Of a stretch of DNA of 20,000 nucleotides, positions 1-20,000 are shown in pieces. Numbering within the stretch: the stretch's first letter is position 1; each line of letters begins with the position of its first letter. The translations under genes and the position numbers were made by a program. The DNA is from an uncultured virus (IMG/VR IMGVR_UViG_3300025570_000010) (lineage: Duplodnaviria; Heunggongvirae; Uroviricota; Caudoviricetes; Schitoviridae). Below the pieces are notes generated by a model. It searched no databases. It was given only the letters and a program-made list of their open reading frames with translations, and had not been told where the DNA came from. The stretch lies in the IMG/VR virus record IMGVR_UViG_3300025570_000010. One strand, written 5' to 3'.

Positions 1-1
1 G

Positions 2-325
2 AGCCACGATGATGCAATGAAATTGGTGAACGAAGAGTTCGTGAACTTCTCTGTTTTGCCGGGTCGTACTCGTCAGTATCTCGAAGGAGTTGGAGCAACT
101 TGGTTCCTCGCATTCAAGATCCGGATCATGAAGATTGCCATGAACCAGATCCGTGAGAACCCAGCTCGCTCTCTGATCTTGGGTGCAACGATTGCTGATT
201 ACGGTTCACCACAGGCTGACAACCTTGCATCGGTCATTGTTGATGAGCGGATCGGCTATCCCCTGGGATGGGACATGCTGTTCAACTCACCAGGATTGAA
301 CCCATGGGTGAATTTGACTGAATAA
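2..325 (+). CDS. 3' end of a large gene, probably the N4-like virion-encapsidated RNA polymerase (partial)
   Basis: The frame is open back to the window edge (SHDDAM...). The C-terminus ...LNPWVNLTE resembles vRNAP ends as I recall them. It converges on the SSB/primase block, as in the N4 genome layout. Confidence 0.75.
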   Translation, partial: SHDDAMKLVNEEFVNFSVLPGRTRQYLEGVGATWFLAFKIRIMKIAMNQIRENPARSLILGATIADYGSPQADNLASVIVDERIGYPLGWDMLFNSPGLNPWVNLTE

Positions 326-360
326 AAAAAGACCCCTCCGGAGCTGTCCGGAGGGGTCTT
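324..360. terminator. Intrinsic terminator between convergent units; strong for the minus strand, possibly bidirectional
   Basis: Perfect 14-bp stem AAGACCCCTCCGGA-gctg-TCCGGAGGGGTCTT (329-360). The A-run on the left is the U-tail for the minus strand. Confidence 0.9.
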
Positions 361-367
361 GATTGTG

Positions 368-550
368 TCAGTCTGGAGCGTCTTTCTCGAAGTCCTTGGT
401 GATGAACCATACTCCCCACAACCCCGTGAAAATCATGAGAAGAGGCATCAGTACAGCAAGGATTGCTCCGAGAATTATGCCCGCTACCATTATGGTGACT
501 GACAACAAACCAAAGAGAAGGGTTAGGCCGATGGCCTTCCACCTACTCAT
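368..550 (-). CDS. Small membrane protein (60 aa)
   Basis: Long hydrophobic stretch; ATGA overlap with the stop of the upstream ORF; last gene before the terminator. Confidence 0.8.
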   Translation of the reverse strand: MSRWKAIGLTLLFGLLSVTIMVAGIILGAILAVLMPLLMIFTGLWGVWFITKDFEKDAPD

Positions 551-1419
551 TGATCAAAGATAGACGACTTCTTCACCTTGGAGGCTGGAGCGTCTTCAAC
601 TTCTTCGGGGGAATCACTCTCGGAGGATTCTGGTTCCTCGTCCCCGAAAAGGTTTTTTGACGAGGACTTCCCGGTTTCGGTCTTGGTATCGGCTTTGTCA
701 ACCGGTGCTTCTTCTTCTGCTGGTTCAGCATCTCCTGCGCCATCGCCAGCATCGCTGTCTTTACCAGATACGTCCACATCTTCTGCTGGCTCCTTAGGTT
801 TGTTCTTGGAACCGGGTTGGCGACCACCACGACGTGTCTTCGGTTTCGCCTTGGCTTCGCCCATTAGAACTTCAGCCGAGATGTTGCCATCGTCATCGGA
901 AGTCAGATCGACACCAGTGACACCGGTCAGCCCAAGTGTTGCCACGAAGGTTTCGAGTGCTTTCTGGATTTCGTCTTCATCGAGAAGGATACGCATGGCG
1001 TTCCCCTTTCTTGGTTCAATTTCAGTTATCGTCACGAGGACGTGTTCTTCGGTGGTGTGTCCACCAAAACCAAAAGAGACATCGTCGAGGAACTTCCAAT
1101 TATCGTCTTCGATGATCCCAGCTTCTTGCAGGGTATCGGAGAAGAATTTGTCCACAATGGAACAGACGTTCGCTATGTCGTACTCTCTCTTGGTCTTGGT
1201 AAACACTTGATACCTAAGACGGATTCTCCCCAGTGGGGGAATCTTGGCATCACGCAACAGTCTTTTACCGTGGTCATGGAACCTGTGTTTCAAGGCTGTC
1301 AGACTCCGGTAATGGAGATTGCGATAGACGTTGAGGTTGAGAGCAGTCACCTTCTTGCTTGAGGTACGAAACCTCATTGGCAATTTCAGTTGGTACTCTC
1401 GTTGGGTCGGTAGAGTCAT
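547..1419 (-). CDS. RusA-like Holliday junction resolvase domain in frame with an acidic/low-complexity C-terminal protein
   Basis: R-x-x-D-I-A-N...K-F-F-S-D-T-L...G-I-I-E-D-D-N matches the RusA catalytic pattern. SD (AGGAG) upstream. Internal SD+ATG at 996. Confidence 0.8.
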   Translation of the reverse strand: MTLPTQREYQLKLPMRFRTSSKKVTALNLNVYRNLHYRSLTALKHRFHDHGKRLLRDAKIPPLGRIRLRYQVFTKTKREYDIANVCSIVDKFFSDTLQEAGIIEDDNWKFLDDVSFGFGGHTTEEHVLVTITEIEPRKGNAMRILLDEDEIQKALETFVATLGLTGVTGVDLTSDDDGNISAEVLMGEAKAKPKTRRGGRQPGSKNKPKEPAEDVDVSGKDSDAGDGAGDAEPAEEEAPVDKADTKTETGKSSSKNLFGDEEPESSESDSPEEVEDAPASKVKKSSIFDQ

Positions 1420-1444
1420 CGCAATCTCCTACGTTTGACGGTGA

Positions 1445-2263
1445 TTAGTCGTCAAACAGCGAGGTCTTGGCTTTCGCCTTTTCCCCACCACCGGATCCGC
1501 CTTTGAAGGACTTGCCTTCAGCGGAACCTTTGCCAGTGGACTTGTCGTAGGTCTGGCCTTTGTTGCGTTCCAGCCACTTCTCAGCGTAGTTCGACTGAGA
1601 CTCGTCCATCTTGTCGATGGCCTTCTGGAGATCACCAGCGTCCAGAACATCATCAAAGTTCCCACCAAGTCCACGGATGAACTCTGCAACGTCGCTGATC
1701 GTGACCAGCTTGTCTGCGGGGAAGAACTTGATGATCTCGTTCTGATCACGAGTTTCACCAGTCGGCTCGTACTTGCCGGTGTTCTGATCCAGAGCGGTCT
1801 TGTCCACCGTCTGACGCTGGAGAGCGATCTGAATCTTCTCACCGTGCAGCTCCGAGAAGCAGTCAACTGCCTGTGGCAGTTCTTTCTTCGCGTCGAAGTC
1901 GTACAGCTTCACTGTCAATTCTTCGACATCCATCGCGCCCATCTCTTTCGAGCAGACGAGCATACAGAGCGAATTGATCTGGTTGAAGCCAGGAAGGTTC
2001 TTGTCTTCACCGGTCTTCTTGTCCTTGTACGTCACGTCGCCGTTCCGGTTGGACACCCAGATTTGCTGGCGGACTTCACGTCCGTTGACATCCAGCAAAA
2101 GGTTGACACTGCGTGCTTCGGAAGCCGAGGCTTTGCCGATGTACGCAGTTTTGATGGTGGCGGTATAGATGTCAGTATCCAACGCGCCTCCGCCACCGAG
2201 GAAGTCGTCTTCGACTTTATCAGGTGCGGCTTTTTTTCCTGCGAAAATGTTGCTCATTAGCAT
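1445..2263 (-). CDS. N4 gp45-like single-stranded DNA-binding protein
   Basis: Position after the AAA ATPase; LPGF motif; Gly/Lys-rich tail ending SLFDD. The start may be 2263 or 2257. Confidence 0.85.
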   Translation of the reverse strand: MLMSNIFAGKKAAPDKVEDDFLGGGGALDTDIYTATIKTAYIGKASASEARSVNLLLDVNGREVRQQIWVSNRNGDVTYKDKKTGEDKNLPGFNQINSLCMLVCSKEMGAMDVEELTVKLYDFDAKKELPQAVDCFSELHGEKIQIALQRQTVDKTALDQNTGKYEPTGETRDQNEIIKFFPADKLVTISDVAEFIRGLGGNFDDVLDAGDLQKAIDKMDESQSNYAEKWLERNKGQTYDKSTGKGSAEGKSFKGGSGGGEKAKAKTSLFDD

Positions 2264-2308
2264 GTCTCTTTCATTTCAGGGTTTCAATTCTGGTTTGTTT
2301 TTCGGCGT

Positions 2309-3043
2309 TCATTCCGCGTAGTATTCAACCAGTCGGTCGATCACGAGCTGTGCGTCGTTCTCGATGAATGTCTCGTCATCAGAGAACAAACCGAAGGGAG
2401 AGCGTAGCCTGTCTCCCACTGTGGCTCGTGTAGTCCGGGTCTGGAACACATGCTTATAGCCCATGTCCTGGTCCCGTTCGGAGATCGTCAGCAGTTTGCC
2501 TGGTTGAGCATCCTTGTTGATCTCCTTGATCGTAGCCTTCTTGGCTCCAATCACAGTCGTGAAGTAAGCCTCAAGACCGTTCTTCTTCAACGCACCTTTG
2601 ACAGGCACGGTGTAAGAAAATTTGCCAGTGTTCTCATCGAGTTGAGCGTCGATGTGACCCAGCATGATTGTGTAGCCAGGAAACTTGGCCACATATTCAT
2701 ACATGAGAGTCTTGAAGAACTGACCGTATGCACCCCACTGCTGCATGGTATTGGCTGAACCAATGACATGAACAGACTCGAAGCGATCCATCATGAAGCT
2801 GATGGTATCGACAACGATGGTATGGAACCGTCCAGGGTTGTCGATGACTTGCTGGTAGAGATCAAAGATCTCTTCAGGGTCGTCAATCGTCACCCGCTTG
2901 AACTTGTTCTTGAAGGGTAGCGGTTTGCCACCCTCACAGTTGATGTAGAGAACACCCTCACCACCACGGAGGTTCCGGAGACAGGATGATTTACCTGCCC
3001 CAGACTCTCCTGCGATGAGGATCGACTTTGGATTTTCGGACAT
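2309..3043 (-). CDS. Sak4-like AAA ATPase (N4 gp44-like ssDNA annealing protein)
   Basis: Walker A GESGAGKS and Walker B IVVDT; lies between primase and SSB. Confidence 0.85.
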   Translation of the reverse strand: MSENPKSILIAGESGAGKSSCLRNLRGGEGVLYINCEGGKPLPFKNKFKRVTIDDPEEIFDLYQQVIDNPGRFHTIVVDTISFMMDRFESVHVIGSANTMQQWGAYGQFFKTLMYEYVAKFPGYTIMLGHIDAQLDENTGKFSYTVPVKGALKKNGLEAYFTTVIGAKKATIKEINKDAQPGKLLTISERDQDMGYKHVFQTRTTRATVGDRLRSPFGLFSDDETFIENDAQLVIDRLVEYYAE

Positions 3044-3058
3044 TGCTGTCTCCTTGGT

Positions 3059-5254
3059 TTAGGTCATCTTTGCAGCGACCGATTTCAGAATAGTCAACTC
3101 GACCTCGTCCTTTTTCAGGGGACTTGGCGACTGCTCATTGAGCGTGTTGACCTTGCCTTTGATCACATCGTAGCTGGCCCCTGCATCCTTCAGCATCATT
3201 GCAAAATTGAGCAGGTTGTTGTTTCTATTCCCAACTTCCATGTTGTTCAAGAACCAACGTTCGAGGTGATCCAAACGTCCCAGATCAGCTACCTGTGCGG
3301 TGTACTCACTGTTCTGTTTGGTTTTCGGAATGAACGGCAACACGTTGACGAGGTTCGGGCCTTTGTGAACAAAGACTTGCGAATTCTCATGTGTCATCCA
3401 TTTCTTGGACCGCTGGTTTGCGGACCCATCTGACTTGAATGGCAGCCAAAGAAGGAAGCTATCCACGAAGTCCCGATAGTCTGCTTTGTCCAGCTTCAGA
3501 TTATAGTTTGCTGGCATGATCAGACGGAACCGGTGCTCTTCGTCAGTGTGACGTTTGGTTGTTGCGGTCGTGAACGTGTAGTCCTTCATCAGCTCATGGA
3601 GAGCCTCAAGACGGATGCCGTAGCTCAGGATCTTTCCATCCTTATCACGCTCATGACCATCAATATCCACCACAAGACAATTGAAACCTTCGATGACATT
3701 GTCTTCCGACCGGTGCTCTTTGTCGAAGTGGTGGTTACACCAATGCATCCCCGGTGCAGCCAACAGCTTTGGAAGGCTGTCGAATGGTTTCTGCATTGGA
3801 GAATAGTCGGAAGCGAAGTGATCAGAGAAGCTGAAGCTGATCTTGTTCAGATCGGTCTCCTCTAGGGTTGAACCAGTGAAGAAATCAACTCCGCTGATCA
3901 CGTTCTTCTTGATGACAACGTGGTTGCCCACGCCCCATGCCATTGCGAGATCCATAATCTCCCGACGAGGTGTCGTGGAGGATGGATAATATGGCAGATC
4001 TTCAACCAGATCAGCATGGGTCAAGGTCACGCCTGACTCAGCGATATACTTCGCCAGACGAACGAAATTCCGTTCCCTCTTGAGAAGGGTCTGGAACGAT
4101 GCTCCACTTTCTTCAGCAACCTTGAATGCCTGCCGGAGGTTCTTCTTGGTGATGTCCGAGGACTCGTCCAAGAAGGCATAGATTCCAGCGAGCTTGAGGG
4201 CTTTGAAGTACCGGTGAGACAGTTCAGCCTTCCGGACAACCTCGTGCTCAGGCAGAGAGTTGGCTACCGTTTCACAGTAGAGACGATAGGAGATCAGTTC
4301 GACACCAACCTCCTTTGGCACGTCGATCTTCAGATTGAAGAAACGAGTGTCAGCGAACTTGGCCAGTTTTTGCTTCCAGTTTAGGAGAGCCTGTGACCGG
4401 TTCTTGGACACCAACCCGTTGTAAACATCTTCAGGGTTGATGGTGGGAGAGAAAGTTTCAGGCTTCCCCATCCCGAAGAAACACCTCCGAGCGTACCCAG
4501 TCTCAAGGAAGGAATAGAACTCCTCCTCAGTCTTGGATCCGTCGAAGAGTTTCGACGTGGTTCCGAACATGAGCATGTTGGCAGGGGTTGCCCCGACCAA
4601 ATCAATACCCCGCTCGTTGTCCGTGGTGTTCTTCACCAGTTTGGTTTTGATCCGGCCTAAGTCGTATAGCTCAAGGAGGATGTTGATCACCTCCGTGTTG
4701 CCTATGATATTGGAACCGATCTCATCCATTTGGAAATTGATTGAACCAGCACGAGCAAGGAGCAGCTTGTAACGTAGCTGCTTCACCGCTGGGCCAGTAC
4801 CGGAGTCAAAGATGAAAGGAGCATGCCCCTGACGCTTAAAATCAGCCTCCAGGAGCTTCTTCTCATCATCTTCGCTTCCGGACTTTGCAGCAGCAATGTC
4901 TACAGCCAGATCATAGATCGAGGCTTCGGCAATTGCAGGAAAGACATGACCCGTGAAGATCTGCCGAAAGTCAGAAATGACATCTTCCATCAAGGACACA
5001 GAGTGACCTTTACCAAAGCCTGACGTTGCCAGAGCAATGGAATAGATATTGATTGGGATGTTCCCACGTTCCGGGCTGACAATCGTCGCTCGCATGGAGC
5101 TTGGAATCAGACTCAGAAAGTAGGCAACTTCAGCCTGGAAGAAGTCACGGTTGACGTTTCCTGTGCGGTGGCACAACAGATCAACCAGCTCCGACATGGC
5201 CGGGTGATGAGATTCTTTCTCAATCACACTGAGGTCATAGAGTGGTTTTGACAC
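3059..5254 (-). CDS. N4 gp43-like DNA primase (P-loop N-terminal region, primase-like centre, PriCT-like C-terminus)
   Basis: ATSGFGKG P-loop and MDEIG; VVDID...TKRH...HRFRL; C-terminal GNRNNNL; SD AAGGAG upstream. Confidence 0.85.
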   Translation of the reverse strand: MSKPLYDLSVIEKESHHPAMSELVDLLCHRTGNVNRDFFQAEVAYFLSLIPSSMRATIVSPERGNIPINIYSIALATSGFGKGHSVSLMEDVISDFRQIFTGHVFPAIAEASIYDLAVDIAAAKSGSEDDEKKLLEADFKRQGHAPFIFDSGTGPAVKQLRYKLLLARAGSINFQMDEIGSNIIGNTEVINILLELYDLGRIKTKLVKNTTDNERGIDLVGATPANMLMFGTTSKLFDGSKTEEEFYSFLETGYARRCFFGMGKPETFSPTINPEDVYNGLVSKNRSQALLNWKQKLAKFADTRFFNLKIDVPKEVGVELISYRLYCETVANSLPEHEVVRKAELSHRYFKALKLAGIYAFLDESSDITKKNLRQAFKVAEESGASFQTLLKRERNFVRLAKYIAESGVTLTHADLVEDLPYYPSSTTPRREIMDLAMAWGVGNHVVIKKNVISGVDFFTGSTLEETDLNKISFSFSDHFASDYSPMQKPFDSLPKLLAAPGMHWCNHHFDKEHRSEDNVIEGFNCLVVDIDGHERDKDGKILSYGIRLEALHELMKDYTFTTATTKRHTDEEHRFRLIMPANYNLKLDKADYRDFVDSFLLWLPFKSDGSANQRSKKWMTHENSQVFVHKGPNLVNVLPFIPKTKQNSEYTAQVADLGRLDHLERWFLNNMEVGNRNNNLLNFAMMLKDAGASYDVIKGKVNTLNEQSPSPLKKDEVELTILKSVAAKMT

Positions 5255-5265
5255 GGGGTGTCTCC

Positions 5266-6264
5266 TTATGTTCGACTTCCATCGTCGTGGAAGTAGTTTT
5301 TGCGTTGTTCACAAACCGAAAAAGCAGGACAGTATGGACATGCCTTGACTTCACCAGGGACGGTGACGACTGCGCCTTTGCCTTTGTCCTTGAGCCAAAG
5401 CTGTGCATCAGCTTCATTGTCAAAGTTCTTCTGGCATTTACCACCGGCCTTGGCCGTTGATTCGTTGGCGTAGTATTTGTACTGAGGCTCGGACTGCCAC
5501 AGTTCTTTGTCAGTGCATTGCACCATCTTCTCTTGGCTCAGACCAGCATTCTGAATGATGTGGTCGATCTTGCCATTGACCCAATCCTCTGTCTCTTTCA
5601 GGGACAGCAGAGCGAACTCCTTGTGGGGTGTCCGGATCTGAGGGTATTTGGGATCAGCGGTGCGATACTTGACCCAGTCTGTGAAGATGAATTGAATCCG
5701 CATCACATCATCTCGGATCAGGTCCGGCATGATCCAGCGATACATGGAACCCTGGAGAATGTAGTCTTCGTCTTTGTTCCCAGAAGTCCAAGCAAATGTG
5801 CTGGTGGATTTGAAATCCCGATAGGCTTGGCCGATCAGAAAGTCGAGCTGACCGGTGATGACCAGATCCCGGAATTGCTTGTAGCCACGGATCTCCAGAT
5901 AGATAGGGATCTCGTCGTCTTTCAGCTTCTTGGGATCCGGATTGATCCGGATTTTGTCGATGACCTTCTGAGGGTAGTGCAGCTTACGCATGGCCAACTG
6001 CCAGTTACCTTCGGTCCAGGCACGCTCGATCGAGTCATGGAGACCATGACCCATACGGGAAGCGATGATGTCTGAGAGATCCATCTCTTCCATGGTTTGA
6101 TCAACCTTACGCTTGAGAATGAGCTGACGAGTCGGCTTCATCAAGGTGGTCACAGAGATCAATTCCCCTGGAGGAGCTTCAGCAGCTCCAGATTTGTAAC
6201 CGTCTTGCAGCAGCCAAACGGCCAAGGGCAAGTCGATCTTGTGATTATTGGTTATTTTAACCAT
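5266..6264 (-). CDS. PD-(D/E)XK (Cas4-like) exonuclease, N4 gp42-like
   Basis: H...E...GQLD...DFKST motif and C-terminal CPYC...C cluster. I moved the start to the ATG at 6264, which has a GGAG SD and overlaps the polymerase stop. Confidence 0.85.
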   Translation of the reverse strand: MVKITNNHKIDLPLAVWLLQDGYKSGAAEAPPGELISVTTLMKPTRQLILKRKVDQTMEEMDLSDIIASRMGHGLHDSIERAWTEGNWQLAMRKLHYPQKVIDKIRINPDPKKLKDDEIPIYLEIRGYKQFRDLVITGQLDFLIGQAYRDFKSTSTFAWTSGNKDEDYILQGSMYRWIMPDLIRDDVMRIQFIFTDWVKYRTADPKYPQIRTPHKEFALLSLKETEDWVNGKIDHIIQNAGLSQEKMVQCTDKELWQSEPQYKYYANESTAKAGGKCQKNFDNEADAQLWLKDKGKGAVVTVPGEVKACPYCPAFSVCEQRKNYFHDDGSRT

Positions 6265-7003
6265 TGAGTTTCTCCAGGTGTTTGCCGATTGCTTTTTGGA
6301 CATCGGCTATGGTTGCATTTGCAGGGATGGTCATCTCTTCCTTCCAGTTGGGATAGAAGATCGACAGCTCCCCAGACATCTTGATGTGCTCATTTTGGAT
6401 GGCAGGATCTTCTTGCCAACTCACGGCTTTCACCATGTGTTTGTTTGTGTAAAGCAAGACTTCCATGTCATCTCTGATGAGCATGTATCCAGCGTCATGG
6501 ATCTGAGCACACGGTTTGATGTCCAAACGATGTGGTCCTTTTCGGACAGTAGAAAGGAACTCAGAACCGGCACGAGAATTCAACATGCAGTATGATTGTC
6601 CAAGGGCATTACCTGCTGTACGGCCCTCAGCGGCTGCCTCATACGGTGTCTTGCTGGTTCCCAGCACAACCTGCTTCAGCAGGGGAGTCCGCAATCTGAG
6701 ACCAAAAGCAAGGGTGACGTAGCCATCCTTACAGGCTTGTTCCAATTTATCTGCAACCCACTTGTCAGAGACGTGGTACAGATTGTGATAGCTGGCTTCG
6801 ATTGACTTAGCCAACTGCGAGGTGAAGCCACAGTTTGCCATCAGAGTCACATACGTCCCCTGATAGGTGAGAGCAAAGGTGGGAGCCTTCGACTCTTGTC
6901 TCCAGTGGGGGTAGAGCTTCTTGATGGAGTTGACACGAGCGACGTTGTGTTCGCTCGCGTCTACTGTGGAGACAGACTCGACTACTCCATTCAGTTTAAG
7001 CAT
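6257..7003 (-). CDS. Family A DNA polymerase, C-terminal fragment (motifs B and C)
   Basis: RQESKAPTFALTYQG (motif B), GYVTLAFG, NALGQS, QIHDA (motif C). Confidence 0.92.
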   Translation of the reverse strand: MLKLNGVVESVSTVDASEHNVARVNSIKKLYPHWRQESKAPTFALTYQGTYVTLMANCGFTSQLAKSIEASYHNLYHVSDKWVADKLEQACKDGYVTLAFGLRLRTPLLKQVVLGTSKTPYEAAAEGRTAGNALGQSYCMLNSRAGSEFLSTVRKGPHRLDIKPCAQIHDAGYMLIRDDMEVLLYTNKHMVKAVSWQEDPAIQNEHIKMSGELSIFYPNWKEEMTIPANATIADVQKAIGKHLEKLNG

Positions 7004-7199
7004 CGCCTACTACAGCAGCTTTAACAGCCCACATGCTGAAGTCTTCCAGTTTGGTCAGTGCTACAGAACGACGACGACCGTTGGGAATATTGTCGATGAT
7101 ATATTGCTCCATATCAACGACAGCATTTTTAATACCATCAACAGTTTGGTTGTTGCTTGGATTAAATTTGGGATCGGTTACACTCATTGGTTCACTCAT
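6996..7199 (-). CDS. Acb2/Tad1-like helical hairpin protein (putative anti-defence nucleotide sponge)
   Basis: FNPS...VDGIK...GRRRSVALTKLEDFSMWAVKAA resembles the Acb2/Tad1 hairpin signature (R-x-x-S/A-x-A-x-T-K-L-E-x-x-x-M-W). It overlaps both polymerase fragments. Confidence 0.7.
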   Translation of the reverse strand: MSEPMSVTDPKFNPSNNQTVDGIKNAVVDMEQYIIDNIPNGRRRSVALTKLEDFSMWAVKAAVVGDA

Positions 7200-9271
7200 T
7201 TGTTGAGTTGGGCAAACAGCTCATGTCCGAGCAGTTTTTGACCCTGATATTCTATCTCCTCATTGCTGTGGAAATAGATCTGTTTCCCATCGACGATTGC
7301 CTTGTAGGCAGTAGCTCCATCAGGGAGCATCTCAATGTCTGGCATGTGCTCTTTGAAGTAAGCCAATGCACGAAGACAGTGTCCGTCGAACCCATCAGAA
7401 TACACCTTGATCTTCTCTGGATCCTTGGTGGTCACTGCTGAAATTTTGTCCTCCAACGAATCGAAGTCCAAACCCACAAACAGCCATCCGGGAGGTGCCT
7501 CAAAACACTCTTTGATGAGCTTGGCAAGTCTTTGTTTGACCTTTGTGGAACCAGCAGAAGGGATGTTCTGTAGGTTGGGGTTGTTACTGGAAAGCCTACC
7601 AGATGCAGTGCCACCCAGCCGGAAGTTTCCGAACAGGTAATGCCATCCATCGTTACCCTTAACGGCTTTAAGGAATGCCGGAAGAAACGTAGAGAGGATG
7701 ATTGCACTGGCTTTGAACTCGATCAGGATCTCCAGAAACCGAATCACTTCGGGATCTTTGGTGTGGTTGATCAGCTTCTCAAGCGTCTCAGCTCCCGTTG
7801 CAGGTTGCTTGGTGTCCGTGTAGTCGAGGACTGGGAGACCCAGGAAATCCTCGGAATACAGGAAGCGTTGGAGCTGTTTAGAGCTGCCAGGATTGAACTT
7901 GACAACGGTGTCTTTTGTAGAACCAAGATCTGCCTTGGTGATCTGCTTGGTTTTGAGTTTGGCATTCTTCTCTATCACCTTTTCGTCTTTGAGTGTGTCT
8001 ATATAGGACCAGACGATTTGCAGATTGTTCATCCGTGCTAAGTTTCCATCCGACTCTTTGTTGAGCTGCTTGTCCAAGGCTTTAACCTTGGCCATGTTCA
8101 GGGGCATCCCTGTGAGCTGCATCTGAATGATGTCGATCACTGCTGGACGGAAAAGCGTCTGGTATGGTTCATCCTGAAGATCGGCAAGCATGATCGGCAA
8201 GTTTTTCTTGTAGACGTACCATGTGGAAAGTCCGTCGATCAGGTTGTACCGGAGCAAATCCGGAAGAGCGATCAGCCTGATGTCATGGATGTCTTCCTGA
8301 GCATAGTTCCCAGCAAACTCCTGAGCCTGTGTCTTGAGACCCAGCTCATTTCCTGCACAGGAATTGGTGGCCAGATAAGTGATGATCTGTGTGCAGTCCC
8401 AATCTTTCAGCATCACTTCCAGACCTTCAAGGAGACCCTTTTGATCTAGGATGTGATCCATAAACAGTTGATAAACAAGGACATACACGTCGTAACAGAT
8501 GTTGTGGTAGATCATCTTCCGCTTGAAATTGTAGAAGAAATCTCTGAGCAGTTGACGAATAACAGGGTTCTCAACACGACCAGATTTCTGACCCTCCTTC
8601 CCGATGGACGTAGAGTCCACTGCGAAAGCAATGCCCTCGTGTTCATTCCAACAGAAGGTGATCGTGCCAATCCCAGCATCGTAATGCTTCAGGTCAAAGC
8701 CTTCGATGTCACATGTGAGATCACAATCCATCTCCAGTAGTTTGTTCAACCACTTGGCAATACCAGTTGGCCCCACAGGGTAATCAGCGAACTTGATGAT
8801 GTTCGATCCCACCACAGTGGAGTTACCTCTGGCCCATCGTTTGGTGGACTCCAGAGCCATCCCGATCTTTGCCTTCATCTTGTCAGGGTCATAGAAGACC
8901 CGGCCATAGTTGGGGCAGTAGGTGATCGTGAAGTCTGTATCATACTCTGATATGAAGAAGTCCCCAATGGTGGCATCGGTCTTGGCCTTCTTGGACAGGA
9001 TCTTGAAGTAGTCCGGCTGTGTAACGACAAGCATCTCAATGCCTGCTGCCTTGAGGTTGGGCAACAGGTCATCGAGATACTCTTTCATGTCGGCAGCCGA
9101 GTTCTTCTTCTTGGTTCCATCCATGAAGAGGTCAGCGATCATGACACTCTCACCCAGAGCCAGAAGGTGAGGCTGGTAGTAATGCTTCTGCACCTCCGCT
9201 GTCTGGATACGTGGAACCAGGATACAGATCCTGGGATCCTTTGCAGAGTTGCCGATGATCTCATATTTCAT
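7196..9271 (-). CDS. Family A DNA polymerase, N-terminal fragment (N-terminal domain, 3'-5' exonuclease, thumb, motif A)
   Basis: ExoI CDIEG, ExoII HNICYD, ExoIII YNLID, TASGRLSSNNPNLQNIP and motif A LDFDSLE. The start is set at ATG 9271 (AGGAAG SD). Confidence 0.92.
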   Translation of the reverse strand: MKYEIIGNSAKDPRICILVPRIQTAEVQKHYYQPHLLALGESVMIADLFMDGTKKKNSAADMKEYLDDLLPNLKAAGIEMLVVTQPDYFKILSKKAKTDATIGDFFISEYDTDFTITYCPNYGRVFYDPDKMKAKIGMALESTKRWARGNSTVVGSNIIKFADYPVGPTGIAKWLNKLLEMDCDLTCDIEGFDLKHYDAGIGTITFCWNEHEGIAFAVDSTSIGKEGQKSGRVENPVIRQLLRDFFYNFKRKMIYHNICYDVYVLVYQLFMDHILDQKGLLEGLEVMLKDWDCTQIITYLATNSCAGNELGLKTQAQEFAGNYAQEDIHDIRLIALPDLLRYNLIDGLSTWYVYKKNLPIMLADLQDEPYQTLFRPAVIDIIQMQLTGMPLNMAKVKALDKQLNKESDGNLARMNNLQIVWSYIDTLKDEKVIEKNAKLKTKQITKADLGSTKDTVVKFNPGSSKQLQRFLYSEDFLGLPVLDYTDTKQPATGAETLEKLINHTKDPEVIRFLEILIEFKASAIILSTFLPAFLKAVKGNDGWHYLFGNFRLGGTASGRLSSNNPNLQNIPSAGSTKVKQRLAKLIKECFEAPPGWLFVGLDFDSLEDKISAVTTKDPEKIKVYSDGFDGHCLRALAYFKEHMPDIEMLPDGATAYKAIVDGKQIYFHSNEEIEYQGQKLLGHELFAQLNK

Positions 9272-9361
9272 TTTCAACTTCCTACTTATTTTGTGACCAT
9301 CTCTTACCAAAGAGATATAACTACAGTTCAGCTTCACATGGTTTTAGCACATGAGTCGTAG

Positions 9362-9420
9362 GCGGGAATCGAACCCGCGTTCTACCAAGTCTCGGTCAAC
9401 GAAAGGGAATCGAACCCCTA
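9362..9420 (-). other. Two tandem tRNA T-arm-like hairpins (GGGTTCGATTCCC) without a recognisable full cloverleaf
   Basis: On the minus strand, AGGGG-TTCGATT-CCCTT and GCGGG-TTCGATT-CCCGC lie about 41 nt apart in the helicase-polymerase intergenic region. Confidence 0.6.
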
Positions 9421-9435
9421 CTCCGGTTTAGGCAT

Positions 9436-10704
9436 CTATGAAAAATACCTATCTGGAAGCTCTCCTCTGATGAAGAGGCGAGAACGTGGACGGGACAGTG
9501 CGACGTACTGGAGACGTGCTGTCTGTTCCTTGTTAGTGGACTTACCGATGTCGGCGAGGTCAACGATGACGGAGTCATAGGTAGACCCCTGAGCCTTGTG
9601 CGTGGTGGATGCACTGACCGAACGGAGATCAGGATACCCGTTCTTGATCTTGAAGAAACGTTCCCAACTCTTTGATTGAGAGTAGAAACGTAGGACAGCT
9701 TCACGATCATTGTGGTCTGCGAAGGCCGTTACCGAATAGGTAACACCCGAATTCACATCTTCCACATCCATCATGATCATCCGGATCTCTTCGCCACTGA
9801 CGAGAGATTTATCCAAGAAATCATCGGTGATCCGAACAACCCGGACAACTTGGTCCGTGTACAGTCGTTCTTTCCCCAGCAATTCAGCCGACGAGTTGTT
9901 CGAAAGAATTTCACCAACCTCATACGGCTCAGTGTAGGACCGGAGCTGTCGAATGAAGCTGTTGTACTGTATCACACGAGCATTTGTGTAAGAGAGTACA
10001 CGCTTGCTGGCGTTCTCGATGAGGAACTCACGTTCCAGAATACCTTTGAGAGTGGTGCCATCGACAAAGTCAATCACACCGGGGACTTCTTTGATCCGGG
10101 TGAACTTGCCAGTCAGAACAGTCTGCTTGGCCTGCTCACAGAGATCCATGAGAGCTTGTTGATCCTTATTCCGAACTGGGACAGTCAGATTTCCAGTATC
10201 CATCTTCTGAGAATAGATCGGAGAGATGTGTTCTTTGACAGGAGCCAACTGGTTTTTATCCCCTACGAACAACACCTTACAGGTCGAGTCGATACCTTTG
10301 TTGATGTATTTGAAGAGATCACTGTTCACCATCGAACACTCATCAACAATGATGAGAGTCCCACTGTGGACAACCCACCGTGGGGTAGGCACGATTTTGA
10401 CTGTGCCTGTGGAGAAATTTTCAGAGACTCGGAGGTTCATGTACGAATAGATCGTACCAATCTCTCCAGCTCTGTGAGTCATTGCGTCACTGAGGACGGC
10501 TGCTGCCTTGTTGGTTGTTGCTGTGATGGCAATGCTGTGCATCGTTTTGGTGGTCTGATGCTTCAGGATCCCATCAGCGATCTGGGAAATCAGAAAGGTT
10601 TTCCCCGTACCTGCACCACCGGATACGTCCATGAATTGATCGGGTCCGTTGATGAACTGGATGACTTTCATGAACACGGCTTGTTGGTCTTTATTAAGTG
10701 CCAT
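9436..10704 (-). CDS. SF1B Dda/RecD-like DNA helicase (N4 gp37-like)
   Basis: GGAGTGKT, IVDECSM, GDKNQL, TTHKAQGST, YVALSR. The start is set at ATG 10704 (TAAGGA SD). Confidence 0.92.
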   Translation of the reverse strand: MALNKDQQAVFMKVIQFINGPDQFMDVSGGAGTGKTFLISQIADGILKHQTTKTMHSIAITATTNKAAAVLSDAMTHRAGEIGTIYSYMNLRVSENFSTGTVKIVPTPRWVVHSGTLIIVDECSMVNSDLFKYINKGIDSTCKVLFVGDKNQLAPVKEHISPIYSQKMDTGNLTVPVRNKDQQALMDLCEQAKQTVLTGKFTRIKEVPGVIDFVDGTTLKGILEREFLIENASKRVLSYTNARVIQYNSFIRQLRSYTEPYEVGEILSNNSSAELLGKERLYTDQVVRVVRITDDFLDKSLVSGEEIRMIMMDVEDVNSGVTYSVTAFADHNDREAVLRFYSQSKSWERFFKIKNGYPDLRSVSASTTHKAQGSTYDSVIVDLADIGKSTNKEQTARLQYVALSRPRSRLFIRGELPDRYFS

Positions 10705-10728
10705 GTCTTTGATTTCCTTATTGAAGTA

Positions 10729-10755
10729 GACCCCCCGGCTTCTAACCGGGGAGTC
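10729..10755 (-). other. GC-rich stem-loop between nrdJ and the helicase (weak terminator or mRNA-stabilising hairpin)
   Basis: GACUCCCCGG...CCGGGGGGUC with a G-U pair on the minus strand and only a short pyrimidine tail. A second small hairpin AAGCGT/ACGCTT lies at 10782-10798. Confidence 0.5.
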
Positions 10756-10796
10756 CATCCCTGCCCGCAGGCTTCATTACCAAGCGTGGGAAACGC

Positions 10797-13175
10797 TTAT
10801 CCGCATTTAGAGTGACCACAGTCAGCACAGACTGGGCAGCCACCGGAGAGGTTGACGTTGAATCCTTTGCAGCTTGGACACTGCATCGGTTTTCCAACGG
10901 GAGTTGGGAAGTTCTCAGCAGCAGTCTCATCATAAACCTCGTCAACGATTTTGAGGTCTTTCAGATGCTGTTCCAATGTGGAACCAAGAAGGGCGATGAA
11001 TGATGGAAGGTATTTGCCATCGACCCAGGCTCCGCCATTGGGATCCATAATGGATTTGAGATCTTCGATCACGAAGCTGATGTCCCCACCACGACGGAAC
11101 ACCGAACTCATCATCCGAGTCAAGGCCACAGTCCACTGGAAGTGGCTCATGTCTTGAGTGTTGATGAAGATTTCGAATGGGATGGTGTGTCCATCTTGAT
11201 CGTAGTGGTTGTTGATCGTGACGTAGAAATTGCTTTCCTGCCACTTCAGCTTGTAGGTCTGTCCAAAGAGAGACTTGTTCCGGACAATGGCAGTGTTTGT
11301 TGCCACTGGTTCAGGAGCCTCAGCCTTTTCAGGGGCTTCTTTCTTTGGTTCAGACTCGACGGACAGGACGGATCCAGTCACGTCATTCGGACGGTAGGTG
11401 GTGCAACCTTTGCAGCCCATCTGGTATGCCGACAGGTACACTTGCTCGAAGTCTTCAAACGAAATGTCTTCCGGACAGTTGATGGTCTTGGAGATTGATG
11501 AGTCCACCCACTTCTGAACTGCTGCCTGCATGACAAGGTGGTCATGGGGCTTCAGAGTCTGAGCTGTGACGAGATGTTCGGGATTGGGTTCTTTGTCCCA
11601 GCCCTTGTTCTCACGCCATTCGTTGTACAGGCCAACACCGTAGTCGTAGATGACTTCTTCACGCTTCGACCCATCCTTCTCCAACACCTTGCGGGTGTAG
11701 CTTGGAGCGAAGATAGGTTCGACACCTGAGCTGACGTTGCCAGCGTACAGAGAGATCGTTCCAGTCGGAGCGATGGAAGTCAGAAGAGCGTTCCGGATCC
11801 CGTGATCCAACACACCCTGACGGATGTCGTCAGGCATGTCGATCATGAAACCAGAGTTGATGAAGCTCTCCCGTTGGGCCTTGGTCTTTGTCACCGGGCA
11901 TGGGCCGAGAAGTTTGGCCAGCTCGATAGACCGACGGTATGCTTTCAGGGTGATGAGCTTCATCACACGTTCAGCGATCTCTGCTGCTTCAGGAGAACCG
12001 TACTTGATGTTCATCATGAAGAGCATGTCGGCCAGACCAGTAATCCCAATGCCCATACGACGTTTGGCTTTCGCTTCGGCCTTCTGTTCAGGGATCGGGA
12101 AGTTGCTGATGTCAATGATTGAGTCCAGCATATCGACTGCTTGCTCGGTCAAGAACTCCAGCTTCTTGGTGTCCACACCATTCGTATTTTCGAAAGGATC
12201 TGTCACAACCTGGGTCAGGTTGATCGAACCAAGAAGACATGCACCATAGGGTGGTAGAGGTTGCTCACCACAGGGGTTCGTGGCCGAGATTTCTTCCACG
12301 TACCAGAGGTTGTTTTTCTTGTTGATGCGGTCGATGAACAACACACCGGGTTCGGCATAGTTGTAGGTCGATTCCATCATCAATTTCCAGAGATCACGGG
12401 CCTTGACTGTCTTGTAGACGTAGACTGTGCGTCCATCATATTCCCGTGGTTTAACACCGGTTCCCGGATCCACTTCGTGGACCAGATCCCAGCTCTGGTT
12501 GTTCTGCACTGCGTGCATGAACTTGTCAGTGGCCAAGACCGAGACGTTGAACATGCGAAGACGATTGGAATCACGCTTTGCAGTGATGAAGTCTTCCACA
12601 TCCGGGTGATCACACCGCATGGTTGCCATCATGGCTCCACGACGGCTGCCAGCACTCATCACAGTGCGACACATGGCGTCCCAGACATCCATGAAAGTTA
12701 GAGGACCACTGGCATCAGCGTCCACCCCTTTGACGGGGCTGTCCTTGGGCCGGAGAGGGCTGAAGTCATAGCCGATGCCACCGCCTTGCTGCATGGTCAA
12801 GGCTGCTTCCTTGAGCATGTCAAAGATTCCCCCCATTGAGTCAGGGATGGTTCCCATCACGTAGCAGTTGAAGAGAGTGACATTGCGTCCAGAACCAGCA
12901 CCGGCTGTGATACGACCGGCAGGCAGGAAGCCAAAGTTGTTGAGAGCTTTGCGGAATTTCTCAAGACGATAGGCTTGAAGAACCTCAAGTTCGCCTTCTT
13001 CAAGTTTCACTCCGTTGAGTTGGAGTGGTGAGAAGGCACACGCTGAGGCAATCCGGTTCCAGGTGTCTTGGACATTGCTGTCATCCTGGATGTCTGGATT
13101 GGGTGTGATCAGACGGTATTTGGCGTTCCAAATCTGCTCACAGATGGGTTGAGGGAAGGGGTTGTTTGATGACAT
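10797..13175 (-). CDS. nrdJ: Class II (adenosylcobalamin-dependent) ribonucleotide reductase with TSCPD-like domain and Zn-ribbon
   Basis: FLPAGR, LFNCYV, GGGIG, RRGA, TNPCGEQ, CLLGSINL, SIAPTGTIS, SISKTIN, KGCTTYR; C-terminal CPSC...CPVCADCGHSKC; no beta subunit gene adjacent. Confidence 0.93.
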   Translation of the reverse strand: MSSNNPFPQPICEQIWNAKYRLITPNPDIQDDSNVQDTWNRIASACAFSPLQLNGVKLEEGELEVLQAYRLEKFRKALNNFGFLPAGRITAGAGSGRNVTLFNCYVMGTIPDSMGGIFDMLKEAALTMQQGGGIGYDFSPLRPKDSPVKGVDADASGPLTFMDVWDAMCRTVMSAGSRRGAMMATMRCDHPDVEDFITAKRDSNRLRMFNVSVLATDKFMHAVQNNQSWDLVHEVDPGTGVKPREYDGRTVYVYKTVKARDLWKLMMESTYNYAEPGVLFIDRINKKNNLWYVEEISATNPCGEQPLPPYGACLLGSINLTQVVTDPFENTNGVDTKKLEFLTEQAVDMLDSIIDISNFPIPEQKAEAKAKRRMGIGITGLADMLFMMNIKYGSPEAAEIAERVMKLITLKAYRRSIELAKLLGPCPVTKTKAQRESFINSGFMIDMPDDIRQGVLDHGIRNALLTSIAPTGTISLYAGNVSSGVEPIFAPSYTRKVLEKDGSKREEVIYDYGVGLYNEWRENKGWDKEPNPEHLVTAQTLKPHDHLVMQAAVQKWVDSSISKTINCPEDISFEDFEQVYLSAYQMGCKGCTTYRPNDVTGSVLSVESEPKKEAPEKAEAPEPVATNTAIVRNKSLFGQTYKLKWQESNFYVTINNHYDQDGHTIPFEIFINTQDMSHFQWTVALTRMMSSVFRRGGDISFVIEDLKSIMDPNGGAWVDGKYLPSFIALLGSTLEQHLKDLKIVDEVYDETAAENFPTPVGKPMQCPSCKGFNVNLSGGCPVCADCGHSKCG

Positions 13176-13271
13176 GGCTGTCAGTCTCCTTGATTTAGAT
13201 CAATTTTGTGGGGTAGTTTAGGGATACGTTGTTAAGCACGACAGTCACTATCAATCCAGAGGAAAAATCGC

Positions 13272-13475
13272 ATGACCTCCATTAACAAACTTACCATTAA
13301 ACAAGTCGCTGAAATCAAAGCAAGAATTCTTGCTGGAGAGTATCAGCATGTTTTGGCTGCTGAGTACGAATTGAATCAGGGACGGATCAATGAGATCGCC
13401 AAAGGGAAGCGGTTCGCATATGTACCACCTGCCAAATCGTACAAGAAAGGTTCGGGTTCACGCCCTAAGCCTTGA
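13272..13475 (+). CDS. Small basic helix-turn-helix DNA-binding protein
   Basis: KLTIKQVAEIK...QHVLAAEYELNQGRINEIAKGK is an HTH pattern; GAGG SD upstream; fills the intergenic gap. Confidence 0.75.
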   Translation: MTSINKLTIKQVAEIKARILAGEYQHVLAAEYELNQGRINEIAKGKRFAYVPPAKSYKKGSGSRPKP

Positions 13476-13531
13476 AAAAAGAAAAGCCTCCACCGATCCC
13501 GTAGGAGGAAAAATCAGCGGAGGCTTTGTTT
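13475..13531. terminator. Terminator between the convergent HTH and DprA-like genes
   Basis: AAAGCCTCC...GGAGGCTTT stem, extended by G-U pairs on the minus strand. There is an A-run on the left and TTTGTTT on the right. Confidence 0.75.
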
Positions 13532-13559
13532 GTCAGAAAACTAAGCATGTTTTTTCCTT

Positions 13560-14063
13560 TCACGGGAGGATGGATGTGATGGCCTTGTCCATCTCATCAA
13601 GGGACATTGACCCGAAGTTGAAGACAGGGATGCAGTAATGATCAGCCATGCGTAGAGCTTGACCTGTACCACCGACGGCCTTGCCTCCGGGAGTCCAGCA
13701 GACAATGAAGTCTGTCGGAGTTTTGAGATCAAGTCCCAGCACCTGATAGGCATTACGGGCCATGAAGTCTCGACCGGTACAACCAAGGTTGACCCAGTTT
13801 GGATGAAACTTGCTTGTGAGAAGGCGAGCTTCCTTGGTAGAACCAAAAAGAAGAGACTCGTTCCTGTTGAATACACGGTAGGGTAGATAGATTTCCATCT
13901 TCCCATTCTTGTTGACGCAGCCAAGCTCAAAAGCTGTGTCTGCACCCGGTGCTCCACCAGATCGTAGAGTGTGACCCCAAGACGCCATGTAGCGTCCGAG
14001 TGAGGTCATCTTGTCCTTAATATCTGGAGGAGTCTCTCTTGAACCGATTCCAGTGTAAATCAT
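13560..14063 (-). CDS. DprA/SLOG (Smf-like Rossmann) family protein
   Basis: YTGIGSRETP, LRSGGAPGAD, ARN, GGTGQA; ATGA overlap with the upstream ORF at 14060-14063. Confidence 0.8.
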   Translation of the reverse strand: MIYTGIGSRETPPDIKDKMTSLGRYMASWGHTLRSGGAPGADTAFELGCVNKNGKMEIYLPYRVFNRNESLLFGSTKEARLLTSKFHPNWVNLGCTGRDFMARNAYQVLGLDLKTPTDFIVCWTPGGKAVGGTGQALRMADHYCIPVFNFGSMSLDEMDKAITSILP

Positions 14064-14296
14064 GTCAGATAATGCTTCTCGCCACAGGGAATGACTTCCC
14101 CTTTGTTGATGGAACGCCAATAGAATTTCTCACGACGAGCATTATTACGCTCATGTTCGTTGAGAATATCAGCACTATACTCAGCACGAGTGTCTGTGCT
14201 TTCGGACTGGAGAATGACCTCACTACCATACTGATTCAGGTAGCAGACAAGGAAGTTTTCTCCCAACCAGATAGCATCATTCCGACGACCACTCAT
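14060..14296 (-). CDS. Hypothetical protein (78 aa)
   Basis: ATGA coupling at both ends (14293-14296 and 14060-14063). Confidence 0.6.
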   Translation of the reverse strand: MSGRRNDAIWLGENFLVCYLNQYGSEVILQSESTDTRAEYSADILNEHERNNARREKFYWRSINKGEVIPCGEKHYLT

Positions 14297-14469
14297 GAGA
14301 GTATCGGTTGGTAAGGACGACCACGGAAGATGGCCTTGTACCGAAGAGCTTCTTGGTTTTTCAACCACTTACGATATTCTTCTGTGTCCCTCGCAGTGGT
14401 TTGTTTGGCCAAATTAACGGCCAGATTCAGCACTGGATAGCACACGGTACAGAGTAGAGTTTTTCGCAT
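14293..14469 (-). CDS. Hypothetical 58-aa protein absent from the ORF track (MRKTLLCTVCYPVLNL...GRPYQPILS)
   Basis: CAGGAG SD 8 nt before the ATG; CxxC motif; stop overlaps the next start (ATGA). Confidence 0.6.
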   Translation of the reverse strand: MRKTLLCTVCYPVLNLAVNLAKQTTARDTEEYRKWLKNQEALRYKAIFRGRPYQPILS

Positions 14470-14812
14470 TGGCTTTCTCCTGATTGCGAGCGTCTCTTCG
14501 ACGCTGGTTCTCTTTGTGTGTCACCATCTCAAGATGATCTGGGTTCACACACATACGGTTATTACACAGATGGTCTATCTGCTTTTTTCCCGGCACGAAA
14601 CCATTCTTGTTCACGAATGAGACAATGTGAACGGCGACTGTCTGGCCATTTAGCGACATGCGGGGGTATCCTCCCCCTCTTCCGGTGCCTGAATCGGACC
14701 CCTGCCAGATGTGACAGGGATCCCGTCGACCATTCAGTCTGAAGCCAAGATACCGGATCACGACGTTGTCCATGATCTTCTCATGGATGTCTGTTCTCCG
14801 GCACATGATCAC
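14414..14812 (-). CDS. HNH endonuclease
   Basis: CHIWQG...GYP...HIVSF...IDHLCNNRMCVNPDHLEMVTHKEN. Confidence 0.9.
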   Translation of the reverse strand: MIMCRRTDIHEKIMDNVVIRYLGFRLNGRRDPCHIWQGSDSGTGRGGGYPRMSLNGQTVAVHIVSFVNKNGFVPGKKQIDHLCNNRMCVNPDHLEMVTHKENQRRRDARNQEKANAKNSTLYRVLSSAESGR

Positions 14813-15381
14813 AACCGCTCAGTTACGAGACGACGACCCTTGAAGACCCCTTTGGGGTTGCGGTTCTTGGTCTCGGTTTCCAACACAACGTAGATGTTGT
14901 TGCTGTCAGAGATCAGCATGTCACCGACCTGCACATCGACGCCCGGAGGGACTTTGTAATGGCAGGAATAGTTGTTTTCCGTGGCCTTCACCCGGAAGGT
15001 GTCCGGGATGTCCTCTTCGAGTTGATAAAGCTTGAAGGTTTTGATCTCACCACTGTCCAGTTCGAGGATTATGTCCCCGTTGGAGGTGGTGTTCATGTAG
15101 ACGCCAGCTTGAGGAGCGCCTTTGGTGGTGCGGTAACGACGAGGCATGATGTAGTTCCATTCTGTGTTGATGGGTTTGCCGTCCCAGGCTGTGAAGTCTG
15201 ATACATGACGGTGATACGAATTGGCTTCACGATAGTTCTTGTAATGCCAAGGGGTGATTCTGTAATAGTCTTCACGACGAGCGTAGACGGCATACAGCTC
15301 TTCGGCCTCACTGATGTGAAGGACGATCATCGGGGTCCGGCCCCGGTTGAGACGCACTATATCTCCAACTCTATGGGTCAT
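14809..15381 (-). CDS. Hypothetical protein (190 aa)
   Basis: GGAG SD before ATG 15381; GTGA overlap with the HNH gene; N-terminal VGDIVRLNRGRTPMIV beta motif. Confidence 0.75.
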   Translation of the reverse strand: MTHRVGDIVRLNRGRTPMIVLHISEAEELYAVYARREDYYRITPWHYKNYREANSYHRHVSDFTAWDGKPINTEWNYIMPRRYRTTKGAPQAGVYMNTTSNGDIILELDSGEIKTFKLYQLEEDIPDTFRVKATENNYSCHYKVPPGVDVQVGDMLISDSNNIYVVLETETKNRNPKGVFKGRRLVTERL

Positions 15382-15382
15382 C

Positions 15383-15550
15383 TTAGATGACTCCAAAGAA
15401 GAGCATCAGTCCACGGATTGTTCCAACAGGACCAACAAATATGTCAGCCATGAGCCATCCGATATTACTGTTGCTTGCATCATGGATTACAGCAGTGAGC
15501 CACATGGCAAACACAAAAAGAGCGAATACGAGTATAGTGAGTTCTTTCAT
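15383..15550 (-). CDS. Small membrane protein (55 aa)
   Basis: AGGAG SD before ATG 15550; two hydrophobic segments. Confidence 0.75.
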   Translation of the reverse strand: MKELTILVFALFVFAMWLTAVIHDASNSNIGWLMADIFVGPVGTIRGLMLFFGVI

Positions 15551-15627
15551 CTTAATTCTCCTACGAAGGTTAAATTTTCCCCAGATTTTGCTTGCACACA
15601 TTAGAACAAATAGAGAACGGGGTATTT

Positions 15628-15765
15628 AGTCTGGCCCCCTGCCTTGTCAGTCATCGGATTACTTTTTCGCTTATGTCCATGGAGCGACTAGCTGTCTTAT
15701 ACCGAGGGTGAGGGGTTGGAGCATGGACTAATCCGTTGCTGCCAAACTGGTTTCCGAAGAAACCA
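15628..15765 (-). ncRNA. Candidate structured RNA or 5' leader: cUUCGg hairpin plus a long nested rod
   Basis: GGUUUC-UUCG-GAAACC, then nested stems 15741-15748/15628-15635, 15729-15735/15655-15661 and 15722-15728/15675-15681. Confidence 0.5.
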
Positions 15766-15803
15766 AAAAAGAAAAACCCTACCGGATCTCTCCGATAGGG
15801 TTT
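15765..15803 (-). terminator. Rho-independent terminator
   Basis: AAACCCUAUCGGA-GAGA-UCCGGUAGGGUUU followed by UUCUUUUUU. Confidence 0.88.
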
Positions 15804-15990
15804 GGTCAGCTCCAGCAACTGTCAGAATCACGGATTAGCATCCGCTCCTTAACAGCGACTGGTCACTGTGATCAGGTATCCCAGTGCCAGCAAGTTCGCA
15901 CTAATGACAGTTTTGAGGCTGTCCTCTAGCCGCCTTCCACTGCTCCATGCAGGGCGCGAAAAACCGACTGGTCACTGAGAATGTGGAAGG
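15765..15990 (-). ncRNA. Candidate ~220-nt small RNA with a duplicated CAGUGACCAGUCG motif
   Basis: No ORF of 60 aa or more; bounded by a TTGACA promoter and a terminator; several stems; 13-nt direct repeat at 15856-15868 and 15965-15977. Confidence 0.55.
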
Positions 15991-15991
15991 T

Positions 15992-16020
15992 GACTTAGAT
16001 CAAGAGGGATCTTCTGTCAA
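15992..16020 (-). promoter_or_regulatory. Sigma70-like promoter
   Basis: TTGACA (16020-16015), 17-nt spacer, TAAGTC (15997-15992), immediately after an upstream terminator. Confidence 0.55.
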
Positions 16021-16030
16021 CTTAAAAACC

Positions 16031-16058
16031 AAGAAAAAGCCGGGGAAAGACCCCGGCT
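16031..16058 (-). terminator. Rho-independent terminator
   Basis: AGCCGGGG-UCUUU-CCCCGGCU followed by UUUUCUU, just after the 36-aa ORF. Confidence 0.88.
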
Positions 16059-16070
16059 GATTCCCTCTTG

Positions 16071-16181
16071 TCATTCCGCTGTGAACCAGCGTTCGTACAG
16101 GGCTTTGACCCAAGTCGGTTGAGGAAGAACGTTCCATCCGACGATGAGTCCTGCCCCGAAGAACAGGATTGCTTCGATCAT
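16071..16181 (-). CDS. 36-aa single-pass membrane peptide absent from the ORF track (MIEAILFFGAGLIVGWNVLPQPTWVKALYERWFTAE)
   Basis: ATGA overlap with the phosphoesterase stop; GAAAGG SD; followed directly by a terminator. Confidence 0.75.
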   Translation of the reverse strand: MIEAILFFGAGLIVGWNVLPQPTWVKALYERWFTAE

Positions 16182-17338
16182 AGGAATACCTTTCGTGGTT
16201 TGTCCTGAAGGAGTAGAGGCTTCAAGTTTACCTTTTTGCGGTCCACTTCGCCATCCTCTTTGTGCAGAGTGACTGCACAGATCCCTCCACGGGTGAAGAG
16301 ACCCTTCATTTGCGCCCAGTTGTTGGGTTTGGCCAAGGTCCGGAAGTGCTCTGCATCAGCCCCTACGAGCTGTTTTTGCTTGTCGTGGTGGACGTGAGCT
16401 GTCCAGATGAACCGCCAATACTTGGCCTTGGCCCATGCGTCTGGGAACTGGTCTGAGAAGACATCCTTGAGGCTTTCCCATTTGCATTTGTCCCCGTGGT
16501 GAGGGAACACAGCACACTTGCCCCAGGGAATCACACGGAAGTTGTCATCACTGACAACCACATTCACACGAGGATCGTCTTTGAAATGGGCATCCAGAGC
16601 CACCATGACACCGATATAAGCTGTTTCGTCATGGTTCCCCCGGAGAAGGTGGACTTCGACTTCCTGATGCTTCTGGAGGAGTAGACCGATGGTATAACGC
16701 ATGATGTTCATGGCATTGATCGTGTTGTCGAGATGGTTTTCCCGAATCACATCACATTCGTTGCCAGAAGCAGGAGTCAATCCTTTGTGATCATTGGCGT
16801 CCAAGAGGTCGCCCATGTCCAGTAGGACTGCTTTGTGAGCCAGAGGAAGATTGTGCATCAAGCGGGTGATTGCTGCATACACTGCGTCGAGGTACTTGGG
16901 ATCCCCGTATTGTCCGCCAACGTGAAGATCACACAGGGGGATGAAGTTGCAGAGGTCTTTGGGTAGCTCATAGGTGGGAGGAGGCGTAGGAGCGGCTCGT
17001 GGAGCCTGTGTGAGAGCGTCAATGAGGGTCTGTGCTACATCGACTGGTTCTTCTTCTTCTGGTTTGATCTGGTAGCGTACAGAGTTCCGTACAATCGTAC
17101 CATCAGAGAGGGTTTCCTGAACGATTCGCCAACCACCAGTGACAACCCTTCCACCCAGACCAGTTGCGTCCATTGCTGATTGAAGTCCGGGATCTGCCTC
17201 CTCGTAGACTAGAGCAGCTCTGATTGACTCGGTGATTGTGGAACGATGAACCCCGGCAATTTCGGCTACTTTGGAGAAGTTCTCGTCATGCTCACGCCAC
17301 AGTTTGAGACGTTCCGCTTGAATCGGAGTAATGGGCAT
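16178..17338 (-). CDS. Calcineurin-like metallophosphoesterase with an N-terminal HTH
   Basis: DLHVG, GDLLD, GNHD, HHGD and AHVHH motifs; FSKVAEIAGVHRSTI HTH; start at ATG 17338 (AAGGA SD). Confidence 0.85.
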   Translation of the reverse strand: MPITPIQAERLKLWREHDENFSKVAEIAGVHRSTITESIRAALVYEEADPGLQSAMDATGLGGRVVTGGWRIVQETLSDGTIVRNSVRYQIKPEEEEPVDVAQTLIDALTQAPRAAPTPPPTYELPKDLCNFIPLCDLHVGGQYGDPKYLDAVYAAITRLMHNLPLAHKAVLLDMGDLLDANDHKGLTPASGNECDVIRENHLDNTINAMNIMRYTIGLLLQKHQEVEVHLLRGNHDETAYIGVMVALDAHFKDDPRVNVVVSDDNFRVIPWGKCAVFPHHGDKCKWESLKDVFSDQFPDAWAKAKYWRFIWTAHVHHDKQKQLVGADAEHFRTLAKPNNWAQMKGLFTRGGICAVTLHKEDGEVDRKKVNLKPLLLQDKPRKVFL

Positions 17339-17386
17339 ATGGCCATCCTTACTTTTATTATAGAAAGATGTGGACAACCATTGGGT

Positions 17387-17440
17387 GAAACATACCGTGG
17401 TAAGAGACTCACACTAGGTGTGACTACCACGGTATGTTTC
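17387..17440. repeat. 16-bp perfect inverted repeat with an inner 6-bp hairpin
   Basis: GAAACATACCGTGGTA (17387-17402) / TACCACGGTATGTTTC (17425-17440), enclosing TCACAC-tag-GTGTGA. Confidence 0.85.
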
Positions 17441-17452
17441 TGCTTTCAAAGC

Positions 17453-19612
17453 TTAAAACCACCGTCCCTCGATAGTAATGGAAACAGTAACTATGGATGC
17501 TGAAGTCTCATTAGAATATCGGAAAGCAGTTATGTTTAGTAGATCGGTAATGGTCACGCCTGATGCAGATACAGTGACTGCTCGTGTATCATCTGCGTTG
17601 TTTGATACATAAGGTGTCATAGCAACAGAAAGAGGGAATGATACAAATGGTAGAGGAAATGTAAAATCCAGCGGAGTAGTTTTATAAGGGTCCGTTACAG
17701 TGCCATCCCCCAAAGCATTGCTTGCACCAAGAGAGAATGTAGCAACAAGTTTCATACGACCATCATTGTATTTTGTCCAATATCCGGTTGTATTGCTGGT
17801 TCCTCCTTTGGAGTGAACATCAGGCAAATACTGAATACCTCTCAAATGAGAGTCAACAATAGTACCTGCACCTTCTGTCTCAAACTCAAGAAACTCAGTG
17901 TTAGAGGGTCTGTCTGGACTACCCACAAAAGGTCCAACAATCAAACCAGAAAAGTCTGTATCTGGTTCCGTGGCTATGGCTACGATTCTCGTATCACCAG
18001 CAGTCATCAAAGCATTAGAAACTATATGATGGAAACTGTAGAATCGAACATCTGTGAAGTCAAAGAAGCAATTCGTGAAAGAGGAGCTGTAAGCACAGTC
18101 TTTTTCAATAACTATTTGACGAGACCAGCTATGCATATTGTTACATTGTACAGATCCAAAAGACCCAACAATAAGACCAATATCTTGACCACTTGAAATG
18201 TTTACACCATCTATCATTGCATCAGCGGTATAGATACCAACACCGAAGTTCTGCATAGAACCTCCAATGGTGATTTGACCTGAGATAGTGTCACTCAAAG
18301 TAATCCCAGTAACTACTGCAAATTCAAGTGTTGAAGGGGTGTCTTGATATTCAGTGCTGTTACGACGAAGAGTTACAGTTTCTGAGATTGGATTGTTTTT
18401 TGCATAGTCAGCAAACCCTGTAATTGTAACAGAAACGCCTGCATCAACTTTAGGGAAACTCAAACGAGTACATATTTTTGTTGGAGCAACTGGAGACACC
18501 CACTCACCAGAAACAACCTCACTGCCTGTAAGAGCAAGAGGAATATTGGTTCCAGTAGTTGGTGTGTGTTTTAAGACAATACCATTACCCAGAAAAGGTT
18601 TTTCAAGATTCCGGTAAGTGCTTGAACTATGGTAAACATTGTTCAAAAACTGAAGAAAAACATTTTTGGTTTTATAGGGGTATGTACTGCCAACTCGGTT
18701 TTTATCGCCAAAAGAGGTGAGATCACCAAAGCATTTGAAACCAATGTGGTAAACATTTCCTTCTACTCGGGAATGAGCAGTGTTTTCCCAAAAACGCCCA
18801 CCAGTGGCATAGTTACAGTCAATGAAAAAAGACTTCTCAAATGTGATCGAACGAATACGAAGATCTTGTGCTTCAGAGCCAACGTCTGCGTTCAAACGAT
18901 CAGCGATAACAAAAGCGTATCCGGGCATACCAGCAGCAATACTGGTCCAAGTACCGTTTGGATCACAAGAGATGTACCCATTACGAAGACTAAGACCGTA
19001 AAACCAACCTGCACCCAAGCCATTTACTCGACCAATAATAATTGGTGAGGAAATCAACATATTCTCCCCAAGGCAATCAATGGCGGGAGAAATTCCTGCA
19101 TTGATTACCTCATTAGAGGTAATCGTTGAACCACTGAAATTTGCAGAAAATCTCAAAGCAGATTTGAAAGCTTCAGTCATATCCGTAACAAGAGGCGTGG
19201 TATTATCCATGTAATGTTGAGGACTGATAGCCATATCGGGTCCAACTTTAGGAAGCCAATTTGGGATGTCAGTAATACCTGTACTGCCTGTTGATTTATA
19301 GAAGTACAGAACAGTCTCTTTATAAGAGACCCCCATCACATAATCATTTGGAAGAGTATCGAATACTCCGTTGGCATTGTCAGTGACAAATTGAGCACGA
19401 TTGGGATACACATTACTATTTAAAAGACTCTGAACAGAATCTGATAATGTTTGAGCTGAATTAGCAGCGACTTGAGCTGAAGCCGCAGCATTTTCTGCTG
19501 CAACTCTGTTAGATTCATCATTGATAATGATATAGGAAGTAGGATCACCTACATTCACATCAAAATTTGTATCAGTATCTGTTGATACGGTGATGGTAAA
19601 GTTATCCAGCAT
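17453..19612 (-). CDS. Tail fibre / tailspike-like receptor-binding protein
   Basis: N-terminal Ala-rich coiled linker; beta-helix-like centre (DMTEAFKSAL...); C-terminal GYWTKYNDG...FPLPF...IEGRW module typical of fibre ends. Confidence 0.7.
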   Translation of the reverse strand: MLDNFTITVSTDTDTNFDVNVGDPTSYIIINDESNRVAAENAAASAQVAANSAQTLSDSVQSLLNSNVYPNRAQFVTDNANGVFDTLPNDYVMGVSYKETVLYFYKSTGSTGITDIPNWLPKVGPDMAISPQHYMDNTTPLVTDMTEAFKSALRFSANFSGSTITSNEVINAGISPAIDCLGENMLISSPIIIGRVNGLGAGWFYGLSLRNGYISCDPNGTWTSIAAGMPGYAFVIADRLNADVGSEAQDLRIRSITFEKSFFIDCNYATGGRFWENTAHSRVEGNVYHIGFKCFGDLTSFGDKNRVGSTYPYKTKNVFLQFLNNVYHSSSTYRNLEKPFLGNGIVLKHTPTTGTNIPLALTGSEVVSGEWVSPVAPTKICTRLSFPKVDAGVSVTITGFADYAKNNPISETVTLRRNSTEYQDTPSTLEFAVVTGITLSDTISGQITIGGSMQNFGVGIYTADAMIDGVNISSGQDIGLIVGSFGSVQCNNMHSWSRQIVIEKDCAYSSSFTNCFFDFTDVRFYSFHHIVSNALMTAGDTRIVAIATEPDTDFSGLIVGPFVGSPDRPSNTEFLEFETEGAGTIVDSHLRGIQYLPDVHSKGGTSNTTGYWTKYNDGRMKLVATFSLGASNALGDGTVTDPYKTTPLDFTFPLPFVSFPLSVAMTPYVSNNADDTRAVTVSASGVTITDLLNITAFRYSNETSASIVTVSITIEGRWF

Positions 19613-20000
19613 GGTTAGTCACATCCTCTTGTACAACAATTTTGAAGGTATTTGTTGATCTTACACCTTCCCCAGGGACAGTGAATTCTACATCACAATC
19701 ATAGCTTCTTGGAGACCACCCCTGTGTATCTGCACTAAGCGCAGACAATGTAAACAGGTTTAGAGGACTTCCTGGTTTTGTGACTGTAAATGCCTGTGTA
19801 AGAGTTCCACACCATCTCATTTCTGATTCGATTGTCCAATTTGTAATGTCTACAAGGATTGCAGCATTGTAGGCATCAAGTGCATTTTGTACATCAACTG
19901 TAGATACAGGATCTGCGGCCATGGTGGTAGCGAGGTCATTTGCGGCTTGGATAGCCCCTGAAGTCTCTACGTTGGTTACATAGAGATTTATAGAGAAATC
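19602..20000 (-). CDS. BppU-like virion/baseplate-associated protein (5' end outside the window)
   Basis: The frame is open to the window edge (DFSINLYVTN...). C-terminal DCDVEF...STNTFKIVVQEDVT; overlaps the fibre start. Confidence 0.55.
   Translation of the reverse strand, partial: DFSINLYVTNVETSGAIQAANDLATTMAADPVSTVDVQNALDAYNAAILVDITNWTIESEMRWCGTLTQAFTVTKPGSPLNLFTLSALSADTQGWSPRSYDCDVEFTVPGEGVRSTNTFKIVVQEDVTNHAG

What the first reader, a model, noticed from the sequence alone, without database searches (positions are those of the whole stretch)
6257..9271. DNA polymerase fractured between motifs A and B, with a passenger gene in the gap
Seen: the exonuclease and motif A (LDFDSLE) are in a 691-aa ORF, while motifs B and C are in a separate 248-aa ORF. 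An intact 67-aa gene lies between them, and all three overlap at stop/start junctions, suggesting translational coupling rather than decay. Known: the motif A and motif C aspartates form one active site, and N4's polymerase is a single chain. Inference: this is a two-subunit family A polymerase that must reassemble, and the break point is a cargo site. Split polymerases have been noted in some N4-like phages, so the novelty may lie in the mechanism and cargo.
Basis: partly seen in the sequence, partly recalled or inferred. Interest (0 to 1): 0.8.

Follow-up and report, generated by a model that had tools for sequence, protein, structure and literature searches.

The report
Split phage polymerase carrying anti-defence cargo
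An uncultured N4-like phage makes its DNA polymerase from two separate genes, and the gap between them is a reusable slot that here holds a small gene resembling proteins phages use to soak up bacterial alarm signals.

Summary
On the minus strand, a family A polymerase is encoded as a 691-aa gene (inactive-UDG-like region, exonuclease, motif A) and a 248-aa gene (motifs B and C), with a small ORF between them. Contigs from four public runs bridge both junctions with no differences.

The split is old and functional-looking. I found the same break in 41 distinct metagenomic loci. Both halves are under purifying selection (dN/dS about 0.07-0.17). The N-fragment carries a conserved 44-aa tail predicted to fold as a small beta-sheet plus helix. 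No intron or intein signature was found.

The passenger is an Acb2-family helical hairpin. Its nearest solved relative is Acb2_43 (PDB 9PTQ), a 3'cADPR sponge that blocks Thoeris.

The gap is a cargo slot:
- Tad2-like genes in 20 of 41 loci
- Acb2-like genes in 4
- other genes in 5
- an HNH endonuclease alone in 3
- nothing in 9

Physical reassembly of the halves and sponge activity are inferred, not shown.

In passing: all five relatives with an HNH gene beside the C-fragment also have an insertion inside motif B. Three of these are 40-48-nt hairpin elements that resemble the T4 gene 60 ribosomal bypass cassette.

The parts
7196..9271 (-). Family A DNA polymerase N-fragment, 691 aa plus stop. 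It covers the N-terminal region, the 3'-5' exonuclease, the thumb, and palm motif A.
   Evidence: ORF. PF00476 positions 24-200 of 381, E 2e-26. phrog_17 DNA polymerase, E 2e-106. 65% identity to the unsplit polymerase of Dinoroseobacter phage DFL12phi1. The assignment of an inactive UDG-like N-terminal domain to N4-like PolAs comes from PMC10201439 (passages) and was not tested here.
7451..7471 (-). Motif A (LDFDSLE, residues 601-607)
   Evidence: D602, S605, L606, E607 and D608 are invariant in 19 aligned N-parts.
7199..7330 (-). Clade-specific 44-aa C-terminal tail of the N-fragment (residues 648-691), absent from unsplit relatives
   Evidence: Alignment to unsplit polymerases. Conserved in 9 split relatives. 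dN/dS 0.10-0.23. The AF2 model shows four short strands plus a helix, with block pLDDT 81-91.
6996..7199 (-). Passenger gene: an Acb2-family helical hairpin. The ORF is 67 aa; the likely product is 63 aa from the ATG at 7187.
   Evidence: PF24729 E 4e-10, 40.1 bits against a cut-off of 27. 90 homologues, mostly 62-63 aa, all carrying PF24729. Profile hit to PDB 9PTQ 'Acb2 homolog 43', E 2e-8. AF2 helical hairpin, pLDDT 88.
6257..7003 (-). Family A DNA polymerase C-fragment, 248 aa plus stop. It covers the fingers O-helix (motif B) and palm motif C.
   Evidence: ORF. PF00476 positions 199-303 of 381. phrog_2573 E 5e-37. 470 phage records match it by tblastn.
6962..7003 (-). 14-aa N-terminal head of the C-fragment, absent from unsplit relatives
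   Evidence: Unsplit relatives align only from residue 15. It is weakly constrained, with dN/dS 0.2-1.8 over 13 codons.
6857..6901 (-). Motif B (RQESKAPTFALTYQG, residues 35-49), intact in the window
   Evidence: R35, K39, F43, Y47 and G49 are invariant. The C-fragment reading frame is intact in L010, which is identical to the window here.
6491..6502 (-). Motif C (IHDA, residues 168-171)
   Evidence: I168, H169, D170 and A171 are invariant in 19 sequences.
6996..7003 (-). 3' junction ATGCTTAA: the cargo stop lies inside the first codons of the C-fragment
   Evidence: Sequence. A cargo-stop/C-fragment-start overlap is visible at most of the cargo-bearing junctions among the 23 printed.

Best explanation
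The window comes from an uncultured N4-like (Schitoviridae-type) phage. Its replicative family A DNA polymerase is made as two separately translated polypeptides that assemble non-covalently into one enzyme.

The cut lies in the fingers, about 20 residues before the O-helix. Motif A is therefore on the 691-aa chain, and motifs B and C are on the 248-aa chain. The N-chain ends in a conserved, folded 44-aa tail, which probably serves as a docking module.

The intergenic gap is an expression slot. It has a conserved ribosome-binding spacer straddling the N-fragment stop, and a C-fragment start that overlaps the stop of whatever gene sits upstream. The slot's content is exchanged among related phages, probably by recombination that uses the two polymerase halves as homology arms.

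In the window, the slot holds a 63-aa Acb2-family hairpin protein. This most likely forms an oligomeric sponge that sequesters a host immune nucleotide signal. Its closest characterised relative binds the Thoeris signal 3'cADPR.

The split itself probably originated from invasion by a homing-endonuclease cassette, which a few relatives still carry.

Shown here: gene structure, conservation, selection, family membership, and cargo turnover. Inferred: subunit assembly, sponge activity and ligand, and the origin.
For: Structure and contiguity.

The same break with tail was found in 41 distinct loci. 23 come. 18 more come.

Catalytic residues are invariant. dN/dS is 0.07-0.12 for the N-core, 0.07-0.17 for the C-core, and 0.10-0.23 for the tail, with dS often saturated. 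The tail is modelled as an ordered beta-meander plus helix, pLDDT 81-91, while the incomplete palm is modelled poorly. All 20 of 20 tail-bearing proteins in the 5.8-billion-protein set are 511-698 aa long; none is a fused form.

No group I intron was found at E<=10 in window 6000-8000. The same library does detect an intron in the interrupted polymerase of Acinetobacter phage nACB1 (E 2e-7 and 3e-4).

Cargo tally over the 41 loci: Tad2-like PF11195 in 20, Acb2 hairpin PF24729 in 4, other genes in 5, NUMOD4/HNH_3 alone in 3, no ORF in 9.

Cargo turns over between near relatives. L011 retains only the first ~30 nt and last ~13 nt of the Tad2 gene that is intact in its sister L012.

Passenger identity. 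Acb2_43 biology comes from bioRxiv 10.1101/2025.08.24.671296 (passages).

Passenger relatives stand alone in unrelated phage contexts, so the passenger is not a polymerase part.

No minus-strand terminator-like site was found between 5200 and 10900.

Precedents for active split enzymes: the T4-like phage 25 gp43A/43B and the Aeh1 NrdA (review PMC2988022, passages).
Against: - There is no direct evidence that the halves bind or are active.
- No expression data could be obtained.
- The C-fragment head is barely constrained, so a tail-head clasp is unsupported.
- Sponge function rests on homology alone. The passenger is shorter than classical Acb2.
- Foldseek found no significant structural match; T4 Vs.4 appeared only at E 4.6.
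- Tad2-like/DUF2829 is a broad family, and not every member is a proven sponge.
- 9 of 41 slots are empty, so cargo is dispensable.
- The N-fragment tree does not make split phages one clade. Known unsplit roseophages nest beside split L020 with 99/100 support. So either re-fusion or repeated acquisition occurred.
Confidence: 0.77

Rival explanations
1. The insert is a self-splicing intron, or the tail and head are split-intein halves (a 'fractured gene'), so a single-chain polymerase is restored after RNA or protein splicing.
For: Interrupted N4-like polymerase genes are described in print as intron-encoded HNH cases (Pollock, PMC4319500). Acinetobacter phage nACB1 has sub-threshold but significant group I intron matches around an HNH gene in motif B. 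Split-intein 'fractured genes' with endonucleases exist in metagenomes (PMC2677866, search listing only).
Against: No Rfam match was found in the window, nor in L018, L059, L064 or L052. In L016 the gap is only 13 nt. The tail is under protein-level purifying selection and folds. Cargo genes have their own start context. No intein or Hint family matched at E<=0.1. Tail plus head total only 58 aa. The residue after the conserved HN in the head is Val, not Cys, Ser or Thr.
Confidence: 0.03
2. The polymerase gene is decaying (a pseudogene), or the split is an assembly or sequencing artefact.
For: Metagenome-derived record, about 72% complete. No isolate in 50,697 phage records carries the tail.
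Against: Contigs from 4 runs are identical across both junctions. The exact passenger protein occurs on 7 contigs, and its 63-aa form on 10. The split is conserved across 41 diverged loci with dN/dS around 0.1 and invariant catalytic residues.
Confidence: 0.02
3. The small passenger is a third polymerase subunit (a bridging or processivity factor) and not an anti-defence protein.
For: It is translationally coupled between the two halves. It is small and helical.
Against: Homologues occur as free-standing genes next to terminase or portal genes and in other contexts. In Sulfitobacter phage phiCB2047-B, a homologue lies far from the polymerase, fused to a RyR domain. In relatives the slot instead holds the unrelated Tad2-like fold, or nothing. 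It matches the Acb2 family by sequence.
Confidence: 0.06
4. The slot is simply a tolerated insertion hot spot for any accessory gene. The excess of sponge families reflects their general abundance in these phages, not a dedicated anti-defence role.
For: Cargo also includes an Nmad5-domain protein, crAss001_48-like proteins, RyR-domain proteins and unknowns. Tad2-like genes occur elsewhere in N4-like isolates (VEc25) and upstream of an unsplit polymerase (L135).
Against: 24 of the 32 occupied slots carry one of two unrelated sponge families. Within close relatives, Acb2-like and Tad2-like genes replace each other at the same junctions.
Confidence: 0.12

Closest known systems
Split PolB gene 43 (43A/43B) of Aeromonas phages 25 and 44RR; also Aeh1 nrdA/mobE and T4 gene 39/mobA/gene 60
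   Same: An essential phage replication enzyme is cut into two genes. The gap holds an intercistronic sequence or a homing endonuclease. The pieces co-purify and are active (review PMC2988022, passages).
   Different: Those cases involve family B polymerase, RNR or topoisomerase, not family A. No accessory anti-defence cargo is reported in their gaps.
HNH-interrupted polymerases of N4-like isolates (E. coli phage Pollock; Acinetobacter phage nACB1)
   Same: Same polymerase family and same part of the gene. The nACB1 endonuclease is 54% identical to the HNH found in the slot of relatives.
   Different: In nACB1 the insertion sits inside motif B (…APTFA | …TYMG…) and matches the group I intron model. 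The window's break lies about 20 residues upstream, has no intron match, and adds peptide extensions.
Exo/pol domain split in T7-like PolA (S-SBP1-type), Czernecki et al. 2023, PMC10201439
   Same: A family A polymerase encoded by two genes.
   Different: That cut lies between the exonuclease and polymerase domains and was described as the first split seen in PolAs (abstract and passages). Here the cut is inside the polymerase domain, between motifs A and B.
OM43 phages MEP401/MEP402: DNAP split by a small unknown ORF (PMC10580990)
   Same: A marine phage DNA polymerase in two genes with a small ORF between them (passages).
   Different: That is a different phage family. The inserted ORF was left unidentified and an intron was suspected. 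I did not compare the sequences.
Acb2_43 (PDB 9PTQ) and the Acb2/Tad1/Tad2 sponge families
   Same: The passenger family profile matches 9PTQ over residues 8-59 (E 2e-8). It shares the two-helix hairpin and an invariant Lys in helix 1. Acb2_43 sequesters 3'cADPR and blocks type I Thoeris but not CBASS (bioRxiv 10.1101/2025.08.24.671296).
   Different: The passenger is 63 aa against 76 aa. Its oligomeric state and ligand are untested. Equating the invariant Lys with the paper's K19 assumes a one-residue numbering offset that I could not verify.

Membership tests
Family A DNA polymerase (Pfam PF00476), N4-like group | Match to the family profile | tested here: met
   The N-fragment scores 93.1 bits against a cut-off of 34.3. 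The C-fragment alone scores 30.9 bits, below the cut-off, but continues the same model from position 199. PHROG polymerase families match both halves.
Family A DNA polymerase (Pfam PF00476), N4-like group | Catalytic motifs A, B and C with their acidic and basic residues | tested here: met
   D602 and E607 (motif A); R35, K39, F43, Y47 and G49 (motif B); H169 and D170 (motif C). All are invariant in 19 sequences. Motif names are from general knowledge.
Family A DNA polymerase (Pfam PF00476), N4-like group | Single polypeptide carrying all three motifs | tested here: not met
   Stop at 7196-7198 and a separate start at 7003. Unsplit relatives are 871-874 aa.
Acb2 / Tad1 hairpin family (PF24729) | Profile match above the curated cut-off, and similarity to a solved member | tested here: met
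   40.1 bits against 27. 9PTQ E 2e-8; T4 Vs.4 E 0.09 through the shared ...TKL.EASMWA... stretch.
Acb2 / Tad1 hairpin family (PF24729) | Two long antiparallel helices | tested here: met
   The AF2 model has helices at 18-37 and 42-64, mean pLDDT 88.3. Foldseek gave no significant hit, as expected for so simple a fold.
Acb2 / Tad1 hairpin family (PF24729) | Hexamer that binds cyclic nucleotide or cADPR signals | not testable with these tools
   The complex predictor was unavailable.
Group I intron (Rfam RF00028) | Match to the covariance model in the insert | tested here: not met
   No match at E<=10 in window 6000-8000. Positive control nACB1: 41 and 30.5 bits.
Split intein / 'fractured gene' | Hint-domain halves at the facing termini, with Cys/Ser at the N-junction and HN followed by Cys/Ser/Thr at the C-junction | tested here: not met
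   No intein family matched at E<=0.1. The tail is 44 aa and the head 14 aa. The tail begins Met-Leu-Pro. The head has ...EHN followed by Val.
Homing-endonuclease split-gene cassette (mobE/nrdA, mobA/gene 60 type) | Endonuclease gene in the gap | tested here: not met
   The window's gap holds only the Acb2-like gene. NUMOD4+HNH_3 genes sit next to the C-fragment in 5 of 41 relatives.

The most novel reading that the evidence does not exclude
The break point is the landing pad of a mobile cassette built like T4's mobA/gene 60 element. The cassette consists of a NUMOD4-HNH endonuclease gene, the first ~46 codons of the C-fragment, and a 40-48-nt hairpin insert inside motif B that ribosomes must hop over. 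The insert has Thr codons at take-off and landing, in-frame stops, and a purine-rich stretch before the landing codon.

On this reading, the window is an endonuclease-free descendant whose vacated slot was taken over by exchangeable immune-signal sponge genes. N4-like polymerases would then host a second, independent family of programmed translational bypass elements, selected as self-immunity against a homing endonuclease.
Probability: 0.33. Interest if true: 0.9.

Novelty: new variant of a known kind. Interest (0 to 1): 0.68.

Why it matters
Split replication enzymes and anti-defence hot spots are each known. Here the hot spot lies inside an essential gene, and I found no printed example of that.

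Three things follow:
- It shows that a family A polymerase tolerates a cut in the fingers, between motifs A and B. That gives a natural system for asking how polymerase halves find each other, with a folded 44-aa tail as the candidate docking module.
- It offers a simple genomic rule for finding new anti-defence genes in uncultured phages: read whatever sits between the two polymerase halves. The unknown cargo (88-, 99-, 72- and 188-aa proteins and an Nmad5-domain protein) becomes a short list of candidates.
- The alternation of two unrelated sponge folds at one junction suggests selection by signalling defences such as Thoeris or CBASS in the hosts.

If the hairpin inserts in relatives are indeed bypassed by ribosomes, they would give a second natural example of an otherwise nearly unique recoding event.

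Literature searches for a printed description of sponge genes in a split polymerase, or of bypass elements in a polymerase gene, found none.

Tried and rejected
Subunit contact is therefore untested.
- Foldseek of the passenger model against PDB: no match at E<=0.001.
- PADLOC scan of the passenger and five cargo proteins: no hits. That library holds defence systems, not anti-defence proteins.
- No RNA holder was listed among the public runs, so nothing can be said about expression or splicing from reads.
- I suspected that two adjacent 'hypothetical' genes of Sulfitobacter phage phiCB2047-B were another split polymerase. The alignment shows they are unrelated.
- The apparent similarity of the N-tail to the motif B region of unsplit enzymes (BLAST extensions to q661-677) was considered as a target-site duplication. 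It rests only on ...YQG and was not pursued.
- An exact search for the L018 hairpin found only its own contig. A looser pattern gave 7 hits: 3 were polymerase loci and 4 were unrelated hairpins with no polymerase match.
- No tail-bearing sequence was found in 50,697 deposited phage records at E<=1.
- Earlier-findings look-ups by place and by sequence returned nothing.
- bioRxiv supplements were not available. The Acb2 homologue list of 10.1101/2025.08.24.671296 might already contain this protein family.

Full report
**What is in the window**

Three genes lie head to tail on the minus strand:
- 9271..7196, 691 aa
- 7199..6996, 67 aa
- 7003..6257, 248 aa

The junctions read ATGA and ATGCTTAA. 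Pfam's family A polymerase model matches the first protein over model positions 24-200 and the third over positions 199-303. A single domain is therefore cut near position 200. PHROG polymerase families agree.

The surrounding genes form the usual N4-type replication block: a class II-type ribonucleotide reductase, a helicase, gp42-, gp43- and gp44-like genes. The record is a 53-kb viral contig, about 72% complete. The nearest named phages are N4-like roseophages of the Rhodovirinae. Their polymerases are single chains of 871-874 aa.

**Where the cut is**

In unsplit relatives the sequence runs ...MPDID-PSSVDSINSI...RQESKAPTFALTYQG. In the window the N-fragment follows this to ...MPDIE and then adds 44 residues with no counterpart. 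The C-fragment begins with 14 extra residues before homology resumes about 20 residues ahead of motif B. Motif A is on one chain and motifs B and C are on the other. Their key residues are invariant in 19 aligned sequences.

**Is it real?**

Contigs of four public runs cover 6200-9400, or the junction part of it, with no differences, indels or joints at the junctions. These runs may include the source sample, so the stronger argument is comparative.

Searches with the C-fragment, with an alignment of the tail, and with an alignment of C-fragments returned 37, 21+17 and 80 loci. After merging identical and near-identical loci, I count 41 distinct loci with the same break. Their C-fragment identity to the window runs from roughly 57% to 100% among loci aligned over the full length; the most distant lineage (L043-45) aligns at 48% from residue 42. 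In three of the 41, the N side lies off the contig.

Against ten relatives, dN/dS values are as follows:

| Region | dN/dS |
|---|---|
| N core | 0.07-0.12 |
| C core | 0.07-0.17 |
| 44-aa tail | 0.10-0.23 |
| 13 head codons | 0.2-1.8 |

dS is often saturated. All 20 tail-bearing proteins found in the large protein collection are 511-698 aa long; none is fused. No deposited phage record carries the tail.

**Not an intron or an intein**

Rfam finds nothing in window 6000-8000 even at E<=10, and nothing in four relatives at E<=0.1. The same search does find group I intron matches (41 and 30.5 bits) flanking the HNH gene that interrupts motif B in Acinetobacter phage nACB1, so an intron of this kind would have been detectable.

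One relative (L016) has only 13 nt between the halves. No intein family matches. The extensions are far too short for intein halves, and the junction residues are wrong.

**The tail**

A model of N-fragment residues 400-691 places the last 44 residues in four short strands followed by a helix, with block pLDDT of 81-91. The palm, which lacks its partner chain, is modelled poorly. A folded, selected tail at the tip of the fingers is the best candidate for holding the halves together. I could not test this because the complex predictor was unavailable.

**The passenger**

It matches Pfam PF24729 (Acb2/Tad1 hairpin) above the cut-off. It belongs to a tight family of mostly 62-63-aa proteins; 90 were found and all carry that domain.

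A profile of the family hits PDB 9PTQ, 'Acb2 homolog 43', at E 2e-8, and T4 Vs.4 weakly. The model is a two-helix hairpin with pLDDT 88. Foldseek is uninformative on so simple a fold.

According to the preprint that solved 9PTQ, Acb2_43 forms a hexamer, sequesters 3'cADPR, and blocks type I Thoeris but not CBASS (passages).

Relatives of the passenger stand alone in unrelated phage contexts, for example beside terminase and portal genes. In Sulfitobacter phage phiCB2047-B, a relative lies elsewhere in the genome, fused to a RyR domain. The passenger is therefore an accessory gene, not a polymerase part.

Its likely start is the second ATG (7187). That matches both the family length and the position of cargo starts in relatives.

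**The gap is a cargo slot**

Content across the 41 loci:

| Slot content | Loci |
|---|---|
| Tad2-like (PF11195, E 1e-17 to 1e-26); two of these also carry an HNH gene | 20 |
| Acb2-type hairpin, alone or fused to RyR or an unknown domain | 4 |
| Other genes only: unknown 88-, 99-, 72- and 188-aa proteins and an Nmad5-domain protein | 5 |
| NUMOD4/HNH_3 endonuclease alone | 3 |
| No ORF | 9 |

So 24 of the 32 occupied slots carry one of two unrelated immune-signal sponge families.

Turnover is fast. L011 and L012 are sisters on the polymerase tree. L012 has a Tad2-like gene, while L011 keeps only its first ~30 nt and last ~13 nt. The window (Acb2-like) is close to L014 (Tad2-like).

The junctions are conserved. 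Cargo starts 8-12 nt after the N-fragment stop, behind a purine-rich spacer. The cargo stop overlaps the C-fragment start, typically as ...GATGCTTAA. No terminator-like site interrupts the block.

The simplest reading is an expression slot that is co-transcribed and translationally coupled with the replicase. Its content would be swapped by recombination between co-infecting relatives.

**Origin**

On a maximum-likelihood tree of N-parts (25 rows), split phages are not one clade. The known unsplit roseophage group is sister to split L020 with 99/100 support. At least two changes of state are needed, whether re-fusion or repeated acquisition.

Five relatives carry a NUMOD4-HNH homing endonuclease directly upstream of the C-fragment. 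L014 and L018 are nearly identical except for a tract that comprises the HNH gene, the first ~45 codons of the C-fragment, and a 40-nt insert in motif B. This has the look of a co-conversion tract.

I therefore think the split was created by an endonuclease cassette, as proposed for T4 gene 39/60 and Aeh1 nrdA, and that the slot was later used by accessory genes.

**Side observation that may outweigh the main one**

All five loci with that HNH gene have a disruption inside motif B (...KAPTFALT|YQG...).
- **L018, L152 and L169:** inserts of 40, 48 and 45 nt.
- **L059:** a 1-nt insertion.
- **L158:** a 6-nt in-frame insertion carrying TAG.

Among the 33 HNH-free loci where motif B can be read, only one lineage is disrupted. 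That is L043-45, with a 5-nt tandem duplication that puts TAA after ACT. Fisher's test with 35 HNH-free loci intact gave p = 8e-6. Dropping the three loci whose contigs end before motif B gives about 1e-5 by hand calculation.

The three long inserts are related. Each follows a Thr codon and ends in a Thr codon just before TAT CAG GG. Each contains in-frame stops. Each has a GC hairpin starting 6 nt after the first Thr codon, with arms that differ between phages but stay paired; one has a UUCG loop. Each has a purine-rich stretch before the second Thr codon. RNA folding z-scores are -4.0 and -5.6. No restart codon would preserve the YQG of motif B.

This is the architecture of the T4 gene 60 bypass cassette with mobA. 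There too, the gap follows codon 46 of the downstream fragment (bioRxiv 10.1101/2022.08.31.505936, passages). I found no printed case in a polymerase gene. This is a hypothesis from three contigs, and the window itself has an intact motif B.

**Comparison with what is known**

- Split essential phage genes with endonucleases are established.
- A PolA exo/pol split was reported as the first PolA split.
- OM43 phages have a polymerase split by a small unidentified ORF.
- Phage Pollock's polymerase is described as interrupted by an intron-encoded HNH.

New here:
- a cut inside the polymerase domain that is conserved and intron-free
- a folded tail
- the use of the gap as a slot for sponge-family genes

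**Verdict**

The passenger is identified as an Acb2-family gene. Subunit assembly and sponge activity remain to be shown.

Noticed in passing
L018:3639-3678; L152:3139-3186; L169:1155-1199 (relatives, not the window): These loci carry 40-, 48- and 45-nt inserts inside motif B of the C-fragment. Each is flanked by Thr codons, contains in-frame stops, has a conserved GC hairpin with compensatory arm changes, and has a purine-rich spacer. Each lies just downstream of a NUMOD4-HNH gene. The inserts resemble the T4 gene 60 bypass cassette.
   Followed up: partly
L059:3993 (also L060, L079); L158:3097-3102; L045:3499-3503 (also L043, L044): Further small disruptions fall within the same five codons of motif B. 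L059 has a 1-nt insertion (TTT C GCA). L158 has a 6-nt in-frame insertion with TAG. L045 has a 5-nt tandem duplication that places TAA after ACT and a second ACT before TTT. The first two have an HNH gene in the slot. How these genes are decoded is unexplained.
   Followed up: partly
L052:1679-2333 and L064:1676-2330: These relatives have a second cut just before motif A, making a three-piece polymerase. A 161-aa protein lies in that gap. It matches PHROG families annotated as HNH endonuclease (E 2.5e-38) but no Pfam family. Both new termini carry helical extension peptides.
   Followed up: partly
L055:1578-2330 and L054:11-730: The last ~117 codons of an N-fragment with its tail, a short Tad2-like gene, and a 26-aa piece of the C-fragment sit inside an unrelated phage context with lysis-type genes. 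The segment is flanked by a repeated MV(H/Y)LVSWLV coding stretch. It looks like a transplanted slot fragment, or possibly a chimeric assembly.
   Followed up: no
L086 (Acinetobacter phage nACB1, OQ032511.1) 3355-4157: The annotated 'DNA polymerase / HNH / DNA polymerase' arrangement is an insertion inside motif B. It has group I intron matches below Rfam's gathering score but with E 2e-7 and 3e-4. The record does not annotate an intron.
   Followed up: partly
L130:435-3001: This is a heavily fragmented polymerase. It has an intein-like ...GIVNHN|SS junction inside the N part, an HNH_3 gene between two N pieces, and a 188-aa ORF with no Pfam match in the slot.
   Followed up: no
window 14414..14812 (-): A free-standing HNH_3 / His-Me finger endonuclease gene (132 aa, E 2e-13) lies elsewhere in the window, among small unknown genes.
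   Followed up: no
window 17500..20000: G+C drops from about 0.50 to 0.39-0.43 over the last 2.5 kb. This region holds a 719-aa ORF (17453..19612, minus strand) with no Pfam match.
   Followed up: no
L001:4620-5186 (Sulfitobacter phage phiCB2047-B, SUFG_00048): This 'hypothetical protein' is a fusion of a RyR domain and an Acb2/Tad1 hairpin. The same fusion occupies the polymerase slot in L019. In L006 the two domains are separate neighbouring genes.
   Followed up: partly
L038:2669-3300 and L046:2464-3090: Polymerase genes that are not split at the window's break point carry ~630-nt interruptions at other positions of the N part. In L038 the interruption contains an endonuclease-like ORF.
   Followed up: no

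Follow-up and report, generated by a model that had tools for sequence, protein, structure and literature searches.

Organisation of the locus

The window (the whole 20,000-nucleotide stretch of DNA that we analysed) belongs to a 53,318-base record of an uncultured N4-like phage, kin to roseophages, and in the replication module of this phage we predict a structured RNA element of about 220 nt, running on the minus strand from approximately 15988 to 15766. The element is ORF-free and lies between two intrinsic terminators (Table 1); its 5' end was placed from a promoter-like box, and its 3' end is the U-tract of the second terminator. Both terminators, the one with the GAGA loop included, had been proposed in a preliminary description of this DNA and were called here on the minus strand, the upstream one being kept in all nine aligned relatives. 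In a rough ORF tiling of the 53-kb record, the locus occupies the largest of six gaps longer than 90 nt.

Table 1 Predicted features of the locus, in order of transcription along the minus strand.
Feature	Position	Strand	Comment
Upstream unit: metallophosphatase/exonuclease-like gene	17377-16178	-	Unit also includes a 36-codon ORF
36-codon ORF of the upstream unit	16182-16072	-	37 aa when the stop is counted
Intrinsic terminator of the upstream unit	16038..16058	-	8 pairs, 7 of them G-C, then U-tract
Candidate promoter region	15991..16021	-	Putative; TTGACA 16021-16016 plus box TGATCTAAGTCA 16002-15991
Predicted non-coding RNA, ~220 nt	15766..15988	-	Fold z -5.5; no credible ORF; other strand weaker
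Module 1 (long)	15879..15980	-	Basal helix pairs 15980-15963 with 15891-15879
Motif copy 1 (CAGUGACCAGUCG)	15965..15977	-	5' strand of the module 1 basal helix
Motif copy 2	15856..15868	-	5' strand of the T-module basal helix
Module 2, terminal (T) module	15807..15868	-	Helices P1 to P4; model R1, 108.9 bits
Intrinsic terminator, GAGA tetraloop	15774..15803	-	U-tract continues to about 15766
Perfect hairpin GGUUUC-UUCG-GAAACC	15749..15764	-	Immediately 3' of the terminator

Downstream of the GAGA-loop terminator and the perfect hairpin runs a 170-nt leader. By analogy with the middle promoters described in the available part of the report on phage LUZ7 (PMC9163698), the hairpin may be a hairpin-type promoter, or else the next transcription unit may begin there. 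We rejected the idea that the leader (15712-15615) contains a decayed third module, as MAFFT did not support it beyond one CUAGUCGCU match. The next gene encodes a 72-aa protein here, a GHKL-ATPase protein in the related contigs L005, L026 and L062, and a 71-aa protein in L008. The 72-aa and 195-aa proteins downstream of the element gave no Pfam or PADLOC match and match PHROGs of unknown function. PADLOC was run on seven neighbouring proteins, six of which gave no match and the seventh only a homing-endonuclease (HEase) model, and we found no toxin-like or defence-like neighbour and no nuclease partner. Nor did the 53-kb record, 72% complete by the estimate of its collection, provide a candidate binding protein or nuclease.

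Eight ORFs of at least 20 aa occur at the element, all of 55 aa or fewer, mostly with GTG or TTG starts and several of them crossing terminators. We regard none of these as credible, and the ORF-free tract of the preliminary description stands. The small peptide that it had allowed for as another explanation of the region is implausible too: besides these ORFs, an 11-codon ORF in the T-module (MLIRDS...) was rejected as not conserved, its AUG being lost in L062 and L026.

Candidate promoter and expression

The preliminary description had read a TTGACA-17-TAAGTC promoter ahead of the element. The letters are present, but as a sigma-70-like promoter they are weak: TAAGTC (15997-15992) agrees with TATAAT at no more than 2 of 6 positions, the final T not among them, a consensus promoter scan did not call the arrangement at the element, and TTGACA is absent from L005, L026 and L062. 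The box TGATCTAAGTCA reads as an extended -10-like sequence (TGnTCTAAG), and this 12-mer has exactly two copies in the genome, the second just upstream of the ribosome-binding site of the ribonucleotide reductase (RNR) gene. That the element and the RNR gene have a TGATCTAAR box in common is suggestive of a promoter role.

A search of sequencing runs returned 21 with part of the stretch, one of them RNA-labelled, and 4 of the 22 listed runs were examined. The RNA-labelled run, made up of contigs that cannot show RNA ends, spans 16047-16197, which is the upstream small ORF and not the element. As for the hallmarks of a stand-alone sRNA gene, the element has a terminator of its own whose stem covaries among relatives (6 of the 11 pairs of helix 3 altered on both sides), and no promoter was called by the scan; stand-alone transcription of the element in this window is plausible.

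The repeated motif is one strand of an irregular helix

The repeat of 13 nt announced by the preliminary description proved real: CAGTGACCAGTCG occurs in two exact minus-strand copies (15977-15965 and 15868-15856), which are the only ones in the 53,318-base record at up to one mismatch (reversed control, 0). Extension of the two copies gives a direct repeat of 21 nt in which they are 86% alike, with a spacing of 109 nt. The motif had been described as unpaired; this is contradicted by the minimum-energy fold and by every homologue, in all of which it makes up the 5' side of a basal helix. A single-stranded sponge or guide motif, as had been proposed, is accordingly left unsupported, since the motif pairs in a conserved helix, and in the modelled structures the 13-nt motif is one strand of that helix, not a single-stranded display. 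The two helices that had been drawn to close the domains do exist as pairings in the window, but they are absent from all three relatives compared (L005, L062 and L026), and the AACUGUCA/UGACAGUU pairing is in competition with P2, a helix backed by covariation.

The basal helix closes both hairpin modules of the element, consists of 5'-CAGUG-A-CCARU-C-G paired with U-U-GYUGG-CACUG-3', and is common to eight distinct modules at five loci in related uncultured phage contigs. Its irregularities (a bulged A, a C/U mismatch and fixed G.U pairs, with a G.U next to the C/U) are found in 8/8 modules; in module 1 the bulged A is at 15972 and the C/U mismatch joins 15966 and 15892. The CCARU/GYUGG pairing is formed in 40 of 40 cells across these modules, and the R-Y pair covaries, being G-C in four modules and A-U in the other four; the L005 RNA holds both types, with A-U in modules 1 and 2 and G-C in module 3. 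The two pairs that follow the G.U are formed in every module, using four different pair types. The interiors of the non-terminal modules vary, the stems enclosing 37-71 nt, and the 71-nt interior of module 1 is without conservation. Recent duplication could account in part for the fixity of the helix sequence.

Fold and covariation of the terminal module

The minus strand folds at -95.0 kcal/mol (z -5.5), which none of 200 shuffles equalled, and the plus strand at -81.9 kcal/mol (z -3.9), 13 kcal/mol worse. Minimum-energy folds of five homologous regions, run independently, gave an identical module layout. For the T-module and terminator we aligned seven sequences, six of them distinct, representing about four lineages of one narrow clade, and in this alignment all 188 cells are in standard pairs and 13 of the 35 pairs are altered on both sides, which 0/500 shuffles matched; slid controls paired in only 33-47% of cells. 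A homologue alignment, as the preliminary description had recommended, contains compensatory changes at those 13 pairs, and RNAalifold recovered the same fold of T-module and terminator unaided (32 pairs, 12 compensatory). Helix P2 is made of four different sequences, each fully complementary, and the T-module has four invariant G.U pairs, where the opposite strand would give C/A mismatches. Compensatory changes in a conserved, strand-specific secondary structure mark the element as a structured RNA. Structure, covariation and strand are established by these analyses, along with the absence of coding and the restriction to one clade and a single locus.

These results bear directly on the idea that the element works as DNA, whether as a replication origin, operator sites, a cruciform or single-stranded DNA hairpin (N4-type promoter), or a miniature inverted-repeat mobile element. 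It lies in the largest non-coding gap, inside the replication module, and contains four CAGNG-CCAG-like core copies, direct and inverted; furthermore DNA hairpin promoters are used by N4-like phages, as noted in the part of the LUZ7 report at hand (PMC9163698). However the arms of a module change together while modules of the same genome differ (L005), which argues for intramolecular pairing and not for a shared protein site. The four fully complementary versions of P2 also speak against a DNA element, and the invariant G.U pairs together with the 13 kcal/mol strand asymmetry favour minus-strand RNA. Moreover the copies are not dispersed as those of palindromic or miniature inverted repeats would be, being found at one locus in each of four records, and the T-module and terminator have a G+C of 0.46-0.50, and therefore these stretches are not A+T-rich. 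We consider a DNA-level function very unlikely.

A different role for the conserved sequence would be base pairing, with CUAAU loops (which we take to be of the YUNR type) or exposed stretches of a regulatory sRNA binding a message of the phage or of its host; one candidate target is the leader of the operon next downstream. In the T-module the loop side of the apical hairpin (15845-15830) carries an invariant YUAAUCCG, CUAAU-type loops occur in other hairpins of L005 and L062, and the RNA and the 170-nt downstream leader of the window are perfectly complementary over three blocks (9, 8 and 8 nt), which follow each other in antiparallel order. But YUAAUCCG lies mostly within a stem, and between stretches of this size some 0.6 8-mers would be expected to match by chance. 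A palindromic CATG is common to two of the blocks, and one block owes its match to the palindromic hairpin itself. By eye, the partner sequence is absent from the leaders of L062, L026 and L005. This makes a base-pairing sRNA quite unlikely.

Distribution and variation among relatives

The exonuclease-like protein encoded next to the element has roughly 30 close relatives. Related loci carry one to three modules, the T-module being kept throughout, and in four virus records the modules are confined to this locus (2, 3, 1 and 1 copies; reversed control, 0). Outside this group we found little. The 641-nt region gave no blastn match among 50,697 phage records, the exact two-motif pattern had 0 matches in IMG/VR, and the module pattern there returned one contig of the same clade plus L068 and L069. 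The last two, antisense within a capsid gene, were dismissed as chance matches. T-module patterns in IMG/VR found only the same two contigs, and two cultured N4-like phages gave no match. Two exact module patterns had 0 matches in the bacterial genome collection, a search that diverged relatives would escape. When module 1, the L008 module or the L036 RNA was used as an nhmmer query each recovered only itself, and for this reason we treat a stretch of 22 nt over which the interiors of L008 and L036 resemble each other as anecdotal.

An estuary-labelled DNA contig, X12, has a variant of both modules that departs from the window over 15798-15982 by 17 letters and 6 gaps; the 15 differences that are itemised all lie outside the two motif copies, and 8 more are counted without being itemised. 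The cultured Roseobacter phage RD-1410W1-01 has rIIA and rIIB upstream of its DprA-like and RNR genes and no such RNA there, an endonuclease gene beginning 80 nt past the end of rIIB. Our literature searches found no paper containing the motif sequence in any of three spellings, and nothing relevant on sRNA in Schitoviridae or on roseophage transcriptomes.

The variation among relatives bears on the view that the modules are cis-acting punctuation in the 5' or 3' UTRs of longer phage messages, acting as processing sites, stability barriers or insulators, much as RNase III hairpins lie between T7 genes. In L008 a single module, without a terminator, lies 17 nt before the ribosome-binding site of a gene, and in L005, L026 and L062 the modules are preceded by a hairpin together with a Shine-Dalgarno sequence and a mini-ORF; therefore modules can sit within other transcripts. 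Module number is fluid, an orphan 3' arm is retained in L026, and the exonuclease-like gene of L009 and L010 is directly followed by a hairpin of weak similarity (24-26 bits) with a GGAGARAUCC terminator. Terminator read-through and complex operons are also reported for LUZ7 in the accessible part of that study (PMC9163698). In our window, however, strong terminators stand both before and after the RNA, the promoter-like box that recurs at the RNR gene comes after the upstream terminator and ahead of the RNA, and there is one locus per genome, whereas punctuation elements recur between many genes. We see punctuation of longer messages as possible, though somewhat doubtful.

Comparison with known RNA families

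The preliminary description had not recognised the RNA family, and the scans agree with this: Rfam 15 gave 0 matches over the whole window at gathering thresholds, the best sub-threshold match on the element being rnk_pseudo (21.8 bits against a threshold of 55), and the homologous regions of L005 and L036 gave only sub-threshold noise. ARAGORN made no tRNA or tmRNA call at the element (in the window it called only a tRNA-Gly, at 9355-9441) and 0 calls on L005, L008, L062, L026, L036 and L009. Tandem Repeats Finder, at a score of at least 30, returned 0 rows and hence no tandem array; the repeated parts are arms of 21 nt and 12 nt only, 109 and 75 nt apart. CRISPR repeats would be of about 28-37 nt with regular spacing, and the stretch repeated here is of 13-21 nt with a spacing of 109 nt. 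Taken together the element looks like a previously undescribed phage RNA.

A riboswitch or attenuator leader, in which sensing of a ligand or protein would control read-through of the 15803-15774 terminator, would match the order of promoter-like box, structured RNA, terminator and same-strand downstream genes. Such leaders keep a constant class of downstream gene, but the genes that follow are of three different kinds, one in the window, one in L005, L026 and L062, and one in L008. A separate perfect hairpin and the 170-nt leader come after the terminator, no alternative anti-terminator pairing was noticed by eye, and Rfam gave no riboswitch match, and we hold this reading to be highly improbable.

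Least probable of all is a decoy role, in which the element would imitate an RNA of host defence, as a type III antitoxin mimic ('pseudo-ToxI') or as an RNA anti-CRISPR made of repeat mimics. The preliminary description had offered an antitoxin mimic or guide-like RNA, and neither gained support: we found no exact tandem array, no toxin- or defence-like neighbour and no nuclease partner. The layout of promoter, repeats and terminator is superficially like that of type III antitoxin arrays, but only arms of 13-21 nt repeat, 109 nt apart, with no array by Tandem Repeats Finder; no gene for a ToxN/AbiQ-like endoribonuclease toxin was found directly past the terminator, and PADLOC on the seven neighbours gave just the HEase model, for one protein. 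Since neither module pattern matched in the bacterial genome collection, no mimicked host RNA was found there.

Proposed function

The reading we prefer, to which we give a probability of about one half, is that of a lineage-specific structured non-coding RNA in which the repeated, sequence-fixed helix is a site of protein recognition or cleavage. Two tandem hairpin modules and a terminator hairpin would make up the minus-strand RNA of about 220 nt, and the irregular helix would be recognised by a protein that reads both its shape and its sequence. This factor would be either an RNA-binding protein or a ribonuclease specific for double strands, and the transcript may then be a multivalent binder of it, or a substrate that is cut into separate hairpins, and the T-module with its terminator would form the stable functional core. 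Such an RNA would be transcribed independently, have a protein partner and influence infection, three properties that we infer.

Processing enzymes recognise CRISPR repeats and the stems of microRNA precursors, and a related, unlikely possibility is that the basal helix is a cassette signal, read by a helix-specific nuclease or binding protein, from which a changing set of small RNAs is released. 'Cargo' hairpins with variable interiors would be duplicated, swapped and discarded at one hot spot, with the T-module as the constant stabilising end of a single non-coding transcript. The range of one to three modules, their unrelated interiors, the orphan arm in L026 and, in L005, a gene remnant replaced by a module are consistent with such cassettes without proving them.

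The repeated helix has an unusual design, sequence-fixed and irregular around variable interiors, and it offers a defined handle for mutation, pull-down and cleavage experiments. Few structured non-coding RNAs have been charted in lytic phages, and for N4-like phages only the unexplained small transcripts of LUZ7 were reported among the papers that we found. Work on the element may bring to light a new interaction between RNA and protein during phage infection, its interest being limited by its confinement to a narrow clade of uncultured phages.

Relation to named systems

The N4-like phage LUZ7 expresses intergenic non-coding RNAs of less than 250 nt late in infection, one species of which appears to come from processing, according to the available part of the report (PMC9163698). 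As described there, sRNA1-3 (between orf69 and orf70; Putzeys et al. 2022, PMC9163698) resemble our element in coming from an N4-like phage, being intergenic and shorter than 250 nt, ending in a terminator, lying among replication-region genes and having no known function. The LUZ7 RNAs are evidenced in RNA data in that source (PMC9163698), whereas the element is known here from its sequence alone. The settings differ as well: the LUZ7 sRNA region comes after the SSB module and adjoins the virion RNA polymerase gene, unlike our locus, which is upstream of DprA-like and RNR genes. A search of the complete LUZ7 genome with the T-module model gave 0 matches at E <= 0.001, and the model had no match in L074.

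REP/BIME and ERIC sequences are transcribed imperfect palindromes that form RNA hairpins and vary in copy number. The element shares with them the imperfect palindromes, the predicted RNA hairpins and the varying copy number; it differs from them in being phage-specific, at one locus per genome, and in the conserved, complex interior of its terminal module. Type III antitoxin arrays (ToxI) and phage pseudo-ToxI consist of a promoter, repeated RNA units and an intrinsic terminator. The element shares with them a promoter-like box, repeated units and an intrinsic terminator, but it has no exact tandem repeat or downstream toxin gene, only its helix arms being repeated.

The protein-sponge RNAs CsrB, RsmY and RsmZ show a GGA element in loops, repeated over several hairpins. 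Our element likewise repeats a putative recognition element over hairpins, ends in a terminator and varies in copy number between relatives; in contrast, its repeat is a double-stranded helix with fixed non-Watson-Crick features, and it has no Rfam match. The RNase III hairpins of phage T7, which are read as RNA, are irregular, mismatched or bulged, with stem sequences conserved between copies, and serve as recognition sites for a helix-specific protein, spread between many genes. The element likewise has an irregular, mismatched and bulged stem with a sequence conserved between copies, a putative recognition site for a helix-specific protein, and unlike the T7 hairpins it keeps all its copies at one locus, around variable interiors of 37-71 nt, with a cleavage that is putative.

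The element lies in the largest gap of an N4-like genome

The window spans bases 30686-50685 of an IMG/VR virus record that is 53,318 bases long and estimated to be 72% complete; its minus-strand genes make up a replication module. The primase shares 73% identity with that of Roseobacter phage RD-1410W1-01 (Schitoviridae, Rhodovirinae), the next matches being other N4-like roseophages; N4-type structural genes are found in the remainder of the record, outside the window, and a single 3,661-codon ORF elsewhere in the record is taken to be the virion RNA polymerase. By a rough ORF tiling the record has 6 gaps longer than 90 nt, and the element sits in the largest of them (~470 nt), between the end of a small ORF at 16072 and a gene start at 15601.

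That small ORF (16072-16182, minus strand, 36 codons) encodes a hydrophobic peptide, overlaps the preceding exonuclease-like gene by 4 nt and, since it is conserved in the related loci L005, L008, L007 and L032, probably specifies a genuine small membrane protein. Elsewhere in the window, the two family A DNA polymerase ORFs (6257-7003 and 7196-9337, minus) are separated by 192 nt. ARAGORN calls an 87-nt tRNA-Gly(CCC) at 9355-9441, in the 98-nt helicase/polymerase gap (9338-9435). With its two T-arm-like stretches, GGGGTTCGATTCCC and GCGGGTTCGATTCCCGC, this gap may hold an atypical tRNA, or else a tRNA next to a fragment of one. A long, almost perfect hairpin lies in the 75-nt gap at 17378-17452 (minus) that separates a 719-aa gene from the exonuclease-like gene; it has a 16-bp outer stem (GAAACATACCGTGGTA / TACCACGGTATGTTTC) and an inner TCACAC/GTGTGA hairpin, without a U-tract.

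Features of the window and sequence groups sharing the 3' half of the RNA
Feature	Coordinates	Strand	Basis or position
Upstream intrinsic terminator	16058-16038	minus	terminator call
TGATCTAARTCA copy	16002-15991	minus	just upstream of the RNA
Module 1	15980-15879	minus	minimum-energy fold
T-module (3'-terminal; terminator next)	15868-15807	minus	minimum-energy fold
Downstream intrinsic terminator	15803-15774	minus	terminator call
TGATCTAARTCA copy	13202-13191	minus	just upstream of the RNR ribosome-binding site
RusA-like resolvase, SSB, Sak4-like annealing protein, primase, exonuclease	window	minus	PHROG/Pfam matches
Family A DNA polymerase, split over two ORFs	window	minus	PHROG/Pfam matches
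Dda-like helicase, ribonucleotide reductase (RNR), DprA-like protein	window	minus	PHROG/Pfam matches
HNH endonuclease	window	minus	PHROG/Pfam matches
L005, with L023 and L024			nhmmer E 2e-15
L062			nhmmer E 2e-12
L026 to L029			nhmmer E 2e-7 to 9e-7
L003, with L004, L006 and L046			nhmmer E 4e-6

The RNA folds into two tandem hairpin modules

The motif CAGTGACCAGTCG, noted in two domains by the preliminary description, occurs exactly twice on the minus strand (15977-15965 and 15868-15856); the whole 53,318-base record holds no further copy (reversed control, 0). Its extended copies form a 21-nt direct repeat (86% alike, spacing 109 nt), and another direct repeat, 12 nt in length (83% alike, spacing 75 nt), lies at 15893-15882 and 15818-15807. 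Both proposed terminators were called, and the ORF survey of the stretch found no credible ORF in the element, in keeping with the ORF-free tract described.

The minus-strand fold of 228 nt reaches -95.0 kcal/mol, with shuffled sequences at -70.3 +/- 4.5 (z -5.5); the plus-strand fold is weaker (-81.9 kcal/mol), and the 174 nt after the terminator show no unusual structure (z -1.05, with 27 of 200 shuffles equally good). In the minimum-energy structure each motif copy forms the 5' side of a helix and a copy of the 12-nt repeat its 3' side, so that the RNA consists of two tandem hairpin modules. The motif had been described as apparently unpaired; the fold was misread, and therefore so was the presentation of the motif. 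The closing helices originally drawn, CCUUCCAC/GUGGAAGG and AACUGUCA/UGACAGUU, do exist in the window, but they are absent in all three relatives tested, and the latter competes with another helix backed by covariation.

The RNA (15963-15942 and 15838-15830) and the leader of the downstream operon (15736-15728 and 15685-15663, minus strand) also share three blocks of perfect complementarity (9, 8 and 8 nt) that follow an antiparallel order. They are not kept in the relatives and may be accidental or left over from a duplication.

Module content varies among relatives

Through the neighbouring metallophosphatase (exonuclease-like) protein we fetched 18 viral and 45 metagenome loci, and nhmmer matched the RNA's 3' half to four more groups of sequences. 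L005 carries three modules and an extra domain, L062 the T-module with the same extra domain, and the L026/L003 group an orphan 3' arm besides the T-module. L008 (64% protein identity) has a single long module without a terminator, 17 nt upstream of the next gene's ribosome-binding site, and at this locus ordinary genes are present instead in L031, L032, L007, L009 and L010, relatives both nearer and more remote. In four virus records the module copies (2, 3, 1 and 1; reversed control, 0) are confined to one locus. Module 2 of L005 starts directly after ATGAAACGTAAACC, which corresponds to the opening five codons of a gene intact in L007 (L005 4050-4070 versus L007 3705-3720), and from this the modules seem to have replaced the gene body.

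Upstream of the modules, L005, L026 and L062 have a small perfect hairpin (ATGCA-N4-TGCAT) together with a Shine-Dalgarno sequence and a mini-ORF that is 1-24 codons long; a Shine-Dalgarno with ATG-TGA 'start-stop' mini-ORFs precedes the RNA in L005 (3880-3895) and L036 (3845-3855). Other strongly paired, terminator-ended non-coding stretches occupy the same neighbourhood in the more distant relatives L036 (3870-4030) and L009 (3960-4110), the former having ~22 nt in common with the L008 module interior (UAUGAGG..AUAAUCC.UUA), and the neighbourhood may be a general small-RNA hot spot in these phages.

Covariation supports the fold, and the basal helix may be a recognition site

The T-module and terminator were aligned in 7 sequences (6 distinct, about 4 lineages). 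All 188 cells of the 35-pair structure are paired, with both-sided changes in 13 pairs, values reached by none of 500 column shuffles, and sliding the 3' partners by 1-3 columns lowers pairing to 33-47%. RNAalifold arrives independently at the same fold (32 pairs, 12 compensatory). Helix P2 has four different sequences, each fully complementary, and four G.U pairs are unchanging. Across 8 distinct modules the basal helix core CCARU/GYUGG is paired in 40/40 cells, its R-Y pair being G-C in 4 modules and A-U in 4 (both types within L005); the C/U mismatch and adjacent G.U each occur in 8/8, and the two pairs beyond the G.U form in every module, through four types of pair. A lower stem of 3-8 pairs is set off by a single A, or in two T-modules by a GA/A loop.

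Within a module the two arms change together, although modules of a single genome differ from each other, and the wobbles work only on the minus strand. Judged from few and closely related lineages, this is RNA pairing within one molecule and not a group of sites for a DNA-binding protein. The core sequence is nearly invariant, where a plain stem could drift in the way P2 has; the interiors of non-terminal modules (39-71 nt) have no detectable similarity, and the T-module interior is kept, including an apical hairpin with YUAAUCCG. From this pattern we infer that a protein, a nuclease or some tertiary contact would recognise the irregular helix by its sequence.

We conclude that the element is genuine and probably works at the level of RNA. 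We favour, at a probability of about one half, an independent small RNA in which the repeated helix would be the place that a protein recognises or cleaves. About half that weight goes to the modules working in cis as parts of longer messages; base-pairing, DNA-level, attenuator and decoy readings jointly make up the remainder.

A shared box upstream of the RNA and RNR

The promoter first proposed has a perfect -35, but its -10 matches at 2/6 positions and the scan makes no call. The 53-kb record contains just two exact copies of the 12-mer TGATCTAARTCA, both on the minus strand, where a simple calculation predicts ~0.01 exact copies by chance. This box looks like an extended -10 (TGnTCTAAR) or an operator (TGAT..ATCA dyad), and its position upstream of both units would suggest that RNR and the RNA are co-regulated. 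Moreover X12, an estuary-labelled DNA contig carrying a variant of both modules, keeps the box with different flanks, and L005 has TGATCTTAT at the matching position, making a start near 15988 plausible. The sole RNA-labelled run with part of the stretch covers just 16047-16197, stored as contigs.

Small perfect hairpins also directly follow the terminators, ahead of the next gene: GGTTTC-TTCG-GAAACC at 15749-15764 (minus), GGTTCG-CTT-CGAACC in L009 and L010 (about 3740-3760) and ATGCA-ATAC-TGCAT in L026 (about 3825-3840). They are reminiscent of the hairpin-type middle promoters described in the N4-like phage LUZ7 (PMC9163698).

Comparison with known systems

Rfam gave no family match for the window, L005 or L036, ARAGORN made no call at the element locus, and we found no paper containing CAGTGACCAGTCG. 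The covariance model for the T-module region, R1, gives 104-117 bits on the loci it was trained on and, across 60 sources, no other match above 30 bits, the weak matches being mostly terminators; matches of 24-26 bits directly after the exonuclease-like gene in L009 and L010 may be distant relatives. R1 has no match in the complete RD-1410W1-01 and LUZ7 genomes, and two exact patterns had 0 matches in a bacterial genome collection. The element lacks a defining feature of each of four other readings: a type III antitoxin array, a CRISPR-like repeat, a riboswitch leader and a dispersed palindromic repeat. It represents a family not described before, limited to a small group of N4-like phages, all uncultured. 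Its nearest precedent, functional and not by homology, comes from the N4-like phage LUZ7, whose orf69-orf70 gap, at a different genome position, is reported to yield non-coding RNAs (<250 nt) during late infection, of which one seems to be a processing product (PMC9163698).
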